Source: a virus (taxonomy: Duplodnaviria; Caudoviricetes). Taken from it: a stretch of DNA of 64,000 bases. Of the stretch, positions 1 through 64,000 are shown piece after piece (position 1 is the stretch's first letter; every line of letters starts with the position of its first letter). A program made the position numbers and the translations under genes. The stretch lies in IMG/VR virus record IMGVR_UViG_3300035182_001315. The stretch is one strand, 5' to 3'. Below the pieces are notes generated by a model. It searched no databases. It was not told the origin of the DNA and worked only from the letters and a program-made list of their open reading frames with translations.

Positions 1-864
1 AATTACTGGCGTACTTCTGGTTTTAATCTTCTTAAATTTCCTGAAGTAATACGTTGAGCTTATTCCGTTATAAACCTTTGTCATTCTGCTGTTGTTACCA
101 ACCGTCATTATACTTGGGTTAACATCGATACAAAAATAATTATCCTTTAATGAGCCATCATCCAATCCAACTCTCTTTACATCATACTCACCGTCCAGCG
201 TTGTTCCGCTGATTCTTACCGTCCCACCATTGGTTAGATTATGGAATACCGGCACATTAAGAGCTGTCATTGGCTTACCACCAACAACAACCGGCACAGC
301 ATCAATTATGATAAGGCCATTGTTTACCATTACGTGTTGCGTATCTGCTGAATAAGGATAGGTTACTGTAAGTTCCCAGTTCTTTACCTGAGAGTTTAGG
401 ATATTGGTTGTGTCAGGAATGAAAGAGAATCGTTCCCTCTTTGGTTCCATGTCATAGAAGTTACAAAGACTTGCACCTGTAAGTACTGGTGAAAAATATC
501 CATACCACCCCTCAATTTCCTTCAGGTTCTTTTTGATAGATTCTCCGAAGGTCAGGAATGGTTCATCCTTATCCAAATCATTTGCAGTGAAAAGGGTTGT
601 ACTGAATATCTGCCAACAATCCTTGGTACCTGTGGCATTGAAAAGCACGTTGCTTACCAACGGACTAATCTTTCCGAGGATTCTGTAGAAGGTTGTTGAC
701 TGTCTTTCAAGATTGAATTGTTCGCCAAGGTCAAGAACCTTATTGATTTCATCTGGTGGCAATAATCTCTCGCTTCCATCAATTTGTACATTGATGAACG
801 TGTCCGTATTTACAGACTGCTTCGAGTTAAATTTACCTAATATTTGTCTTATCCTTCTATCCAT
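1..864 (-). CDS. Putative virion structural protein, partial (runs off left edge)
   Basis: ATG at 864-862 (MDRRIRQILGKFNSKQSVNTDTFINVQIDGSERLLPPDEINKVLDLGEQFNLERQ...). Both ends of the frame were translated by hand and are open (...YYFRKFKKIKTRSTPVI at position 1). Not in the ORF track because it has no stop. Follows the 1281-aa gene after a 2-nt gap. Confidence 0.75.
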   Translation of the reverse strand, partial: MDRRIRQILGKFNSKQSVNTDTFINVQIDGSERLLPPDEINKVLDLGEQFNLERQSTTFYRILGKISPLVSNVLFNATGTKDCWQIFSTTLFTANDLDKDEPFLTFGESIKKNLKEIEGWYGYFSPVLTGASLCNFYDMEPKRERFSFIPDTTNILNSQVKNWELTVTYPYSADTQHVMVNNGLIIIDAVPVVVGGKPMTALNVPVFHNLTNGGTVRISGTTLDGEYDVKRVGLDDGSLKDNYFCIDVNPSIMTVGNNSRMTKVYNGISSTYYFRKFKKIKTRSTPVI

Positions 865-866
865 AA

Positions 867-3800
867 TTAAAATGATGCTGATGCTGTACATCCAACACTA
901 TCGGTTACCACACCTATTACTGGTGAAGCACTTGGTGCTGTGTATACGTTTGTTTGTCCCATATCCACCGGAGTATAGCTATAAGGTGCTATACCACCAG
1001 TTGCGGCATATGTTATTGTGTTTACTACTCTGTTACCACCATTGGCAAGCGTTGTCGCTGGCCTCTGGATTGCTATTGCCAGATAAGCTATGATATTGCT
1101 ATCACAACCTGTTCCGTCTTCTACTGTTATTGTCAACGAACTGTTTATTGGTGTTATTATAACCAACGTATTCAATCCGGCTGTACTTGTAGTTGTTGTG
1201 TTATCGATACCATCAATGTTATAAATGATAGTGTAAGGGAACGGCTGGTCACCCGGAACCAAGTTAAACTTGATAGTGGTTGAGGCTGGGTTACACTGCT
1301 TGCTATTGTTTATACCTGAGGTATTGATTGTTGGCTGTTGTGATTTCACAAGAGTTACAGTTGTTGTAACCGTTTGTGGTACCGGCGATACTGAGTCTGT
1401 TCCTGTAATGGTATAAACACCTTCACACAAATCAATAAAGGAAACATCCAAATATGTACCACCACTTACATAGCTACCCGGACCTGTAACATGAAGGCTA
1501 TACGGCGGAGTACCACCATTAAGTTGTGGATTAAGCACACCGTCACAAGAAATGTTACAGCTTACATCTTCTTTATCCATTGGCAATGTAAACGTCAATG
1601 GTGGAACTGAAGTAAGTTCTAATGTTGTCTGGCAAGTTTCTGGAACAGCACTTGTATCTGTTACAGTGAATATGTATGTTCCAACACTCAAGTTTGTTAT
1701 TGGTGAGTTTGCCACACTTACGTTACTGAAGTTCAGATTGGTTGTTGTACCACTTACATTCAATGAGTATGGCGGCTGGCCACCTACAATTGAATTAATG
1801 TTTACAGAACCATCGGTTGATGATTGAGTTGAAGGGTTCTGGAAGATGCTAAAGCTGCAAATAAGTGGCTGAGGGCCATCAACATTTACATTCTTAACTA
1901 CAACGGTTCCCAATGCGTCAACAGCTGTAATAGTATAAATACCCTGCGTAAGGCCGCTTATAACACCACTCGTTGTTGCGCTTAATGGACCCGAATCAAA
2001 ATTCGTTCCTGTCCACTCGTAATTAAATGGAGCCGTACCACCAATAAAGGTGAATGCTATTGCTCCGTCAGAAACATTTGCATGTGTATTCGTTACGCTG
2101 GTTTCAATGATGAAATCATCACTAACGGCCCTAACACATGGTGTGAAATACTTTGACATCAGCTTGTCAAAGCCGGTCTTTCCCGGTATCAACCCAAAGT
2201 ACATATAGTAAGAATTACCCCATGATTGGAAGCCCATGTCTGGAAAACCACCTTGAGGGAATTTAAAGTTTCTGAATGCAGTATATGCCGCACCATTATG
2301 GTGAGTCGGGTTGGTAATATTACCGTCATACTCAAATGAAGTTCCCAATGAAGGGGTATTCAATGGAGCTGGGTCAACAATTGGATAATAAGGATTCTGA
2401 GAACCGTTAATATTCAACTGATAGAATACATCTCTCACATACCTGTTTATACTGGTTGCTGAATCTACTGGGTCAGATGTATCATAAATTTCATTGATTG
2501 TTACCGTTGCATGCGGTGCTGTTGCGCCGGTAAGAACTTCTGGAAGGTCAACATACAACTCAGAAAGTCTTCTGATATTCGCCGCTTGTCTTGCATTAAA
2601 GCTTACACCAGTACAGTTGATATCAAAGAATAACCCTGTGTAAAGGTTACCTACTTCAATCATACCTGTAACTACAGAATTGTCTTCATCATCGATTTCC
2701 TGAATAAGTGGTGGAATATTATAAGAAGTTTCAGTCATGTACTGAATAATCTTAGGAACACCCTGCCAATCGCAATCCAATACAGCACCCAAACTGATAA
2801 CATCAGTTGGGAACATTTTCATATTGCTACCGTTAAGTACCAATGGTGGATAATAAAGCTCACCGTTGTATTGAACCATGAGACCATTTCTGAACTCAGA
2901 GCTAAAGTTATCATTTACACTTGAAACAGTTGTGTCAGCAAGCTGGTTCGTCTTACATGAATTGAAACCAGTACCACCAGAATAATCCTGACAGTTTGTT
3001 TCACAGAACTTCACCCTACCTCTTCTCTTCTTCTTGTATTTGATAAGGTACAAATACAAAGCGCCGTTAATCCAGTCATTATAGAAATCAAACTGGAAGA
3101 TACCCAATTGCTCACCCAATACTGCTGATACGCAGTCAGTATATTGTTCTACCGTGTTACCATTACAGCCCGGAGTCCATATGGTCTCTGGGTCGGAAGG
3201 ACACTTCATACTGATTGGTTTGATACTCTTGAATGGTCTCCAACCGGCAATCTTAATACCTCTTAACCAACAAAGGATGTTGTTCAAAAGAGAAACAATA
3301 GATGCAATAAGCGTTAATATGAAACAGATAATCGTGAATAATATATTGTTCTTAGTATATGTTCTATTGAAAGGGAACGGAGTCTTGTCACCTACGCAAC
3401 CGTCAACATCTTTTATACCAACGTATGTTTTTGCTCTTCTGCTTACACCTGACTTCTCAACCTTTGAGATGAAGTTCTTTACAGAATAAATCTTGTTCCA
3501 GTAAAGGTCAGTAAAGCTTTTATCATTGGTTGTTTGGTCAAAATTGTAATCCAATTCAGAAAGATTCTGCGGATTGTGTGGTACTAAATACTTACCTCTC
3601 ACACGAAGTCTGCCGGTCCCACCACCTTCATCCATTCCTATTCTAAATCTTACTCTCGCCCTTGTTGGTATACCCTTGCTCTCATCTTCTGATGGAATAA
3701 GATTACCGAACTCATCAGTAATAACATAATCCAAGTTCATTGGAATCTGGTAAGCCCAAGCACCGTTGCTGTCAATAACACGCCCACCCTCAACATCGAA

Positions 3801-4712
3801 TGATTCAATTTGACCATCGGTTGTTTTACGAATCATTTCGATTGTACCTTCTCTTGGAATCTGTTCGCACAGAACACCCAAATTCTTTCTTGGACGGCAT
3901 TGTTTGTTTACAGAATTCTTTCTGCTATCACCGAAAAGGCTACCCATGAATATAGCAGCTGGCCTGATGGTATAGTTCAAATCAATATCCAATCTGTTGA
4001 TACCAATCTCACAACTATCAAGGTCACCCCAGAATGGTTGAACGTTCACACCAACGTTAACAGTCTTCACCTGTACCAATGAGTTTAGGTTCTTACTTTC
4101 CTTGAATTTGGTCGGAGAGTAGAACATTTTTTGTGGTGTGCCTTGGTCAATAAGGTCGTAGGGTCTTTGTGAAGCTATTCCTATATTTGAAATGTCAGCA
4201 TCTACGTGAACTACGTGAGAACCTAACGGTACTCCGAATAACATAAAGTCACCGGCATGATTGGTTGTTGTTGTGAACTTGTAATACTTGTTATAAATCT
4301 CAAGCATTGTATCGTTGTCGAGAATTTCTCTCTTCGCTGGAAAGGTACCGACTGGCGTATAACAAGCATCCTGAGAATCTGATTCCTTTGGAAGAAGGTT
4401 ATAACGAATACCGTTTGTATCTTTGTCGTTTACTGTTGTGTAAGGATAAAGGCCAGCTATGGTTGGGTCACCGGAATCCAGTGTATCGATAGGAACGAAA
4501 ACCGAAACCTTAGCGTTGGGTACACCAAATCCGCTGTTAATAACTACACGTCCAACAATAACACCGTAATCAGCACAGAAGGTTTCGTAAGCCTTGTCCT
4601 GACTAATGTTCAATGATAATATCTCAATGAAATCAAAGTCTTGTTCAACCTTTAACTTCAGGTATTTATCACCGCCATTTGGTGTGGTTCTTAATCTTAT
4701 ATTATTAGACAT
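867..4712 (-). CDS. Large putative baseplate/tail-associated protein with a hydrophobic segment, Cys-rich region and C-terminal SprB-like repeats
   Basis: 1281 aa. Repeated GGT(A/P)PY/F...Y..TVTD..GC units in the last ~400 aa (GGTAPFNYEW, GGQPPYSL, GGTPPYSL, GGIAPYSY). Lies downstream of baseplate wedge genes. Confidence 0.6.
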   Translation of the reverse strand: MSNNIRLRTTPNGGDKYLKLKVEQDFDFIEILSLNISQDKAYETFCADYGVIVGRVVINSGFGVPNAKVSVFVPIDTLDSGDPTIAGLYPYTTVNDKDTNGIRYNLLPKESDSQDACYTPVGTFPAKREILDNDTMLEIYNKYYKFTTTTNHAGDFMLFGVPLGSHVVHVDADISNIGIASQRPYDLIDQGTPQKMFYSPTKFKESKNLNSLVQVKTVNVGVNVQPFWGDLDSCEIGINRLDIDLNYTIRPAAIFMGSLFGDSRKNSVNKQCRPRKNLGVLCEQIPREGTIEMIRKTTDGQIESFDVEGGRVIDSNGAWAYQIPMNLDYVITDEFGNLIPSEDESKGIPTRARVRFRIGMDEGGGTGRLRVRGKYLVPHNPQNLSELDYNFDQTTNDKSFTDLYWNKIYSVKNFISKVEKSGVSRRAKTYVGIKDVDGCVGDKTPFPFNRTYTKNNILFTIICFILTLIASIVSLLNNILCWLRGIKIAGWRPFKSIKPISMKCPSDPETIWTPGCNGNTVEQYTDCVSAVLGEQLGIFQFDFYNDWINGALYLYLIKYKKKRRGRVKFCETNCQDYSGGTGFNSCKTNQLADTTVSSVNDNFSSEFRNGLMVQYNGELYYPPLVLNGSNMKMFPTDVISLGAVLDCDWQGVPKIIQYMTETSYNIPPLIQEIDDEDNSVVTGMIEVGNLYTGLFFDINCTGVSFNARQAANIRRLSELYVDLPEVLTGATAPHATVTINEIYDTSDPVDSATSINRYVRDVFYQLNINGSQNPYYPIVDPAPLNTPSLGTSFEYDGNITNPTHHNGAAYTAFRNFKFPQGGFPDMGFQSWGNSYYMYFGLIPGKTGFDKLMSKYFTPCVRAVSDDFIIETSVTNTHANVSDGAIAFTFIGGTAPFNYEWTGTNFDSGPLSATTSGVISGLTQGIYTITAVDALGTVVVKNVNVDGPQPLICSFSIFQNPSTQSSTDGSVNINSIVGGQPPYSLNVSGTTTNLNFSNVSVANSPITNLSVGTYIFTVTDTSAVPETCQTTLELTSVPPLTFTLPMDKEDVSCNISCDGVLNPQLNGGTPPYSLHVTGPGSYVSGGTYLDVSFIDLCEGVYTITGTDSVSPVPQTVTTTVTLVKSQQPTINTSGINNSKQCNPASTTIKFNLVPGDQPFPYTIIYNIDGIDNTTTTSTAGLNTLVIITPINSSLTITVEDGTGCDSNIIAYLAIAIQRPATTLANGGNRVVNTITYAATGGIAPYSYTPVDMGQTNVYTAPSASPVIGVVTDSVGCTASASF

Positions 4713-5074
4713 TATTTAACTACAATTATTTCGTGCTTATTTATTGGTTCGTAATCTGCGGCCAACTCATCATCATAATCTTCATCATTCTCAAAGCCAT
4801 CATCTTCCTCATCCTCTTCTTCATCCTTCTCTTTGAATATTCTTTCACCCAATGCCTTAACAACCGGAAGCAGGTTGATGGACTTTGAAAGAACTGTAAC
4901 TCTGAACAACACCACCAAGCTTATTGGTATGATGATTATTGTTACTATGGGAGCCATTAACAAAAACAGCAAAAATTTCAGGATATAATCACTTACTTTT
5001 TTTACTGCTGGATTTGTTTGCGATTGATTCTGTTCTATTAATCCGTCTTTCTGTTTGCAACTTTTACAAGCCAT
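4712..5074 (-). CDS. Small membrane protein (N-terminal CxxC, long hydrophobic segment, acidic tail)
   Basis: MACKSCK...; ILKFLLFLLMAPIVTIIIIPISLVVLF; D/E-rich C-terminus. Stop overlaps the start of the next gene. Confidence 0.7.
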   Translation of the reverse strand: MACKSCKQKDGLIEQNQSQTNPAVKKVSDYILKFLLFLLMAPIVTIIIIPISLVVLFRVTVLSKSINLLPVVKALGERIFKEKDEEEDEEDDGFENDEDYDDELAADYEPINKHEIIVVK

Positions 5075-5093
5075 GATTTTTATTTTACTCTTA

Positions 5094-5852
5094 CTATAAC
5101 ATCCGATACAGTTCTTCTAACGTTATCGAACAATTCGAACTTTTATTTATATTTTCTTCCCACGGAATGAATTCAAGATTTTTAATATTTCCAATTATCT
5201 CTGGCTCGACACCGTTCTTAAATCCTTCCAATATTGAATACTTATGGTCTAACTGATATGCACCTTTAATTCCACATTTTCCTCTTTTTTCGTAATTTGA
5301 TAGTGTTTCTAACAGTTGTTTATTCGTTACTTTTGTCACTAATTTTCTATATTTTTTAAAAATTGGTAATAATGAAACATATTCGTCGTATGTAAATCCA
5401 TTTTTCTTAGCATTCTTAATTTCTTGTGCCAGACCAATATCTCTGGTGATTCCTAAACCGTTCAGAATTCGTTGCGGAACAGTAGATGATGTCCCAAGTG
5501 CTCTACCAATTTCTACTGTTGACATGTTATCCACCAAATACATTTTCTTAATATCTTCATATTTTATCCTTCTATTTTCAACTTGCTCTTTGATGTCTGC
5601 CGTAAACAATTTATTACATTTAAGACATAGGTATCGTTGTTTTTCATATTTTGTTTTTCCTTCTTTTCGACACTCACCAGAACAGTGGACACATTTAATA
5701 TTACACTTTATTTTCCCTGTAACAACCCCTTCCTTTTTAAGCCTTAATCTGATTGTTTCTGGGTCACAAGTAAAAATTTTAGCTATTTCACCACAATTTT
5801 TACCATTTTCAAACAGTCGTTTGATTTCTTCATTGTTTATTTCTTTCTTCAT
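5094..5852 (-). CDS. HNH homing endonuclease with HTH and zinc-ribbon domains
   Basis: C-terminal YQLDHKYS...NLEFIPWEENINK (HNH); CVHC...QRYLCLKC zinc ribbon. Start MKKEIN at 5852 preferred over 5888. AT-rich. Confidence 0.8.
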   Translation of the reverse strand: MKKEINNEEIKRLFENGKNCGEIAKIFTCDPETIRLRLKKEGVVTGKIKCNIKCVHCSGECRKEGKTKYEKQRYLCLKCNKLFTADIKEQVENRRIKYEDIKKMYLVDNMSTVEIGRALGTSSTVPQRILNGLGITRDIGLAQEIKNAKKNGFTYDEYVSLLPIFKKYRKLVTKVTNKQLLETLSNYEKRGKCGIKGAYQLDHKYSILEGFKNGVEPEIIGNIKNLEFIPWEENINKSSNCSITLEELYRML

Positions 5853-5899
5853 AATAATAAATATCATGAAATTTGGTAAAACCACCACTTTGTTAGAAT

Positions 5900-7714
5900 T
5901 TATTTTACTCGCACGATAATATCAGAGGTTGGTTGCAAAATCTCAAACATTGTTGTTGGTTCACCGAACAACGTATATTCACCCAGTGTATCAATTTGTC
6001 TTGTTGCTTCGTCAACATATGGCTGAGAGATTTCATTCAATGAATAATTTCCACCCACCATGTTATAAACCCTCAGGTCGATAACGTTGAGAACACCAGC
6101 AACATTATTGATTGTTTCCAACAGGTTAGCCAAATAAACGTTCTGACCCATATCGAAATTAGCTATTGCCATGTAATTGGTTACTGCCGCAACTACCTGA
6201 CTGATTATTTGTGATTGTGGATACTTCTTGTCAATAAACAAATCAATCTGGAATGAAAGGTTAACGATACGACCGTTGGTAATTTCAACGTAATCATTAA
6301 GCATTCTGAAATCAGAAAGATAAGCTGCAATATTATCTCTAAGTGTTGATGTAGAGCTGTTGTTCAATTTTGAATCTGAATCCAAGCCCAATACATAAAC
6401 CTTAATCTTATTTTGTTCTTCGAACACACCTGTTCTGAATGGAACACCGAACTGCCCCGGCATGAGTGCAATTCTTGTTTGATAATCCTTGATTGTAACA
6501 CAACGATTCTGTGAAGAGAAGTTGTATCTCACAAGGTTTCTGATTTCTTCAACACTTGGTTCATCTCTGCCACCCAAAGCTGGAAGAGGGTTGTTAACAA
6601 CCAATGATGACTTAACAGCGTTATTCTTTGTATCATCAGAACCATTTACGGTCATGTTCAACAAACCTACGTTTGTTATGATTCCTTGTCCAAGGTTTGT
6701 ATCAGCACCGCCACCAACTCTGTACTTGATGAACATTGTTGTATTTGGTGTTGGGGTTACACCCAATGAAAGGTTATTGATGAAGTCACCGATTTGGTTA
6801 ACCAGTGTAGCATCAACATCGAAGTCAGTCAATGAGCCGGTATCTTGTGTACCACCACCCAATATAACTTTCTTGAAGCCTAAGTCAGTGAACTCAGTAA
6901 TGAAACGTTTATTAACTGTTATATATTTACCAGCTTTGATTGATGGGTTGTCAGAAGCTGTGTTGAAGTCTTCAATGAAAACCTTGTCTTCAGCCAATGC
7001 GTCTACTTCAAACCATCTGTTATCAAAATCCAAGAATTCTTCTGGTGTTGGGTCGGATACGAAATCAGTTCCCGGCAATGTGATTGCTGATTCAATTGAA
7101 AGAACGTTGTCATCAGGAAGAACGATTTCAAGGAAAGGCACAACATCTGTTGTTGTGAAAATCTTCTTGAAAATCTTGCTGAAGCCGTTAATAACCATTT
7201 CTCTTTTGGTAAGGGTATAGTTAATAAGGGTTCCGTTTGAATTGAAGTTAGGGATAATGAGACGGTTCGGGATACCGCCAAGAGTGAACGGTGATGAGAA
7301 GTCGATATCATATGATGTTTCGAAAATCTTACCGGCTCCGGTTACCTGAGCGCCAGCCTGAATAATAGGGGCGTAAGTAATATCGAATGTATCACCAAAT
7401 ACTGGAACTGTTACTGAGAAGTCAACAATGGTTACAGATGGGCGATTGCCGGGAATCTTAAGACCGAAGGTTCTGGCCATGGCCAATATTGAGCTTCTTT
7501 GCTGAGCGTAGTCGATTTGAGTTTCCTGAAACATACGGTCCGTGTTAAAGGAAAGCATATCACCCACCGCTGCATTCAACTCAAGTAGCATCATACCCAC
7601 AGAGGCATCGTTAAAGTCATTAAAGATGTCTGGGTAATACTGGCGGACAAAGTTAACCAAGTCGGTTCTGATGTCTGCGAAATTTCGTGAGGTATATTGT
7701 ACTAATTGTGCCAT
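5900..7714 (-). CDS. Baseplate wedge subunit (T4 gp6 / baseplate J-like)
   Basis: YTSRNFADIRTDL, LLELNAAVGDMLSF, YRVGGGADTN, GGRDEPSVEEIR, QNRCVTIKDY motifs typical of gp6-like wedges; adjacent to gp25. Confidence 0.9.
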   Translation of the reverse strand: MAQLVQYTSRNFADIRTDLVNFVRQYYPDIFNDFNDASVGMMLLELNAAVGDMLSFNTDRMFQETQIDYAQQRSSILAMARTFGLKIPGNRPSVTIVDFSVTVPVFGDTFDITYAPIIQAGAQVTGAGKIFETSYDIDFSSPFTLGGIPNRLIIPNFNSNGTLINYTLTKREMVINGFSKIFKKIFTTTDVVPFLEIVLPDDNVLSIESAITLPGTDFVSDPTPEEFLDFDNRWFEVDALAEDKVFIEDFNTASDNPSIKAGKYITVNKRFITEFTDLGFKKVILGGGTQDTGSLTDFDVDATLVNQIGDFINNLSLGVTPTPNTTMFIKYRVGGGADTNLGQGIITNVGLLNMTVNGSDDTKNNAVKSSLVVNNPLPALGGRDEPSVEEIRNLVRYNFSSQNRCVTIKDYQTRIALMPGQFGVPFRTGVFEEQNKIKVYVLGLDSDSKLNNSSTSTLRDNIAAYLSDFRMLNDYVEITNGRIVNLSFQIDLFIDKKYPQSQIISQVVAAVTNYMAIANFDMGQNVYLANLLETINNVAGVLNVIDLRVYNMVGGNYSLNEISQPYVDEATRQIDTLGEYTLFGEPTTMFEILQPTSDIIVRVK

Positions 7715-7771
7715 GTTTGTTGTTTAATATAAGCTTTTATTTAGAAAATTAAATAGATGATACTGATGAGG

Positions 7772-8152
7772 TTATACCTTGATAACTACAAAATCCACTG
7801 TATCGAACACGTCATCGGTTACTATGTAGTCAACCCTGATTACCGCAGCATAGTCACTATCCTCTGATTGTGTTACAGTTATGTCCTTTATTGCAAGATG
7901 CGGAAGGTATTTTTTAACTGCATTGGTCACTTCTTCCTTGATATTTTCGAGGGTAAGATTATCGTTTGGTTCGAAAATGTATTTCAAAAGGTTTGTTCCG
8001 AAATCTGGATTATAAAGCCTCTGACCCTTTTTGCTCAGCAAAAGATGCATCAAATCGGCCTTGATTGCTCGCTGGTCGTCTGAATTTAGGTTCAAAAAGA
8101 ACCCTTTTGGACTGTTTTTGAAGGGAAAATCTATGTTTATATATCTTGACAT
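7772..8152 (-). CDS. Baseplate wedge protein gp25-like (GPW/gp25 family)
   Basis: IKADLMHLLLSKKGQRLYNPDFGTNLLKYIFEP motif; 126 aa. Confidence 0.9.
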   Translation of the reverse strand: MSRYINIDFPFKNSPKGFFLNLNSDDQRAIKADLMHLLLSKKGQRLYNPDFGTNLLKYIFEPNDNLTLENIKEEVTNAVKKYLPHLAIKDITVTQSEDSDYAAVIRVDYIVTDDVFDTVDFVVIKV

Positions 8153-8155
8153 ATT

Positions 8156-8881
8156 TTAATTTTTGAATATCCATTTGAAACCACCAGTGGTTGCTCGTTG
8201 GCCCTTGCATACCAGTGTTATATTACTTTCTTGTATTCTTAACATTTTAGCCGCTTCTCTACCACCAATCCACTCCTTTATAAAATTCCCGTTTAAATCT
8301 AATTGAATTACTGGCTTCCTTTTTTTATTTTTAGTTTCTTCAGTGTGTTTGAAACCAGTTGCGTTTCCTTTCTTTCCGAGTTTTGCTTTTGATTGTTTAT
8401 CCTTAGTAGCTTGGGATACTTCTACACCAAGTCTTGCTGATGGTAATCCGATATGGCTCAATGACATATTTTTCCTACTTTCTTCAGAATGTTTTCGACC
8501 GAGATTATATTTGTTCCCTAAATTCCTATTACTCAACCATTTACTAAAATTCTCATCACGTTTTAATGTTCCGCCGCCACCATTATTGGAATTCACCAGA
8601 GTAAACCCCCAACTTTTTACTAATGAAATCCAGAATTTTTCCAATAATTTATAGTCACAATTTTCTTCTAAAACTTCGTCCAGAATGATTTGTTGAATCT
8701 TATAGGAATTTTGAGAAATCCAAGATGTTCGTTTGTTCTTTGTGGGTGTGGCCTTAGCTTCAAATAAATGACTTTTTAATCGATTTTTTGGATTCCGTCT
8801 CGTTACTCCAATATATTTCAATACATTAGGTTCACTTTCAGAAACCAGAGCATAAATGTTTATGTACTTGCCATTGGCCAT
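8156..8881 (-). CDS. GIY-YIG homing endonuclease (NUMOD3/NUMOD1 DNA-binding tail)
   Basis: NIYAL...KYIGVT...RLKSH; LVNSNNGGGG; HSEESRKNMS and HTEETK repeats; PVIQLDLNGNFIKEW...GGFKW. Confidence 0.9.
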   Translation of the reverse strand: MANGKYINIYALVSESEPNVLKYIGVTRRNPKNRLKSHLFEAKATPTKNKRTSWISQNSYKIQQIILDEVLEENCDYKLLEKFWISLVKSWGFTLVNSNNGGGGTLKRDENFSKWLSNRNLGNKYNLGRKHSEESRKNMSLSHIGLPSARLGVEVSQATKDKQSKAKLGKKGNATGFKHTEETKNKKRKPVIQLDLNGNFIKEWIGGREAAKMLRIQESNITLVCKGQRATTGGFKWIFKN

Positions 8882-8935
8882 ATTATCAGTTTAAGATAAA
8901 TATGGTAAGAAATTTTTTTTAGAAGTAAATGTAAA

Positions 8936-8960
8936 TAAAAAAGGCCCTGAAAGGGGCCTC
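8936..8960 (-). terminator. Rho-independent terminator
   Basis: Minus strand AGGCCCC-TTTCA-GGGCCT followed by a T run, directly after a TAG stop. Confidence 0.8.
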
Positions 8961-9139
8961 TATGGTTTTATGAATTCATCTCTGAGGGCTTTGGATACCT
9001 CTTCGTAGGTTTTGTCTTTGTTTTCAAGTACAAAGTTGAGTTGGTCTGGGTAACGCTTGGCCACCTTATCAGTATTCCCTTCTTGTACAAATAGATGAAA
9101 GGCTGTAAGCTTTCTCATCATTAACTCTTCTGCCTTCAT
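8960..9139 (-). CDS. Small hypothetical protein (59 aa)
   Basis: MKAEELMMRKLTAFHLF...; ATG at 9139 follows the repaired stop of the PAS gene; followed by a terminator. Confidence 0.6.
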   Translation of the reverse strand: MKAEELMMRKLTAFHLFVQEGNTDKVAKRYPDQLNFVLENKDKTYEEVSKALRDEFIKP

Positions 9140-9143
9140 CGGC

Positions 9144-9534
9144 TTAAATTGGCTCAGGTATCGCAATTCCGTAGTTTTTACCATTAATCCAAACTGATGC
9201 AAACCAGCGGATTTTTTATGTAATCACCATCTTTTGTTCTATATCTGTTTACAAACCCATCCAGCAGCGTCCCGGCTGGAATCTTGCTTACTTCAATCGT
9301 TTCAAGTAAATCATCTGGGTGTACAAAATACGTCCAAGGATGTGTGGTTAACTCTTCTGCCGTCCAACCAAATAATTTTGTCCACGCTGGGTTCACTTCG
9401 GTAAAAGTCCCCTTCACATCAGCGATACAAAACAAAACAGGTACAAGTTTAAAGAAAAAACTTAAATCTGTTTCTACATTCGTTAATTTGGCTGTTAATT
9501 CACGAATCTTATTTAGGTTGTCAGGCTTACTCAT
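9144..9534 (-). pseudogene. Stand-alone PAS-domain protein with a +1 frameshift in an A6 run
   Basis: FTEVNPAWTKLFGWTAEEL...FVHPDD...FVNRYRTKDGDYIK is a PAS fold. Removing one A at 9212-9217 restores IKIRWFASVWINGKNYGIAIPEPI*, the expected final PAS strands. Confidence 0.75.
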
Positions 9535-9577
9535 AACAAAAACAAAGAATTTATAATAAATATCTCGTTTATAACAT

Positions 9578-9609
9578 AAAAAAAGGATATACCTGTTTGT
9601 GGTATATCC
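9578..9609 (-). terminator. Rho-independent terminator after nrdA-C
   Basis: GGATATACC-N7-GGTATATCC then T7 on the minus strand. Confidence 0.8.
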
Positions 9610-9618
9610 CCTTTCTTT

Positions 9619-10773
9619 TTAAGAGCTGCATCCGATACATTCGAACTGGCTATTTTCTGGTTTTTCTGGTTGTTTTTCCTGTAAATCGATTGCCAAATGC
9701 TTGGCTTTCATGTCAACTGCCTCACTTCTTAAATAATATTGCCCAGTTTTTAATCCAAGCTTCCATCCAAGCATGTGAGCTGTTGTAATTCTACTTACTG
9801 TTGGTGTTGAGAAGAAAATATTAAGACTTTGTGATTGGTCAATGAACGGCGCACGTTCTGCTGACATCTCAATAAGTGACTTCTGTGATATTTCCCAAAC
9901 AGTTTTATAAATTTCTTTCAATTCCTGAGAAATACCCGGTATGTTTTGAACACTACCGTTGTTTTTTATCAATTCCTTAAGCATTTCCTTGCTCCATAAT
10001 CCTTCTTTCTCCAATTCAGCAATCAAATACTTATTTACCATGGCAAATTCACCACCTGTTACCGCTCTTACATATAAGTTTGATGTAAAGGGTTCAAAGC
10101 ATTCGTTAGAACCAATGAGACGTGCGCTTGATGCTGTAGGCATGCCGGTTGTTACAAGTGAATTGTAAAGACCGTACTTCTTTATGCTCTTTGCAAGTGC
10201 TTTCCAATCCCACATTCCACTCAAGTCAGCCTCAGTAAGGCCCCACATGTTCCATTGGAATACACCTTGTGATATTGGTGAGCCTGAGAAGTTCTCATAT
10301 GTCTTACCAGTTTCCTTTGAAATCTGATTTGATTCAGATAGAGCATGGTAATAAATTGTTTCGTAAATATTTTTGTTGATAACTCTCGCTTCTGGTGAAG
10401 TAAAAGGCAATCTTAAGATTGCAAATACATCAGCCAAGCCCTGAACACCGATACCCAACGCTCTCTGCTGCTTTCCGCCAGCTTCACCTTCCGGTGTAGA
10501 GTATTCGTTAACGTCAATTGCAATGTTGAGGCTGCGAACAACTGCTCTTGTAACCTTACCTAACAATTCATAATCATATGTACCATCAGCCTTAAAGAAT
10601 TTCTGTACTGGGATTGAAGTTAGCGTACAGATAGCTGTTATGGTTGCTGAAGTATTCTCCATAATTTCAGAACAATTATGAACCAATATACCATTAGCAA
10701 AAAAATTATAATTATCTTCTACCGTAATATCATAGACATTTTTTCTTTCGTTCAATTTTTCTATTCTTAACAT
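9619..10773 (-). CDS. nrdA: Ribonucleotide reductase alpha subunit, C-terminal fragment preceded by split-intein C-half (IntC)
   Basis: MLRIEKLNERKNVYDITVEDNYNFFANGILVHN|CSEI...; then AICTLTS, LGIGVQGLAD, GMPTASS, IDQSQSLN, GLKTGQYYLRS and terminal CIGCSS. Confidence 0.95.
   Translation of the reverse strand: MLRIEKLNERKNVYDITVEDNYNFFANGILVHNCSEIMENTSATITAICTLTSIPVQKFFKADGTYDYELLGKVTRAVVRSLNIAIDVNEYSTPEGEAGGKQQRALGIGVQGLADVFAILRLPFTSPEARVINKNIYETIYYHALSESNQISKETGKTYENFSGSPISQGVFQWNMWGLTEADLSGMWDWKALAKSIKKYGLYNSLVTTGMPTASSARLIGSNECFEPFTSNLYVRAVTGGEFAMVNKYLIAELEKEGLWSKEMLKELIKNNGSVQNIPGISQELKEIYKTVWEISQKSLIEMSAERAPFIDQSQSLNIFFSTPTVSRITTAHMLGWKLGLKTGQYYLRSEAVDMKAKHLAIDLQEKQPEKPENSQFECIGCSS
10675..10773 (-). 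mobile_element. Split intein C-half (33 aa)
   Basis: Block F VYDITV..NYNFFANG and block G VHN, followed by +1 Cys; has its own ATG. Confidence 0.92.
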
Positions 10774-10778
10774 CTCTT

Positions 10779-11513
10779 TTAATTTTTAAATTTCCACTTA
10801 AATCCACCGGCAGCAATACCCGTTTTACAAGACCTACTAATACCGGATTTACATTTAATGTTATTTTTTTCAGCAGCCTCAACAACTGTTTTGTATGACT
10901 CTATTTCCTCACCGTTCAATGTCATTTTAATAACGCTCTTTGCCTTTGGATTATTTTCCCGTCTATTATTATCTGACATAAGCTTTCTCGTCTCCTCCCC
11001 GACTCTTCGACCCTTATTCCAATGAGTACCACTTATTTTAGCAATATGAGAGGGCCTCTTTTCTAATGGAAGACCGTACATATTATTATTTTTACCAGTT
11101 GCATTAAGCCTATATTTTTCTCTAATTTCTTCCTTACGGATATTGTTTGAAAAAGTATCTCCACCGAATCCACCAACGCATATATTAGTTAATATACCAG
11201 TTTTATTATAACGAAATCCCATTAGCGAAATGAGAAGTATTTCAATATCATAAGCCACGTTTTCCTGAAGATTATCAAGAACTTTTATAATTATTGGTTC
11301 AGCACCTGATGCAAGAATCTAATTAATTACATGTAATTTATATTGGTTATTGGTAACGTCTGGTTGTCCCTTTTTAATTACATTTAAATGCTTTAAATAA
11401 CGACCAGACTTTCCCTTTCCAATGTAAAAAGACTTAAATTCAAATACGTAATTTCCAAACTTATAACATCCCGGATATCTTGGGTCAAGGTATGCATAAA
11501 CATAAAAATTAAA
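10779..11513 (-). pseudogene. Decayed GIY-YIG homing endonuclease between the two nrdA halves
   Basis: Hand translation: FNFYVYAYLDPR...FYIGKG...KHL...VIN-TAG(11319-11321)-ILASGAEPII..., continuing in frame into ORF 10779-11258 (NUMOD3/NUMOD1, GGFKWKF). No ATG/GTG/TTG start; frame differs from both nrdA halves. Confidence 0.85.
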
Positions 11514-13098
11514 TAATTAATAAAATATCTTCGGGAACTAAATCCTTTGTGAAAACATATCCTCTATTTTTTGTGAAAACCTTATGGTCTCCAGTGCATA
11601 TTAACTCTTTTCCAGTTTCTTCATCAGTAACCCTATAAACTTCAGCGTCATTACCTGTTAATGCTCCATTAATTATTTTTTTGTATTCAGGTTTACCGGT
11701 ATGTTCGTTAAATCCTAATACCTCAATTGGTTCCATATTATACGCAACAACGTCTTTCCTGAAATATTCAACTGCCTCTTTTATTGTGGTTTTTTTATAA
11801 GTTTCACCGATTTTAACACTCATTTCAGTATTTTCATCGACACACAAGTTTGATGAGTGAATAACACCAAAGTTCTTCTGATTAGATTTTTTGTTTGCGT
11901 GGTCCTTAAAGCACATGTACGGCATGCCGGTTTCAATCTGTGATTCAAGAATCTTCAACCACAAGTCATGAGCTTTTATCTTTTTACCAATACCTAAAGC
12001 AACAGCCTTGTTGTATTCTTCTTCAAATTCTTCACCATAGATTTCGTAGAATGGCTTAAGGCCAGCCTTAGCAATATCGTATGGGCAGAACAAATGCCAG
12101 TCACTGTTGGTCTCTACAGCCCTCATGAAATTATCAGAAGTCCATAAAGCAGTAAAGAGGTCTCTTGCTCTAAGTGTGTCATCACCAGTTTTCTTTCTGA
12201 TATCCAAAATATCAAAAACATCTTTGTGCCATGGCTCAATATAAATTGCACATGACCCCGGCCTCTTACCCCTTTGGTTCCAAAAACGAAGGGCTTCGTT
12301 GATAATCTTTAGATATTTCAGAACACCACCGGCTTTACCATTGCTGGAGCCAACTGGAGATTCTTTAGAACGCATGTTAGATACAGCCAAGCCAATACCT
12401 TCAGCTTTTGATGATGAGATAGACAATCTGCTAAGCATACCCAATAACCCGTCAGTTGAATCGTCTGGGATAATGGAAAGGTTACAAGATGCAATCTGGG
12501 CAATCTTGGTACCGATGTTAAGCATGATTGGAGTGGCTGGGGAAATCATGTGGTTTGAAAGGTACTCATAGAATTCCTTAAATTCTTCAATTGTATTGGT
12601 CAGCATCAGGGCCACACGCACATACATGTGCTGAGGTCTTTCTGAGATAACTGAACCAATCTTAAGGAGATAGATATCCTTAAGTGAAGACCAACCGAAA
12701 TAGTCGAACCGGTAATCCTTTGAATAGTCGATTACCTGTTCAACAGTCTCATGATATTCCTTAACCTTGTTATAGTATACATCGGACAGTACACCGGCTT
12801 TATAGAGTTTCTTTGTGGCTTTCACGAAGGAATCTTCTGTTTCCTTATGAAGCTTACTGATTGCAATATTTGCTGCCAGTTTCGAGTAATCAGGGTGATT
12901 CATTGTCATTGACTCAGCGACGATAGAGATTAAATCATCTAACTCTCTGGTTGTCATATTATCAGCGATACCTTGTGCTACTTTGAGGAAAACGTCATCT
13001 GCATTTATCTTTAATCCTTTTGATTGAGTTTTAATTCTTAACAAAATCTTGTTTGGGTTGAAATCGATTTTGTCTCCGTTTCTTTTTACTATTTTCAT
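11509..13098 (-). CDS. nrdA: Ribonucleotide reductase alpha subunit, N-terminal fragment (ATP cone) ending in split-intein N-half
   Basis: MKIVKRNG ATP cone; SPATPIMLN; GSCAIYIEPWH; ETGMPY; SSNL|CVDENT... intein to the stop codon. Confidence 0.95.
   Translation of the reverse strand: MKIVKRNGDKIDFNPNKILLRIKTQSKGLKINADDVFLKVAQGIADNMTTRELDDLISIVAESMTMNHPDYSKLAANIAISKLHKETEDSFVKATKKLYKAGVLSDVYYNKVKEYHETVEQVIDYSKDYRFDYFGWSSLKDIYLLKIGSVISERPQHMYVRVALMLTNTIEEFKEFYEYLSNHMISPATPIMLNIGTKIAQIASCNLSIIPDDSTDGLLGMLSRLSISSSKAEGIGLAVSNMRSKESPVGSSNGKAGGVLKYLKIINEALRFWNQRGKRPGSCAIYIEPWHKDVFDILDIRKKTGDDTLRARDLFTALWTSDNFMRAVETNSDWHLFCPYDIAKAGLKPFYEIYGEEFEEEYNKAVALGIGKKIKAHDLWLKILESQIETGMPYMCFKDHANKKSNQKNFGVIHSSNLCVDENTEMSVKIGETYKKTTIKEAVEYFRKDVVAYNMEPIEVLGFNEHTGKPEYKKIINGALTGNDAEVYRVTDEETGKELICTGDHKVFTKNRGYVFTKDLVPEDILLII
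11512..11844 (-). mobile_element. Split intein N-half (111 aa)
   Basis: Starts at Cys1 (CVDENTEM) right after RNR SNL; block B ICTGDHKVFTKNRGYV; ends DLVPEDILLII*. Confidence 0.92.
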
Positions 13099-13112
13099 TT
13101 TTCTTCTTTATT

Positions 13113-14066
13113 TTAAATATCCTCATCGAACGTAATCGCACCTGTTAAATCGGCAGCTTTGTACTCTGACGACCTGCCTTCAAAGAAGTTTTGTTTCGTC
13201 TTCAAAGCGATTTGATTCATGAAATCAAAGGGATTTTTTGAGTCAAAAACCTTGTCACATTTTAACTGAACTAACAGTTGGTCAGTCACATACTCAAGGT
13301 AAGTTTTCATCAATTCATTGTTCATTCCAATGAGTGAAACGGGTAATGATTCGGTAATAAATTCCTTCTCAATTTCTAATGCAGATAATAAAATTTCTTT
13401 TATTCTTTCTGGGGAAACTTTGTTAACAACGTAATCGTTATAGATGTGGATAGCAAAATCGCAATGCATCGCCTCATCCCTTGAGATGAATGCGTTACTC
13501 TTACAGAGCCCCGGCATCAAACCTCTTGACTTCAACCAGAAGATAGAACAAAAGCTACCGCTGAAGAAGATACCCTCAACTGCCACAAAAGCTAACAGTC
13601 GTTCGGCAAATGATTCGGATTTAATCCAGTCCAAGGCCCAAGTAGCTTTTTTCATTACTGGTGGCATAGTTTGGATAGCGTGGTAGCATTCATTCTTTTC
13701 AGCTGGGCTCTTGATATAGGTGTCAATGAGCATAGCGTAAACAAGGCTATGAATGTTTTCCATCATGATTTGAAAACCGTAAAAGAATCTTGCTTCAGGG
13801 TATTGCACTTCATTCATGAAGTTTACCGCAAGGTTTTCGTTAACGATACCATCGCTGGCTGCGAAAAACGAGAGGATGTTTTTAATGTAGTACTTCTCGT
13901 TTTCGGTAAGTTTGTTTTCCCAGTGGTCGATGTCTTGGCCAAGGTCGAGTTCTTTTTCTGTCCACATGGCCGCTTCTGCGTCTTTGTAATACTGCCAGAT
14001 ATCATGGTATTGTATCGGGAAGATTACGAACCTGTTAGGGTTCTCTACTAATATTGGTTCTGTCAT
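13113..14066 (-). CDS. nrdB: Ribonucleotide reductase class Ia beta subunit
   Basis: [46 protein letters not shown] di-iron motifs. Confidence 0.97.
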
Positions 14067-14068
14067 TT

Positions 14069-15529
14069 TTAATTGGTTAATGGTGTGATTTGTGGTGTAA
14101 TATCTGTTGGTACTGTAGCCATTGGGTTTCCTGCACCGGCCAAAGCTTCCTTGCGCTTACGAATAACATCAAGAATACCAGCTACATACTGCTTTTCTTC
14201 CTTCTCCTTGTCCTTGTTGTAGTTACCTGTGCTCTTCGCTTCGTTAGCACCCATGTTGATTTGGATGGTACCGTTGTTAAAAATAATGTCCTGTAAGATG
14301 ATACCGTCCTTGCCGAATCTTGACTTAAGAATGGCGATGGTTGCGGTACCGTTTTCCTTCTGGTCGAGAGTCTTCGCTATAGACAATACAAAGTGTCCAA
14401 TTTGGCCCTTCTTGATAGAACCGCCCATTTGGTCAGCTTCAACAACTTCGGCCTTTATTGAACTTCTATTGCCCTGTACAGCCGTCCAGCCAGCGATATC
14501 GAAATCGGCAAGCATTGCCTCAAATTGTCTCATAACACTACCTTCACCGGCATTAACATCATCAAACTTCTTTGATGGCACAACGCAGTCGATGTAGTCC
14601 AATAAGATAAGGTCTGGCTTAAAGCCTTCGGCAATTTGTTTTCTGATATACTGGCGAATCATTGGAATGGTTGTACCATCGCTAGAGAATTTCTTCAGCT
14701 TCAATACTCCCGGCTCTTCGTTCTTTCTGATTGCAAGCTCTTTCAACTCATCCCTATGAAGGGTCAATGAGTTTAAGTCATATCCAGACCAGCAAGCCAA
14801 ATGCTTCCTTTGAATAACCTTTGGCATGTCTTCAAAAAATATTTGAAGAACGTTATACCCAAGGTCCTTAGCGGTGTTACCAACCTTGGTCATGAATGTT
14901 GTTTTACCAACACCGAATGGGGCCAAGACAATAGCTAATTCCTGTTTAGATAAACCGCCGTCCATAATTTCATCTAATCCCTTGATTCCTGTTGGAATAG
15001 GCTTTCTGAAATCATCTGCAAGCACCGCTTCGATGTTATCGGTAATGTTGATTGCGTTGTCTTTATTGTCACCATGCTCCATAGCCTTTTTCAAGACTTC
15101 TTCGCAATAGTCGTATTGGCTTATATCACCTCTGTCAATAATTTTTTGAATTTCTTTGATTGCCTTGTTAAGCTCTTGTTGCTTACAAAATTTCATCGCC
15201 TTATCTTGGACAGCAAGACCATCATTAAAATTTACATCCTTGATGGCCTTTAACTGCTGAAGTGCATACTTTTGGTCAAACTCATTTGTTATCTTGTCTA
15301 ACAATCTGAATTCCAAGCTACCAATATCTGGTATGATGTTATATTCATTATACGCATCCTTGATTGTTGATACGATAATTTTAAGGCTTTGGTCTTCGAA
15401 GTAATTGGCATCTATAATCTCAACTATTGATTCAGCGAACTTCGTATCTACGAGTAATTGGGCTACCAATCTTAATTGGAAATCTGCACCCAAATACCCG
15501 AAACCATCTCTTTTAATTACTTTCGACAT
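14069..15529 (-). CDS. Replicative DNA helicase (DnaB / T4 gp41-like)
   Basis: [16 protein letters not shown], Walker [33 protein letters not shown]. Confidence 0.93.
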
Positions 15530-15573
15530 ATTGTTTTAGGGGTTAAAAAAACTTTTAGGTATAATTAAATATC

Positions 15574-16062
15574 CTAAAGTTTGACATCGGCGAACTCAGT
15601 CGTATAATTATTTTGACTCAGCACGTACTTGATTTCAGACATGATGTTGGGAATCACTTCCTTAATGTTCACCTGATACCTTACCTGCTGTGGAAAATAA
15701 TTTCCACTGAAAGTACTTTGCGCCATTACTGCCTTATCTACCTTAATTTCGAAATCAAAGGTGTCTTCTTTTTCGAAGAGGTTTTTACCTTCCTCGAACT
15801 TCTGCTGGTAGCTGTTATGCGGATTGTAATACTTCCACATGTACTCCATAGCAACCTTCTTCAAGTACTTCGGGATGATACCCATATAAGCACCATTGTG
15901 CATACCCACTACTTTGTCCATTAATTCCTTAAGCTCTACAGAGCGCAGGGATTTTTCGTTAAAATCCTTAACACTGAAGGACCTTGAACAGATAATGTTC
16001 TTGTTAATGTAAAGGACGAATTCAAATCTCTGGTCTTCCACTTTCTTAGTCATTTGTTTCAT
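15574..16062 (-). CDS. Hypothetical protein in the replication cluster
   Basis: 162 aa; overlaps the end of the exonuclease gene; operon context only. Confidence 0.7.
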   Translation of the reverse strand: MKQMTKKVEDQRFEFVLYINKNIICSRSFSVKDFNEKSLRSVELKELMDKVVGMHNGAYMGIIPKYLKKVAMEYMWKYYNPHNSYQQKFEEGKNLFEKEDTFDFEIKVDKAVMAQSTFSGNYFPQQVRYQVNIKEVIPNIMSEIKYVLSQNNYTTEFADVKL

Positions 16063-17125
16063 TTGTTTGGTTTTTAATGGTTTTCAATTCCCTCTCGATT
16101 AATTGTTTGAAGGGTACTAAATATTCGGCATACCTGTGCCGTCCAATTGTTCTGTCAATTCCGTCTATCTTCATTTGATGAAAGACTGTCTTGATACTTC
16201 TCTCATTCATATCGAATTGGCCCTCGATGAGATGTTCAAGCTCTTCAGCTGCTTCGGCTGTTACCATTGGATTTCTCAAGTCTACGATTGCAGTGTTTAT
16301 CTCGTATAACTTATCTCCCTGTACACCGTTAGTGGTGCCATTGATGATTGCATCCAATGCTTTCAACCTTGGTTGTTTTGCAACAACCCTTTCTTCTTGT
16401 AAAACTTTTGCTTTTTGTATAATTTCCTCAAGTGTTACTTTCCTGTCGATGATTTCAGGAAATAAGGAAATAAGTTTTTTCTCTTTGACCCCAGCAACTC
16501 CTTTGATGGAGTCGGAGTCATCGCCTGTGATTATCTTGATAAGAGCGGCGTTCTCTAAGTTGTGGCAAAAATACGAAGAATAGTTATTCGTGTCAACATA
16601 ATTCTTCAAATCGCAAAAATAAATTCTTACACCTTCTTCAATTAGTTGGCACATGTCTCTATCCGTTGTGCAGATGGTGATTTTTTCACTTACATCTCTG
16701 TTTATGCAATAGTATCCTATGAAGTCATCTGATTCAACGAACTCATGTTGGAGTTGTCTTATGCAAAGTTCTTCGAGATAATTCCATATCATCTGCTTCT
16801 GTAAAATCTCCGATTCGTCCACGGGTTGAGTCCCGTTGATGTAGTCTTTTCCACGGCCACTTTTGTAAGCCGGATATAAATTATATCTGAGCTTGCCGCT
16901 CATCTTACCATCCCAGAATACGTAAACTCTATGAAAGAGATTTTCGGTTAGTAGTTTACGTAAGACAGTAAGGAATTGGTATACACCGCCAATGTGTTCG
17001 CCACGGTGATTATATTCGTTCTTGGCACCGAAGAAGCCTACTTTAAAAAGGGCATTTCCATCAACCAAAAGCGTGTTTGTAAAAGTTAATCTTTTTTCAC
17101 CATTACGTGGTGGTCGTTTGCTCAC
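16046..17125 (-). CDS. 5'-3' exonuclease (T4 RNase H / PolI 5'-nuclease family)
   Basis: LLVDGNAL, VFWDG, YPAYKSGR, ESDDFIG, TTDRDMCQL, GDDSDSIKGVAGV. Confidence 0.93.
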   Translation of the reverse strand: MSKRPPRNGEKRLTFTNTLLVDGNALFKVGFFGAKNEYNHRGEHIGGVYQFLTVLRKLLTENLFHRVYVFWDGKMSGKLRYNLYPAYKSGRGKDYINGTQPVDESEILQKQMIWNYLEELCIRQLQHEFVESDDFIGYYCINRDVSEKITICTTDRDMCQLIEEGVRIYFCDLKNYVDTNNYSSYFCHNLENAALIKIITGDDSDSIKGVAGVKEKKLISLFPEIIDRKVTLEEIIQKAKVLQEERVVAKQPRLKALDAIINGTTNGVQGDKLYEINTAIVDLRNPMVTAEAAEELEHLIEGQFDMNERSIKTVFHQMKIDGIDRTIGRHRYAEYLVPFKQLIERELKTIKNQTNETND

Positions 17126-17155
17126 ATCATTAAATTAAGATGTTAAAAAAATTGT

Positions 17156-18268
17156 TTACGCCATCAAATCTTCTATGCTCATCGCAGTCTCAGCAGACTT
17201 GGTGATGTTGATTTCACCATGGTCAGACTGTAATTGCTTAAGAATAAAGTCTTTGTTTATCTTCTTGTAATCAGTAAGGTTGTCTGGATTCCAGTAACCA
17301 TGTGATGTAGAAGCAATCTTGCCCATCAACTCAATACCATTGACTTGGTTCTTTTCACATTTAATCTTCGCTTCAACACCAAATTGATATTTCATCGTTA
17401 CTCCACCGGCTGTAATTTCAGCATTCAATTTTGTTGTACCGTGTGTAAGGATACCACCGAAGTGAATGATAAGTCTTGCACCATAGAAGAAGGCTTCACC
17501 ACCCTTGTGCTTAATAACTGTATTGATGTTGTCAAACCAAATCTTCTGCACAGCGAAGAATGAGTTTGTGTATTTGCAATCGCTTCTTTGTGAATCTGAA
17601 ATTCTGAAATTAAGAATTGATTTGAATGCAGTTTCCAATGCACCAGCGTTCCACATGTTGTTTTTGCTCTTTGACTTTACAGCCTTGAAACAATCCAGTG
17701 AGCCAATAGAGTCCCAGATAAATAAAATGTTTCTTGGGAAATCTCCTGCTTCCTGCATATCCAAAACTTCATCAATAAAACGTGCGATGTCTTCAATAAC
17801 TGGTTCGTTTCTTACGGCCTTGTCTTTTGTCTTCGCTTCATCATATTCCCAGAACTTGTACATGTCCAACAACTTTCTGTTGCTGATATATAAAAAGTCA
17901 CCTTCGTAATCTGAGTTACCATTTTCATCAGTAATTTCTTCGTATTGAACACCTACATTCTTTGCGTGTTCCCAATTGAAGTTACCTTCGGTATCAAATA
18001 TAATTGGAAAGTCTCCGATTTTATTTGCACCGACAATTGCTTCATACATTGCTGTGGATTTACCAGTGTTGGAATAACCTCTGGCAAGTGTTGTGTAACC
18101 TCTTGGTATACCCGGAATTCCGAGTGCTTCTTGAAATGCTTCCGATAAAGGAACCCATGATAAGTCTTTTGGTTTGTTTGTTCTTGTTAAGCCTTTTGAT
18201 TCTTTAAAAGCCTTCAGGTCAAAGGTTTTTTTTTCTATAATACCTGCTTTAACTGGTTTCTTTGCCAT
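17156..18268 (-). CDS. uvsX: RecA/UvsX-like recombinase
   Basis: GIPRG...GYSNTGKST Walker A; FDTEGNF; IWDSIGSL; KHKGGEAFFY; KCEKNQV. Confidence 0.85.
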   Translation of the reverse strand: MAKKPVKAGIIEKKTFDLKAFKESKGLTRTNKPKDLSWVPLSEAFQEALGIPGIPRGYTTLARGYSNTGKSTAMYEAIVGANKIGDFPIIFDTEGNFNWEHAKNVGVQYEEITDENGNSDYEGDFLYISNRKLLDMYKFWEYDEAKTKDKAVRNEPVIEDIARFIDEVLDMQEAGDFPRNILFIWDSIGSLDCFKAVKSKSKNNMWNAGALETAFKSILNFRISDSQRSDCKYTNSFFAVQKIWFDNINTVIKHKGGEAFFYGARLIIHFGGILTHGTTKLNAEITAGGVTMKYQFGVEAKIKCEKNQVNGIELMGKIASTSHGYWNPDNLTDYKKINKDFILKQLQSDHGEINITKSAETAMSIEDLMA

Positions 18269-18301
18269 TCTTGTAACGTTTGGATTTTCATATTATTGGA
18301 T

Positions 18302-18340
18302 AAAAAGAAAATGGGCAGTATGATACCACCCATTTCTTTT
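18302..18340 (-). terminator. Rho-independent terminator after the SSB gene
   Basis: AAATGGG...CCCATTT stem followed by TCTTTTT. Confidence 0.7.
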
Positions 18341-18351
18341 AATGGTTCTTC

Positions 18352-19275
18352 TTAGAATGGTAAGTCGTCGTCTTCTTCACCAGCAGTTACTGGTTCAGAT
18401 GTTACCGCTGGGGTTGTTGGCGCAGCTGCTGTAACGTTCGTCTTAACATTTTGAACACCCAATGAAAGCTCTGCATCAAGCTTAGCTGGTTCATCGGTAG
18501 AAGTTGCGTTCTTGTCAACAAATTTCTTTGCTTCTTTATCCCACACTGGTACACCACCACCTACAACAATCGCAAGATAGTCGTAAGGCTTAACGCTGTA
18601 CACGTCTTCCCATGTTCTTGTGTCAGCCAACCACTCAGCTTGCTGAGCAGCGTCTTCACTCAATGGAGAAGAGTCCAATTGGGTTATCGTTTGAACGATA
18701 GGGTAGTTGTTCTGGTCTCTTGCCAAGATAACGCTCAAGTCACGGCCAGTTACTGGGTCAGTAATGTCCTTCTTGATAGCAGAGATGATACCATAAATCT
18801 TATCGAAGATACCTTGCTTGCGGTAATCGTGTGCGAATCTCCAGAACTTCACTGGATGTGAACCGTCCTTAACTTCAGGGGCTCTGTCAACAAGCTTCAC
18901 GATGTACATCTTACGTGCAGAGTACTTCTTTGCTGTTTCTTTGTCTTGGTCTTTGCCGGTAGCAAGTAATGCTTCACGGGCTTCACAGAATGGGCAATCC
19001 TGTCCTTTCTCATGCTTAAGACATGCGAATACCTTTGAATCTTTACCTACCTTTGTCTTGTGGCCGTAAAATTCAATGAATGGCGATGTGCCGTCTGCTG
19101 CTGGAAGAATTCTGATTATTTTGGTGGCTGTCTTAACGCCATCTGCAAGGTGAGTGGTGAAGTAGTTCTTCAGGTCATACTCTTTCTTGTCTGTGCTTTT
19201 GGAGGAATTTATAGAGCTATCTTCATACTGTTTAAGCATAGCGTCTAATGCGGAATTGGTTTTCGTAGTTGACAT
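18352..19275 (-). CDS. Single-stranded DNA-binding protein (T4 gp32-like)
   Basis: IRILP...PFIEFYGH...C..H.....CPFCE zinc site; acidic tail EEDDDLPF. Confidence 0.88.
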   Translation of the reverse strand: MSTTKTNSALDAMLKQYEDSSINSSKSTDKKEYDLKNYFTTHLADGVKTATKIIRILPAADGTSPFIEFYGHKTKVGKDSKVFACLKHEKGQDCPFCEAREALLATGKDQDKETAKKYSARKMYIVKLVDRAPEVKDGSHPVKFWRFAHDYRKQGIFDKIYGIISAIKKDITDPVTGRDLSVILARDQNNYPIVQTITQLDSSPLSEDAAQQAEWLADTRTWEDVYSVKPYDYLAIVVGGGVPVWDKEAKKFVDKNATSTDEPAKLDAELSLGVQNVKTNVTAAAPTTPAVTSEPVTAGEEDDDLPF

Positions 19276-19326
19276 TTTTTGTAGTTGTTTTTAAAAGTTG
19301 TCTCGTTAGTTGTCTCGAATTAGTTG
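19266..19326 (-). repeat. Five CAACT(A/T) direct repeats in the SSB leader, one just inside the coding start
   Basis: Plus-strand tagttg/aagttg at 19266, 19282, 19295, 19307, 19321; two copies extend to agttgtctcg. Confidence 0.8.
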
Positions 19327-19333
19327 TTCCCTT

Positions 19334-19361
19334 AATATAATAAAAAACTACAGAATGTCAA
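19334..19361 (-). promoter_or_regulatory. TTGACA-N16-TATATT promoter upstream of SSB
   Basis: tgtcaa at 19356-19361 and aatata at 19334-19339. Similar TTGATT-N16-TATATTAA at 52967-52996 (+). Confidence 0.65.
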
Positions 19362-19408
19362 GTGGTTTTTAAGGATATTTTGAAACTTTCTTTTTCGGTT
19401 GATTTCGG

Positions 19409-19440
19409 CAAATATACCAAAGGAATTGTCTGATTGCAAC
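19409..19440 (-). promoter_or_regulatory. Bacteroidota-type sigma-A promoter (TTG-N20-TATATTTG)
   Basis: -7 element TATATTTG at 19416-19409; TTG at 19439-19437. Confidence 0.7.
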
Positions 19441-19464
19441 TTTTGTCAAAACTTTCTACAAAAT

Positions 19465-19490
19465 AAAAAAGGTCCCCATTAGGAACCTTT
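19465..19490 (-). terminator. Rho-independent terminator
   Basis: GGTTCC-TAATG-GGGACC followed by T6 on the minus strand. Confidence 0.65.
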
Positions 19491-19500
19491 AGTGTATATC

Positions 19501-20280
19501 TTATTGAATTTCTTCTTCTTCGTAATCGTCTGGAACGGTAAATGACTGCTTAACTGATGAGTCAACAAAGTTACCATCGATATCATCTTTTCTTAGAACA
19601 TATTCTGGCGCAGCTGTATCTGGGATTGGGCCTTCCACTTCCTTGAAGTAATCGCTAAGCTTGATGTTGTAAGGGAATGAATCCATTGAACGCATTTCCA
19701 ACTTTTCAACTGGAGTAGGATTTCTTTTTACAATTTCCTTTTCAAGCGTATCAATCTTCTGAGTAATGGTATCCATATTTGCAACCTTGCTTTCCAATTC
19801 AGAAAACTTGCTTAACAAAGCTGATGTTTTCATGTCAGCATCCTTAGCCGCATCTGTAGCTTCCTTGCTACCCTGAACCAATTGGGTTACGTCAATATCA
19901 ACCTCACCTTCGCCACCGGCATCTGGACCCGCTGCATCCGTACCATCTGGTGGCGGAAGAGCTGGAATAGAATCACCGCTTGCATCACCCGCTGGGGCCG
20001 CATTAGGGTCTGCTGGGGCACCTGCCGCCGCATCTGGAGCCGGAGCACCGGCTGGTGGAGCATCCCCGGCGTTTGCCGCTGTCTTTGAGTCGTCTGGAAC
20101 ACCGGCTGCTGGCGCACCTGCCGCAGGAGCTGCGTTAGGGTCTTCGTCCGCCTCATCTACTGAACCAAGAATAAGGTCATCCGTCTTCTTTGGTTCCTCA
20201 GTATAAAAGCTATACTCGGAAAGGAGCCTGAATTTCTTCAGTTCCTCGTTTAATAAGTTTTGGTTGAGCTTCTTCTTCAT
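19501..20280 (-). CDS. Acidic Ala/Pro-rich protein with coiled coil; possible scaffold/internal head protein
   Basis: N-terminus MKKKLNQNLLNEELKKFRLLSEY; APAAGAPA low-complexity tract; coiled coil LSKFSELESKV...LEKEI. Confidence 0.55.
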   Translation of the reverse strand: MKKKLNQNLLNEELKKFRLLSEYSFYTEEPKKTDDLILGSVDEADEDPNAAPAAGAPAAGVPDDSKTAANAGDAPPAGAPAPDAAAGAPADPNAAPAGDASGDSIPALPPPDGTDAAGPDAGGEGEVDIDVTQLVQGSKEATDAAKDADMKTSALLSKFSELESKVANMDTITQKIDTLEKEIVKRNPTPVEKLEMRSMDSFPYNIKLSDYFKEVEGPIPDTAAPEYVLRKDDIDGNFVDSSVKQSFTVPDDYEEEEIQ

Positions 20281-20281
20281 G

Positions 20282-20467
20282 TTATATCAGTAATTGTCTG
20301 CCGTCTTCTGTTATTATCTTCTTGTTGATTTTTTCAACAAGGCTTTTGTCACCCTTGATTACACAAACACCTGAACTGCAATCCATATCTGGATTAATCT
20401 CAGGCGGCTGGCAATCCAAATAGGAATCCATTGCGTGTTGTAGGTTCGTTTTCTTGTCGTTTGGCAT
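20282..20467 (-). CDS. Small hypothetical protein
   Basis: 61 aa; ATATTTAT motif upstream; 1-nt gap to the next gene. Confidence 0.7.
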   Translation of the reverse strand: MPNDKKTNLQHAMDSYLDCQPPEINPDMDCSSGVCVIKGDKSLVEKINKKIITEDGRQLLI

Positions 20468-20506
20468 ATTTATAACGTTTTTATGTATATAAATATCTGA
20501 ATTTCA

Positions 20507-20908
20507 TTAAAAAATCCTCTTTATGTTCCAAAACACCAATTCCTTGTTATCAAGGAGAATCAGCTTGTTCTGGTACAGACTCCAATCGATTTGGAATGTC
20601 TTAGGATTAATGTTGCCGATAGCGTCCCCAGCATCCTGAATTACAAGCTGGTTTAGGGCATTTATCGTGTATAGTGCATCGCCTTTCTTATGAATAATCG
20701 TGGCGTTGGGAAAAAGATTCTTCAGATTGAGGTGCTTGTTCTCAGCCAAGGTAAGCTTGAATGTTACAATAACCTTCGATTCGTCATCCAGATTCTTATA
20801 ACAAAAAACCTTGCTCTTTGGAATGTTGAATTTTTCCTCTAAATAGCCAATAAACCAGTCAACTCGCTCAGGGAACACAAATGATGCTAATAGTATAATT
20901 TTATCCAT
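20507..20908 (-). CDS. Hypothetical protein
   Basis: 133 aa; overlaps the upstream gene by 8 nt. Confidence 0.7.
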   Translation of the reverse strand: MDKIILLASFVFPERVDWFIGYLEEKFNIPKSKVFCYKNLDDESKVIVTFKLTLAENKHLNLKNLFPNATIIHKKGDALYTINALNQLVIQDAGDAIGNINPKTFQIDWSLYQNKLILLDNKELVFWNIKRIF

Positions 20909-21497
20909 TTTCTATTGAATACAAGTAGGGTATAAATTTAACTTGGTTATCAAGATTTTCTACTCGTTTTTTGTATTCAATAAATATGGACTCATCCTTC
21001 AAAAAGATACTGCTTTTTTTTATTATCTTCTCTTTGAGCTTATCTACGTTTAAATTCATGAAAGATAATAGACTCAAATCAATTCCAAAGATTAATTTCT
21101 CACCATAGAGGTAAATCATGCTCTGATGCTCATACGCAATTACACTTGAAAGACTGCATATCTTTTTAACAATTTTGCGTATCTTTTTACCACTCATGAT
21201 GATAGGGTCAACAAATACATAACTAACATCTGTTATTAAATTTTTATATGTTCTTTCGGTAAAGTTGTAAATGTCTTCCTCGTGTAGGTCACGCTTCTCG
21301 TGCTTCTTAAAGGTCCACCAAAGATTTGGCCCAAGCTCACGTGTGATGATGTTGTAATCTGGATAGTGCTTTTTAACATAATCCCAGCCAATGATTAACG
21401 TGGGCAATCCCTGAATGATATCATCCAAGGATTGAACCACATTAAAATCTTCTGAAACATTTATATTAGCAAGTGAAACAATGTTAGCTATCTTCAT
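20901..21497 (-). CDS. Hypothetical protein
   Basis: 198 aa; a TATCTTTG promoter element lies immediately upstream. Confidence 0.7.
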   Translation of the reverse strand: MKIANIVSLANINVSEDFNVVQSLDDIIQGLPTLIIGWDYVKKHYPDYNIITRELGPNLWWTFKKHEKRDLHEEDIYNFTERTYKNLITDVSYVFVDPIIMSGKKIRKIVKKICSLSSVIAYEHQSMIYLYGEKLIFGIDLSLLSFMNLNVDKLKEKIIKKSSIFLKDESIFIEYKKRVENLDNQVKFIPYLYSIENG

Positions 21498-21501
21498 TTT
21501 G

Positions 21502-21529
21502 CAAAGATACTAAAAAATTACCAAGCAAG
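21502..21529 (-). promoter_or_regulatory. Bacteroidota-type promoter (TATCTTTG)
   Basis: caaagata at 21502-21509 with CTTG upstream; implies a very short leader. Confidence 0.65.
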
Positions 21530-24500
21530 TGCGTCACCTGTTGCATTAAAGCGTAACAAGAAATCTTCAGCATACTTGCTTCTATTCGATTGATTATAAA
21601 CCTTATCGGCGTTATATATCTCTATTGTCTTATAACAGAACGTACAAATTTCAACCATCTTCGCAAATAGGAATGCCGCTGTATATGCATTCAATCCCGG
21701 TGTATTCTGGGCCGCTCTTACGAACGCTGCAAAGTGCTGAGTGTAGCCATCAGTTAACTTGGTTACCTCACTCAACGCTGTTGTGCCCAACGCCTTGAAC
21801 ATGTCTGGATAAGCCCCTTTATTCCACTGAATAAGACCGTAAGAATACTTTCCGTTTGTATCTAAGTGTTTTATTGTAGGGTTGAAACCAGATTCCACTT
21901 GAATGTTACCCATGATACCGGCTGTTAGCATCTTTGCCAAATCTACACCAAAATTAAGTGTGTTAACAAAATAATTCTTCAGGAAGTTTTTAACAATGAT
22001 TTGATTATCCTGTCTGTCCTGTTTTGTAATTTTTGTTGAAAGAACGTTTGAACCATCACCATTCTTCACCGCAGCATAATCACAATCCTTACCACTATAT
22101 ACCGCCAACGTACCATTCTGTTCCTTAGGATTTGTCACGCTTGCATCATATGGCTTGTCTGTTGTAACAACATGGCCATGGATATTCGGACTCTTCGCAA
22201 GAATACATGCCGCTGACTTACCGTGATATTCAAAGTGCCAGAACTCTTCAAGTCCAACACCATCTCTCAATTTCGCAGGAATAATGAAACCAAACCTGTA
22301 TGAGTTATCCAATAACCAAATCAATGCTTGGTTGCTTGCCGGATTGGTTGGGTCAAAGTTATAACCCTGTATGATGTTTGATTTGTTGTCAACATAGTTT
22401 GGAATGATATTACCAGCCTTCGTCATGAATTGGAAGTCAATTGCAATACCCCAACCGTGATTGGATGTACCCACCGGCGCAGAAGTGTTCGGATGCTTGT
22501 CCCTGATAGCCTGCTGCTGAGGAATGGTTCTGAAAGCTGAATTGATGAAAGCATAGTTTCCACCATTACCAACAAAGCCATTCGCCTTCATATAAGAAAC
22601 GAATTCAGTAAGCATTGCCTTAAGTGGCTGAATAGCCTCGGCCAATAACTTAGGTGTATCGTCAATGTTGTTCTTGATACCAGTTGGAAATACGATATCA
22701 GCAAGAGTGATGTTACCCTGTCTGTCAACATTCGCATTCGATGCTCCATTGTTTATAAGAGTTCTTATGATTGGTGCAACGCCAGTTACGGTAGCTGTAA
22801 GAACTGTACCGGCAGCAGTCTTAGGAAGCTCAAAGCTATCCAATAATGCTGAATACAATGCAGCCGCATCCAAGATTGGAGTTTCAATTGCTTTGATTCT
22901 TGTTCCGGTGAAGGTTGTTGTCATGTGATTTGGAACAATCTTATGTCTTACCTTGGTAATCATGTAAGCACCATGGAACATAGGAATATTTTCCAACTGG
23001 AAGTACATCATTGGTTGAATCATGGCGTTGCCAAGCATATCAACTTCTGTCTTGTAGCTTCTTGCTGAATACACGTTATAAAGGTTCTGACCAATGTATG
23101 ATTGGTTCGTATTTGATAAACGATTTGCAATGTTGTCTGTAATCTGTAATGACTCCGCCGTTTCACTGAACTCAGATTGGTCAAGCATGATATCCTTGAA
23201 CATGTTCTGGTTCTGCTGACCATACCTCACAACAAATGCAGCATTCATATCCTCGTAAGGTTGCTTAGGTGTACCAAAGTCTGGTGGATGAATCGCTGGA
23301 TCCCCTCTTAAATCGAAACCATCGTTTGGATATTGTGAATCCTTACCGAAATCCAATTTAGTAGATGTCTGTCCAATATATACACAAACGAATGATGGGC
23401 CTGAAGCCGCAATGTTCGCTGATTCATAATAAGGGAACGGAGTAAACATCGCCTTCAACTCATTTGGGTCATTGTAATTAATAAATGATGGTAACGCAAC
23501 AAAATCAAAATTGTTGTCGGTCAGGATTCTGCTGATAAGGTCATAGAAACTGATGTTGGTATCCTCTTGCAAAAGCTTGCTGATGATAATTGGATTGATT
23601 TGGAAATCATCACCGATATCCTTGAAGGACCTCGTTACAAACCTGAAGCTGTCAATAAGGTCAAGTGAATCACCCAATCCAGCTTTAAGTTTATTGAGGT
23701 TATTCATTGCCTTGTCCGTTGGTAAACGGTCAGCATTGGTCTTGCAACACTGGAAGATTACAGCGTCACCATTCTCAGAATCACCAATCCACTTATCATA
23801 AATTTTCTTTATGGTACGGTAGATTTCAAGTTTCACTTCCTCAAGCTCATTATTATTGAATTTCTTTTGTTCGTTGGTACCAACAATAGTCTTAACTGCC
23901 TCAGTAATTGTATTCATATACGTTGAGAAGTCAGTCTTTGAGATTGTCACCGGCTGATAAATAGTAGGTGCATCATTAAGCCCCTCGCTCCACATGAAGA
24001 TAGAATCGTTAGCAAGATACTTGTAATCAACAACCATGTTCTTTAAAAGAATAGCTGGTGCAGTATCGTTGTCATCCTTGAATTCTACAAAGAAATTATA
24101 TCTGAATAGGTCGTCATATCTGTCACCCTCTGGCACAAATGTGAAGCTATTGAATGTTTTTTCAAAACTGTTGGTAGCATTTCTTGGTCTGAAGAACTGG
24201 TGTACGGTTGCCAACGGAACTGTAGCTGTGGTACCATTAACGGTTACCGCAGCATTCATACCATCCCATGCAGCTACCCAACCAGCATCATTACCTTCAA
24301 CAAAACTACCGGCAGTTGGTATGATTTCGAAGTTTACTCTGTCGTTGTCAAAGCTCTTTACAAACGCATCGAACTCAGCCAAGAATTTCTGTTGTACACC
24401 TTCTGGAAGAGTTACCAGAGCTGTTTCAAGCTTTGTATATCTTTGATTCAATACACTACCACGAGCATTAAAGCTCATTGGCGCTGACATTGATTCGTTA

Positions 24501-27500
24501 TCCAATTGCTGAATCATATACTCATCGGTTGCTGGTAAAGCATCACCAAAATATTCTTCAAATGTTGGAATAAGGTAATCATTGTTAAACTTGCTTCTGA
24601 AAAGAATTGGGTCTGGGTTGCCAGCTAATCCTTCACGATATCTCCATAACAAACCACCAATAAATGCTGGAAGCATCTTTGGCACCTGTACGAAACCAGC
24701 TCTTAACTGGAAGGTATTCAAGAATTCTGGTTGCTTTAATAAACCAAGATTTGAATCAAAGTTCTGTACGTTTCTTGCAAGGCTCTTGATGGTATTGGTG
24801 AAAGGTTCCATTGAAGTTAATCCCTTCCATGGCATACAATGCAAGAACAATAATGCCTTTGCCTTTACGGTTGGCTGAGCATGGTAGAAACGGCTACCAA
24901 ACAAACTTACCTGACCCTGTAACGGTGGACCGTCAACCCCCGGCAAATAGTCTGTAATAGCATAAACACCAAAGTTTACCCATGGGTATGCCAATAGGTT
25001 TGAATTGTTATTGTTAGCTGCATCAGCAATTAACCCAACGTTTCTACCCATCAATTCACGGTTTCTCCATGTTGAACCGATACGACCAAAGCTCGCATCA
25101 TCACACGCATCATTTGGTTCAAGCTTACCACCACCAACTGAATATGGAAGAGTTATTGTTGTACCAATATCATAGACGGTTGAATAAGGTTTACCATCTA
25201 CACCGGCAGTTACCTTTCTTGTTTTGGTTAACCCCGGAAACAAAAGAGTCTTAATTGTCAACTCATTTAATATGTCGATTGAACCAATCTTTAACGTACC
25301 CAAAAAGTTAAGGGCACTATAGTTCTTGGTTGCAAGTCTGTTACCATCATCATAGAATACGGTATAGAACGGTGAATCAGAATTCGAACCATCGTAATGA
25401 ATTCTCTTGAACTCCTGTACACCAAAGCTACCTGTGCTTGTACCCAATCCCATACCCTGAATATCAGCTGGGCCAGTAACACTGGTTCTAAGACCATTGA
25501 ACTGAATAGCCGCTTGGTTACCACTGGGACTTGCATTGGCCTTCATATCATAATCATTCTTTTCAATGACTGTAAGATATGATGCATCATCATTCTTCTC
25601 AGAAGTTTTGAATACAAGCTTTGAGTTAACATTCGCAATGTGGTATCCAGCATTTTCAACTTCATTATTTACATTAAGGATTGGAACATATGTTTGATTG
25701 GTGAAACCTGATTGAATCGGTAATATCTTCCTTCCGTAATAATCATAGATATAAACATATTCCCACTTGTCACCAGAGTTCTTGAACATCGGTGCGTTCT
25801 TTCCATTGATTCTACCAGTTACCGCAGCAAACTTGTCTGGGGTATCGTAGTTAGCATTCAAAAGATTGATAAGCTTGTTGTCAGCTGATTTATATTTTTT
25901 AAGAAGAAGATTAGCTTCCTCAGCTGCAAATGATTTGATTTCTTCGGAAGTCAATCCAGAATTTGCAAAGCCCATGAAGCCGGTAGCCCTAAGAGATACC
26001 AATCTTGCGATATCATCATGAGTCGCTGAAGCTGGCAATCTATCGTAAGGTGTTACGTTGTCAGTAAAGAATGATGAGTCATGCGGAGTCATGGCATACC
26101 ATGTAGGTACATTGTTGTTTATGATTTGGTCAATCTTTTGCTGAACCAAACCAGACACAAGCATACCCTGATACAATTCTTCGACGAATTGAATTTCTGG
26201 TACATTCTGTGGTGCTGTCAATACACCCTTGGCTCCAAGGTACTTTTCTTTGTTATTTTCATTGTACTCTGGCCATGGGTAAATCACGTCACTGTTACTT
26301 GCAATGTCGGTATTCTTAGACTTCACGAATTTTTTAAGTTCGTTTGTTCTAAGTTCGTTGTCCTTGTATTTGGCAGAAACTTCGAAGATTTGTTGTAAGA
26401 ATATTTCAACGTGAGTTGTAAATAACTTAAAGATACTACGGATGCTGGTATCAAAACCAAGTTGTCTTGTAATAAGGTCCTTCAGCTTCAAAGCTACAAA
26501 CTTTGTAAGCTCATCCTGCTTGTTTGATAATCCAACCAATTTATCGTCCACCAACGCCAATAATGTAGTAAAGTCATAGAACCTTATCCAACCATTGTTG
26601 TCATTAGCAATGTTGTTTGCAGCCAGCTTAAGCCTCTTGATGATAACTTCAGCAGCTCCGGTGTCAGATTGTGTGATTCCGTACTCACTTGTGATTTTAT
26701 CATAAACGAAAGGTCTGTTTGATTTAAGACTGCTTGGTGTAACAATAATAGACTGTGGACTGAAGTTCGTTTGAGTAATAAGAAGCTCAGTTATTGAACC
26801 AGCCTTAGTATTATATGTTGTTACAAGGTCAGCAAAGTTTTTTGTAAAGGTATTTACGACAGCATTGTTGTCGGCATCAGGAAATTGCTGATTAAGAACA
26901 GTACCATCCTGATTTGGGTCACGGATAATAACAATTGACTCATTCAACGGAGCCGGAACCTCGTATTTGTCATATTTGAACTTCAATTCGGCTGTACTGG
27001 TGATTTCCAATCTCATTGACTCAAGATTTTGTCTCAGGTCATTGATGATTGCAAGGTTATTGGTATCCTCATCGTTGTTATTCAATAATTGGCTCTTTAC
27101 AAGGCTGTCAATGTTGGCAATCTTCTGCAAGAACTCATTTATTGATGGTACGCCCTTCGCAGCAAGCAATTGCTTACCTCTTGGTGTTTCAGCAGCAGCC
27201 TTCAGGTATCCAATAATCATGTCCGCAAGCATTGCATAGGTATAACCAACGAAATTTGCATTAAGTTCAAAGTTTCCTGTCTGGGAATTGAACCTTGTGT
27301 TCATTTTCGTCATGTGAAGACAATACTTCACCGGCTTACCATAATAACCCTTGATTGTAAGCTCGAATATTGGGTAAGGCAGCTTGAAGAATACACCAAA
27401 CTTGGATTTGCCACCGTTTTGGAATATTGAACCACCACGAACGTCGATAAAGCTGATGTTTACCTGTGGTGCATAAGATGAGTTGAAGTCAATATCGATG

Positions 27501-27865
27501 CTGGTGATACCCAGTGTCTCTTCGATGTCAGTTAATTCAGTACTTAACTCTGTATATTTGGTTGTAAGGTAATCTTGGTTGCCGGTTGTCTTGTCAGAAG
27601 TACCATCAATGAAGTTTACCTTCACAATGCTGGAACTCTTGTTTCCGTTGGCTTCACTTATTGAAAGGCTGATATCATTCTGGGTAGTCAATACGGTTCT
27701 GGCCTTTGAACTTGTCTTAAGCTCAACGGTAATGGAAAGGTCTTCCATTGGAACCGACATGTTATACCTGTTATCACCGAAAACACCACCTGAATATTGT
27801 CCATCAAAGTTGTTTGGGTCAACGAGGGTCAATCGGGTGCCGATTGGTGTTGGTTTATCCGCCAT
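21518..27865 (-). CDS. Giant baseplate hub/tail-tip protein with C-terminal M15-type peptidase and phage-tail-lysozyme-like domains
   Basis: 2115 aa. SAFRTIPQQ...SNHGWGIAID...EFWHFEY (VanY/M15B zinc site); AGIMGNIQVESGFNP...YGLIQW (lysozyme-like); VDMLGNAMIQP hub-like motif. Confidence 0.8.
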   Translation of the reverse strand: MADKPTPIGTRLTLVDPNNFDGQYSGGVFGDNRYNMSVPMEDLSITVELKTSSKARTVLTTQNDISLSISEANGNKSSSIVKVNFIDGTSDKTTGNQDYLTTKYTELSTELTDIEETLGITSIDIDFNSSYAPQVNISFIDVRGGSIFQNGGKSKFGVFFKLPYPIFELTIKGYYGKPVKYCLHMTKMNTRFNSQTGNFELNANFVGYTYAMLADMIIGYLKAAAETPRGKQLLAAKGVPSINEFLQKIANIDSLVKSQLLNNNDEDTNNLAIINDLRQNLESMRLEITSTAELKFKYDKYEVPAPLNESIVIIRDPNQDGTVLNQQFPDADNNAVVNTFTKNFADLVTTYNTKAGSITELLITQTNFSPQSIIVTPSSLKSNRPFVYDKITSEYGITQSDTGAAEVIIKRLKLAANNIANDNNGWIRFYDFTTLLALVDDKLVGLSNKQDELTKFVALKLKDLITRQLGFDTSIRSIFKLFTTHVEIFLQQIFEVSAKYKDNELRTNELKKFVKSKNTDIASNSDVIYPWPEYNENNKEKYLGAKGVLTAPQNVPEIQFVEELYQGMLVSGLVQQKIDQIINNNVPTWYAMTPHDSSFFTDNVTPYDRLPASATHDDIARLVSLRATGFMGFANSGLTSEEIKSFAAEEANLLLKKYKSADNKLINLLNANYDTPDKFAAVTGRINGKNAPMFKNSGDKWEYVYIYDYYGRKILPIQSGFTNQTYVPILNVNNEVENAGYHIANVNSKLVFKTSEKNDDASYLTVIEKNDYDMKANASPSGNQAAIQFNGLRTSVTGPADIQGMGLGTSTGSFGVQEFKRIHYDGSNSDSPFYTVFYDDGNRLATKNYSALNFLGTLKIGSIDILNELTIKTLLFPGLTKTRKVTAGVDGKPYSTVYDIGTTITLPYSVGGGKLEPNDACDDASFGRIGSTWRNRELMGRNVGLIADAANNNNSNLLAYPWVNFGVYAITDYLPGVDGPPLQGQVSLFGSRFYHAQPTVKAKALLFLHCMPWKGLTSMEPFTNTIKSLARNVQNFDSNLGLLKQPEFLNTFQLRAGFVQVPKMLPAFIGGLLWRYREGLAGNPDPILFRSKFNNDYLIPTFEEYFGDALPATDEYMIQQLDNESMSAPMSFNARGSVLNQRYTKLETALVTLPEGVQQKFLAEFDAFVKSFDNDRVNFEIIPTAGSFVEGNDAGWVAAWDGMNAAVTVNGTTATVPLATVHQFFRPRNATNSFEKTFNSFTFVPEGDRYDDLFRYNFFVEFKDDNDTAPAILLKNMVVDYKYLANDSIFMWSEGLNDAPTIYQPVTISKTDFSTYMNTITEAVKTIVGTNEQKKFNNNELEEVKLEIYRTIKKIYDKWIGDSENGDAVIFQCCKTNADRLPTDKAMNNLNKLKAGLGDSLDLIDSFRFVTRSFKDIGDDFQINPIIISKLLQEDTNISFYDLISRILTDNNFDFVALPSFINYNDPNELKAMFTPFPYYESANIAASGPSFVCVYIGQTSTKLDFGKDSQYPNDGFDLRGDPAIHPPDFGTPKQPYEDMNAAFVVRYGQQNQNMFKDIMLDQSEFSETAESLQITDNIANRLSNTNQSYIGQNLYNVYSARSYKTEVDMLGNAMIQPMMYFQLENIPMFHGAYMITKVRHKIVPNHMTTTFTGTRIKAIETPILDAAALYSALLDSFELPKTAAGTVLTATVTGVAPIIRTLINNGASNANVDRQGNITLADIVFPTGIKNNIDDTPKLLAEAIQPLKAMLTEFVSYMKANGFVGNGGNYAFINSAFRTIPQQQAIRDKHPNTSAPVGTSNHGWGIAIDFQFMTKAGNIIPNYVDNKSNIIQGYNFDPTNPASNQALIWLLDNSYRFGFIIPAKLRDGVGLEEFWHFEYHGKSAACILAKSPNIHGHVVTTDKPYDASVTNPKEQNGTLAVYSGKDCDYAAVKNGDGSNVLSTKITKQDRQDNQIIVKNFLKNYFVNTLNFGVDLAKMLTAGIMGNIQVESGFNPTIKHLDTNGKYSYGLIQWNKGAYPDMFKALGTTALSEVTKLTDGYTQHFAAFVRAAQNTPGLNAYTAAFLFAKMVEICTFCYKTIEIYNADKVYNQSNRSKYAEDFLLRFNATGDALAW

Positions 27866-28175
27866 AAAGAATGTTATATTTGTTTACTTCCTGTAAATAC
27901 CTGCTAATTCCACTCTCAAATGGAAATGGAATCGTTATTCTTGACAAATCAGGAATCAAAAACTCCAAACCGCCAAGCTGAGGGTTAGCCAACATAATCA
28001 ACCAACCACAGTATGGTGTATTATAGTACGTATTGCTCAATTTGTCAAGCCTTGTCTCACCAAGCTTATACACAACTACCTTATCTCCATTGCTTGGCGG
28101 CAAAGAAATACCCGGTATTGGCTTCATGCTACCGTTATAGCGAAATTCGTCGTAACGGTCGAAATATTTACTCAT
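27855..28175 (-). CDS. LysM / tail-X-like baseplate protein
   Basis: GETRLDKLSNTYYNTPYCGWLIMLANP; sits between tube-initiator-like and hub genes. Confidence 0.7.
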   Translation of the reverse strand: MSKYFDRYDEFRYNGSMKPIPGISLPPSNGDKVVVYKLGETRLDKLSNTYYNTPYCGWLIMLANPQLGGLEFLIPDLSRITIPFPFESGISRYLQEVNKYNILYGG

Positions 28176-28176
28176 C

Positions 28177-28814
28177 TTATACTATTTTAGCTCTTTTAAC
28201 CTTCCTATTCACATGACTACAAAGGGGTTGTAGATTTGTATAATGGTTCAGTTTTATTATTTCTTCCTCAGTTTTAACTGAAGAAAGTGGTATTATATGG
28301 TTCGATAACACCATCTTTTGGATTCCCGTAGTTCTCCCAACTCATCCAACTTTCAAAATTTAATTCCAAATGATTTTTAAATTCTTCGGTTGTACAACCT
28401 AAGATATCATTTGTTTTTGATTTCTTCTGAAAATTATTAAACTTGAGTGAATTTGAAATTAAATGTCTGATATTCTCACTTAGACGATAATTTGTATCAA
28501 CTTCCCTACGCTTCTTATTTCGATTATTTACATTCTCCTTATTTTCCTGATACCAAGTTTTTTGGTAATTTGGATTATTTTCGAAAAATGTTTCCTGATT
28601 CTTTTTTAATTTGTCTGGATTTGATTCTCTCCACTTCTTGTTTCTTATTTTATATTCGTCTATATTTTTTTTTATAATGTTCCAAGGCATTTTTACTACT
28701 GCAAACCTTGCATTCATTTCTATAACCATCCTTAGAAATCTTCCTTTTACCAAATTCAGACAATTTCTTTTCAAAGCCACACTTAATACATGTCTTTTTG
28801 GGATATTTTAGCAT
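28177..28814 (-). pseudogene. HNH homing endonuclease pseudogene (two lesions)
   Basis: Three frames: MLKYPKKTCIKC...ECKVC...HYKK | KNIDEYK...WENYGNPKDGVIEP | HIIPLSSVKTEEEIIKLNHYTNLQPLCSHVN...*. Extra A in the A9 run (28665-28673) and a deletion at ~28299 removing the residues before the catalytic His. Confidence 0.85.
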
Positions 28815-28824
28815 TTTTTAAGGT

Positions 28825-31800
28825 TTAGATATTGGCTTGCAGTTGTTTAGCACTGATGTTGTTATTGGTTAAATTCACAATTAGATTATATGTCTTTCCA
28901 GATTCAAATCCAGCGAATGGTTTTATTGTTTTAGCGAAATCGATGCTATATTTCTGGTAAATGTTTGCACCATACTTCAAAGCAAAGTTAACTTGATAGC
29001 TTTCCTTACCGTCAGATGTAACAATCTTCGCACTTACACCATATTGCTTTGTAAGCGGTGTCTGCGGATTGTTCGCAATTCTGAAATCCAACGTTGTTGA
29101 GCCGGTTACAATGTTATCCAGCTTCACGTTCACTATCTTGGCACTATCCCCAGCTGTTGGTGATAACGGAACCTTACTGCTTGACACATCCGCTGTCTTT
29201 ACCTGATTGGTATTCTTACCATCAGCTGCATTTGTTGGCTGAAGCTCGTTCGGCGTAATCAATTGCATTGACTGTGATGTCATATCCAATCCTGTAACCA
29301 AGCCGTAGTTAGGTTCTGGGCTATTTGGAGAGGCTTTAAAGGTGTTTCTATCCTTTGGTAGACTTGTACTGATGTCGCTCGCCTTAGCGATGTAATCAGC
29401 ACGTGGGTCGTACACGTGAGCATTGGCAAAATAGTTAAATGACAAGGCATTCTGTAACTTGTTGATTGGCCCATAAAGACTTGAACCACCAATATACTTG
29501 AATGAAATGTTTACAGTCGCAATCATAGGCTGTACACCGATACCTTCTGGGTTTAAATCCCAAAGCTGCTCATCGAAGTTAAAGCTCATGTTGTCAATCA
29601 TAATCTTGGTGTTATAAAAATCACCAATTCTAAGGATACAAACAGGTGGCGGACCGAAAGCCAAGTTCTTAGCTGTAGCTTCTTTGATAGTAGGGCCCTG
29701 TCTTGTACACTGTAACAAGAATGTAAGTCTTGAGTTGAAACCTTCCGGTGTCATAGAGTGGAACGCTGGGCTGAAATACTTAATCTTCTGTCTGATTTTA
29801 TCATATACAGTTGGGTCAGTTTCCTTTATCTTCTCAAAGAAATCACATTCAGTATAGAATCTTCTTCTGATTGCTTCGCTCAACGCTGCATTCTGATTTG
29901 TATCATCAAGTATTGGGTCAGCTTCAGTTTCTATTGATGCTTGGTCGTTCTCGAAAACTACAGACGCAAATCTGTCGCTCTTTGGATTCAACTGGTCAAC
30001 CGGCGTATGCGGAGCATAAGCACCATGCTTAACAACTGATGCGTTGATTTCTGTTGTAATTCTGTTTGCTTCCAATACGTTATTGCTGATAAGCCAGTTC
30101 TTAAGAGCATTTGCTCTTGCCTTGGCCAACAAGTTGTTTGAGAATGGTACACCTTGGCTGCTGGCGAAACCAACAACACGTGCCTTACATGTCTTGCAAT
30201 CATTTGCAAGGTAAGTTCCCAAATCAGCCAAATAGTTGGGGTCTAACCAACCATCATATGACTTGTCTTTAATCTTTATCTTCTGTGCGTTGCCGTTCAA
30301 ACCGAAATTGGTATTGTCTGGCCAAGTATCTCCCGGCTCCAATGGGCCGTTAGCTCTTCTCTGCTGTGGTTCACCAACATAGTTTCCTACACCCGAACCA
30401 CCCTTTACGCTTTCATATGCGTTATCAATAACGGTAATGTCATTCTTAAAATAAACGTTGAACTGGTCAGGAATAATAACTGGGGTAATAACCTTCTTAG
30501 GTACTGCCTTGATATTATTCAACTCCTGCTTAACCTTTTCATCCTGTGTTAACTTATCTGCCCACTGAGAATCCAAATCAACGCAACCAGCAAACCATGA
30601 ACGAATAAATTCGTCAGTTGGCCCGTTGTCACCGGCAAATGAATTCATGATACTTGGATGGTCAACAATAATCTTGAAGGAAAGGTTACCCGTTCTTTCG
30701 GTATTGTTATACGTATAGATTGGTTCACCTCTTCCGATAAAGTTTGTTGATTCAAGACTCACTGATGATGACTCACTGAAGGTAAGGTCATAAGGTGGGA
30801 ACCACATGATTCTACCAAACTTACCAGTAAGTAAATCTCCCGGCCCTTGTTCACATGGAAGAAGGTTCACCGCTGGAGTACCAACCCATGCAAGGTTCTC
30901 AATAGAGAACATATATTTCTTTGGGGTGTCTGAATTCCTTGTAAGGTTATCACCACCCTGTCCGTTTCCATCATTCTTATAAGGAGCAATCTTTACAAAG
31001 CCATTGTCATCCAAAACGCTACCAGCGATTTGATTTCTCCATTTGTTGCTCAATGGGAATATTGGGCCACCACCTTCAGCTTGGTTAAGTCCTTTATGTC
31101 TGATTAATTTATTTACAGTATCATATCTGTTGAATGGAGTCCATACACGGCAAAATGTATTTTCAGCATCTTCACCACCACCAATAATCTGGCCCTGTGA
31201 ATTGAACTTGCTTCCCTTCATTACGGCAGAACCCTTTGACATACCACCATTAACGATTGATGTTTGTACCTGTGAGTACTTAGGGAATTTCATATCACCC
31301 TTTACACTCACCATGGTTTTCATACCAATACTGTTGAACAGTTGTTGAGTCTTCGCAAGAAGAGATTTCTTTTCACCTATAAACTCATCGTAATTTGCAA
31401 TCGCATTAACTGCAACACCTTCACCGCTTGTCCAAGCAAACTTCGTTGCAAATGCTCTACCATCATTTACAGAGTATGTGTTATTTTCAAATCCAACAAA
31501 ACCTGAATCTTGAGTCAAACCTTCACGGTTATAGCTAAGCATTGGGATTGTATTATCACTTGCATTCAGCAATGAAAGGACACTACCACCGTTATCGAAA
31601 TATGCGTATACGCTTGGTTGTTGTCCTGCGACAATGAAGTTACCACCATCACCTTTCTTGAAGTTAGGTGCATAACCATTTCTGAACTTGGTAAGGCTTG
31701 GGTTATCGTATTGAGAGATACCAATAAGGTTCGCTTGGAAAGATAAACCTAACGCTTGAATTTGTCCTTGTCCAGTTGCCTCAAGCATTGAATTAGCTCT

Positions 31801-32820
31801 CTTGATGTTCTCTGCATTACCATTCTCCGTTGAGAATATAGAACCTGCATCTGTAAGAAAACTTACAGGAACGGTGAAACCAAGAATTCGTTGAGTATAA
31901 TCTGCCACTTGTCCACCTGTCGTGGTAGGTGTGGTAATTTTAAAGTCTGGGCGAAAGCCTGCAAGTTGACCTGTCTTAACCAATGAAAGTATATTATCAC
32001 TAACATTCAATTTACCGAAAAGAAGTTGCTCCGCATTGAAGGCAGCATTGTTCGCTAAAGCTAATGCAAGTTGTTGTCCACCTATAACACCAAGTTTAGT
32101 ATCAGTAAGTAAACCAGTTGCAGTAAGAACTCTACCGGCAAGACTGCTACGAATATCGTAGTTAGTAACTATACCACCTTTTGCAAGGCCAAGGCCCTGT
32201 CCGTTAAGTACACTTCCAATTACATCTGCTGCTTGAACGGATGCTCCACCACCAAGATTTAACGCACCGTATTCATCTAAGTAAGATGGTAACTGCTGCG
32301 CAGTTTGGATTGGTTGAAGAGTGATTATTTCAGCCATATCAATCTGCTTGGTGTAATCCAGATATAAATTCTTAATCGTATTTAATTTACGATATTGCTT
32401 GAAGTCAGTTTTAGGTAAAAGACCGTATTGAGTAATATCCTCTTGAGAGTAGTCTCCAGAACCATTTGCTGAAGTAGGAAAATTAGCTGTTTTGCTAATA
32501 TTTTCGATACTGATAAGTTCAGTAGCATTAGATTCGAGATTCTTATAATGGTTCATTATAACAGCATTATTATATCTGAATACACCATCCACTTCAATAC
32601 TTACGTGTTGAATAACGGTATCACTACCAACTGATAAATCCAGTATCGGTTCACCACCCTTCGGAGCACCATTGATTGAAGTAGACAGGAAAGGATACTT
32701 GATAGGATTCTGGATATTCTTGTGTAGAAGGAAATCCCTCAATCCATAACCAAGTGCTGTACCTGTGATGGAGTTTTTTGACCCAGAAGTCGGAGAAGCT
32801 GTATTGTAGTACAATGGCAT
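28825..32820 (-). CDS. Large tail/baseplate protein with an OmpA-like peptidoglycan-binding domain
   Basis: 1331 aa. VVGFASSQG...NNLLAKARANALKNWL (OmpA-like); FGPPPVCILRIGDFY...PMIATVNISF (tube-initiator-like); directly downstream of the tape measure gene. Confidence 0.65.
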   Translation of the reverse strand: MPLYYNTASPTSGSKNSITGTALGYGLRDFLLHKNIQNPIKYPFLSTSINGAPKGGEPILDLSVGSDTVIQHVSIEVDGVFRYNNAVIMNHYKNLESNATELISIENISKTANFPTSANGSGDYSQEDITQYGLLPKTDFKQYRKLNTIKNLYLDYTKQIDMAEIITLQPIQTAQQLPSYLDEYGALNLGGGASVQAADVIGSVLNGQGLGLAKGGIVTNYDIRSSLAGRVLTATGLLTDTKLGVIGGQQLALALANNAAFNAEQLLFGKLNVSDNILSLVKTGQLAGFRPDFKITTPTTTGGQVADYTQRILGFTVPVSFLTDAGSIFSTENGNAENIKRANSMLEATGQGQIQALGLSFQANLIGISQYDNPSLTKFRNGYAPNFKKGDGGNFIVAGQQPSVYAYFDNGGSVLSLLNASDNTIPMLSYNREGLTQDSGFVGFENNTYSVNDGRAFATKFAWTSGEGVAVNAIANYDEFIGEKKSLLAKTQQLFNSIGMKTMVSVKGDMKFPKYSQVQTSIVNGGMSKGSAVMKGSKFNSQGQIIGGGEDAENTFCRVWTPFNRYDTVNKLIRHKGLNQAEGGGPIFPLSNKWRNQIAGSVLDDNGFVKIAPYKNDGNGQGGDNLTRNSDTPKKYMFSIENLAWVGTPAVNLLPCEQGPGDLLTGKFGRIMWFPPYDLTFSESSSVSLESTNFIGRGEPIYTYNNTERTGNLSFKIIVDHPSIMNSFAGDNGPTDEFIRSWFAGCVDLDSQWADKLTQDEKVKQELNNIKAVPKKVITPVIIPDQFNVYFKNDITVIDNAYESVKGGSGVGNYVGEPQQRRANGPLEPGDTWPDNTNFGLNGNAQKIKIKDKSYDGWLDPNYLADLGTYLANDCKTCKARVVGFASSQGVPFSNNLLAKARANALKNWLISNNVLEANRITTEINASVVKHGAYAPHTPVDQLNPKSDRFASVVFENDQASIETEADPILDDTNQNAALSEAIRRRFYTECDFFEKIKETDPTVYDKIRQKIKYFSPAFHSMTPEGFNSRLTFLLQCTRQGPTIKEATAKNLAFGPPPVCILRIGDFYNTKIMIDNMSFNFDEQLWDLNPEGIGVQPMIATVNISFKYIGGSSLYGPINKLQNALSFNYFANAHVYDPRADYIAKASDISTSLPKDRNTFKASPNSPEPNYGLVTGLDMTSQSMQLITPNELQPTNAADGKNTNQVKTADVSSSKVPLSPTAGDSAKIVNVKLDNIVTGSTTLDFRIANNPQTPLTKQYGVSAKIVTSDGKESYQVNFALKYGANIYQKYSIDFAKTIKPFAGFESGKTYNLIVNLTNNNISAKQLQANI

Positions 32821-32893
32821 ACGGTGTTTTTATATAAATACCATAGTAACCCATTTTTTGAAGAAATAAACCTCAATAACTCTTTTTACCAAT

Positions 32894-32916
32894 AAAAAAG
32901 ACCCACTACGGGTCTT
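32894..32916 (-). terminator. Rho-independent terminator
   Basis: AAGACCC-GTAGT-GGGTCTT followed by T's. Confidence 0.8.
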
Positions 32917-32990
32917 ATACTAAGTATGTTTGGTAAATGTATTTATGAAAATGTAGTTTTTATTATTTATTTTTATAAATTTATCATTGA
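32894..32990 (-). ncRNA. Candidate ~100-nt AU-rich small RNA
   Basis: Bounded by a promoter (33025-32995) and a terminator (32916-32894); no convincing ORF inside. Confidence 0.35.
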
Positions 32991-32994
32991 TAAA

Positions 32995-33025
32995 CAAATA
33001 TACGAATTTTTTTCCACATTGTCAA
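32995..33025 (-). promoter_or_regulatory. Strong promoter TTGACA-N17-TATATT(TG); also fits the TAnnTTTG consensus
   Basis: tgtcaa at 33020-33025; caaatata at 32995-33002. Confidence 0.75.
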
Positions 33026-33037
33026 GTAAATATAGCT

Positions 33038-35500
33038 TTATTTTCCAACTCTTTGCTGATTTATACCAGAAATTGCGTTAGAAGTCTCCATATGTATCAT
33101 TTTCGTGATGTCACGGATGAAACTTGGGGTATTTAGAAGGGTTCTGCCGACCTCTGGGTTGCTGTTTCCACCGGATTTTAGCTCAATACTACCTCCAAAT
33201 TTGATTTCACCGAAGGTAACGTTCAGAGAACCAGGTATTCCGCCGCCCATTCCGCCTGATTGTTGACCATTTCGTGCGCCAGAAATCAACTTTTCCTTGT
33301 TCTGGAAGTTCGGAGCACTACTATTCTGGATTGCCCTTGCCAAATCCTTATTTCCGTTCTCATTCGTACCGGCAATCATCGTTCCATCATCAACCTTCGT
33401 GAATTTATCCTTGTCGTTAAACTTAATAATACCATCATTAATCATGCTTGGTCCCTCATTTGACCCCTTCTTCTTTCCACTGAAGGCATCCCCAATGGCA
33501 CCGCCCAGCATAGAACCAAGCTGTCCACCCAAAGCAGTCCCCAGAGGACCCAAAAAGCTGCCCAATAAGCCGCCAATAGCGCCCCCAGCCACATTACCCA
33601 CACCCTCACCAATAGAGTTCGCAGAAAGAGCGTTTACACCGCCCACAGCAGCGCCACCAAGGGCTCCACCAAGCTTTGTACCCAATCCCTTGCTAATTCC
33701 ACCCAGCATGCTACCACCGCCGCCACCGCCACCGCCACCTACGGAAGCTGTCATATTGAATCCTTTACCCAACGCAATACCATTCAATAACCACTTACCG
33801 GCCTCAAACATAATGAACAGACCAGCAGAAAGCTTAGGAAATTTAACAATGAAGTTACCAACACCAGCGATGAAGTTACCAATACTTTCCGAGAATTTAA
33901 GAATACCATCCAAAAATTTAGGGTCTTTGAATTTTGTAACCAATCCTTGAAGAGTTGGGCCAAGCTTGGTATTAATAGCCTCAACCAACGGAACAAGCAA
34001 TTGCTTGAACATGGTATAGGTATTCTTTAACTGGTCATCAAACGTTTGCGAATCCTTGGCTCTTTGTTCCATAGATTCCCTTTGTTTAGATGCAGCCAAT
34101 AATTGTGCCTTATCAGATTCGTTAAGTGTATCTAAATATTTCTTACCACCATTGATTTGAATACTTGCTTTACCAGTTTTATCCAGTTGTGCTGTACTCG
34201 CAATGAACTCTTGCGTATCCTTATCAACGTTGATTGAGATTTGACTCTTTATCTTTGTAAACTTAGCAGCATTCTTACCAGACTTAACAAGGTCATCTAA
34301 TGCTAAACCAGTTTGTTGTGCAATGGTTCTAAGTCTGCTCATCTCAAGAGCTGAGATATCAAACTCACCTGTCTTCGAATTGAATTTAGCAGTTGATGCG
34401 GTTGCATCGGTAATTGCTTTAGTCAATCCTTCCATATCATTACGGGCCATGTTCATAAGCTTGAACGGGTCAGCAAGCTTCGCCCATTCTCCACCCAAAA
34501 CCTGCAACTGCGCAGACATATCAACAGCACCTTCAATGTCGAATAGCTTATCAGCAAAGCCAGAAGCAAAACTCATATCAACACCTAACTTGGTTGTTGA
34601 CTTCGCCATATCTGCAAGGCCCTTTACACCATTCTTGAAATTGTATTTGTTTAACAAACTAATGTTGTTGGAAATGTTTTTAATAATCTTTGATGAGTTA
34701 ATACCCAATGCATGGGCATCATTCATTGTTTGCTCAACATATTCGGCAGTACGCTGAGCACTGATACCAATCTGGTCGAAATCAGCAGCCATCTTTGCAG
34801 AGCCTTCAGCACCTAACCCAGTTGCAACAGACATTGAAGCCAATGCCTTAGCACCTTCTTTACCTAATTGAACTGTACGGCCCAACTCATCAGAATATGT
34901 TGCTTGTAGTTTTGCAATGTCACCAATACCAACACCATAATCAATAGTATCCATAGCGGCTGCTTGGATGTCTTTACTGAATTGTTGTGATTGATTGGAA
35001 AGAATACCCATCTGTAGAGCAGATGTTTTGATAGCCTTTGACATGTCAAATATTTCAGCAAAGTGAAGTTTTGCGTAAACGGTTTTGATACCAGTAACAA
35101 CACTCATTAAATCCTTACCACTCTGCTTGAAAATACTACCCATCTTGGTTGATGTCTTCAGCTGGGTCGCCAGAAGGTCCGATAGTTGCTTGTTCTTTTT
35201 AACCTCATCATCCAACCACTTAATCTTCGCCTTTTCAATTTCAAGTTGTTTCTTGGCATCATCGATATTCTTCTTGTTGCCGGATTTGTAGGCTTTGTTC
35301 AGTTCCTTTTGAGCATCAGACTCGGCAAGACGCTGCTTAACCATATCTTCCTGTAAGGCTTTGATGGTAGTTTGCATGTCCTTAATCTTCTTTATGGTTT
35401 TAGCATAACTGTTAGAAAGGTCATTTAACTCTTGCTGTTGGTCAAGGCTCTTTTTAAGTTCTTCAACCAGCTTTGCTATATCTTTGGGGTCTAATGCCAT
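33038..35500 (-). CDS. Tape measure protein
   Basis: 820 aa helical/coiled-coil protein with a glycine-zipper region (LGGALGGAAVGG...); downstream of tube and chaperone genes. Confidence 0.85.
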   Translation of the reverse strand: MALDPKDIAKLVEELKKSLDQQQELNDLSNSYAKTIKKIKDMQTTIKALQEDMVKQRLAESDAQKELNKAYKSGNKKNIDDAKKQLEIEKAKIKWLDDEVKKNKQLSDLLATQLKTSTKMGSIFKQSGKDLMSVVTGIKTVYAKLHFAEIFDMSKAIKTSALQMGILSNQSQQFSKDIQAAAMDTIDYGVGIGDIAKLQATYSDELGRTVQLGKEGAKALASMSVATGLGAEGSAKMAADFDQIGISAQRTAEYVEQTMNDAHALGINSSKIIKNISNNISLLNKYNFKNGVKGLADMAKSTTKLGVDMSFASGFADKLFDIEGAVDMSAQLQVLGGEWAKLADPFKLMNMARNDMEGLTKAITDATASTAKFNSKTGEFDISALEMSRLRTIAQQTGLALDDLVKSGKNAAKFTKIKSQISINVDKDTQEFIASTAQLDKTGKASIQINGGKKYLDTLNESDKAQLLAASKQRESMEQRAKDSQTFDDQLKNTYTMFKQLLVPLVEAINTKLGPTLQGLVTKFKDPKFLDGILKFSESIGNFIAGVGNFIVKFPKLSAGLFIMFEAGKWLLNGIALGKGFNMTASVGGGGGGGGGSMLGGISKGLGTKLGGALGGAAVGGVNALSANSIGEGVGNVAGGAIGGLLGSFLGPLGTALGGQLGSMLGGAIGDAFSGKKKGSNEGPSMINDGIIKFNDKDKFTKVDDGTMIAGTNENGNKDLARAIQNSSAPNFQNKEKLISGARNGQQSGGMGGGIPGSLNVTFGEIKFGGSIELKSGGNSNPEVGRTLLNTPSFIRDITKMIHMETSNAISGINQQRVGK

Positions 35501-35533
35501 ATTTTCGTGTGTTCTTTATAAATATCAAGAAAT

Positions 35534-35555
35534 AAAAAAACCCTTGTAAAAGGGT
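35534..35555 (-). terminator. Weak terminator after the chaperone pair
   Basis: ACCCT-TTTACA-AGGGT followed by a T run. Confidence 0.5.
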
Positions 35556-35562
35556 CGTTTTA

Positions 35563-35781
35563 TTAATTATTTGGATTAATTTCACCAGATTTGAGCTTGC
35601 TCTTCAGTTGATTACCGCCAATTGTGGTTGTACGGTTACCCTTTCCGCCCTTTTGTTTCGGGGCCTCGGCCTCTCTATCCTGTGCATCATGATTTTCCTT
35701 TAATAGCAGTCCAAGGTGGAACCGGCGCTCAGCTGTCGGCATAGTCAGGATATCCTGATAACCCAATTCCAGTCTTTTCAT
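35563..35781 (-). CDS. Tail assembly chaperone C-terminal part (GT/gp51-like); possibly reached by frameshift
   Basis: MKRLELGYQDILTMPTAERRFHLGLL; the frame is open upstream across the stop of the 412-aa gene. Confidence 0.6.
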   Translation of the reverse strand: MKRLELGYQDILTMPTAERRFHLGLLLKENHDAQDREAEAPKQKGGKGNRTTTIGGNQLKSKLKSGEINPNN

Positions 35782-35812
35782 ACAAATATGAATCTCTTCC
35801 CAGATTTCACGC

Positions 35813-37051
35813 TTAAAGTGCGAAGTCAGGCCAAAAAAAGCTGATGTTAAGTGGAAAGAAAGTCTTAACCGACCCACCCCCCGGAGTCGGAACTGTAAGC
35901 TCCAAATCAATACCACTTTCAATAGAATCGATATGTTTCTTTAAAACACTTCCGTCCTTAACTCGAAGATTCTTTACGAAATCATCAACAACTTCCTCAC
36001 CACGCTCACCATTAACCTCAACGATTTGTCTTTCCAATACGTATGTGTTATGATGGTTTACTGGGTCTTCAGCTTCCTTATCTTCCTGCATAAGCAACTC
36101 GATTTCTTCCAAATCACCAACATTCAATAGTCTGAACTTGATGCTGGCCTTTGAAACCGGCAAGAAGAAATCAAACAATCCTTCAGCATCAGGAGTATCA
36201 CCTAAGTGTTTTGATTTTAATGATGTCAAATCAATTTCAGTTTCAAATGGAACATTGTTCTCATCCAAAAGAGTTACTGGATACATCTCACCATAGCTGG
36301 TAGCTCTCAACCATAACATGATTGCGCTTCTATCACCTACGTGCAAGTCCTTATAACGAAGGTCAGATTCCAATAATTTTCTGTTGATAAGAATCTCTAA
36401 GAATTCACCACTCTGAATAAGATTTGGTGATGTAAGAATGTTTTCATCTGCGGTTGTCATGTATGCAACCTTAACGTTTGCTTTCTTGTTTTTATAAAGC
36501 TTTCCCTCGGAAGGCAACGGAATTAAGTCGAACGCTGTGTTAAATTGTGGTTGACTTAATTCTTCAATGTAATTGTTTTTTGGTGCTGTCATAGTAAGGT
36601 TTGTAACTTTTGTTGTATTAACTGGGGCCTTTATTTCGGCCTTCTTTACTGGCTTAACTTCAGGAACAACTTCAACAACTGGCTTTCTCTGTTCTGCCTC
36701 GGCAAATTGAGTTTGATATTTTTCAGTTGCTTCCTTGTTCTTTTGGAGTTGAAGGTTCCTTGCTTCAAGTTGAAGCTTGGTTCTTTCTTGCATTTGTCTG
36801 ATAGCTTCCGCTTCAGCGCCATTGCCCTGAATAGAATTATCATATGATTGAACGGCTTGTTCAACATTATGTTCTTTGTATGTTGCATCGACCTTTATAT
36901 TCGGGTCAGCAATAGCAAGTTGTGGAACAAGTACTGGTATTACTTCGGCTTCTGGCGTTTGAACCTCTTTAACATTGGTTGGAATAATCTTTTTCTTAAC
37001 CTCTGTTAATTTCACGGTTTTCTTGTCAGGGATGACATTTGGTCTTTTCAT
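35813..37051 (-). CDS. Baseplate hub assembly / tail chaperone (T4 gp26-like) with N-terminal coiled-coil extension
   Basis: IPLPSEGKLY...YMTTADENILTSPNL...GDRSAIMLWLRATSYG...FRLLNVGD...ISFFW. Confidence 0.75.
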   Translation of the reverse strand: MKRPNVIPDKKTVKLTEVKKKIIPTNVKEVQTPEAEVIPVLVPQLAIADPNIKVDATYKEHNVEQAVQSYDNSIQGNGAEAEAIRQMQERTKLQLEARNLQLQKNKEATEKYQTQFAEAEQRKPVVEVVPEVKPVKKAEIKAPVNTTKVTNLTMTAPKNNYIEELSQPQFNTAFDLIPLPSEGKLYKNKKANVKVAYMTTADENILTSPNLIQSGEFLEILINRKLLESDLRYKDLHVGDRSAIMLWLRATSYGEMYPVTLLDENNVPFETEIDLTSLKSKHLGDTPDAEGLFDFFLPVSKASIKFRLLNVGDLEEIELLMQEDKEAEDPVNHHNTYVLERQIVEVNGERGEEVVDDFVKNLRVKDGSVLKKHIDSIESGIDLELTVPTPGGGSVKTFFPLNISFFWPDFAL

Positions 37052-37148
37052 AATATAAAACGTTTAACTTAACAATAAATATAGGTTTTTAAGTTTTTTT
37101 GTAAAGAGAACGCTACAATTAGTGTATATTTACCGAAAATTTCCCCTT

Positions 37149-37463
37149 ATGGATATAATGGATATGGTTTATCCCTCTGGGGATGAAAATTCTTGGATGG
37201 CAAAATCGGATTTTAAATTTAAGGTCTTGATTGATAATTTAATTAGAAAATATGGTGAAACACCGAACGCATCTGATTTTACACCTCAATTTATAATTGA
37301 AATATCTCCCTTGTTAAATTATGAAAATTTTAAGGTTACCTCAAGACCAATTTTTTTATACGAGAACAGGGTTTACTCAATAGACGAAACTGATGATACA
37401 ACAGAGATACTTAAACAATACTTGGATGATGGAAAGACCATCTGTATTATAACTCATATATAA
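37149..37463 (+). CDS. Hypothetical AT-rich protein on the opposite strand (moron-like)
   Basis: ATG at 37149; TATATTTA element at 37125-37132; ends at a bidirectional terminator. Confidence 0.55.
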   Translation: MDIMDMVYPSGDENSWMAKSDFKFKVLIDNLIRKYGETPNASDFTPQFIIEISPLLNYENFKVTSRPIFLYENRVYSIDETDDTTEILKQYLDDGKTICIITHI

Positions 37464-37513
37464 AACACAATAAAATAGTACATATCTATACAATGCCTTA
37501 CGGTACAAAAAAT

Positions 37514-37543
37514 AAAAAATCCCCTAATGAATAGGGGATTTTC
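37514..37543. terminator. Bidirectional terminator
   Basis: AAAAAATCCCCTA-ATGAA-TAGGGGATTTT between convergent genes. Confidence 0.85.
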
Positions 37544-37566
37544 TTTATTAAGAATTTGATATTAAA

Positions 37567-38055
37567 TTAGAACAACAAGATAGCTCTGTCGAATCTAAGG
37601 GTAGCTGTAATTTCAGCGATACCATCATCATCCATTGCCAAGTCACCGAATACAACGTTTGTTAACATCGTACCATCAAGCAACCACTTTTCAACCACAA
37701 CACCCGTTGGGTCAAGCATTTCCAATTCAACTGGTCTCTTGTAACCTGCTGCGTAACCTTGTCTACCTGTTATAGTCTCAGAGTGTAAACGTACCCATTC
37801 CATGATAGCCTGAGATGCGGAAGGACCAATTGGGTCTCTGAAGGTAACGTCAATGTTTTCCCAAGTGAAACGACCAATAACCCAAGTAGAAGTATTAAGG
37901 AAAGGAATTTCTACTTCATTCTGTGTAATTGAAGGTCTGGAAGCTGTTGACAACCACCATTGTTGAATACCTAAATCAGCAGGGAATGTAATAAGCCAAC
38001 GATTCTTTTTCTTAGGTTCGTAAGGCAAAGGCATTTTCATGAGTAAATCGGCCAT
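37567..38055 (-). CDS. Tail tube protein (T4 gp19-like)
   Basis: YEPKKKNRW...GRFTWENIDVTFRDPIGPSASQAIMEW...LEMLDPTGVVVEKW...LRFDRA. Confidence 0.9.
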   Translation of the reverse strand: MADLLMKMPLPYEPKKKNRWLITFPADLGIQQWWLSTASRPSITQNEVEIPFLNTSTWVIGRFTWENIDVTFRDPIGPSASQAIMEWVRLHSETITGRQGYAAGYKRPVELEMLDPTGVVVEKWLLDGTMLTNVVFGDLAMDDDGIAEITATLRFDRAILLF

Positions 38056-38124
38056 ATTCGTAAAATTTTAGTTTAAACTTATTTTTATATAAATATGCGG
38101 TAATTGCATTTTTATTAATTTTTT

Positions 38125-39576
38125 TTAAGGCTTAACCTTTTTTGGGTTCTTTTGAGCCCATAAATGCATAAATAATTCAAATAATACCGATAAAAACTTG
38201 GTAAGATTCTTTTTAAATGCTCTTCTGTCCTGTGCATCAGCCAAGAAAGCCTTGTTCGGCTCAATGGTATTGTATTCAGGAGCCTCATTCATCTTGTTCA
38301 ATCCACCACCAAACTTCGCTAATCTGTCGAGGTTTCCTGAGTATAACCCCAACAAAATCTCATCCATAAACGTCTTATATTGTCTCAATCCGTTCATATC
38401 ATCTGCCGGTACATTGAACATTTTCTGGAAATCAGTTAACATAATAGGATTCGCACGGAACCTCGCTATAATATTATCCAGCTTGGCATCTGTGCCGGTT
38501 GGCTTAAGATTCCTTACCTTCGGCCTGATACTATCAACCATTCCAATCAATTGTTCAAATAGCTTAACCTTATCGGTAGAAGTTGCTTTCTCTAAGTATG
38601 CTACGCTATTTGGGTCAGTAATATATCTCCCTTCAGTTAACGCCCCTGCTGGTGTAATTTTTTGTAAGTCACTGGTTTTCACAGCAAAAATGTTCTTTTT
38701 GCCGGGATATTTAACCTGAGTACGGCCCGGAGCGGAATCAATCTTTAATACTTCAACCTCGTTACCCTTATAAAGTCTCTTGTCTCCCGGCTTCATCATT
38801 TTGTCGATAGCGGCACCTGTACCAACCCTTGCACCGGCACGAACACCCAACATCTTACGATTGTTAATGATGAACTTGAATAGTGAAAGGGTTGAGCGGT
38901 AGATGTCTTCGAAGGCTGGGTCAAACGTTCCACGGCGAACATTTGCTGCACCGGCAGCTGGAGCTGTAGGTAGCGCAACGTGCTTTGGAAGTTCTGCTGG
39001 GTCAACCGGCTTAATTGAATTCAAGAGATTTGTAAGGATGGCAGCTCTGGATTCCTTTTTACCCACTTCTTTTGGAACTGGTGTAGCGGCTGTGTCGCCA
39101 AGGCGTTTGTTCACAACAGCTGGATAATCAGTCTCATAAACATTCTTGTAGATACCCTTGAGATTTCTGTCACGGATGTCTTGTACGTAGGTTCTAAGGT
39201 CAGAAATAATAGCATTGGCCGCTGGGACGGTCAGGTAACCATCTTCGGTTGGTGGTAGGTAGGTTGCGCCATGAACTTCTTCATAGGCTGCGTTGAGCTG
39301 TAGAACGGTATTTAGAAAGATAGTATTATCTTTGGAGTTTGGGAAGTCTGGGTCCTTCTGGCGAATGTCGGCATCCAAGTCTTTAACAAGCTGGTTGCTT
39401 ACGTTAGCAAGGGTCTTTGGGTCCTTTGAAATGTTCTTCTTTTTGGAAAGGGAAGAAAGGATATTCTTGATATTCTGGAAGGTGCCTTCGGATAAAATCT
39501 GCTGTGCGGCATCGCCCTTGATGGTTTCAACAAGACGAGAATATTGCTCAGTAGTTATGACAAGTTTTTTACCCAT
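38125..39576 (-). CDS. Hypothetical virion protein with N-terminal KLVITTEQY motif
   Basis: 483 aa between sheath and tube genes; internal LSE/LTE/MNE motifs. Confidence 0.65.
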   Translation of the reverse strand: MGKKLVITTEQYSRLVETIKGDAAQQILSEGTFQNIKNILSSLSKKKNISKDPKTLANVSNQLVKDLDADIRQKDPDFPNSKDNTIFLNTVLQLNAAYEEVHGATYLPPTEDGYLTVPAANAIISDLRTYVQDIRDRNLKGIYKNVYETDYPAVVNKRLGDTAATPVPKEVGKKESRAAILTNLLNSIKPVDPAELPKHVALPTAPAAGAANVRRGTFDPAFEDIYRSTLSLFKFIINNRKMLGVRAGARVGTGAAIDKMMKPGDKRLYKGNEVEVLKIDSAPGRTQVKYPGKKNIFAVKTSDLQKITPAGALTEGRYITDPNSVAYLEKATSTDKVKLFEQLIGMVDSIRPKVRNLKPTGTDAKLDNIIARFRANPIMLTDFQKMFNVPADDMNGLRQYKTFMDEILLGLYSGNLDRLAKFGGGLNKMNEAPEYNTIEPNKAFLADAQDRRAFKKNLTKFLSVLFELFMHLWAQKNPKKVKP

Positions 39577-39973
39577 TGTAATTTGGAAATCTTTGGCTGA
39601 TTAGTTCTTGAATCTTAGCCATGTTGTATTTAAGAATAGTACCAATGGTAATCATTTCCTCAGGAGATTTCATTGATAGATAGCCACCATTCTTTCTTAC
39701 GATTGAGAAAAGCGTATCGGCTTCCTTTTCGAAACCATCACGGTAATAAACGTAACCATTCTGAAGGGCGGTAGGCATAAGATGAATACCAGCATCCTTA
39801 AGAACCTGTACAGTTTCAGGTAGTGCATATGTAGTAAAGCCTACACCACGCTTGCCGTCCAATACGGATTGCATCATTGAGTCCTTAACAGGATTCGCCT
39901 GTGATTGCACATCTTCGGTGACCTTGGCTGTAAGGGTCTTAAACTGGCTCTCAGTGATTCTTAGCTTTCTCAT
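39569..39973 (-). CDS. Hypothetical protein with N-terminal KLRITESQF motif
   Basis: 134 aa; ATATTTAT immediately upstream. Confidence 0.65.
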   Translation of the reverse strand: MRKLRITESQFKTLTAKVTEDVQSQANPVKDSMMQSVLDGKRGVGFTTYALPETVQVLKDAGIHLMPTALQNGYVYYRDGFEKEADTLFSIVRKNGGYLSMKSPEEMITIGTILKYNMAKIQELISQRFPNYNG

Positions 39974-39996
39974 GTATATAAATATTCTCTTAAAAT

Positions 39997-40025
39997 AAAA
40001 AACCCCTGAGTTTCAGGGGTTTTTT
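39997..40025 (-). terminator. Rho-independent terminator after the sheath gene
   Basis: AAAAAACCCCTGA-G-TT-TCAGGGGTTTTTT inverted repeat. Confidence 0.85.
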
Positions 40026-40041
40026 AGATTTATAATCTTGA

Positions 40042-42885
40042 TTAGATATTCTGGAATGAAGCACCAGTGTTAAGGATGTCGAATTCGATTTCGATGAACT
40101 CAAGCGAACGAGTCGGCTTAAGGAAGATTTTACCTGTCAATTCATTTCTGTCGATTTCTTCTGGGTCAGTTGAAAGAACAACTCTGAAATCTGTAAGACC
40201 TCTTTCTGTTCTGATATTATCCAAGATTGGATTAACCAAAGACAAGAACTGGTTTCTTACAACGTTGTCGTTTTGTTCGAACAACAATCTGATAGCCACA
40301 GCAGAAATAAGCTTTCTTGCTTGCAACAACAATCTTCTAACGTTAACTCTGTCAAGAGCTGTGTCAGCAACCTGAAGAGTCTTGTTACCCCAAATCAACA
40401 CACCTTCAGTTGTAAAGGAAGCGATTGGATTGATTCTGTTTTCGTACAAGGTATCTCTTTCACCCTGAGTCAGTTTCTTTCTTGCCTTGATAGCATCAAC
40501 ATTACCTCTGTTAACACCCGCAGTTGCGAACCAAGGGAAAGCGATATTGTCAGTCAAAGCGATGTTTCTTACAACGTCTCTTGTTGGTGGAACGTAAATG
40601 AATACGTTGTTCTCAGCATCCAAGATTTGAATCCAAGGCCAGTAAGTAGCAGTGTAGTTGCTATCAAATTCACCAGAGATTTCGTCTGTTACATCCTGTG
40701 CAGAAAGTACATTTCCAGCACCATCAGTATCAGGAGTTGTTACGATATAAAGTGAGTCAGCTCTGTCAATTTCAACCATTTCGATTGCAGCCTCAACAAG
40801 GTTTGTGTTATCGAATGTATCGATACCCGGAGTTGCAAACACGTTAATGTTTACTGATTCTGGGTTAGAGAATGTCCAGATAGCTTCAAGGTAAGCGTAG
40901 TAATCTGAGTTGATACCCAAGTCACCGTTTGAAAGTGTTCTGTTCTGGAATACACCGCTCAATAAACCTGCCTGACCCTTCACACCATTGATAAGGAATG
41001 AGTCAAGGTTACTTCTTCTTGTTCTGTAGATATCCCAACCATCGAAACCACCGTATGGAGCGAAGGTAAACTTACGAGCGTAAACCTTTTCGTAAGGACC
41101 GCCAACCAAACCAGCTTCAGTTGTGAATACCCAATCACCAGTGTCAAACTTGAATATTGGGCTATATGTTCCGCCTGTTGAATCGATAACAACTTGTACG
41201 TTGTCGATTGTTGCAGCACTTGCATTAACGTCCATGTGGAAACCGTTTGTCATGCCGGTCCATTGGTCATAAGACTGTCCTACTGGAGCACCCTTGTAAT
41301 CGAAGATATCAGCATCGATACCAACAGTATCAGACAAACCTAAGTAGTACTTTCTCTTGTTTTCGAAAGTTCCGTAAGTCTGCTTGTACATAAGGCTTGG
41401 TGATGTTGTACCTGTGTTGCCATTCGCTTGGTAATCTCTGATAGGGAAACCTACGAAACCAGCTGCGAAAGCATCACTTGTGTCTGATGTGTCATCCAAC
41501 TCAACCAAAACGTAGGTTGACTTAGAAGCGTATGTACCATCAAGAGTACCGATTCTTCTCGCAATGTAATTGTTTGAAGTTGGGTCCATTGTACATCTTG
41601 CGTAAGATTCAAGAACAACTGGATTTGCATCTGTGTCATAGAATCCTCTGATATAAACGTCGAACTCTCTTGTATCTGGCTTGATGTTCACGATAGAAAT
41701 CTTGAACTGTTCGTTTGCTGCGTTACCGTCAGAGATGGTCCAGAATCTGAACAATCTAAGAACCTTGTTACCTCTCAATTCAGAAACAACATACGGTGTA
41801 ACCGCTGGCTGATACTGAGTCAAGTAGTCGTTGTAAGCAGTACCGTACTTAACAAGAGTTGAGTTGATACCATAAATTTTACCAGCAGTGTTCAATGAAG
41901 TGAACATGTGGTCGTATAATTCTTCAGCGAAGATTGCAGTTTTACCGTCCTGAGCACCACGTCCCAATACCTTTGGAAGGTAGTTCTTCTGAGTTTTGTC
42001 GAAAGACATTGAGTAATCGAAATTACCAACAGCTGAAGACTTACCAGAAAGGGAGAAGTTACCCAATGGGTTGTTTGTTGCGCCGGTTGCAGCTGGGTCG
42101 AAAATCAAACCAGTTGATGCGCTAACTTGAAATACAGGAACCTGAGTGGTTGCATCCACAGAACCTCTTGAACGCAAGATAGCAACTACCTTACCTTCAA
42201 CGCCTGTGTAACCTGTACCTGCGTAATATGTTGTTGTACCAGTTGTAGAACCAGTGATGAAACCACCGTTTGTACCAACTGAAGATACGTAAAGAGTTGC
42301 AGAAACACCACTGAAGGTAGTTCCGTTCTTTAAGAATGTTTGAGCGATTGTGCTTGTTGAACCTGTTGCAGAAACAGCCAAGTAGTCGAAGCTAATAAGA
42401 CCAGCTGCGAACAACTGACTGATAAGAGATTGATTTGTTGTGATTGAAAGAATGGTTCCACCAGTAGTTGCAGAGAATGTCAACAACGGATTTGCTGTTG
42501 TTGCAGACTGTGTAGTTACTACTGTTGCTGGGTCGATAGCTGCGCTAAGAGTGATACCCCAAGCCTGACCACCGTCATAACCAGAGAAACCAAGTACTCT
42601 TGTAACGAATAACTGGTTTGACTGAGACAAGTAGGATTTAGCGATATATGGAAGTTCATATAATGGAGCGCCGTTTCCGTCTGGTCCGTTTACAAGTGTG
42701 TTGTCTAACCCACCGAAGAAGGATTGAAATTCTCCGTAGTTACCAACGAAGATTGGTTGGAATGCTGGCCCTTGTGTTGTCTCACCCACCAAGCCAAGGG
42801 TTGTTACACCAACCTGACGTGTTACAAATGTGAGGTCTTTTTCAGAGGTATAGACACCCGGACTAACGAATACTTTATCTGCCAT
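40042..42885 (-). CDS. Tail sheath protein (T4 gp18-like)
   Basis: VFVSPGVYTSEKD, GETTQGPAF, FATPGID, ATYWPW, FPWFATAGVNRG, WGNKTLQ...RVNVRRLLL, LFEQND, PTRSLEFI. Confidence 0.95.
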   Translation of the reverse strand: MADKVFVSPGVYTSEKDLTFVTRQVGVTTLGLVGETTQGPAFQPIFVGNYGEFQSFFGGLDNTLVNGPDGNGAPLYELPYIAKSYLSQSNQLFVTRVLGFSGYDGGQAWGITLSAAIDPATVVTTQSATTANPLLTFSATTGGTILSITTNQSLISQLFAAGLISFDYLAVSATGSTSTIAQTFLKNGTTFSGVSATLYVSSVGTNGGFITGSTTGTTTYYAGTGYTGVEGKVVAILRSRGSVDATTQVPVFQVSASTGLIFDPAATGATNNPLGNFSLSGKSSAVGNFDYSMSFDKTQKNYLPKVLGRGAQDGKTAIFAEELYDHMFTSLNTAGKIYGINSTLVKYGTAYNDYLTQYQPAVTPYVVSELRGNKVLRLFRFWTISDGNAANEQFKISIVNIKPDTREFDVYIRGFYDTDANPVVLESYARCTMDPTSNNYIARRIGTLDGTYASKSTYVLVELDDTSDTSDAFAAGFVGFPIRDYQANGNTGTTSPSLMYKQTYGTFENKRKYYLGLSDTVGIDADIFDYKGAPVGQSYDQWTGMTNGFHMDVNASAATIDNVQVVIDSTGGTYSPIFKFDTGDWVFTTEAGLVGGPYEKVYARKFTFAPYGGFDGWDIYRTRRSNLDSFLINGVKGQAGLLSGVFQNRTLSNGDLGINSDYYAYLEAIWTFSNPESVNINVFATPGIDTFDNTNLVEAAIEMVEIDRADSLYIVTTPDTDGAGNVLSAQDVTDEISGEFDSNYTATYWPWIQILDAENNVFIYVPPTRDVVRNIALTDNIAFPWFATAGVNRGNVDAIKARKKLTQGERDTLYENRINPIASFTTEGVLIWGNKTLQVADTALDRVNVRRLLLQARKLISAVAIRLLFEQNDNVVRNQFLSLVNPILDNIRTERGLTDFRVVLSTDPEEIDRNELTGKIFLKPTRSLEFIEIEFDILNTGASFQNI

Positions 42886-42984
42886 GTTGTTTTTTTTACT
42901 GTTTTAAAATTATTTCTTCTAATAAATATTGCAGAAAAAAGGAAAATTTGGATATATAGTCAAAATCTTGAAAATTAAGGACCC

Positions 42985-43395
42985 TTATAAAAGGATTATT
43001 AACGCTATGGATACCACCAACATAGATATCTTCAATATTGCTGAAGCTTTTTCGGCCTTATTAGGAAACCACTTCTGTAACAACTTGTCGGTTTTAGCCG
43101 TAGTTCCCACAAAAAAGAAGGGTTTGTTCAATCCTACCTTGTGAACGATACCGGCGAAGATTGCCCAGAATGCAGAAAGGGAAAGAGGAATGAATTTAGC
43201 CCCAAACGCAAAAAAGGCAGTAAAAGCCAAGTACAGGAATAACCCAGCACCTACTTCATGCCATTCAGCGGAGACTTTATCATTCTCAGGAGTTCCGTCA
43301 GGAATCCTTGCGTCTTTGATTAATAAGGCGTTGTATAAGCCTAAAAGGACTACTCCAATGAGTACCCAGATTGTTCCAAGAATTGTTATAAGCAT
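42985..43395 (-). CDS. Multi-pass membrane protein
   Basis: MLITILGTIWVLIGVVLLGLYNA...; about 4 hydrophobic helices; ATG at 43395 is 1 nt after the upstream stop. Confidence 0.7.
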   Translation of the reverse strand: MLITILGTIWVLIGVVLLGLYNALLIKDARIPDGTPENDKVSAEWHEVGAGLFLYLAFTAFFAFGAKFIPLSLSAFWAIFAGIVHKVGLNKPFFFVGTTAKTDKLLQKWFPNKAEKASAILKISMLVVSIALIILL

Positions 43396-43396
43396 A

Positions 43397-43570
43397 TTAC
43401 TCTTTAGTAATAAGTATCTTGGAATATGACACAGTTCCATCTTTATCAACCTGTTTTATGCGATAATAGACAGTTTTTGGCTGGGTTGGAGTAACAACAT
43501 TCTCTTTTTGGCATTTGAAGCCGATGAATGCGATAAAAAATATTGACAGGAAAATAATAAGCCTCTTCAT
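43397..43570 (-). CDS. Small putative lipoprotein carrying the terminal strands of a T9SS-cargo-type beta domain
   Basis: MKRLIIFLSIFFIAFIGFK-C-QKENVVTPTQPKTVYYRIKQVDKDGTVSYSKILITKE*. Confidence 0.65.
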   Translation of the reverse strand: MKRLIIFLSIFFIAFIGFKCQKENVVTPTQPKTVYYRIKQVDKDGTVSYSKILITKE

Positions 43571-43574
43571 AGTT

Positions 43575-44576
43575 TTAACGGTTAAATGTAAAGTCGTAAG
43601 TAAGGGTCGCAGATGAGTTACCATTTGGAGCCTTGGAGTCGATTTTACCGACAGTGTTGAAACTAATTCCATCTTCACTTCTCTGAACCTCGAAGTAAGC
43701 ATTGTTGGATTCAGATACCGTTGTCCAATGAACAAGGGTAGAGTTTTGTATAGTTCTTAAATAGAAATCACCGAAAGTAATCGGAAGAGGAATACCCTTC
43801 TGATATTGCAACATCCACTCCCACATAGAAAGTCCAGTGGTCGGGCTGTGCCAGTTGATATCTTCATATGTTGTCCAGCAGCAGTGGCCACCCGGATAAA
43901 TCCAAAGCTCAGATGAGTTAGGAAAAAACTGGTTGAACCTTGAGTTAATCCATTTTGTCTGAGTAAGGAAGTCACCATCTTGGTCACCGTCCATACACCA
44001 TGTATGAATCTTTTCAGTAGCCCAAGCCTGTAGCTGAGCATCAGAAGGATTCACGTTTGTAGCGATTGACATTGGTACAGCAGCGGCAAAGTAATGAGTT
44101 AATTCCTGAGAATATGTAAGGGCATCAACAGTTTCCGCACCACCGGCACTAAGGCCATTGATGTAGATTCTGGAAATGTCAACACGGTAGTTGGCTATAA
44201 CCCACTTGATAGTTGCGAGAACTTCTTCAGGTGGCGGAGCCCAATCGTAATGCTGAGTAGCAATTACTATGAAAGAGAATTTCTTCTTGCTGATAGGGTC
44301 CGTGATATTATCAGGACGCATACCGTTTGCAATAAGATTTGGTATTCCTTGATTTAAAAGGATATTAACCGGCCCGAAGGCACCTGCTTCACCTAATCCG
44401 TGTAAAAAAATTACTACAGGATATTTCGTGGTGGAAAAAGGATAATCTGCGGGAAGGTATAAATACCCTTGTAAATTACCAGTGGGATATGGGACAGAAA
44501 CTTGTTGTTGTGGGCCTTGAGCAAAAGAGTAAAACGTTGTTGTAAGGATTGCTAACAATAAGAAAATCTTTCTCAT
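43575..44576 (-). CDS. Secreted alpha/beta-hydrolase (esterase/peptidase) with a truncated C-terminal beta domain
   Basis: Signal peptide MRKIFLLLAILTTTFYSFAQ; VIFLHGLGE; nucleophile elbow NGLSAGG; GDQD; GGHCCW; tail PLPITF...HWTTVSESNNAYFEVQRSEDG...YDFTFNR*. Confidence 0.85.
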   Translation of the reverse strand: MRKIFLLLAILTTTFYSFAQGPQQQVSVPYPTGNLQGYLYLPADYPFSTTKYPVVIFLHGLGEAGAFGPVNILLNQGIPNLIANGMRPDNITDPISKKKFSFIVIATQHYDWAPPPEEVLATIKWVIANYRVDISRIYINGLSAGGAETVDALTYSQELTHYFAAAVPMSIATNVNPSDAQLQAWATEKIHTWCMDGDQDGDFLTQTKWINSRFNQFFPNSSELWIYPGGHCCWTTYEDINWHSPTTGLSMWEWMLQYQKGIPLPITFGDFYLRTIQNSTLVHWTTVSESNNAYFEVQRSEDGISFNTVGKIDSKAPNGNSSATLTYDFTFNR

Positions 44577-44596
44577 ACGTCTTGGTGGTTTTTATT

Positions 44597-45121
44597 TTAT
44601 CTTATCAGTGGTTTGTCAAATAGTTTTTCTAAATCTTTTCCACTGTTATCTTTAACGTACTTAACTGTTGTATCAGATACGTTAGTTATTTTTATGAAGT
44701 CAGCTGGCGCTACGTTTACAGAATTATTAGTTAGTATCGCAGATGAAGCTCCATACTGAGTGAACAAATATACTGCCAGAAGGATATAACATAGCCATTG
44801 GCCACCATTTCCCTGAACAAATATATCAGTTTTGTCCGCCGCACCCAAAATGATAAGGATAACTACACCGCCAACAGCGATATAAGAGATAACCTTTAGA
44901 ATCTTGTGAGCTGGTAATTCCTTAGCTTTTTCCAAAGCCAATTTAGGGGAAATGTCAACACGGTATTCAGCCGGTGCTGATTCGAAGTTGGCTCTCTTTT
45001 GTTCAGAGAAATATGTAACTGGGAACTTGTCGTCTTTCTTAACGATAACTTCAGCTACAAAGATTAATGAGGCAATAAGTGCCAATAATCCGATGATTGC
45101 ATTCTTAATTGGTGTTTTCAT
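44597..45121 (-). CDS. Membrane protein (3 predicted TM helices)
   Basis: Hydrophobic segments near aa 8-26, 76-93 and 109-128. Confidence 0.7.
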   Translation of the reverse strand: MKTPIKNAIIGLLALIASLIFVAEVIVKKDDKFPVTYFSEQKRANFESAPAEYRVDISPKLALEKAKELPAHKILKVISYIAVGGVVILIILGAADKTDIFVQGNGGQWLCYILLAVYLFTQYGASSAILTNNSVNVAPADFIKITNVSDTTVKYVKDNSGKDLEKLFDKPLIR

Positions 45122-45187
45122 AACATTTTTTGTTTATTATAATTATCTTCCAGAAAGTAAAAGGTTAAGCTAATTACCAACAAAATA

Positions 45188-47122
45188 TTAATTCTGGGTC
45201 TCAATATATATTCTGTTTATACCCAAATTGACCGCAGTAGCTCCCGTATTCGCACCATTTGACGCTAAACAAGCTGCAACCATCGGAGTATTAACCGCTG
45301 GTGCATTGATACCAGTAGTTATCGTATTAACAATTGTTGTTCCAGAGTTAATATTATCTAAACGGTACCCGTACACATTAGTATTAGGTGCCATATATAT
45401 CCAAGCAACGTACCCAGTATTGGCAGAAAGTGTCGGCTGGCCACCTATAGCAGTTTTGGTTGATGTACCACCTGAGTTTGACATAAAGCTAATTGCCGTA
45501 TCACCAGAATCGATAATAAATCCGATTGTATTTGTATTTGCAGAGGGATTACCAACAACAATGTTACCCGTGTTGCTCGTAAGTCCAACAAATAATTTGC
45601 TACCGGCTGTCCAAGCATCAAAACCGAACGTACAGAAGAATAAGAATCCACCTCTTCCTGTAACCGAACCTCTGAACCACATGGCATCTGAACTTTTCTG
45701 GCCGACCTGTTGGTTAGTTGTAGTAATTACATTTGCATATCTACCTCTTTTAATTGTTGTATATACTGAAGTATTTGTAGGTAAGCCTAATGAATATGTA
45801 CCAGCACCCGCACCACCCGTACCAATCCAAAGTCCCGTTGAAGAACTCGTTGTTGACCAATATGTAATATTATTTGAAAGAAACGAATCTTGTACATTAG
45901 TTGCATGATTTGAAGAGTTAGTATACTTCAAGTGGTCATAACCACCAGCTGTCTTAGCATACATTCTAACCTGATTGGCTGATGTAGCTGCTGGTTCATT
46001 GGTAATAACCTGAATGTTAATACCAGTATCGGTACCACTTAAGGTAAGTGTGTTCGTTGCGTTGTTCCATGTAAGGTTTGCGTCACCTGCGTAACCAGTA
46101 CCGCCAGAGTTAAATATAAGTTGTCCATTACCTGTGACGTTTGGAAGCATATCATATCTTGTAGTACCTCTTGTAAAATATAATGAAGTGTTGTTGTATT
46201 CAAAAGCTCCAGTTTCTGGAGTATTTAATAAAGCACCACTACCTAACTTTAATGAAGCAGTACCAGCAGCAGTTGTACCACCAGTGATGTGAACCTGAGC
46301 AGTTGGGCCACTCGTACCAAAACCAACAACACCAAGGTCATTTTCACCATAGAACCAAGATACCGTATCGTTAACTCTCAATGCTCTTCTTGAATTCGGG
46401 AACACTAAGAAACCATTTAAAAACCCTGAGAAAAACCCAGCAGATAAAGGAATCGCAGATGAAGTTGTTGTTGTGAATACCGTAGCAATAGCATTAGCAT
46501 TTTCAAGTCTGATAGCGGCTGTGTCATTTACACCCACACCCGTGTTAACAACATGGAAGCCAGCATCTGCACCAGATGTTGCAGCCACCTTTATTCTTTG
46601 ATTAACGGCATCGATTGTATATTTTGAAGTACCAGTTAATGCACCATTTGAATTATATTGAATCTGTGTATCTGTACCACCGGCTGTTACATTAAGATAA
46701 GTTGCGGCGGATAATATACCATTCACTGTTAATCCAGTGAAGTTGTTAACTACGGTTGAGAATGTACCACCAGTGCTATCTTCAATCGCAAGTGTGTTGT
46801 TTGTAAAAGTGGTTGCAGTAACTCTCGTATCAATTGAACCCGGAATACCAGTTAAACCAGCACCAGAACCAAAGAAGGTAGTTGCAGAGATTGTAGTTGC
46901 GGAGACCGTAGGAACAATAAGTGTACCTGTCATGGTATCACCTGTTCTTGCGATTCTATCCCAACCAATTGGAAGAATTGAGTTGGTTGTTGTACCTGAT
47001 GCGTAAAGCTTTACATCAGCTGTGTTAAGGCTTAATTCACCTAATAATAGTGAACCAGCTGCTGGAACCTTTCCAGCTACATTAGAACGTTTAAGAAGAA
47101 AAATATTTTGTCTGTTTGCCAT
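45188..47122 (-). CDS. Tail fibre protein
   Basis: N-terminal LKRSNVAGKVP...LGELSLNTADVKLY fibre-attachment motif; T/S/G-rich; DTQIQYNSNG and FNSGGTGYAGD spacers. Confidence 0.75.
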   Translation of the reverse strand: MANRQNIFLLKRSNVAGKVPAAGSLLLGELSLNTADVKLYASGTTTNSILPIGWDRIARTGDTMTGTLIVPTVSATTISATTFFGSGAGLTGIPGSIDTRVTATTFTNNTLAIEDSTGGTFSTVVNNFTGLTVNGILSAATYLNVTAGGTDTQIQYNSNGALTGTSKYTIDAVNQRIKVAATSGADAGFHVVNTGVGVNDTAAIRLENANAIATVFTTTTSSAIPLSAGFFSGFLNGFLVFPNSRRALRVNDTVSWFYGENDLGVVGFGTSGPTAQVHITGGTTAAGTASLKLGSGALLNTPETGAFEYNNTSLYFTRGTTRYDMLPNVTGNGQLIFNSGGTGYAGDANLTWNNATNTLTLSGTDTGINIQVITNEPAATSANQVRMYAKTAGGYDHLKYTNSSNHATNVQDSFLSNNITYWSTTSSSTGLWIGTGGAGAGTYSLGLPTNTSVYTTIKRGRYANVITTTNQQVGQKSSDAMWFRGSVTGRGGFLFFCTFGFDAWTAGSKLFVGLTSNTGNIVVGNPSANTNTIGFIIDSGDTAISFMSNSGGTSTKTAIGGQPTLSANTGYVAWIYMAPNTNVYGYRLDNINSGTTIVNTITTGINAPAVNTPMVAACLASNGANTGATAVNLGINRIYIETQN

Positions 47123-47184
47123 ATCAATGGGCTTTAATCGATGCCTCTATATAGAGTTATTTTAAAATGGTTATATAACCAAGT

Positions 47185-47982
47185 TTATTCTTTAAATTTC
47201 CAAATAAATCCACCAGCAGATTTTGCCTTCCCGTTACATACTGAACCAACATTACCAAAATTAAATCCATCATCTACTACATTATGTAAACATTCATATT
47301 CCTTTATAAATTCACCTTCTTTTGAAAATTGTAGAACTTTTTTTCTATTCTTAGACTTCTTACCCCACATTGGATTTTTTTCACCCACCTGACGTTCACC
47401 TTTTCTATAGGCTGGGTTATTCTCTCCCTCATTTGCCTTTCTAATCTTATCTTTAACCTCATCTGAATGGTTCCTTCCAAGTTGACCCTTTCTCATATTC
47501 TCTTTGGCCAACTTAGCTTTCTCCTCTCCGAGAAGTTCTTCAAGAGATATACCTAACTTTTTCTTAGAGGCGGTGTCCTTTTGTTCTTGGGTCCATTTTC
47601 TACCGAAGTTTGGATTGTCCTCACCCAACATTTGTTTACCATGCTTAATCTTAACATATTCAGACCATTTTTTATTTAAAGGGTCTTTAAGATTATAGTT
47701 TAAATCAGAATTTATTCCACCATGTTCATTAATCCAAAATATCTCTCTATTATCCAAATCCTCAGTCTCTTCAATAATTTCAAACTTGAAATTATTCTTA
47801 CCATATTTCAAAAATGCCCTTTGTAAATGCTCGTTATGATGAGTATTATTTTCAAGCCTATAAAAATGTTCTCTTTCTCTGTAATTAAGCCTATCTGTCT
47901 GACCAATATAAGTCTTACCATTTATCAGATTCGTTATTTTATAAATCCCCTTCATATAAAAAAAGATGGTTGTTTTATCCAT
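47185..47982 (-). CDS. GIY-YIG homing endonuclease (NUMOD3/NUMOD1)
   Basis: KGIYKITNLINGKTYIGQT...R..EH; NPNFGRKWT, HSDEVKDKI; KVLQFSKEGEFIKEY...GGFIW. Start may be 47955. Confidence 0.92.
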   Translation of the reverse strand: MDKTTIFFYMKGIYKITNLINGKTYIGQTDRLNYREREHFYRLENNTHHNEHLQRAFLKYGKNNFKFEIIEETEDLDNREIFWINEHGGINSDLNYNLKDPLNKKWSEYVKIKHGKQMLGEDNPNFGRKWTQEQKDTASKKKLGISLEELLGEEKAKLAKENMRKGQLGRNHSDEVKDKIRKANEGENNPAYRKGERQVGEKNPMWGKKSKNRKKVLQFSKEGEFIKEYECLHNVVDDGFNFGNVGSVCNGKAKSAGGFIWKFKE

Positions 47983-48029
47983 CTTTTAATAAATATGTAG
48001 AAATATTAAAAAGTAATAAGTTCCACGGT

Positions 48030-50192
48030 TTAGTAGACCCCCCCATCGAGGATGTCAAATTCGGCAAGAACTCTAACACCATTTGGAATAGCTGGGTTTG
48101 TGCTTCTAATAACAATATCATTCAACTGTGTAACCCAAGCTCTGTTAGCAAAACCAACTGAACCAGTGTACTCAGTTACGGATGGAATGTTACCAGCTGT
48201 AAGACCAGTGAAGCCGTTCATCGCTCTGATATCCAAGGTTACTGATGAACCTGAAGTACCTGAACCATCTTGGATTGTCCAACCAGCACCGATAGATGTT
48301 GATGGAGTACCACCCGATGGATTAAAGTTGATTGTGATGTTATTATCTTCAACGTACAACTGTGAAGTAAACGCTGAAATGGTTCCACCCAATACAGTCA
48401 AGTTACCGGCAACAGTTACATCACCAGCACTTATGATACCACCAGAACCAACAGTCAATGAACCAGCTGCTGGAAGAGTCATGTTGGTACCATCAAATAT
48501 CGCCGTACCTGTAATTAACTTACCAGAAGCAGGAGAGCTATAGATAAGTCTATTAGCAGTAAGGTCATTCGCTGTAAGGCCAGAGAAACTTGTCAAGTTG
48601 ACAACCAACGGATTCTGACCATTGTTCTGGTTTACAGAAAGAGCATTTGATGCCGGTGTGTATGTGTAACCAGTTACGAAAGTATCTGATGTTGTAATCG
48701 CTGAAATAGCTGCCAAAACAAAACCACCTGAAGTACCTGAAAGGAACTGATTGGCGAAGTTTGTATTACCCTGATATGTCTTAATCTGACCAAAGATATT
48801 CAAGTCCTGAGTTGCGATAGCAGTAGAAGCGGAAATTGTTGCCGCAGAAACGCTACCAGCAGATACAGTTGTTGAAGTTAAGCCAGCAAAGTTGCTTATG
48901 TTCGTTGTGAACGTACCACCAGTACTGTTTGTAATGGTCAACGTATTGTTAGAGAATGTCGCACCAGTTGCCTTCACATCAACAAGACCTGTGATATTCG
49001 AAGCAGAGATGTTTGTAAGACCAGCACCATTACCAAAGAATGAACCACCTGAAAAGGTAGCACCAGTAACCAATGGAGCAAAAATCGTAGAAGCACCTTG
49101 AATGGTACCACCGGAGATTGTTGAACCGAAGATAGCAGGAGCTGTAACTGAAGTTGATGCGGCAACCGTAGCACCAGAAATTGATGTTGCTAATGCTGTT
49201 GTTGCTGAAAGAATACCGTTAACTGTAAGACCAGTAAAGTTATTTATGGTTGTTGAGAATGTACCACCAGTGCTATTGGTAATCGTCAATAAGTTATTTG
49301 TAAATGTTGCACCGGTTGCCTTCACATCAACAAGTCCTGTGATATTTGCAGCTGTGATATTGGTAATTGCGGCACCATTACCAGCTAAAGTACCACCTGA
49401 AATTGAGGTACCAAGAATTGTTGTACCAGAAACCAACGGCGCAGAAAGAGATATTGAAGCTTGAACTGTTGATGCAGATACTGAAGTAGCCAATGCCGTA
49501 ACCGCAGAGAATGTACCATTTACTGTAAGAGCAGAGAAGTTGTTTATCAATACAGAGAATGTACCGCCAGTATTATTCGTGATTGTAAGTGTATTGTTTG
49601 TGAAGGTACCACCCGTAGCCTTGGTATCATTGATACCTGTAAGGCCAGCACCAGAACCAAAGAACGTACCGCCAGAGAAAATAGGTGACTGAATTGTACC
49701 AGCAGACATTGAAGTAGCCTGTACAGTCGCAGCAGAAAGTGTACCGTTTACTGTTAAACCAGTAACAGCATTGAATGTTGCTGAAAGGGCCGGTTGACCG
49801 TTATTTTGATTAATTGTGAATGTGTTGTTGTTGTAAGTGAAGCCGGTTGTGAAGGTATCGCTTGTTGAAATTTGAGAAATATTTGCAAGCGTGAACCCAC
49901 CTGTTGTACCTGAAAGGAACTTACCCGCAAGGCCAGCACCCGTGACACCTTCATACTGGATGATTCTGTGTCTAAGAGCAAGGTCATAAAGGTTAGAACC
50001 AACTTCAAAGAAAACGGAAGTTGCACCAGAACCAGCCTGAGTCCAACCAGAAGTTGACTGCGTATTACCAGAAAAATATAAGATACCATCGGCTGTATTT
50101 ACGATGGGTTCGCCCAAAGCCAAGGTTGTTGGTAATGGACGAGCAACAATGTTACTGTTTTTTAATATATGGGTGATTGTACGTTTTGCCAT
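48030..50192 (-). CDS. Tail fibre protein with internal repeats
   Basis: N-terminal LKNS...LALGEPIVNTADGILYF; repeats D(T/V)KATGxTFTNNxLTITNxTGGTF...NNF.GLTVNG. Confidence 0.75.
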   Translation of the reverse strand: MAKRTITHILKNSNIVARPLPTTLALGEPIVNTADGILYFSGNTQSTSGWTQAGSGATSVFFEVGSNLYDLALRHRIIQYEGVTGAGLAGKFLSGTTGGFTLANISQISTSDTFTTGFTYNNNTFTINQNNGQPALSATFNAVTGLTVNGTLSAATVQATSMSAGTIQSPIFSGGTFFGSGAGLTGINDTKATGGTFTNNTLTITNNTGGTFSVLINNFSALTVNGTFSAVTALATSVSASTVQASISLSAPLVSGTTILGTSISGGTLAGNGAAITNITAANITGLVDVKATGATFTNNLLTITNSTGGTFSTTINNFTGLTVNGILSATTALATSISGATVAASTSVTAPAIFGSTISGGTIQGASTIFAPLVTGATFSGGSFFGNGAGLTNISASNITGLVDVKATGATFSNNTLTITNSTGGTFTTNISNFAGLTSTTVSAGSVSAATISASTAIATQDLNIFGQIKTYQGNTNFANQFLSGTSGGFVLAAISAITTSDTFVTGYTYTPASNALSVNQNNGQNPLVVNLTSFSGLTANDLTANRLIYSSPASGKLITGTAIFDGTNMTLPAAGSLTVGSGGIISAGDVTVAGNLTVLGGTISAFTSQLYVEDNNITINFNPSGGTPSTSIGAGWTIQDGSGTSGSSVTLDIRAMNGFTGLTAGNIPSVTEYTGSVGFANRAWVTQLNDIVIRSTNPAIPNGVRVLAEFDILDGGVY

Positions 50193-50210
50193 TATTGGAT
50201 AGGGTTTCCA

Positions 50211-50218
50211 ATAAATAT
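50211..50218 (-). promoter_or_regulatory. Representative copy of the recurrent ATATTTAT putative late promoter
   Basis: One of 13 copies upstream of gene starts (see findings). Confidence 0.65.
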
Positions 50219-50352
50219 GTAATTTAATGCCAAAATTGTGTAAACTTACCCGAAACTTATTGATTGTAAATAAGTCATTTATAATACCTTGAAAATCAAC
50301 ATTAAAATTAGATTAAAACTGTTAAAAAATATGTGTTTATTTATAAACAGAC

Positions 50353-50733
50353 TTAGTAGTTTCCACCTATAAGAATATCGTCTTGGATAATTGAGTTGTT
50401 TGCGGTTATTGTTCGTTGGTTACCGTCAGAGTCCAGACCCAAATCCAAGCTGGGTGTTTTCACATAATTGGTAGAGGTCCAGTATGAAGTTGTGCCGCTG
50501 ACAGTATTAAGGTCACGGAATCTTTTGACTGGGGTACCGATGGTATAAATGCCATCATCTTTAGGAACAAGGTTAGAAGAAAAAATAGTAGAACCGCTTT
50601 CCATTACGAACATAGGTTCACCATCACAGTTGAACAATGCGTTGGTGTAAACACCAGTACATGCCGTCCATGTTGCGCTCTCGCCGGTTAAGAAAAGAGG
50701 CTCTATAATGAAGGTCTCATTTACTATACTCAT
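50353..50733 (-). CDS. Small putative structural protein
   Basis: 126 aa; NLVPKDDGIYTIGTPVKRFR resembles a fibre-like segment; overlaps the upstream gene. Confidence 0.55.
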   Translation of the reverse strand: MSIVNETFIIEPLFLTGESATWTACTGVYTNALFNCDGEPMFVMESGSTIFSSNLVPKDDGIYTIGTPVKRFRDLNTVSGTTSYWTSTNYVKTPSLDLGLDSDGNQRTITANNSIIQDDILIGGNY

Positions 50734-51782
50734 AGTGTATTACCAATTAATTGAAAGGTGCCTGTTGTTATATTCGCTTTTGTTACACTGATATTTACTA
50801 CATCACCCTGCTGAATAACCAATGGAACGCCCATTACCAATCCATCAAAAACCGTATTATTGTTTATGTTAATGATGATTCTTGATATATCAACCACGTT
50901 TATCAAGCCGGTGAAGGTGATAGCATATGCTGCGGTGAAGCTGAAGTCTGGGTCAGACCTTGGTTTAAATACGATGGTATATGTAGCGGTATTTCCTTTA
51001 ACAACTGGGTCAAAGATTACATTATGAAAACGCTTATTTTCATCCAATTCAATAAATGCCATACCACGGTTAATTGTTGGAACAACTTCAAAATCCTCTT
51101 CATCCAAGATATAACCCAAAAGAGTCATCTCGAATTGTTGAACATAGAATCTACGATTTTCAAAATCATCAATATTGCTTTCGTCGCTGATGCTTTCCAA
51201 ATGGACCGGCATAGGATGACCATTTACTCCAATATAAGCCTGTCTTGATTGAAAGGTTTTGTGAATCTTACTGTTAAATCTGTTCAAGTCCTTCATTCTG
51301 CCGGTGAAAAGTCTTACTTCATAGGTAATATCAACACTGGTCGGCTGAGGGATTTTATAAAGGTCAACACCCTTTCTTGCACCATCGAAGGTTGGTACTT
51401 TCATGTAAGTATAGGTACGATTACCGGGAATGTTCCAAAGACCCGCTTGGTTTTGACCCACCTGAATGTCAGGTTGTCTAACCACGGTTATGAAAGGCAT
51501 CTTTATGTCTTCGTATTCTGATTCGTCGAACTTCCATGTCTTGGTGAACTCAGTCCATCTTTGAATGGTAAGGAAAAATACAGGAATCTTTCGGCCATCA
51601 AGGGTTATGCTCAGCTCATTCTTCACGAATTCAACAAAGCTCAGGTCCATATCCTCTTCAGAAACGCCCCTTGGCAAAAAGGTTCCCTTATCAGCAATTC
51701 CATCAAGGATTTCCTGTCTACGTGGAACACCAATCTTACTTGGGTGAATATTTATGTCGTTTCTAAAGCCCTTTGGTACCAT
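50730..51782 (-). CDS. Putative tail completion/terminator protein
   Basis: KMPFITVVR...KIPQPTSVDITYEVRLFT...QQFEMTLLGY, next to a neck gene; family assignment is inference. Confidence 0.55.
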   Translation of the reverse strand: MVPKGFRNDINIHPSKIGVPRRQEILDGIADKGTFLPRGVSEEDMDLSFVEFVKNELSITLDGRKIPVFFLTIQRWTEFTKTWKFDESEYEDIKMPFITVVRQPDIQVGQNQAGLWNIPGNRTYTYMKVPTFDGARKGVDLYKIPQPTSVDITYEVRLFTGRMKDLNRFNSKIHKTFQSRQAYIGVNGHPMPVHLESISDESNIDDFENRRFYVQQFEMTLLGYILDEEDFEVVPTINRGMAFIELDENKRFHNVIFDPVVKGNTATYTIVFKPRSDPDFSFTAAYAITFTGLINVVDISRIIININNNTVFDGLVMGVPLVIQQGDVVNISVTKANITTGTFQLIGNTL

Positions 51783-51783
51783 T

Positions 51784-52386
51784 TTATATTATTTTATTGC
51801 TTTTCTTTAAATTATCCTCACCCCATAACGGCTGCAAATTGCTTAATGCGTTTACAACACTCGGATGAGCACCTACATCAAATCTTGAAACCGGATATAT
51901 ATGGTCAATATGCCAATCACCATGATTTTCCCAAGTCATGCCTTCAACGAAAAGAGTTGAGATATAAATTTTGAGTTCGAGAGCTGAATAACCAAGTAAT
52001 TTATCGGTTGTTCCCTCTTTTTTTCTACCCATTCTACTTAAACAGTTGTTTAATAATCCTCTCCATTTATCATAAATTGTTAACTTTCTTGTTAATCTTC
52101 GTTGTTTCTTACCCTTTTCACTTTTATTATAACTTGTTATCGCCGTAATTCTATTCTGACTTTGGTTCCTTAATCGGTCGTATTCTTTTAATTCGGTCGA
52201 TTTTGTATTTCTGTAATTCTTCTGATATTCCGTCACTTTTCCGACATTATTTTGAAAATAAGTCTTTTTTCGTTCTTTGATACCCTCAGGATTTGCGTCA
52301 CGATAAACCTTAACTTTAGCGCAAATTTTTACCTTATTTGCCAAGTAGTATTGTCTATTCATCTCTTTTTTCTCTTCCGGGGTCAT
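51784..52386 (-). CDS. HNH homing endonuclease
   Basis: LGYSALELKIYISTLFVEGMTWENHGDWHIDHIYPVS...NALSNLQPLWGEDNLKKSN; intact. Confidence 0.92.
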   Translation of the reverse strand: MTPEEKKEMNRQYYLANKVKICAKVKVYRDANPEGIKERKKTYFQNNVGKVTEYQKNYRNTKSTELKEYDRLRNQSQNRITAITSYNKSEKGKKQRRLTRKLTIYDKWRGLLNNCLSRMGRKKEGTTDKLLGYSALELKIYISTLFVEGMTWENHGDWHIDHIYPVSRFDVGAHPSVVNALSNLQPLWGEDNLKKSNKII

Positions 52387-52396
52387 GTGTTAATTT

Positions 52397-52918
52397 TTAG
52401 ATTCCTCTGAACTCTGATGAGTCAACCGGCGCACAGATTACGGTTCTGAATGCACCCTTATAACCCACAATTGTGTGTTTGTTATCCCAGTTCTTTTTAC
52501 CGTCATTTACAACGCTAAAGAACCTCATTTCCTTCTCCGTAACCGCATATCCTACATAATCACCGTATCTTATATCTACCTCTTCCTCAGCCAGCTGTGC
52601 TACATAGATTGCGAAGGTAAACTGCCCATCCTGTAAATATCTCCCAGTACCGTTATCGTTGTAAACCTTGTTTTCCGGCTCAGCATGAATCGGAACAACC
52701 TTCAACTCTATAGGCGGCATCCAGCGGATGCCATCTTTCACCGCTTCACCGTAAAGGTCATCAAATTGGCTCATTTGACGGTCTACACGGTAAAGGACTA
52801 TGGTAAAGTTTCCGTCACCTTCAATAGCTTCACGGCCCATTTGGATGTCCAAATTGAAATCTTCCTCTCCGAAGAACTTGTTGCTACGATTGATTGGGGT
52901 GATTTTAGGTGTTGCCAT
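52397..52918 (-). CDS. Putative neck/head-completion protein (T4 gp14-like)
   Basis: DDLYGEAV...PPIELK...GQFTFAIY...DIRYGDYVGY; ATATTTAT upstream. Confidence 0.6.
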   Translation of the reverse strand: MATPKITPINRSNKFFGEEDFNLDIQMGREAIEGDGNFTIVLYRVDRQMSQFDDLYGEAVKDGIRWMPPIELKVVPIHAEPENKVYNDNGTGRYLQDGQFTFAIYVAQLAEEEVDIRYGDYVGYAVTEKEMRFFSVVNDGKKNWDNKHTIVGYKGAFRTVICAPVDSSEFRGI

Positions 52919-52966
52919 TGCGCTTTATTGATAAATATTTGAAGAAGCAAGAATATTCCAAAAGAC

Positions 52967-52996
52967 TTGATTTTATTTGAAAATTCGTTATATTAA
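52967..52996 (+). promoter_or_regulatory. TTGATT-N16-TATATTAA promoter for the SNF2 helicase operon
   Basis: Same geometry as the promoter at 19334-19361. Confidence 0.55.
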
Positions 52997-53029
52997 TGCA
53001 TAATTATCCATTTAACAAACACACTGATT

Positions 53030-54871
53030 TTGATTAGATTAGAAGACATAATGGGCCACTCAGTAACCAGCTTGTTAGAAGCTTACAAGGGTATCAATCC
53101 GTACTTGAAAAAGTTGCGCAACGATTACTTGAAGAATAACAAGATTCAACTGACCGATACCCAGATAAAATACATACAAGACAACCATGAGCGTGAACCA
53201 ATGCTCATTAACCGTGTTGTGAAGATTACTCCCTACCTTGGCGAAGAACTTCAGAAGAAATATGAATTAAAGTTTCAACCTGAAAAAATTCTTATTGAAT
53301 ACATGTTGGCTGAAAACGAAAAGGCTTACCACATCTATGGCAAGCTTAAGCGTAATCAAGTCGAATCCTCTATGTACTGGGTTCCAAAGACTCAAGTTTT
53401 GGATGACCCTTACTTCGAGGAAATTAACATGGATGTTGATTTCGATAAATATAATGATATCCTTGCCAAGTTCGGAAAGAAGCTTTATTCACACCAAGAG
53501 TCTGGACCTAAGTTCCTGCTTGGAAGAAATGGTTGCATACTGGCCGATGATATGGGCCTTGGAAAATCCATGCAATCTATCATTGCTGCATTGGAATCCG
53601 GCGCAGAAAGAATACTTGTTGTTTGTCCAGCATCAGCAAAGATTAACTGGAAAAGAGAAATTGAAGTTTTCTGTAAGGACGTAACTATCATTGATGGCAA
53701 GCGTTGGGATAAAGCAAAGTTTACTATTATCAACTATGATATCCTGAAGAATTTCCATACCCTTCAAGACAAGGATATCAAAAAGGCATTACCTGAAAAT
53801 TTATTGAACCGTCAATTGGTAAACGCAAAGTTTGATTTGGCTATTGTTGATGAAGCGCACAATCTTAGTAATGCAAAGAGTGCCCGTAGCGAAATCATGG
53901 TTGAAGTGCTCGTTAAGCATGCTGTACCAAAGGTTTGGTTACTTACAGGTACACCGATTACCAACAGACCAATCAACTTTTATAATCTTTTGAAATTGAT
54001 AAAGTCTCCATTGGCAAATGATTGGATGTATTACACTCGCAGATATTGTGATGCAAAGAAATTCTTCCGTACACTTAAGAATGGTATGAAGAAACAAATC
54101 TGGCTTACTGATGGTGCATCCAATTTGGATGAGCTTGCGGTTAAGACAAAAAATCTTATTCTTAGAAGACTTAAGAAGGATGTGTTGGATATGCCTGACA
54201 AGATTATCATTCCTTCATACTTGGATTTAACACCGAAGAGCCGCCGTGAATACGAAGACCTTTGGGATGAATACTTATTGAAGAGAGCCATGGCGAAAAA
54301 GAAAGGTGAACCACAAAGAGACCTTGTTGAAATCATCCTTCTTAGAAAGTTTATCGCAATGGAAGCCATACCAGCAACCATTGAACTTGTTGAGAATGCA
54401 ATTGAGCTGGGCAAGAAGGTTATTATCTTCACCAATTTCAGTGATGAGTTGGCTGAGCTTGAAGAACACTTTGGAAACCTTTGTGTCACGCATCATGGTA
54501 GCATGAATGCGAAGGAAAAACAGAAATCTGTTGATGCCTTCCAAGAAAAAGATAAGATTAAGGTATTTATTGGTAACGTGAAATCTGCCGGTGTTGCGAT
54601 TACCCTTACCAAGGCAAATATTGTTGTATTTAACTCATTTGAATGGGTACCGGGGCTTAACGAACAGGCGGAAGACCGTGCTTACAGAATCGGACAGAAC
54701 GATGATGTAACCGTTTACTATCAGATGTTCCTTGAGACAATCTCAACCAGAATGTGGGACACCCTGAGAGCAAAACAAGACGTGATTTCAACCATCATGG
54801 GAGATAAAAAGCTTTCTGAGGAAGAGATTATCGAAATAATGACAGACAAAATGATGGAAGACCATGGTTAG
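53030..54871 (+). CDS. SNF2/SWI2-family DNA helicase/translocase
   Basis: ILADDMGLGKS, VVCPAS, IVDEAH, LLTGTPITN, GVAITLTKA, QAEDRAYRIGQ. Confidence 0.93.
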   Translation: MIRLEDIMGHSVTSLLEAYKGINPYLKKLRNDYLKNNKIQLTDTQIKYIQDNHEREPMLINRVVKITPYLGEELQKKYELKFQPEKILIEYMLAENEKAYHIYGKLKRNQVESSMYWVPKTQVLDDPYFEEINMDVDFDKYNDILAKFGKKLYSHQESGPKFLLGRNGCILADDMGLGKSMQSIIAALESGAERILVVCPASAKINWKREIEVFCKDVTIIDGKRWDKAKFTIINYDILKNFHTLQDKDIKKALPENLLNRQLVNAKFDLAIVDEAHNLSNAKSARSEIMVEVLVKHAVPKVWLLTGTPITNRPINFYNLLKLIKSPLANDWMYYTRRYCDAKKFFRTLKNGMKKQIWLTDGASNLDELAVKTKNLILRRLKKDVLDMPDKIIIPSYLDLTPKSRREYEDLWDEYLLKRAMAKKKGEPQRDLVEIILLRKFIAMEAIPATIELVENAIELGKKVIIFTNFSDELAELEEHFGNLCVTHHGSMNAKEKQKSVDAFQEKDKIKVFIGNVKSAGVAITLTKANIVVFNSFEWVPGLNEQAEDRAYRIGQNDDVTVYYQMFLETISTRMWDTLRAKQDVISTIMGDKKLSEEEIIEIMTDKMMEDHG

Positions 54872-55118
54872 ACTTTATACAATTGAAAACTGCCCATACT
54901 GCACCGAATTGAAGGAAATCTTCAACAACGAAGGGGTGGAATTCGTCGAAGTTGACGTAAATAAGCCTGAAAATCAGGAAGAATATAAGAAAGTTTTCGA
55001 AATTACCAAATCGGACGATGTGCCGATGATAAAGGTAGACAAAAGGCTTTTGGTAGCCAATGTTTCGTTTTTTAGCATTAGGGAAGCCGCCGACCTAACC
55101 AAGAAGTTTTTGGTTTAA
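54864..55118 (+). CDS. Glutaredoxin (NrdH/Grx-like)
   Basis: YTIENCPYC active site; DVPMI cis-Pro motif; 84 aa. Confidence 0.88.
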   Translation: MVRLYTIENCPYCTELKEIFNNEGVEFVEVDVNKPENQEEYKKVFEITKSDDVPMIKVDKRLLVANVSFFSIREAADLTKKFLV

Positions 55119-55154
55119 TTGCGTATTTTCTAATATTTATAAGAAAACGAACTT

Positions 55155-56303
55155 ATGCCAATACCAGATGCAGACAGAGACAAACTTTTCTTACAATTCA
55201 GACACTCTATGGGTTCTCCTATCCGTGCCGTTGAGTTGGAAGACGAACAGTTGTGTACTCTTTTAGAAGTTGCCACAGACAGGTACGCCCAGTACGTGCA
55301 GGAATGGCTTGTTGAAAACCAATGGATGTCCCTTTATGGAAAGAACATCTCAACCACAGATATGGCCTTCGCTCTTAGCGTTAGGTCTCTGGATTACGTT
55401 AATCAATTCACATACGCATACTCAAAACAAGTCGGTCTTCAGACCAGAGGTCCATGGGAACTCAAAAAAGACTTTGTAACGCTTGAAGCCGGAAGACAGG
55501 TTTATCAAATTCCTGCTGGCCGTGAAATCAATGAAGTACTTTGGCTTACACCAACAGCTATAAATGCTGCTCTTCTTGCAAACTTCTCTGGAGTCGATTA
55601 CGGCTTCGGTGGTGGCTTCGCACAGACAGGTGGTGGATTTGGTGGTGCCGGTGGTGTTGGTGGCCGTCAGGGTTACTATATTGCCCCAGCTTTCGATGTA
55701 TTGCTTACAGCACAAGACATGAACCTTAAGAACAGAATTGTGAGAAGCGAATTGGTTTATAAGGTAACCGCAGGCCCAGACGGAACAAGACTTTTGCACT
55801 TGCTTTCTACTCCGGGGTCTAAGCTTTCTTTCGGTAACGGTATTGGACCGAATGCTGCTGGTGAATCTATTGGAATCGCCGGTTGTCAAGTTTGGTATCA
55901 CTATTATGATACAACACCAGCTAACGTTGACCAGTGTAAAAAAGACAATCCAGATATCATTCTCCTTCCAAATCAGGTTCCACTTGGAGAACTGAACTTT
56001 GCAACATTCAACGCACCAACAAAGACACTTATCAGACAGATATTTTTTGGCGAAGCTAAAAGAGCCTTGGCCAGAGTAAGAGGAAAGTTTGGTGGTATTG
56101 TTGGACCGCCTGAAGCAGAAAGAACAATGGATTACGAATCATTGTTGACTGAAGGTAACGAAGAAATCAACGCAGCTTTGCAGAGATTGGATGAAAGACT
56201 TCTTAGATTATCTACAGTAAGTCAGTTAGAAAGAGCGGCAAACGAAGCTGAGTATCTTAACAGAGCACTTAAATTACAACCATTAGGATTTTGGGTATAT
56301 TAA
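55155..56303 (+). CDS. Putative neck protein (T4 gp13-like)
   Basis: MGSPIRAVELEDEQL...; AKRALARVRGKFGG...LLTEGNEE. ATATTTAT upstream although the gene is on the + strand. Confidence 0.6.
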   Translation: MPIPDADRDKLFLQFRHSMGSPIRAVELEDEQLCTLLEVATDRYAQYVQEWLVENQWMSLYGKNISTTDMAFALSVRSLDYVNQFTYAYSKQVGLQTRGPWELKKDFVTLEAGRQVYQIPAGREINEVLWLTPTAINAALLANFSGVDYGFGGGFAQTGGGFGGAGGVGGRQGYYIAPAFDVLLTAQDMNLKNRIVRSELVYKVTAGPDGTRLLHLLSTPGSKLSFGNGIGPNAAGESIGIAGCQVWYHYYDTTPANVDQCKKDNPDIILLPNQVPLGELNFATFNAPTKTLIRQIFFGEAKRALARVRGKFGGIVGPPEAERTMDYESLLTEGNEEINAALQRLDERLLRLSTVSQLERAANEAEYLNRALKLQPLGFWVY

Positions 56304-56304
56304 T

Positions 56305-56335
56305 AAAAAAAGGAAGCATTACAGCTTCCTTTTTT
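56305..56335. terminator. Bidirectional terminator
   Basis: AAAAAAAGGAAGC-ATTACA-GCTTCCTTTTTT between convergent neck and polymerase genes. Confidence 0.9.
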
Positions 56336-56337
56336 AT

Positions 56338-59300
56338 TTAGAAATTAAATCCGTCTTCGTTTAACTTCAGTGTGGTTTTCATAGTCTGTACCTTTTTAGC
56401 AGCCTCTTGCAAAACAAACGGTTTAGGTGGTTCTGGTGGTGCTTGATGTACTATTTCTTTTGTCTTTAGCTTCTCAGAAACCTGTGAAAGCAAGACGTTC
56501 TGTGTCTTTCTGATAACTTCCTGTTCTACTACGAATGATGCCTTTTGCAACTCAGGAATAAAGTCATCTATTTCATCCTTAACTTCATCTTCGTCGTCGT
56601 CATCATCTTCGTCTTCATCCTTATCTACCGTCCTTGGAATATACATGCTGTTTTCCTTTTCGGTAATTCTTTCCTGCACCTTAGAAATTGCTGTTTTAAG
56701 CGTTTTCTCAGAGATAACAGTTTCAGTTTGGCCGGTGATGGTCATTACTTCTTCCTGAATCTTATGAGCAATCCATGCTTCATACTTATCCTTGGTAACA
56801 CCAGACTGCTGGTACCAGAATTGTCTGTCATTGGCATCCGCTTCATACTTGAAAATTTCATCTATTGGACACAACACAGCATCCCACTTCCTTGAAACGA
56901 AGTTACCATCTTCATCAACCGTAGCGATGACAATAACTTCATCGGGAATGGCCTGAGTCTTTTCAATCCTTCTGATATCTTCAGCTTCAAGACGCTTGAA
57001 TATGTTATCCAGCTTTTCCTGTTCGTAAATGATACCATCGATTTTTTCCTGAGCCTTTCTTATATGATAATCCGCACGTACCCTATTCCACTCAGCTTCT
57101 TCCATATTGTTTGGAACCTTGTTCACCTTATCCCAGAACTTTATTTCCTTGTCTTCCATGGTCATCAGTTCTTCGTAAGTATCTTGGTCACCATCTTCAT
57201 TCGGCATACCAGAAACCAATTGACATTGAACTTCAGTAAAGATGTTCTTGTCATCCAGTTTTTCCAGTTTTGTCTTTTTGTCCTTCTTGATGGTCAAAAG
57301 AATCTTGCTTCTGATGTCGGTGTGAAAACATACCAACAACGGCTTAACCTTTTTGTTGAAAGCTTCAAGATACTTGGCAACGTTATATTCTTCGGTTGCT
57401 AATTTCTCTTCCATTTCAGCAATCTTCTCTTCAATTTCTGATATTTGCTGAGTTTCTGTTCTGTCGATATCAATAAGCATCTTCTTCAGAGAATCCATCT
57501 CACGAATCATTTCCATGTCGTTCTCAACAATCCCCGGTTCAATCAAACGGCAGTTCAATTGAACTTCAGTTGTACCGTTCTCCATCTTCACAGATTTCAA
57601 ATCACCATGAGATTTCAATTTACCAGTGTTCACGTAGTAAAGCGTATCACCAAGACCAACATCAATACCAGCCCTTAAAGCCAATTCCATGTGGGCCTGT
57701 TTAGGCATAGGGTTACCAGCTTTGTTCTTTTTGGTTGCTCTCTTGCGATAATCAGAAAGAGTTGACTTAACCTTTGACTTTGATGCAATCTTAACCAAAG
57801 GAATGTTATGATTGTAGATTTTATCTACGTAGTCTTGGTAGTAAGTAATAAAAGATTTTCCGTCACCATCCAAAAGCATACGAATAGCTTTGGCAAGGAA
57901 ATCCTCGATGTATACCGGCATTTTTTTAGACTTGATAGAGTTACCTACCAGCTTAATCTTACCGCCGATATCATTGGCGTAGTTCTTTCTTGAGAAGTTT
58001 ATTGTTGAGTTACATACGTCATCGATATCCAGACCCATACGGCCAATCATGTATTCCTCGTTAAATTCAGCAAGGACAGCTTCAAGACCCACCAGCTCTT
58101 TATCAGCATTCTTTTCTGTTTTCCAGTGCGAACCCTTTGCCACATAACGAACCTCATCAATGTTATCTGGGAATGCGAAGTTAAAACCATCCGTATTTTT
58201 TAGAATCATACCGCCAATACCACCAACAAACGTTCCATCTTCTGTAGATATATCATATACAAATTTATTTTTATCTCTATTGGCAACCGGATTATTTAAC
58301 CATACTTCATTAGTTTTCATCTGGGTTGTTTCTGTGAATTCTGAATTGTTTCGATTCCTATTCCGTAACTTAAAAGAAATGAAATTTTCTTTATCCTTTC
58401 GGAGTTTTAATTTGTACCCCATGTTGATTCCACAACCTTTCAAAAGATAACTAATCCCAGCCATAGCAACCTGCGACTTCATTCCGATATCTGAAACATT
58501 TTCTAAATCATTACCGTAACCATCTGAAGCACAAACACCATTCATAAATGCTCTTTTATTCACATCAGAAGTATTCAATACAATACTCGGAATCATCTTT
58601 TCTCGATAGCTTGTATAAAATTGTTCTGAAAACCATTTACTGAAACCGGTATCACACACAACCAGATTATAGACATTACTGCTTTTCATATGATTCTTAA
58701 CCGAAGCTTTAACATCTGGAAAATTAACTTCAATAATTTTCTTAAGCCGTTCAAGAAATTCTGTGTTCTGATTGGATATCTTCCACTCAGCCCTTATACC
58801 CTTATTGGTATTTATTTTACCCGTTTTTCTGGATTTGTAATACTGTTTTCTCGGACCATATACTGAAGACCCATCACCCAAGAAAAATCCGTATAACCAA
58901 AATAAGTCTTCATTATCAGATACTCGATTACACGTATATATCGGATATTCGTAGATATCAATTTTATCATGCCGTATAAGATTTGAAGGTTTAACCTGTT
59001 TTTGGTCTTGAAATAGGGAATGGTCTTCCGTTACACACACCATTCTGTCCTTGGTTGAAACCCTGTGTATTGTCTTATCAGTTTCATGTCGATAAACATA
59101 ATTTATACCCTTCCATCCGTTAGCAGTAAGCACCAGATAAGGTTTTTTATTGTAATCTCTTAATCCTTCTTCGTCCAATAACTCAGCTTTAGAGTCAAAC
59201 AAGTCACAGATTGGCCTTATTTCAATTTGTTTCGTTTTATTATTGAGTAAATATATAGGAGTATCAAAAACGACACTATCACCAACCAAAGCTTTAAAGC

Positions 59301-61140
59301 CATACTTTTCACAAAAGTGCTTAACCATCAGACGCAGGTACTGACGGCCACGGCAAGTTGTTTCCTCAGCGCAGTCAGAATCTCCCCAGTTAAAGATATA
59401 AGGGGCACCATAGGCACCAAACCATGAGTTGGCCAGAATCTTTAAAGGTAACTGTTTCTTATCATAAAGTCCTACCAAATCTTGATTCTTCTTCAATTCG
59501 TCCTTAAGTGTATCCAATTCTGATTGAATATACTTTGTACCTTCCATCTCCTTAATCTTCGACTTCAATTCCTTTACAATATCCTTATGTTCACCAGTAA
59601 GGAACTTGAACTTGTCACGGGTATCAACCACGTAGGTCAACATCCCTTCCATTACGCCGCTGATATCCAAGTCAGGATAAATATTATGTGTAAGCTGGCT
59701 CTTAGGATACAGAGCCGCATAGTCAAGCTTAACAACATTCTTGTTATAGCCCAATTGAAGAAGTCTTGATAAACCACCTGTGAAGTCTCTCTTGGATTCT
59801 GTTTCAGGAATAGCCAAATTATTTTCAAACGACCATGCTGCCATGATAAGTTTCCACTGAGAAGCGGTACCCATCGTTGAGCTACGGCTATATGTTGTAG
59901 GAAGAATCTTTGAGATAAGGAATGCCGCCTGATTGAAGATAACATCAATCTGTTCAGTTTCCCATAAGTCATCCAGAAGGTAACGCTGTACAATGAATGA
60001 GCCTGTCTTCGCTTCATAACCATCCTTCAATGGCATTCTTTCTGATATCTTGTACCAGTCACCGTTGTTTTCATTGAAAGCATATTGATTCGCAGCATCA
60101 GACCATGTAGTATGAATAAGGTTACCCGGAACATACACACGATTCTTTTTTGCAACACCAGCGTATTGAGTGATATACTTTAAACCCCATGACTTGATAT
60201 CAGAGTTAATCGCCATGGCCCTTCTTACAGAGTGAGCGATGTCAATGATATTGTGACCATAGATAAAGGTTTGTAAGAACGGTTCCATTTCATTGCCCAA
60301 CTTAAGCATCGCTGGCTTTCTCTTGAACTTTGGTAGTCCGTCCAAGCCAACGCAGATGCGGTCGATGTCCAATGAAAGTCTTTCGCATCTGTCAACGATA
60401 AAGCTCCAGTCAAATGATTCGGAGTTATAGCCGGTGATGATATCTGGCTTCAGGAAATTTATTGTTTGGAAGAACTTAATAATGTTCTCTCTTTCAGAAT
60501 CTCTTTTTTGCTGAAGGGTATTGCCTTTCGTTTCGAACACATGCTCGATACCCTTATTATCACGTACACCGATTTGGAATATTGCGTCTCTGCTACCGAA
60601 TAAACCTTCGGTTTCTAAGTCAAACTGAAACCTGTGCAGGTCATTGTAATCATCCATTCCTTTGAACAGACGAATACCTGTTTGAATCATGAATTGTTCT
60701 ACTGGGGAGAAGTTGAAAAACAGCTTGGAATACTGTCTGTCAAACACGTCGATGCCGCCTTCCTTGAAGAATTGGATAAGGTCGTTATAAGATTTCTTAC
60801 ATGTAATCATGTAACGGTAACCATTCTCCAGACGGGCCGGAGTATACCCAGTTGGGTCAGCAGTTGTAAGCTTCTTTATCTTTACACCATGACGCTGGCA
60901 AGCCTCAATTATCTTGAGCCTTTTACCCTCATACATGATTTGAGTTACTTCATGCTTGAACCACAGAAATGATTGATATTCATGCTTTTCTATGGTTTTT
61001 CCGACAGCTGGGTCGTTTACAATAAGATGAACGTAGGGTTCGTTATAGGTTGCTTCAACACCAACCACGTATTTCTTAGGATTGCGTCCGTTCAAGAAGG
61101 CTTCGATGACTTCAGGACTAACTTTTTGCTTTTCTGGCAT
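56338..61140 (-). CDS. polB: Family B DNA polymerase containing an intein
   Basis: Exonuclease FDLETEG, GYNSESFD; DYAALYP; KILANSWFG; VGD|intein|TDG; KNY. Start MPEKQK at 61140 preferred. Confidence 0.95.
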   Translation of the reverse strand: MPEKQKVSPEVIEAFLNGRNPKKYVVGVEATYNEPYVHLIVNDPAVGKTIEKHEYQSFLWFKHEVTQIMYEGKRLKIIEACQRHGVKIKKLTTADPTGYTPARLENGYRYMITCKKSYNDLIQFFKEGGIDVFDRQYSKLFFNFSPVEQFMIQTGIRLFKGMDDYNDLHRFQFDLETEGLFGSRDAIFQIGVRDNKGIEHVFETKGNTLQQKRDSERENIIKFFQTINFLKPDIITGYNSESFDWSFIVDRCERLSLDIDRICVGLDGLPKFKRKPAMLKLGNEMEPFLQTFIYGHNIIDIAHSVRRAMAINSDIKSWGLKYITQYAGVAKKNRVYVPGNLIHTTWSDAANQYAFNENNGDWYKISERMPLKDGYEAKTGSFIVQRYLLDDLWETEQIDVIFNQAAFLISKILPTTYSRSSTMGTASQWKLIMAAWSFENNLAIPETESKRDFTGGLSRLLQLGYNKNVVKLDYAALYPKSQLTHNIYPDLDISGVMEGMLTYVVDTRDKFKFLTGEHKDIVKELKSKIKEMEGTKYIQSELDTLKDELKKNQDLVGLYDKKQLPLKILANSWFGAYGAPYIFNWGDSDCAEETTCRGRQYLRLMVKHFCEKYGFKALVGDSVVFDTPIYLLNNKTKQIEIRPICDLFDSKAELLDEEGLRDYNKKPYLVLTANGWKGINYVYRHETDKTIHRVSTKDRMVCVTEDHSLFQDQKQVKPSNLIRHDKIDIYEYPIYTCNRVSDNEDLFWLYGFFLGDGSSVYGPRKQYYKSRKTGKINTNKGIRAEWKISNQNTEFLERLKKIIEVNFPDVKASVKNHMKSSNVYNLVVCDTGFSKWFSEQFYTSYREKMIPSIVLNTSDVNKRAFMNGVCASDGYGNDLENVSDIGMKSQVAMAGISYLLKGCGINMGYKLKLRKDKENFISFKLRNRNRNNSEFTETTQMKTNEVWLNNPVANRDKNKFVYDISTEDGTFVGGIGGMILKNTDGFNFAFPDNIDEVRYVAKGSHWKTEKNADKELVGLEAVLAEFNEEYMIGRMGLDIDDVCNSTINFSRKNYANDIGGKIKLVGNSIKSKKMPVYIEDFLAKAIRMLLDGDGKSFITYYQDYVDKIYNHNIPLVKIASKSKVKSTLSDYRKRATKKNKAGNPMPKQAHMELALRAGIDVGLGDTLYYVNTGKLKSHGDLKSVKMENGTTEVQLNCRLIEPGIVENDMEMIREMDSLKKMLIDIDRTETQQISEIEEKIAEMEEKLATEEYNVAKYLEAFNKKVKPLLVCFHTDIRSKILLTIKKDKKTKLEKLDDKNIFTEVQCQLVSGMPNEDGDQDTYEELMTMEDKEIKFWDKVNKVPNNMEEAEWNRVRADYHIRKAQEKIDGIIYEQEKLDNIFKRLEAEDIRRIEKTQAIPDEVIVIATVDEDGNFVSRKWDAVLCPIDEIFKYEADANDRQFWYQQSGVTKDKYEAWIAHKIQEEVMTITGQTETVISEKTLKTAISKVQERITEKENSMYIPRTVDKDEDEDDDDDEDEVKDEIDDFIPELQKASFVVEQEVIRKTQNVLLSQVSEKLKTKEIVHQAPPEPPKPFVLQEAAKKVQTMKTTLKLNEDGFNF
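58195..59277 (-). mobile_element. Intein (361 aa) with LAGLIDADG endonuclease in PolB
   Basis: Ser1 SVVFDTPIY; block B VTEDHSL; LYGFFLGDGS and FMNGVCASDGY; VYDISTEDGTF...ILKN followed by +1 Thr. Confidence 0.93.
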
Positions 61141-61247
61141 TAATGTATTTTGGCAAAGAAACCAAAAAGAATGGCTCAATGCAATAAAAAGGTGATAAAT
61201 TTTTTAAGCTTTATGTAAAGCTTATGGCAAAGTAACGATTTTTTAAC

Positions 61248-62459
61248 TTAGAAGTACAAGTTTTCGTCAACCTTTTTTTGTCCAGCAAATTTATCCACTT
61301 CATCAATGATGAATTTCGCAACGTTGGAGATAACCTTAAGGTTAGCAAGAATCTTGTCCTTGTTTCCTTTCCATAAGGCAATATAAGTTGGTTGATGTTC
61401 TACAGGGAGACCGAAATGTTTCATAACAACGTATGCAACGCTTTCAGCTTGTAGTTCCATAACCGCACGGTCAGCTCTTACCTCATCACCTTGGAAATAT
61501 AGAGAAGATTTCTTCCAGTGCATAAGTTCGTGTGCAAGCTCGTGTACAAGAGTTGAGACCTCACCAGCGCCTTCAACGGCTGATGTCATGTTGATATGAT
61601 TACCGGCAGAGTAGCCTTTTTCGCCGCCATTGGCAGCATCGTTTGTAACGTTTATTCCCAAAGCCTCAGCCACTTGTTTCAAGTAACCCATAAGTTCTTT
61701 GGTTCTTTCTGTTGGTTCAGTTTCAGTAAACCAGCTAACTTCTTCAGGTGCGTTACCTCTCTCATCGATGGCTTCGGTATCGGCCATGTCGAATACGTAA
61801 ACTGGGCGGAATCTAATTGGGTTACCCTTCGCTACTTCTTTGTCCAATTCTGTATTGTTGGTTGGGGCCTCTTGGCCACCCTTGTTGAATACCGGCGCAA
61901 ATATCATGATACCCTTAGCACCTTTCTTAACTCTTCTGAAATATTTTGTTTCCCACTGTCTGAAACCGGCAACCTTTGTTGCGTTAGGTCTCTGGATGTA
62001 GATAAGCATTGTATTGAAAAAACTGTGACCCTTGAAGCTGGCGAAGAATGTCAGATATCTTCTGATTTCTGCTGACATTGCCTTCTCATCGGTAGTGTTG
62101 GCCAAATCTTGAACATAAAGGGAAAGCTTATCCATAAGATTGCCTTTACCATCGAAGTCTTCGGAATTTCTAACGAATGCTTCAAGGTCTTCAACCTTTC
62201 CAACGAACTCACTGGTTTTATTGATTTCATTCAATACAGCTTTAGCTTGCTCGAAGTTTGTGATTGGAGCAACCCATGCTTTGATGTCACCATCCCAGTT
62301 AAATAGTTTGTTAGCCTTTAATTTTTCTTTGTTTTTAAAGGTTTCAGCTGATGCTTTCTTTGGGTCCTTTTCATTGGAGAAAACAACAAGTTCTTGCTTG
62401 TCATTGTTCACCTTAAGAATAAGGGCTTCTTCCAAAAATTTCTTGATTAAGTCTTTCAT
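61248..62459 (-). CDS. ArdC-like protein (ssDNA-binding domain plus HExxH zinc-peptidase-like domain)
   Basis: SFFNTMLIYIQRPNATKVAGFRQW...VKKGAKGIMIFAP...FRPVYVFDMADT; STLVHELAHELMH; ELQAESVAYVV. Confidence 0.8.
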   Translation of the reverse strand: MKDLIKKFLEEALILKVNNDKQELVVFSNEKDPKKASAETFKNKEKLKANKLFNWDGDIKAWVAPITNFEQAKAVLNEINKTSEFVGKVEDLEAFVRNSEDFDGKGNLMDKLSLYVQDLANTTDEKAMSAEIRRYLTFFASFKGHSFFNTMLIYIQRPNATKVAGFRQWETKYFRRVKKGAKGIMIFAPVFNKGGQEAPTNNTELDKEVAKGNPIRFRPVYVFDMADTEAIDERGNAPEEVSWFTETEPTERTKELMGYLKQVAEALGINVTNDAANGGEKGYSAGNHINMTSAVEGAGEVSTLVHELAHELMHWKKSSLYFQGDEVRADRAVMELQAESVAYVVMKHFGLPVEHQPTYIALWKGNKDKILANLKVISNVAKFIIDEVDKFAGQKKVDENLYF

Positions 62460-62461
62460 GA

Positions 62462-62833
62462 TTATTTCTTTATGCTACCGTCTAAAACGTTTATGAATAA
62501 TTCCTCATGGATAGGAACGATTAATGTACCTGTTCCGTCAAGAAAATCAATAGTAAATTGACCAACGTAACGACCAACTCTTGCTGTTTCCTTTGCGGAA
62601 AACTGGTATACAAGATAGTATTCGTCACCTACACAGCTCGGCGGAGTAACCAAAGCGGTGCCAGCTCTCTTTCGGCCAATTCTCTTGATACCAGTTACGA
62701 TATCAGTCATGGTGAAGTAGATGTTACCATTCTGGATAAGTTCGAAGAAATGACGAAAATCATTTCTACCATCTTGAATTAGTTCTAACTTGAGAACTGG
62801 AAGTGTTGATTCCTTGTTTATAAAAAATTCCAT
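62462..62833 (-). CDS. Hypothetical structural protein (BppU-like Ig fold?)
   Basis: 123 aa all-beta pattern ending GTLIVPIHEELFINV; family assignment is weak. Confidence 0.45.
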   Translation of the reverse strand: MEFFINKESTLPVLKLELIQDGRNDFRHFFELIQNGNIYFTMTDIVTGIKRIGRKRAGTALVTPPSCVGDEYYLVYQFSAKETARVGRYVGQFTIDFLDGTGTLIVPIHEELFINVLDGSIKK

Positions 62834-62843
62834 AGTTTATGTT

Positions 62844-64000
62844 TTAAACGGTATAATCGAATACGTTAGTTATTGAAAGATTTCTCGTGTTACCAGTGCC
62901 ACTTTCGTAAAATACAATCGTTCCTGCTGATACACTTGAATCATACCTCACAACATTGTTTATTACAGATTCAGACAAGCTACCAACAATTCTGATTGGT
63001 TTTGCGGCCTTGGTTAATATATTCGAAATGAAAATTCTCGAAGTATTCCCAACCGGCGCAATTCCACCAAATCCGGTATCACCAATGATAACAGCAGATT
63101 GTGTTGTTCCTGTCCCAGCATTATCCAAAACACCGTTAATGAATACATTGTAAATCCTTAATTGGGTCCCAGTGTTCAATAAACGCACATTTTGGTCATC
63201 GGTAGCGCACTTTATATCCCTTACGGTTACATTATAAATATCGTCACCTGACAAAACGATGTCCAAGCCACCAAGCAATGATTGTGTACCATATTGACCA
63301 GCGGTCTCACCAGATACGTTGATTGTAGCAAGTGCAACGCAGTCATCGCCAGTTCTACCGACAATACCCTTAACTACAATATCCTGACAACCACGTTTGA
63401 TGTCAATTCCATCCTGATTCTTACTCCAAACTGAAGTTCCGCTGACAATTCTACTACCTGTACTTGAAAAATCCAAATGAGCCAAACGCCCAGAAGTACA
63501 TCTCTCAAGGGTAATTGCCCACATGTGAGGGTCAACAATCTTGATTCCCTCGATTGAGAAATTGTTTACATTAATCATATAAATTCCGAATCCTCTCCAA
63601 TCTCCAATTTGAGTCTGGCCAGATACACCAGCATCACTACCATAAGAAGTAGAACCGAATTGAGTCGGTGTGAGACTTAAGGTTTTACCAGCATCTCCTG
63701 TAGCTCTTGGATTAAGAGCACCTTTCAGCACTGGGTTACCAATACCCAAAATATGAATATTGGTGTTTGCTGTAACAGCTGTTATTCCAAATCCACAGTT
63801 ATTGCTTCTAAAGAAATTATCTCTTGAAGTATCCGACAATTGAATCAAGCTGTTGTCCATAATTACCGTCATGTTTGATGGTAATAGGATAGCTGAATCC
63901 AAAAGCCATAAAGGGTTTCCCGTTTTTAAATTAATCCTCGGTATGTAGATTTCTCCACGACCAATCGAAGCCGCATAATCTACTGCGGCTTGAATTCTCT
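62844..64000 (-). CDS. Parallel beta-helix (pectate lyase / GH28-like) tailspike or depolymerase, partial
   Basis: Frame is open to the right edge (RIQAAVDYAASIGRGEIYIP...); NQDGIDI, TGDDCVAL, IYNVTVRDI are GH28-like motifs. Confidence 0.75.
   Translation of the reverse strand, partial: RIQAAVDYAASIGRGEIYIPRINLKTGNPLWLLDSAILLPSNMTVIMDNSLIQLSDTSRDNFFRSNNCGFGITAVTANTNIHILGIGNPVLKGALNPRATGDAGKTLSLTPTQFGSTSYGSDAGVSGQTQIGDWRGFGIYMINVNNFSIEGIKIVDPHMWAITLERCTSGRLAHLDFSSTGSRIVSGTSVWSKNQDGIDIKRGCQDIVVKGIVGRTGDDCVALATINVSGETAGQYGTQSLLGGLDIVLSGDDIYNVTVRDIKCATDDQNVRLLNTGTQLRIYNVFINGVLDNAGTGTTQSAVIIGDTGFGGIAPVGNTSRIFISNILTKAAKPIRIVGSLSESVINNVVRYDSSVSAGTIVFYESGTGNTRNLSITNVFDYTV

Follow-up and report, generated by a model that had tools for sequence, protein, structure and literature searches.

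Fractured nrdA genes that carry split inteins have been known since 2009, when Dassa, London, Stoddard, Schueler-Furman and Pietrokovski described seven such loci, NrdA-1 to NrdA-7, from the ocean surface (PMC2677866). In these loci, which are of phage-like origin, the large subunit of class I ribonucleotide reductase (RNR) is encoded by two same-strand half genes bearing intein halves, the insertion lies at SNL/C, N-terminal to the thiyl-radical cysteine, and a free-standing gene of GIY-YIG type (GIY-YIG or Vsr-like) stands between the halves. One of them, NrdA-2 (junction SNL/CNE), splices both in cis and in trans and has been demonstrated to be orthogonal (Pinto et al. 2020; PMC7090010). 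The phage Aeh1 nrdA gene is also cut in two by a free-standing homing-endonuclease gene (HNH, mobE; Friedrich/Gibb/Edgell). There, the break has no intein and the chains assemble non-covalently (PMC2677866), NrdA being functional as two chains (PMC2677866; Crona et al. 2011, PMC3045599).

The DNA analysed here, a stretch of 64,000 nucleotides (the window), belongs to an uncultured large phage. Together, the exteins and intein halves that we describe below very probably represent a fractured class Ia RNR large-subunit gene, with an RNR that would depend on trans-splicing and a homing-endonuclease gene that is dead. The locus has the features given above for NrdA-1 to NrdA-7, including the same insertion point, but it is a different allele, its endonuclease gene is a recent pseudogene, and the phage comes from sediment and mat samples and not from the ocean surface. 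The arrangement itself is not new and is common in phages: relatives fall into about 50 protein clusters and occur on 328 IMG/VR contigs. The preliminary description of the locus therefore overstated its significance, since NrdA-1 to NrdA-7 were published at this exact point in 2009 (PMC2677866) and hundreds of alleles exist. It was right to contrast the window with the intein-less nrdA of Aeh1 (PMC2677866), as the break in the window is flanked by intein halves. A literature search for natural genes with two split inteins returned nothing relevant, a blank that is no evidence of novelty.

All features of the locus lie on the minus strand. The intact nrdB gene, encoding the RNR small subunit (13113..14066; 317 aa; Pfam Ribonuc_red_sm, E 6e-104), is directly upstream of nrdA-N. 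The nrdA gene is divided between two ORFs on the same strand, arranged N to C; the first closes with IntN and a stop, and the second opens with an ATG and IntC. The nrdA-N ORF (11509-13098) encodes 529 aa, of which the 418 extein residues (11845..13098) end in ...IHSSNL and comprise, by Pfam, the ATP-cone, the all-alpha domain and the first part of the barrel. They are followed by the 111-aa IntN (11509..11844, that is, codons 11844-11512 and a TAA), which starts with CVDENTEM, contains CTGDH (T84-G-D-H87) and ends in ...DILLII. The nrdA-C ORF (9619-10773) encodes 384 aa: the 33-aa IntC (10675..10773), with the sequence MLRIEKLNERKNVYDITVEDNYNFFANGILVHN, which carries the block F Asp and the block G His-Asn, and then 351 extein residues (9619..10674, with the stop) beginning CSEI, the +1 Cys codon being 10674-10672. 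IntC has its own ATG, four codons downstream of an in-frame stop and 5 nt past the stop of the endonuclease frame. The 735-nt gap between the halves is occupied by this GIY-YIG gene, which is in another frame. Every coordinate and sequence given in the preliminary description holds.

Analysis of the exteins reveals how the two halves fit together. In addition to Intein_splicing, Pfam assigns the ATP-cone, Ribonuc_red_lgN and positions 1-214 of Ribonuc_red_lgC to nrdA-N, and positions 212-523 of Ribonuc_red_lgC to nrdA-C, so that there is no gap or overlap between the halves. When laid on unsplit 770-aa homologues, the exteins abut exactly. With one of these, P0052, the N-extein is 78.6% identical over residues 1-420 and the C-extein 71.6% identical over residues 420-770, and the junction SSNL/CSEI of the window faces a continuous NLCSEI. 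The C-extein aligns from its first residue with human RRM1 (3hnc, E 2.6e-107), and its +1 Cys falls on RRM1 C429, the thiyl-radical cysteine. Consequently, the intein is inserted directly before this residue, as had been claimed from a first reading of the locus. Also in the C-extein are the QYY pair and, at the C-terminus, CIGC.

These observations are difficult to reconcile with a dead nrdA gene, broken by the cassette, in a phage that relies on the RNR of its host. Such decay would match that of the endonuclease in the same cassette, which is a pseudogene, but the exteins are full length without stops or frameshifts. Their identity is 72-79% with unsplit homologues and 71-78% with the exteins of related phages, and they retain N-L-C-x-E, the YY pair and CxxC at the C-terminus. 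Moreover, nrdB is intact, and the one SNP found among populations in nrdA-C is synonymous. We consider loss of nrdA function very unlikely.

As previously noted, the halves carry a split intein. All splicing residues are present: those of a class 1 intein, namely C1, T84-x-x-H87, the block F Asp, H32-N33 and the +1 Cys. When 32 relatives are aligned, with IntN sequences that share only 31-54% identity with that of the window, the column of Cys1, directly after SSNL, is invariant, as are N-L-C, the block B T and H and the N-R-G core of TKNRGY, and the C-terminal end point is common. IntC ends in ...VYDITVEDNYNFFANGILVHN followed by Cys and can be aligned with the C-terminal ends of the gp41-1 and DnaX inteins of known structure (PDB matches to the Spl DnaX mini-intein, E 1e-5, and to gp41-1, E 8e-5); it covers positions 125-155 of Pfam Intein_splicing. 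Taken alone, the halves score 24.1 and 32.4 bits with this family, under the curated cut-off of 35.8, as is expected for half-domains. The window allele has CTGDH in block B, versus CTP(D/E)H in most relatives, and a 6-residue insertion in IntN. Over IntN, the closest one found shares 54-57% identity, and for the last 150 residues of nrdA-N the top database matches reach 61-62%.

The resemblance of IntN to NrdJ-1, pointed out in the preliminary description, is confirmed by its match to the solved NrdJ-1 intein (PDB 8ubs, E 4.3e-13), which with gp41-1 belongs to the fast inteins characterised in this group. NrdJ-1 (PDB 8ubs, 9omb) is of the same family over IntN residues 12-110, is split at the same position and shares the motifs KTTIKE, CT.DH and TKNRGYV. 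However, its insertion point is shifted downstream by one residue and follows the catalytic Cys, its +1 residue is Ser and its host protein is a class II RNR (PMC2677866), and its match to the IntC of the window is weak (E 0.06). In its printed supplementary sequence, NrdA-2 has C1, DEETG, CTPDHKVY, NRGYV and NFFAN.ILVHN in common with the window. From the conserved residues and these relatives, we predict that the window allele splices in trans, and the two nrdA products are most likely stitched together as protein by the split intein.

Structural modeling is consistent with this prediction. The model of the complex places IntC on IntN with a score of 0.91, versus 0.01 for the best control, and passes a mark that 51 of 78 solved complexes and 2 of 108 mismatched pairs attain. 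At least 99% of contacts are common to the model runs, and the partner pLDDT is 92. According to this model, IntN and IntC would fold together into one HINT domain. We note that similar complexes (NrdJ-1, gp41-1) are already solved, and the pass is therefore a sign of likeness and not proof.

Tight docking of IntN and IntC, as modeled, would also suit an arrangement in which the intein halves act only as docking domains and the NrdA pieces function unspliced in a non-covalent assembly, as the two chains of Aeh1 NrdA do (PMC2677866; PMC3045599). This seems highly improbable to us. With the break directly before the radical Cys, an unspliced HINT domain of 144 aa would sit in the active-site loop; docking alone needs none of the splicing residues, all of which are conserved among relatives with strongly diverged IntN sequences; and the related NrdA-2 splices (PMC7090010).

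Between the halves, a GIY-YIG frame is present yet inactivated, in agreement with the earlier reading of a decayed gene in a different frame. The GIY-YIG/NUMOD homing-endonuclease pseudogene frame (10779..11516; 245 codons and a TAA) is offset +1 from nrdA-N and has no start codon; no ATG, GTG or TTG precedes the GIY motif in this frame. Over 244 aa, and without any shift of frame, it shares 68% identity with the endonuclease of the related locus L004, which is intact and 257 aa long. Read through an in-frame TAG, the pseudogene frame matches PF22945 (LEM-3 GIY-YIG) with 45.9 bits, versus a cut-off of 27; the NUMOD3 match is weak. The TAG (11319..11321) stands where the relatives have CAA (Gln), and the longest residual ORF (10779..11258; 159 aa, GTG start) is the C-terminal half only, lacking the GIY and YIG motifs and the Arg. 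When the DNA is aligned with that of L004 and L008, a deletion scar is seen at 11505..11511, where only 4 nt separate the nrdA-N stop from the endonuclease codons F-Y-V-Y. At this point, L004 and L008 have 57 nt more, carrying the endonuclease ATG and a stable hairpin (-26.7 kcal/mol, z -7.3 in L004). The endonuclease gene is a recent pseudogene that has lost its hairpin and start to a 57-nt deletion and carries an in-frame TAG. Recoding of TAG was ruled out, as under table 11 every long ORF is open, and TAG ends two genes whereas TAA ends 36 of 39. The sole homologues of the endonuclease are about 68% identical, a distance at which synonymous sites would be saturated.

The nonsense codon is polymorphic. 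Metagenome contig X4 reads GAG (Glu) at this site (11321 A>C on the plus strand), an allele found in one of four metagenome assemblies, and TAG and GAG are each two steps from the CAA of the relatives. X4 has only three SNPs in all, two of them in the endonuclease and both protein-changing. In this GAG variant, the endonuclease frame, which starts within the last IntN codons (ATT ATT TAA T), runs for 245 codons without a stop, such that a +1 slip at the nrdA-N stop would yield a NrdA-N-IntN-endonuclease fusion, a split-intein fragment with its own homing nuclease. We give this possibility slightly less weight still than the two alternatives above, as a U-U mismatch would be needed at the first codon position for the slip, the site shows no stimulator, the 57-nt deletion relative to the relatives accounts for the missing start, and the product of the window allele would stop after 66 residues.

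The window is one of several states in which such loci are found. Among 86 loci, the gap is filled by an ORF in 61, nine have no endonuclease gene, three have a broken one, and three have a contiguous intein. The endonuclease of L004 is intact, while in L001 it is absent, the halves being joined by a stop, 1 nt and an ATG. As in gp41-7 (PMC2677866) and the relatives L001-L003, L006 and L007, the split intein of the window has outlasted the function of its endonuclease; in all of these the endonuclease gene is wholly gone, whereas the window keeps a nearly full-length dead copy.

Four metagenome runs, each assembled separately, yield contigs that span the junctions without indels, among them one of 24 kb and one with three SNPs; three of these runs may be the source of the window DNA. 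Since the four runs agree and over 70 related loci are split at the same point, the layout is neither chance nor the artefact of a single assembly. That the real locus might be a contiguous intein that has an endonuclease domain nested in it, misassembled or missequenced, or an intron removed from the RNA, can be dismissed almost with certainty: we found nothing in its favor beyond the metagenomic nature of the contigs and the chance that three of the runs are the source of the window DNA, the endonuclease frame differs from that of IntN, IntC has its own ATG past an in-frame stop, endonuclease-free relatives show a stop, 1 nt and an ATG, and a search of positions 9000-13500 against Rfam, group I introns included, gave no match at E<=1, for which reason the intron reading was dropped.

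With regard to its wider context, the phage has no close cultured relative, as a megablast search with the locus found no match among 50,697 phage records and the best tblastn matches with the helicase reach only 31% identity or less. Its host appears to belong to the Bacteroidota, judging from A-rich leaders without SD sequences; the leader of nrdA-C is of this kind, the same as those of the phage's other genes. A scan for sigma-70 promoters was no richer than shuffles, and one for terminators was slightly above them (7 vs 3.7, sd 1.7), with no terminator-like site on the minus strand of the gap. The TATATTTG motif has no copy near the nrdA locus. Given the outcome of these scans, the two halves of nrdA are only presumed to be co-transcribed.

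In sum, we propose that a mobile cassette composed of a split intein and a free-standing GIY-YIG gene came to lie directly before the thiyl-radical Cys codon of nrdA. The two nrdA genes would be translated separately, and IntN (111 aa) and IntC (33 aa) would join as one HINT domain, in which Cys1 would start the N-S acyl shift, the +1 Cys, which is the future catalytic Cys, would take the N-extein, and Asn33 would cyclise. The product would be a 769-aa NrdA with the sequence ...SSNL-CSEI.... As the unspliced active site would be interrupted, the activity of the phage's own RNR would depend on trans-splicing. The endonuclease would formerly have spread the cassette and is now dead in this lineage, the 57-nt deletion having taken the regulatory hairpin, the start codon and the first codons, with a nonsense codon in most but not all sampled populations. 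Since loss of splicing would mean loss of RNR, the intein could not decay in turn and would persist as a stranded element.

These results leave the current understanding of fractured nrdA genes unchanged, the local twist being that the endonuclease between the halves is only just dead. The window adds one more natural NrdA-type split intein, which could be screened as a ligation tool as a candidate among hundreds of alleles. Together, the locus and its relatives display all stages of a homing cassette, from live through freshly dead with a polymorphic stop to deleted, as well as the contiguous intein, and this series illustrates why the nuclease is lost before the split intein when the latter sits at an essential catalytic residue.

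The nrdA locus consists of two separate ORFs on the minus strand, in N-to-C order, the first ending with the intein half IntN and a stop codon and the second opening with an ATG and the intein half IntC. Re-reading of both ORFs showed the coordinates, lengths and residues quoted in the preliminary description to be correct throughout. The gene nrdB (13113-14066, minus strand) directly precedes the 529-aa nrdA-N ORF (13098-11509), in which Pfam recognizes an ATP-cone, the RNR all-alpha domain, positions 1-214 of the RNR barrel profile and a weak intein-splicing match. Its 418-aa extein has the C-terminal end IHSSNL and is followed by the 111 residues of IntN (11844-11512), which begin with Cys, contain C83-T84-G-D-H87 and finish in DILLII before a TAA. 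After a gap of 735 nt, the 384-aa nrdA-C ORF (10773-9619) has its own ATG, with an in-frame stop four codons upstream, and opens with the 33-aa IntC, MLRIEKLNERKNVYDITVEDNYNFFANGILVHN, then CSEIMEN. Its extein covers barrel positions 212-523 (Pfam) and carries a C-terminal CIGC. Directly downstream, a 116-aa ORF (9184-9534, minus strand) encodes a stand-alone PAS domain (PAS_3, E 3e-8), a sensor-type domain unusual for a phage replication module.

Both halves are colinear, end to end, with unsplit 770-aa metagenome homologues. In one of these, the database protein P0052, residues 1-420 and 420-770 correspond to nrdA-N residues 1-419 (78.6% identity) and nrdA-C residues 34-384 (71.6% identity), and the junction reads SSNLCSEI. 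In an alignment to human RRM1 (3hnc, E 2.6e-107), C-extein residue 1 falls on position 429, which is the thiyl-radical Cys of class Ia RNR, equivalent to E. coli C439. The alignment thus bears out the earlier proposal that the intein's +1 nucleophile is the catalytic Cys of RNR, and splicing would yield a 769-aa NrdA.

The likeness of IntN to NrdJ-1, noted previously, is confirmed by a match to the NrdJ-1 intein structure 8ubs (E 4.3e-13 over residues 12-110, KTTIKE and TKNRGYV included); for IntC, the hits are the C-terminal ends of two inteins, the Spl DnaX mini-intein (E 1e-5) and gp41-1 (E 8e-5). Across the window and 31 aligned relatives, no variation is seen in N-L-C, in the T and H of block B or in the N-R-G core of TKNRGY, and IntN ends at about the same point in every sequence. 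A complex model docks IntC onto IntN with a score of 0.91 (best control, 0.01), at least 99% of contacts agreeing between runs and a partner pLDDT of 92; the mark it passes is one that 51 of 78 solved complexes and 2 of 108 mismatched pairs also attain. Since similar split-intein structures have already been solved, this pass speaks for likeness, not for binding by this copy. An Rfam search of the nrdA region returned no family match, introns included. As judged from sequence and model, the segments flanking the gap are two halves of one intein.

The nrdA halves would be translated separately, IntN and IntC would dock, and canonical class 1 trans-splicing would give an active NrdA; this is the most likely route, and the product would work with the adjacent NrdB. 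The nrdA-C leader is A-rich and SD-less, as for other genes of the phage. Assembly of the halves without splicing, as in Aeh1, is a weak alternative, for the HINT domain would then remain in the active-site loop and the conservation of every splicing residue would have no explanation. Similarly weak is the idea that nrdA is dead, given that the exteins are intact and conserved and nrdB is intact.

The gap holds a GIY-YIG endonuclease frame (11516-10779, minus strand) that aligns in a single frame, with 68% identity over 244 residues, to an intact 257-aa endonuclease at the equivalent position of the related phage contig L004; read through its single stop, it encodes a LEM-3-like GIY-YIG domain (45.9 bits; cut-off, 27). 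The preliminary description had called this gene decayed, and two lesions, a lost start and a nonsense codon, agree. In relatives, the 57 nt from the IntN stop to the codons for Y-Y-V-Y bear a 19-bp hairpin and the endonuclease ATG. The L004 hairpin (6576-6624, with an equivalent in L008) is perfect (-26.7 kcal/mol, z -7.3) and ends 2 nt ahead of the ATG; in type and position it resembles the hairpins upstream of these endonuclease genes described as translational control elements by Dassa et al. (PMC2677866). This hairpin and ATG stretch is the segment deleted from the window, which has only 4 nt at the corresponding spot and no start codon ahead of the GIY motif. The nonsense codon is a TAG at 11321-11319, where relatives have CAA. 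Under table 11 no long ORF of the window is interrupted, and genes end in TAG and TAA, so the phage reads TAG as a genuine stop. The catalytic motifs are unaltered, and inactivation therefore looks recent; the endonuclease is most likely a dead passenger of the locus. A second GIY-YIG/NUMOD endonuclease gene (8156-8881, minus strand; 241 aa), free-standing and intact, sits between a gp25-like baseplate gene (7772-8152) and a small ORF and is no close paralogue of the dead one.

The locus was found in four metagenome runs (sediment and microbial mat), three of them possibly the window's own source. Contigs from all four span both junctions without insertions or deletions, which rules out a one-off assembly error. 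An artefactual split layout is a weak explanation, since the four assemblies agree and the split point is identical in more than 70 loci. Relative to the window, one 2977-nt contig has three substitutions: a synonymous one in nrdA-C (10528), a Pro-to-Leu change in the endonuclease frame (11473) and, at 11321, one that converts the TAG to GAG. The start deletion is thus common to all four runs and the nonsense codon still polymorphic. These changes fit a relaxation of constraint on the endonuclease gene, three SNPs being too few to say more. Slippage into the +1 frame at the stop of nrdA-N, by which the GAG variant would make IntN and the endonuclease frame as one fusion, seems highly improbable.

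The window shares the gene order 5'-3' exonuclease, helicase, nrdB, nrdA, gp25 with its closest relatives, the phage contigs L001-L010, whose RNR exteins are 71-78% identical to its own; it is a phage without a close cultured relative. In these contigs nrdA is in three pieces (L001:5001-8243, L004:5001-9346, also L002, L003 and L005-L010), with a second split intein at PTAS/S, unrelated to that at SSNL/C. Its IntN (about 113 aa) begins CQVIG and has TPNH, and its 35-aa IntC has CVSHN as its last residues, followed by Ser. In the window this site is unbroken (PTASSARLIG), so the window has the first split only. At SSNL/C, endonuclease-free relatives (L001:6585-6592, also L002, L003, L006 and L007) read TAA-A-ATG, that is, the nrdA-N stop, 1 nt and the IntC ATG; endonuclease loss has here run to completion, and the arrangement probably permits translational coupling. 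At the same site, the database protein P0041 (712 aa) and contigs L034, L046 and L076 carry the window's intein lineage in contiguous (cis) form, which ties the split family to mini-inteins. Six related N-halves of about 520-530 aa with an ATP-cone (P0039, P0040, P0042, P0046, P0048 and P0049) read SNLC-CL; their intein follows the catalytic Cys, one residue further downstream, and so occupies the NrdJ-type position described by Dassa et al. (PMC2677866). In L001 (1097-3418) the DnaB-like helicase has 773 aa, against 486 aa in the window (14069-15529) and 442 aa in L004; the extra length of the L001 protein may be due to an insertion, possibly an intein. The window helicase matches Flavobacterium phage, no Shine-Dalgarno motif precedes any of 39 window gene starts, leaders are A-rich and TAA ends 36 of the 39 genes, features that together suggest a Bacteroidota host.

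Dassa et al. 2009 (PMC2677866) reported 26 "fractured gene" loci, seven of them nrdA (NrdA-1 to NrdA-7). NrdA-2 is naturally split, with the junction SNL/CNE, according to Pinto et al. 2020 (PMC7090010), whose data show its cis-splicing, trans-splicing and orthogonality. In the protein database, N-halves that terminate in a related IntN, at this site or one next to it, form about 50 clusters; they are roughly 300-560 aa long, some of them truncated at contig ends, and a few are longer. In IMG/VR, 328 contigs have a relative. Among 86 inspected loci, many of them near-duplicates, 61 are split and have an ORF that spans the gap, 9 are split without an endonuclease gene, 3 (the window included) are split with a broken one, 3 have a contiguous intein and 10 are of undetermined arrangement. 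While the description of the locus is confirmed and its interpretation supported, the kind of element is already well described, and hundreds of natural copies exist. Over the 150 C-terminal residues of nrdA-N, the best database matches reach 61-62% identity, and IntN alone is 54-57% identical to its nearest relatives; the window's allele itself is therefore new.

Follow-up and report, generated by a model that had tools for sequence, protein, structure and literature searches.

Two adjacent genes in a 64,000-nucleotide stretch of Caudoviricetes DNA (IMG/VR record IMGVR_UViG_3300035182_001315; hereafter the window) probably encode a naturally split lipid anchor built from a single FN3/Ig-like beta-sandwich, of which a secreted esterase (P0001) would contribute strands A-E and a 57-residue putative lipoprotein (P0002) strands F-G. 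Rechecking of the open reading frames and their translations placed both genes where the first-pass annotation had put them, 4 nt apart and with a frame offset of +1. The 136-residue protein that follows begins 1 nt past the lipoprotein stop codon; its start was taken as the Met that matches the homologue in locus L002, and the same length of 136 residues is called in other assemblies. The features of the region are listed here in the direction of reading.

44597..45121, minus strand: 174-residue membrane protein upstream of the pair (57% identity by tblastn to P0115 of L002)
43575..44576, minus strand: esterase gene P0001, 333 residues, with a Sec signal peptide, an alpha/beta-hydrolase head and a truncated FN3/Ig-like domain (open reading frame and translation)
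44520..44576, minus strand: esterase signal peptide, residues 1-19, with a predicted signal peptidase I cut between SFA and QG that would leave an N-terminal Gln (read from the sequence; cleavage site inferred)
43803..44519, minus strand: alpha/beta-hydrolase catalytic head, residues 20-258 of P0001 (HMM, alignment A1, PDB sequence search)
43578..43793, minus strand: truncated beta-sandwich, strands A-E only, residues 262-333 of P0001 (alignment with complete domains)
43571..43574, minus strand: 4-nt spacer from the esterase stop codon to the lipoprotein start codon
43397..43570, minus strand: hairpin lipoprotein gene P0002, 57 residues
43511..43570, minus strand: P0002 signal peptide (residues 1-19: MKR, 15 hydrophobic residues and K) and Cys20
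43475..43510, minus strand: P0002 post-Cys tether, residues 21-32, beginning Q-K-E-N
43400..43474, minus strand: P0002 strands F and G, residues 33-57, from T-V-Y-Y-R-I-K-Q-V-D-K-D-G to K-E (BLASTP to F-G of P0009 and predicted interface)
42985..43395, minus strand: 136-residue protein downstream of the pair, containing four hydrophobic segments (68% identical to P0113 of L002)

The relation between the two proteins is most directly seen against P0009, a 438-residue cellular homologue that combines the esterase, a complete beta domain and a T9SS CTD and that served as the BLASTP reference. Residues 1-330 of P0001 align to residues 1-324 of this protein (44% identity, E = 4e-94), and residues 35-53 of P0002 align to its residues 333-351 (12 of 19 positions identical, E = 3e-6 in a single comparison). 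Since the two alignments cover complementary stretches of P0009, the phage proteins tile one FN3/Ig-like domain that is cut in the E-F loop, with only the 8-residue E-F loop absent; the proposal that esterase and mini-lipoprotein share one split beta-domain is thereby confirmed at the level of sequence homology. P0001 ends three residues past strand E, without a hydrophobic segment, its strands having been assigned by homology to an AF2 model of a natural one-chain tail. The residues that follow the P0002 cysteine are the last two strands of the domain, as indicated by the F-G alignment to P0009, by the predicted contact with strands C and A and by the like arrangement of the one-chain AF2 tail. 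Pfam holds no model for the beta domain, for which only sub-threshold F5/8-type-C-like and similar matches were returned, and PF18962 (the T9SS CTD), present at residues 364-430 of P0009, is absent from both P0001 and P0002 at E <= 1.

Judged from its conserved residues and its relatives, P0001 is a serine esterase of unknown substrate. Ser143 (within GLSAGG), Asp200 and His231 are invariant in an alignment of 14 homologues (A1), and its PDB sequence relatives are esterases and ferulic acid esterases. Family assignments are weak: matches to PHB-depolymerase/esterase families (the PHB-depolymerase/feruloyl-esterase type of TIGR01840 and PF10503) include scores well under the cut-offs of TIGR01840 (34 bits versus 107.85) and NF050058 (47.8 versus 150), and Peptidase_S9 is reached just above its threshold (23.9 versus 22.6). 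Residues Q20-G21-P22-Q23 are invariant or nearly so in the same alignment, and the N-terminal Gln expected from the inferred cleavage site fits the Bacteroidota Q-rule (PMC5837995). The search recovered 107 homologues of P0001, the cellular ones being about 436 residues long and equipped with a complete beta domain and PF18962. The Flavisolibacter/Chitinophagaceae esterases of this length (P0006-P0036), which are T9SS type A cargo, share the head with P0001 (41-47% identity) and carry a domain of the same FN3-like family immediately before the sorting signal, whereas the phage enzyme is devoid of a CTD and has an FN3-like domain that breaks off behind strand E. T9SS cargo is attached to A-LPS by PorU; the anchoring of the phage esterase would instead be non-covalent, via the lipoprotein.

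None of the three outcomes that the first-pass annotation would have counted against its own proposal came about, these being a split unique to one phage, the absence of a predicted interface and the absence of a lipoprotein signal, which was judged on the family. The two-gene arrangement is not a peculiarity of the window but recurs in at least eight phage-like loci (the window, L001, L002, L003, L007, L010, L011 and L100). In each of these eight, a gene stops just past strand E and is followed by an ORF of 53-59 residues that encodes a signal peptide, a cysteine, a linker and the hairpin. The heads carried by the upstream genes are of three kinds, namely the P0001-type esterase, a second esterase lineage (P0133, P0134, P0289) and the 416-residue non-esterase P0135, for which a PDB sequence search gave nothing usable. 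Searches of isolated phages and of IMG/VR did not recover the pair: INPHARED yielded no match by blastn of positions 43000-45200 or by tblastn of P0001, IMG/VR contained no close relative of the esterase, its profile scan returning only three distant esterases of different architecture, and no relative was found there with the P0002 lipoprotein profile. PHROGs likewise offered no match for either member of the pair or for the membrane proteins beside it.

The same module also exists in a single chain. About 400 chromosomal genes, mostly from Niabella (Chitinophagaceae), carry it in the order strands A-E, membrane helix, basic loop, second helix ending in the lipobox Cys, and strands F-G; 391 such tails were confirmed by tblastn in species genomes, and each of the best 80 of these 391 is a single ORF, with Niabella as the source of almost every one. 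In the AF2 model of such a tail, strands A-E are followed by two helices and then by strands F-G (pLDDT 94-97); a Foldseek search of the PDB with this model returned only generic FN3/Ig folds (E >= 4e-3). Among the small lipoproteins are also circular permutants, in which SPII-Cys-FG is followed by an acidic/His linker and then by A-E; these fold in the models with the hairpin (pLDDT of about 90), which shows that strands F-G do not have to run on directly from A-E.

The Niabella chains share the architecture (TM, basic loop and TM-lipobox-Cys between E and F) of the lipo-invert domain, represented by the curated NCBIfam HMM NF058595 'invert_tail' (release 20.0, June 2026; cut-off 37 bits), where a lipoprotein-type signal with a terminal Cys breaks up the last Ig/FN3-like domain, whose final two strands are formed by the residues beyond that Cys. 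Matches to this model are weak: 14 of 30 one-chain Niabella relatives match below threshold (best E = 9e-5), the best match in three Niabella genomes scores 24.9 bits, under the cut-off, and neither P0001 nor P0002 matches at all. Lipo-invert is catalogued by NCBI as a putative C-terminal anchoring domain, without experiments; we found no publication for NF058595 and none naming lipo-invert or an internal lipobox, nor did broader literature searches reveal a description. The phage pair is a split, two-gene variant of this catalogued, experimentally untested kind, from which it differs by lacking the first membrane helix and the cytoplasmic loop and by providing the last strands as a free-standing 57-residue lipoprotein. 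The first-pass annotation, which knew of no description of such a system, needs correction to this extent, the one-chain form being already catalogued. The relatives collected here extend the module to Bacteroidota, including hundreds of unannotated Niabella proteins.

Structure prediction of the esterase-lipoprotein complex returned an ipSAE of 0.81, compared with 0.02 for the best control. Of 78 solved complexes, 51 attain the mark met by the pair; of 108 mismatched pairs, 2 do. Three runs share at least 78% of their contacts, with a partner pLDDT of at least 71. The predicted interface involves residues 264-284, 291-303, 306, 308, 319 and 333 of the esterase and residues 32-57 of the lipoprotein, whose segment 35-41 is modelled antiparallel to esterase residues 292-301 (strand C) while touching residues 264-275 (strand A). 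The hairpin is thus predicted to fill the missing F-G position of the esterase domain, in the register expected if, as had been suggested from the sequence, the fold is completed in trans; binding, lipidation and localisation remain predictions without experimental demonstration. It should be noted that the score may simply reflect the resemblance of the two proteins to halves of an ordinary Ig-like domain; what it demonstrates is likeness rather than binding.

Evidence for a lipid anchor comes from the family more than from the window copy. From the available sequences, a profile search assembled 58 small lipoproteins of this design, the majority of the 58 ranking within its top 150 matches, in which, as in 45 one-chain relatives, the cysteine is invariant. 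Position -1 is Ser, Ala or Gly in 51 of the 58 small and 44 of the 45 one-chain members, a strict PROSITE-like lipobox pattern is met by 45 of the small ones, and the distance from Cys to hairpin is held at 14-17 residues across the family. In P0002, an MKR n-region and a hydrophobic stretch of 15 residues lead up to Cys20; the residue at -1 is Lys (G-F-K-C), outside the usual G/A/S lipobox rule. Seven of the 58 small relatives are non-canonical at this position. The lipoprotein assignment of the first-pass annotation consequently holds well for the family and less firmly for the copy on which it was made. Downstream of the cysteine, position +3 is Lys or Arg in 53 of 58 small and all 45 one-chain relatives, and Asp is the commonest residue at +5/+6 across the small family. 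The lipoprotein export signal (LES) of C. canimorsus has the consensus QKDDE at +2 to +6, with K-(D/E)2 or Q-A-(D/E)2 within these positions as the motif, and was defined in Capnocytophaga, not in Chitinophagaceae (PMC5080379). The L001 copy (C-V-K-E-E) matches this motif, whereas the window copy (C-Q-K-E-N) has Lys at +3 and one acidic residue only; the resemblance of the P0002 Lys +3 to the Bacteroidota export signal can serve as a lead only.

The atypical lipobox of the window copy leaves lipidation open, and the predicted interface and co-inheritance of the two genes would suit any function that depends on binding. The hairpin might accordingly complement the domain for purposes of control, as a folding chaperone or timing switch, with the signal helix merely co-localising the two proteins rather than anchoring the enzyme. 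We regard this as unlikely. A lipid anchor is suggested by the invariant Cys, the canonical lipobox and the conserved +3 Lys found in most relatives, and equally by the membrane hairpin present in the one-chain form. Moreover, homologues have the beta domain set apart from the catalytic head, and in T9SS paralogues this domain merely precedes the sorting signal.

We return to the split anchor as the preferred reading and propose the following mechanism. Export by Sec and cleavage by signal peptidase I would deliver the esterase as a soluble enzyme to the periplasm of the infected cell, which belongs to the Bacteroidota and probably to the Chitinophagaceae; the last domain of the enzyme, limited to strands A-E, would expose an open edge. 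The 57-residue protein would be exported separately and held at the membrane by an acylated Cys20 or, should the Lys at -1 block processing, by its uncleaved signal helix, and would present strands F-G at the end of a tether about 13 residues long. Insertion of the hairpin beside strands C and A would complete the sandwich, leaving the esterase tethered to the membrane without a T9SS CTD; the lipidation, the binding in vivo and the membrane and leaflet concerned are all inferred. The same end product could be attained in three ways: from two phage genes, from one Niabella chain with TM-basic-TM(lipobox) in the E-F loop, or by circular permutation. A comparable principle operates in chaperone-usher and type V (FimA/Mfa1) pili, where another polypeptide supplies the strand that an Ig-like fold lacks. 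The phage pair has no sequence relation to these systems, contributes a two-strand hairpin instead of one strand, forms a 1:1 tether instead of a polymer and implies no chaperone, usher or gingipain step. Type V pilins are themselves Bacteroidota lipoproteins (PMC5789003, PMC4789730).

Bacterial lipoproteins are anchored at their N-terminus, and lipo-invert would place such an anchor close to the C-terminus with the ordinary Lgt/Lsp machinery only, a notion that is untested. The phage pair would be its minimal natural version, a soluble enzyme plus a mature lipopeptide of 37 residues, and implies that the tail works in trans and that, in the one-chain form, the membrane hairpin may serve merely for biogenesis. 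The two-gene form also offers a simple test of the lipo-invert anchor, in that binding, acylation and localisation could be followed from two plasmids, as well as a small, portable, non-covalent tag for the membrane display of proteins. More generally, the pair would show phages borrowing a host sorting device.

No host is known; the likely lineage is Chitinophagaceae (Niabella/Flavisolibacter relatives), and Flavobacterium, the background in which the first-pass annotation had envisaged experiments, could not be demonstrated. Membrane proteins lie on both sides of the pair in L002 as well as in the window, and the 174-residue upstream protein, kept with the pair in L002, belongs to the cassette but not demonstrably to the anchor; neither this protein nor the 136-residue one has a family match. 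In L001, a 268-residue protein with weak Rz-like spanin matches (E = 0.007-0.03), the only neighbour to show any, lies upstream and a muramidase lies 3' of the pair. The pair of L100 is succeeded by an Amidase_3 endolysin (phrog_435, E = 6e-29) and by a small two-helix protein. An endolysin is directly downstream in only these two of the eight loci: none was found in the window by tblastn with the L001 muramidase, and no lysis genes were recognised in L007, L010 and L011, where Pfam scans of the neighbourhood gave no functional clue. To our knowledge, spanins are rarely recognised in phages of Bacteroidota.

These neighbours can be read in a different way, with the small protein as an independent lysis lipoprotein (o-spanin-like or similar) that acts with the adjacent membrane proteins, its F-G likeness reflecting ancestry only and the esterase remaining untethered; in favour are the membrane proteins of the window and L002, the Rz-like protein and muramidase of L001 and the endolysin and two-helix protein of L100. 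This is improbable on several counts. The F-G hairpin is exactly the most conserved part of P0002-type proteins; the small gene is always preceded by an A-E gene, even in L007, L010 and L011 and with the non-esterase head, the upstream gene never being an i-spanin; no PHROG lysis family matches P0002; and the complex prediction places P0002 on the esterase. Typical Rz1-type o-spanins have a second Cys and more proline in the mature part, and mature P0002, unlike them, has no second Cys and little proline.

For an esterase held by a split anchor, our best guess, inferred from gene neighbourhood only and offered with reserve, is a role as an envelope-directed lysis accessory; modification of a host surface polysaccharide or receptor is a further inferred possibility, and a doubtful one. 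Likewise found beside endolysins are an esterase in the case of LysB, the mycobacteriophage mycolyl-arabinogalactan esterase, and a small outer-membrane lipoprotein in that of the two-component spanins, which act on the outer envelope layer at lysis (PMC5707550, PMC6139136); the phage pair has no homology to LysB or Rz/Rz1, and its host is a diderm Bacteroidota. Tentatively, the phages might hang the esterase on the host outer membrane via a split lipo-invert, as an outer-membrane-disrupting lysis factor that does the job of spanins or LysB and is replaced by other heads in some phages, and the two-gene form might reveal that all lipo-invert tails end as two chains held only by beta-sandwich complementation. 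If the link to endolysin genes holds, the pair would be a pointer to how Bacteroidota phages handle the outer membrane at lysis.

The junctions between the two genes vary among loci, with spacers of 4 (window), 1, 2 and 3 nt and overlaps of 4, 17 and 4 nt. As the frame relation is not conserved, neither is any programmed frameshift or read-through that would join the ORFs, and such a fusion, rejected as a candidate, would moreover bury the signal peptide within the domain. The hairpin is better conserved than the esterase, and over the 20 hairpin codons compared the window and L001 differ by nine synonymous and two non-synonymous codons, from which we deduce purifying selection. Four other assemblies from different samples contain the small ORF with identical DNA, and the ORF start is also on a fifth, truncated contig; the ORF is hence no assembly artefact. 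Gene callers left it out in three of the four complete loci. Decay of a T9SS-type esterase that lost its C-terminus in a phage, leaving the downstream ORF as a meaningless remnant, might be suspected from the single gene with complete domain and CTD in cellular homologues and from the different frames of two ORFs 4 nt apart, but can hardly be entertained when the same cut point and SP-Cys-hairpin ORF recur in at least eight loci with three head types, when a remnant would gain neither a signal peptide nor an invariant Cys nor a tether of constrained length, and when the hairpin is under selection and the small ORF identical in independent assemblies (four complete, one with the start only). 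On these comparative data, the varied junctions included, the split is not gene decay.

The esterase P0001 and the mini-lipoprotein P0002, which the first-pass annotation took to share one split beta-domain, are encoded in a myovirus structural block of the window, where four tightly packed minus-strand genes lie between the tail sheath gene and a 644-aa fibre-like gene:

40042-42885, tail sheath gene (PF04984/PF17482)
42985-43395, minus strand, 136-aa protein with four hydrophobic segments
43397-43570, minus strand, 57-aa P0002 ORF
43575-44576, minus strand, esterase P0001 (333 aa)
44597-45121, minus strand, 174-aa membrane protein
47185-47982, GIY-YIG homing endonuclease gene

P0001 starts with a signal peptide (predicted cut between SFA and QG) and ends in a beta-rich tail; Ser143 (GLSAGG), Asp200 and His231 are invariant in the alignment of its alpha/beta-hydrolase head, which weakly matches PHB-depolymerase/esterase families as well as entries for esterases and for ferulic acid esterases in the PDB. 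Searching 5.8 billion proteins yielded 107 homologues of the esterase. The cellular ones, from Flavisolibacter and other Chitinophagaceae, span ~436 aa, with the esterase followed by a full beta-sandwich and then a T9SS type A CTD (PF18962). The three nearest esterases (71, 58 and 57% identity) stop at the end point of P0001. P0002 consists of MKR, 15 hydrophobic residues, Lys, Cys20, a 12-residue tether and the stretch T-V-Y-Y-R-I-K-Q-V-D-K-D-G...K-E. In BLASTP, P0001 1-330 aligns with residues 1-324 of P0009, a 438-aa cellular T9SS-type homologue, and P0002 35-53 with its residues 333-351 (12/19 identities). Because these matches adjoin on P0009, we conclude that the two proteins tile a single FN3/Ig-like sandwich cut in the E-F loop, in keeping with the split domain that the first-pass annotation had suggested; neither carries a CTD. 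A third class of esterase homologues (~326 aa; P0037, P0042, P0043 and P0053) has neither T9SS CTD nor lipobox, and its C-terminal beta domain is shorter and seemingly complete. The esterase head also has a distant relative (34% identity) as the C-terminal domain of a 1520-aa jumbo-phage protein (158-4720 on a 236-kb IMG/VR contig), which contains Thr/Pro-rich linkers and has no beta domain or lipoprotein partner.

In line with the strand complementation proposed earlier, folding the mature esterase (20-333) together with the mature lipoprotein (21-57) yields a predicted interface with an ipSAE of 0.81 (0.82, 0.81 and 0.80 in individual runs) versus 0.02 for the best control, a mark that 51 of 78 solved complexes attain, as do 2 of 108 mismatched pairs; contact agreement between runs is at least 78% and partner pLDDT at least 71. 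In the predicted complex, residues 35-41 of the lipoprotein pair in antiparallel fashion with strand C of the esterase (292-301) and the second hairpin strand contacts strand A (264-275), which places the hairpin at the F-G position of the one-chain model described below. The score may largely reflect how closely the chains resemble the two parts of an ordinary Ig-like domain; the prediction thus supports the hairpin register and is no demonstration of binding.

The split is not unique to this phage. Each of the three nearest esterases is followed by a 53-58-aa ORF encoding a signal peptide, Cys, tether and the same hairpin, and a profile built from these small proteins retrieved further members: run exhaustively against 1.84 billion representatives, the profile search produced 1957 matches at E <= 1e-3, and 58 small lipoproteins of the P0002 design occur in the set of sequences examined, which consists mostly of the best 150 of these matches. 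The upstream head can also belong to a second esterase lineage (L007, L010 and L100) or be a 416-aa non-esterase (L011), and at each of the eight loci for which DNA was available a gene ends at that point and is followed by a signal peptide-Cys-tether-hairpin ORF, confirming the observation of a split pair. Gene decay would not be expected to preserve an identical cut point across eight loci and several heads, nor to leave nine synonymous against two non-synonymous codon differences over the 20 hairpin codons of the window and the related locus L001, and we reject it. The junctions differ, with spacers of 4, 1, 2 and 3 nt and overlaps of 4, 17 and 4 nt, which rules out a conserved programmed frameshift or read-through joining the ORFs. 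Four other assemblies contain the P0002 ORF without a single base difference, and a fifth contains part of it. Gene callers left it (window 43397-43570) uncalled in three of the four public assemblies that include it, in one of which a longer overlapping ORF was called in its place; under-annotation of these small hairpin lipoproteins is probably widespread.

Dozens of larger proteins (272-721 aa) with diverse heads (FG-GAP, PARCEL/LRR-like, beta-helix-like) match the entire small-protein profile, signal peptide included, at their extreme C-terminus. Their aligned tails comprise strands A-E, a ~18-residue hydrophobic helix, a basic cluster (RRNK, RKKR or similar) and a second hydrophobic helix ending in [S/A/G]-Cys, followed by Lys at +3, a 14-17-residue tether and the F-G hairpin. 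AlphaFold2 models this alignment (mean pLDDT 83) as five strands, two helices (81-97 and 99-116) and, after a disordered tether, two further strands with pLDDT 94-97, and Foldseek returns only generic FN3/Ig folds. Species-representative genomes hold 391 tblastn-confirmed one-chain tails; the best 80 are all uninterrupted ORFs, nearly all from Niabella, and all members examined are annotated as 'hypothetical protein'. In Niabella (L012-L091; genomes G001-G003) this tail has undergone a massive expansion, each genome having at least a dozen paralogues, on diverse heads. In Niabella sp. W65 and a second assembly (L008/L009, 5570-6153), an FG-GAP protein gene with an intact one-chain relative (P0198) is broken by several frameshifts, its tail divided between the first transmembrane and lipobox helices into two ORFs, the second requiring a GTG start; a pseudogene, a sequencing error and a cellular split are all possible. 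A third arrangement is circularly permuted: lipoproteins of 134-149 aa (P0158, P0180, P0190, P0215, P0231 and P0285) place SPII-Cys-tether-FG before an acidic/His-rich linker and strands A-E, with the hairpin modelled by AlphaFold2 at ~pLDDT 90. The linker (20-30 residues, Asp/Glu/His-rich) is possibly metal-binding; P0165 (213 aa) carries an additional domain between the two parts. In a separate protein, P0250 (218 aa), the signal peptide precedes a tandem array of five or more 16-residue units that resemble the hairpin motif (S-Y-T-R-I-G-Q-I-D-N-D-G-T-V-R-N).

The curated NCBIfam model NF058595, 'lipo-invert putative C-terminal anchoring domain', matches 14 of 30 Niabella tails, all below threshold (best E 9e-5), reaches at most 24.9 bits in three Niabella genomes against a cut-off of 37, and does not match P0001 or P0002. 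The Bacteroidota one-chain tails are divergent relatives or analogues of that model. No paper in the literature contains 'lipo-invert' or 'internal lipobox', so the concept is catalogued, unpublished and experimentally untested; as far as we found, neither the two-gene arrangement of the phages nor the circular permutant has been described before. The phage pair is a split version of this anchor with a wider family behind it, and it makes the untested annotation a two-gene experiment.

A lipoprotein signal is clear across the P0002 family: the Cys is invariant in small and one-chain members, -1 is S/A/G in 51/58 and 44/45, and +3 is K/R in 53/58 and 45/45, respectively. Seven small members depart from the canonical residue at -1; P0002, with Lys there, is among them. 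At +3 the conserved Lys precedes D/E or N, a pattern similar to QKDDE, the export signal of lipoproteins in Capnocytophaga (PMC5080379), so surface exposure is possible, without experimental data. In the mechanism we consider most likely, Sec would carry both proteins over the inner membrane. Signal peptidase I would free the esterase, leaving Gln at its N-terminus as is common in Bacteroidota, and the small protein would be held in a membrane by its acylated Cys, or by an uncleaved signal helix should Lys at -1 block processing. The hairpin would complete the open sandwich and tether the esterase to that membrane by ~13 residues, replacing the T9SS/A-LPS attachment of its cellular relatives. 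The one-chain form would give the same two-chain product if Lsp cut before the Cys, and the absence of the first helix and loop from the phage form suggests that these serve only translocation restart. The strand-complementation tether is supported as far as computation reaches; lipidation, binding and localisation have not been shown.

The role of the enzyme is inference only in all readings. The pair lies directly upstream of an endolysin in two unrelated phage contexts, a PF11860 muramidase in L001 and an Amidase_3 endolysin (phrog_435, E 6e-29) with a small two-helix protein in L100, a 57-kb contig bearing a CrAss_Ring_2 gene; together with the conserved membrane proteins on both sides of the pair in the window and its relative L002, this points towards an accessory function in breaking down the envelope during lysis, by a logic like that of LysB or spanins. 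Modification of host surface polysaccharide remains a serious alternative, since no lysis genes were seen in the neighbourhoods examined at other loci, one pair adjoins polysaccharide-modifying genes, and the distant esterase relative is the C-terminus of the 1520-aa protein of a 236-kb phage.

Compared with the window at 45188-50192, L002 joins homologues of the window genes at 50730-52918 directly to the four-gene cassette and lacks the 644-aa fibre-like gene, the GIY-YIG endonuclease gene and a 720-aa gene; this segment varies between relatives.
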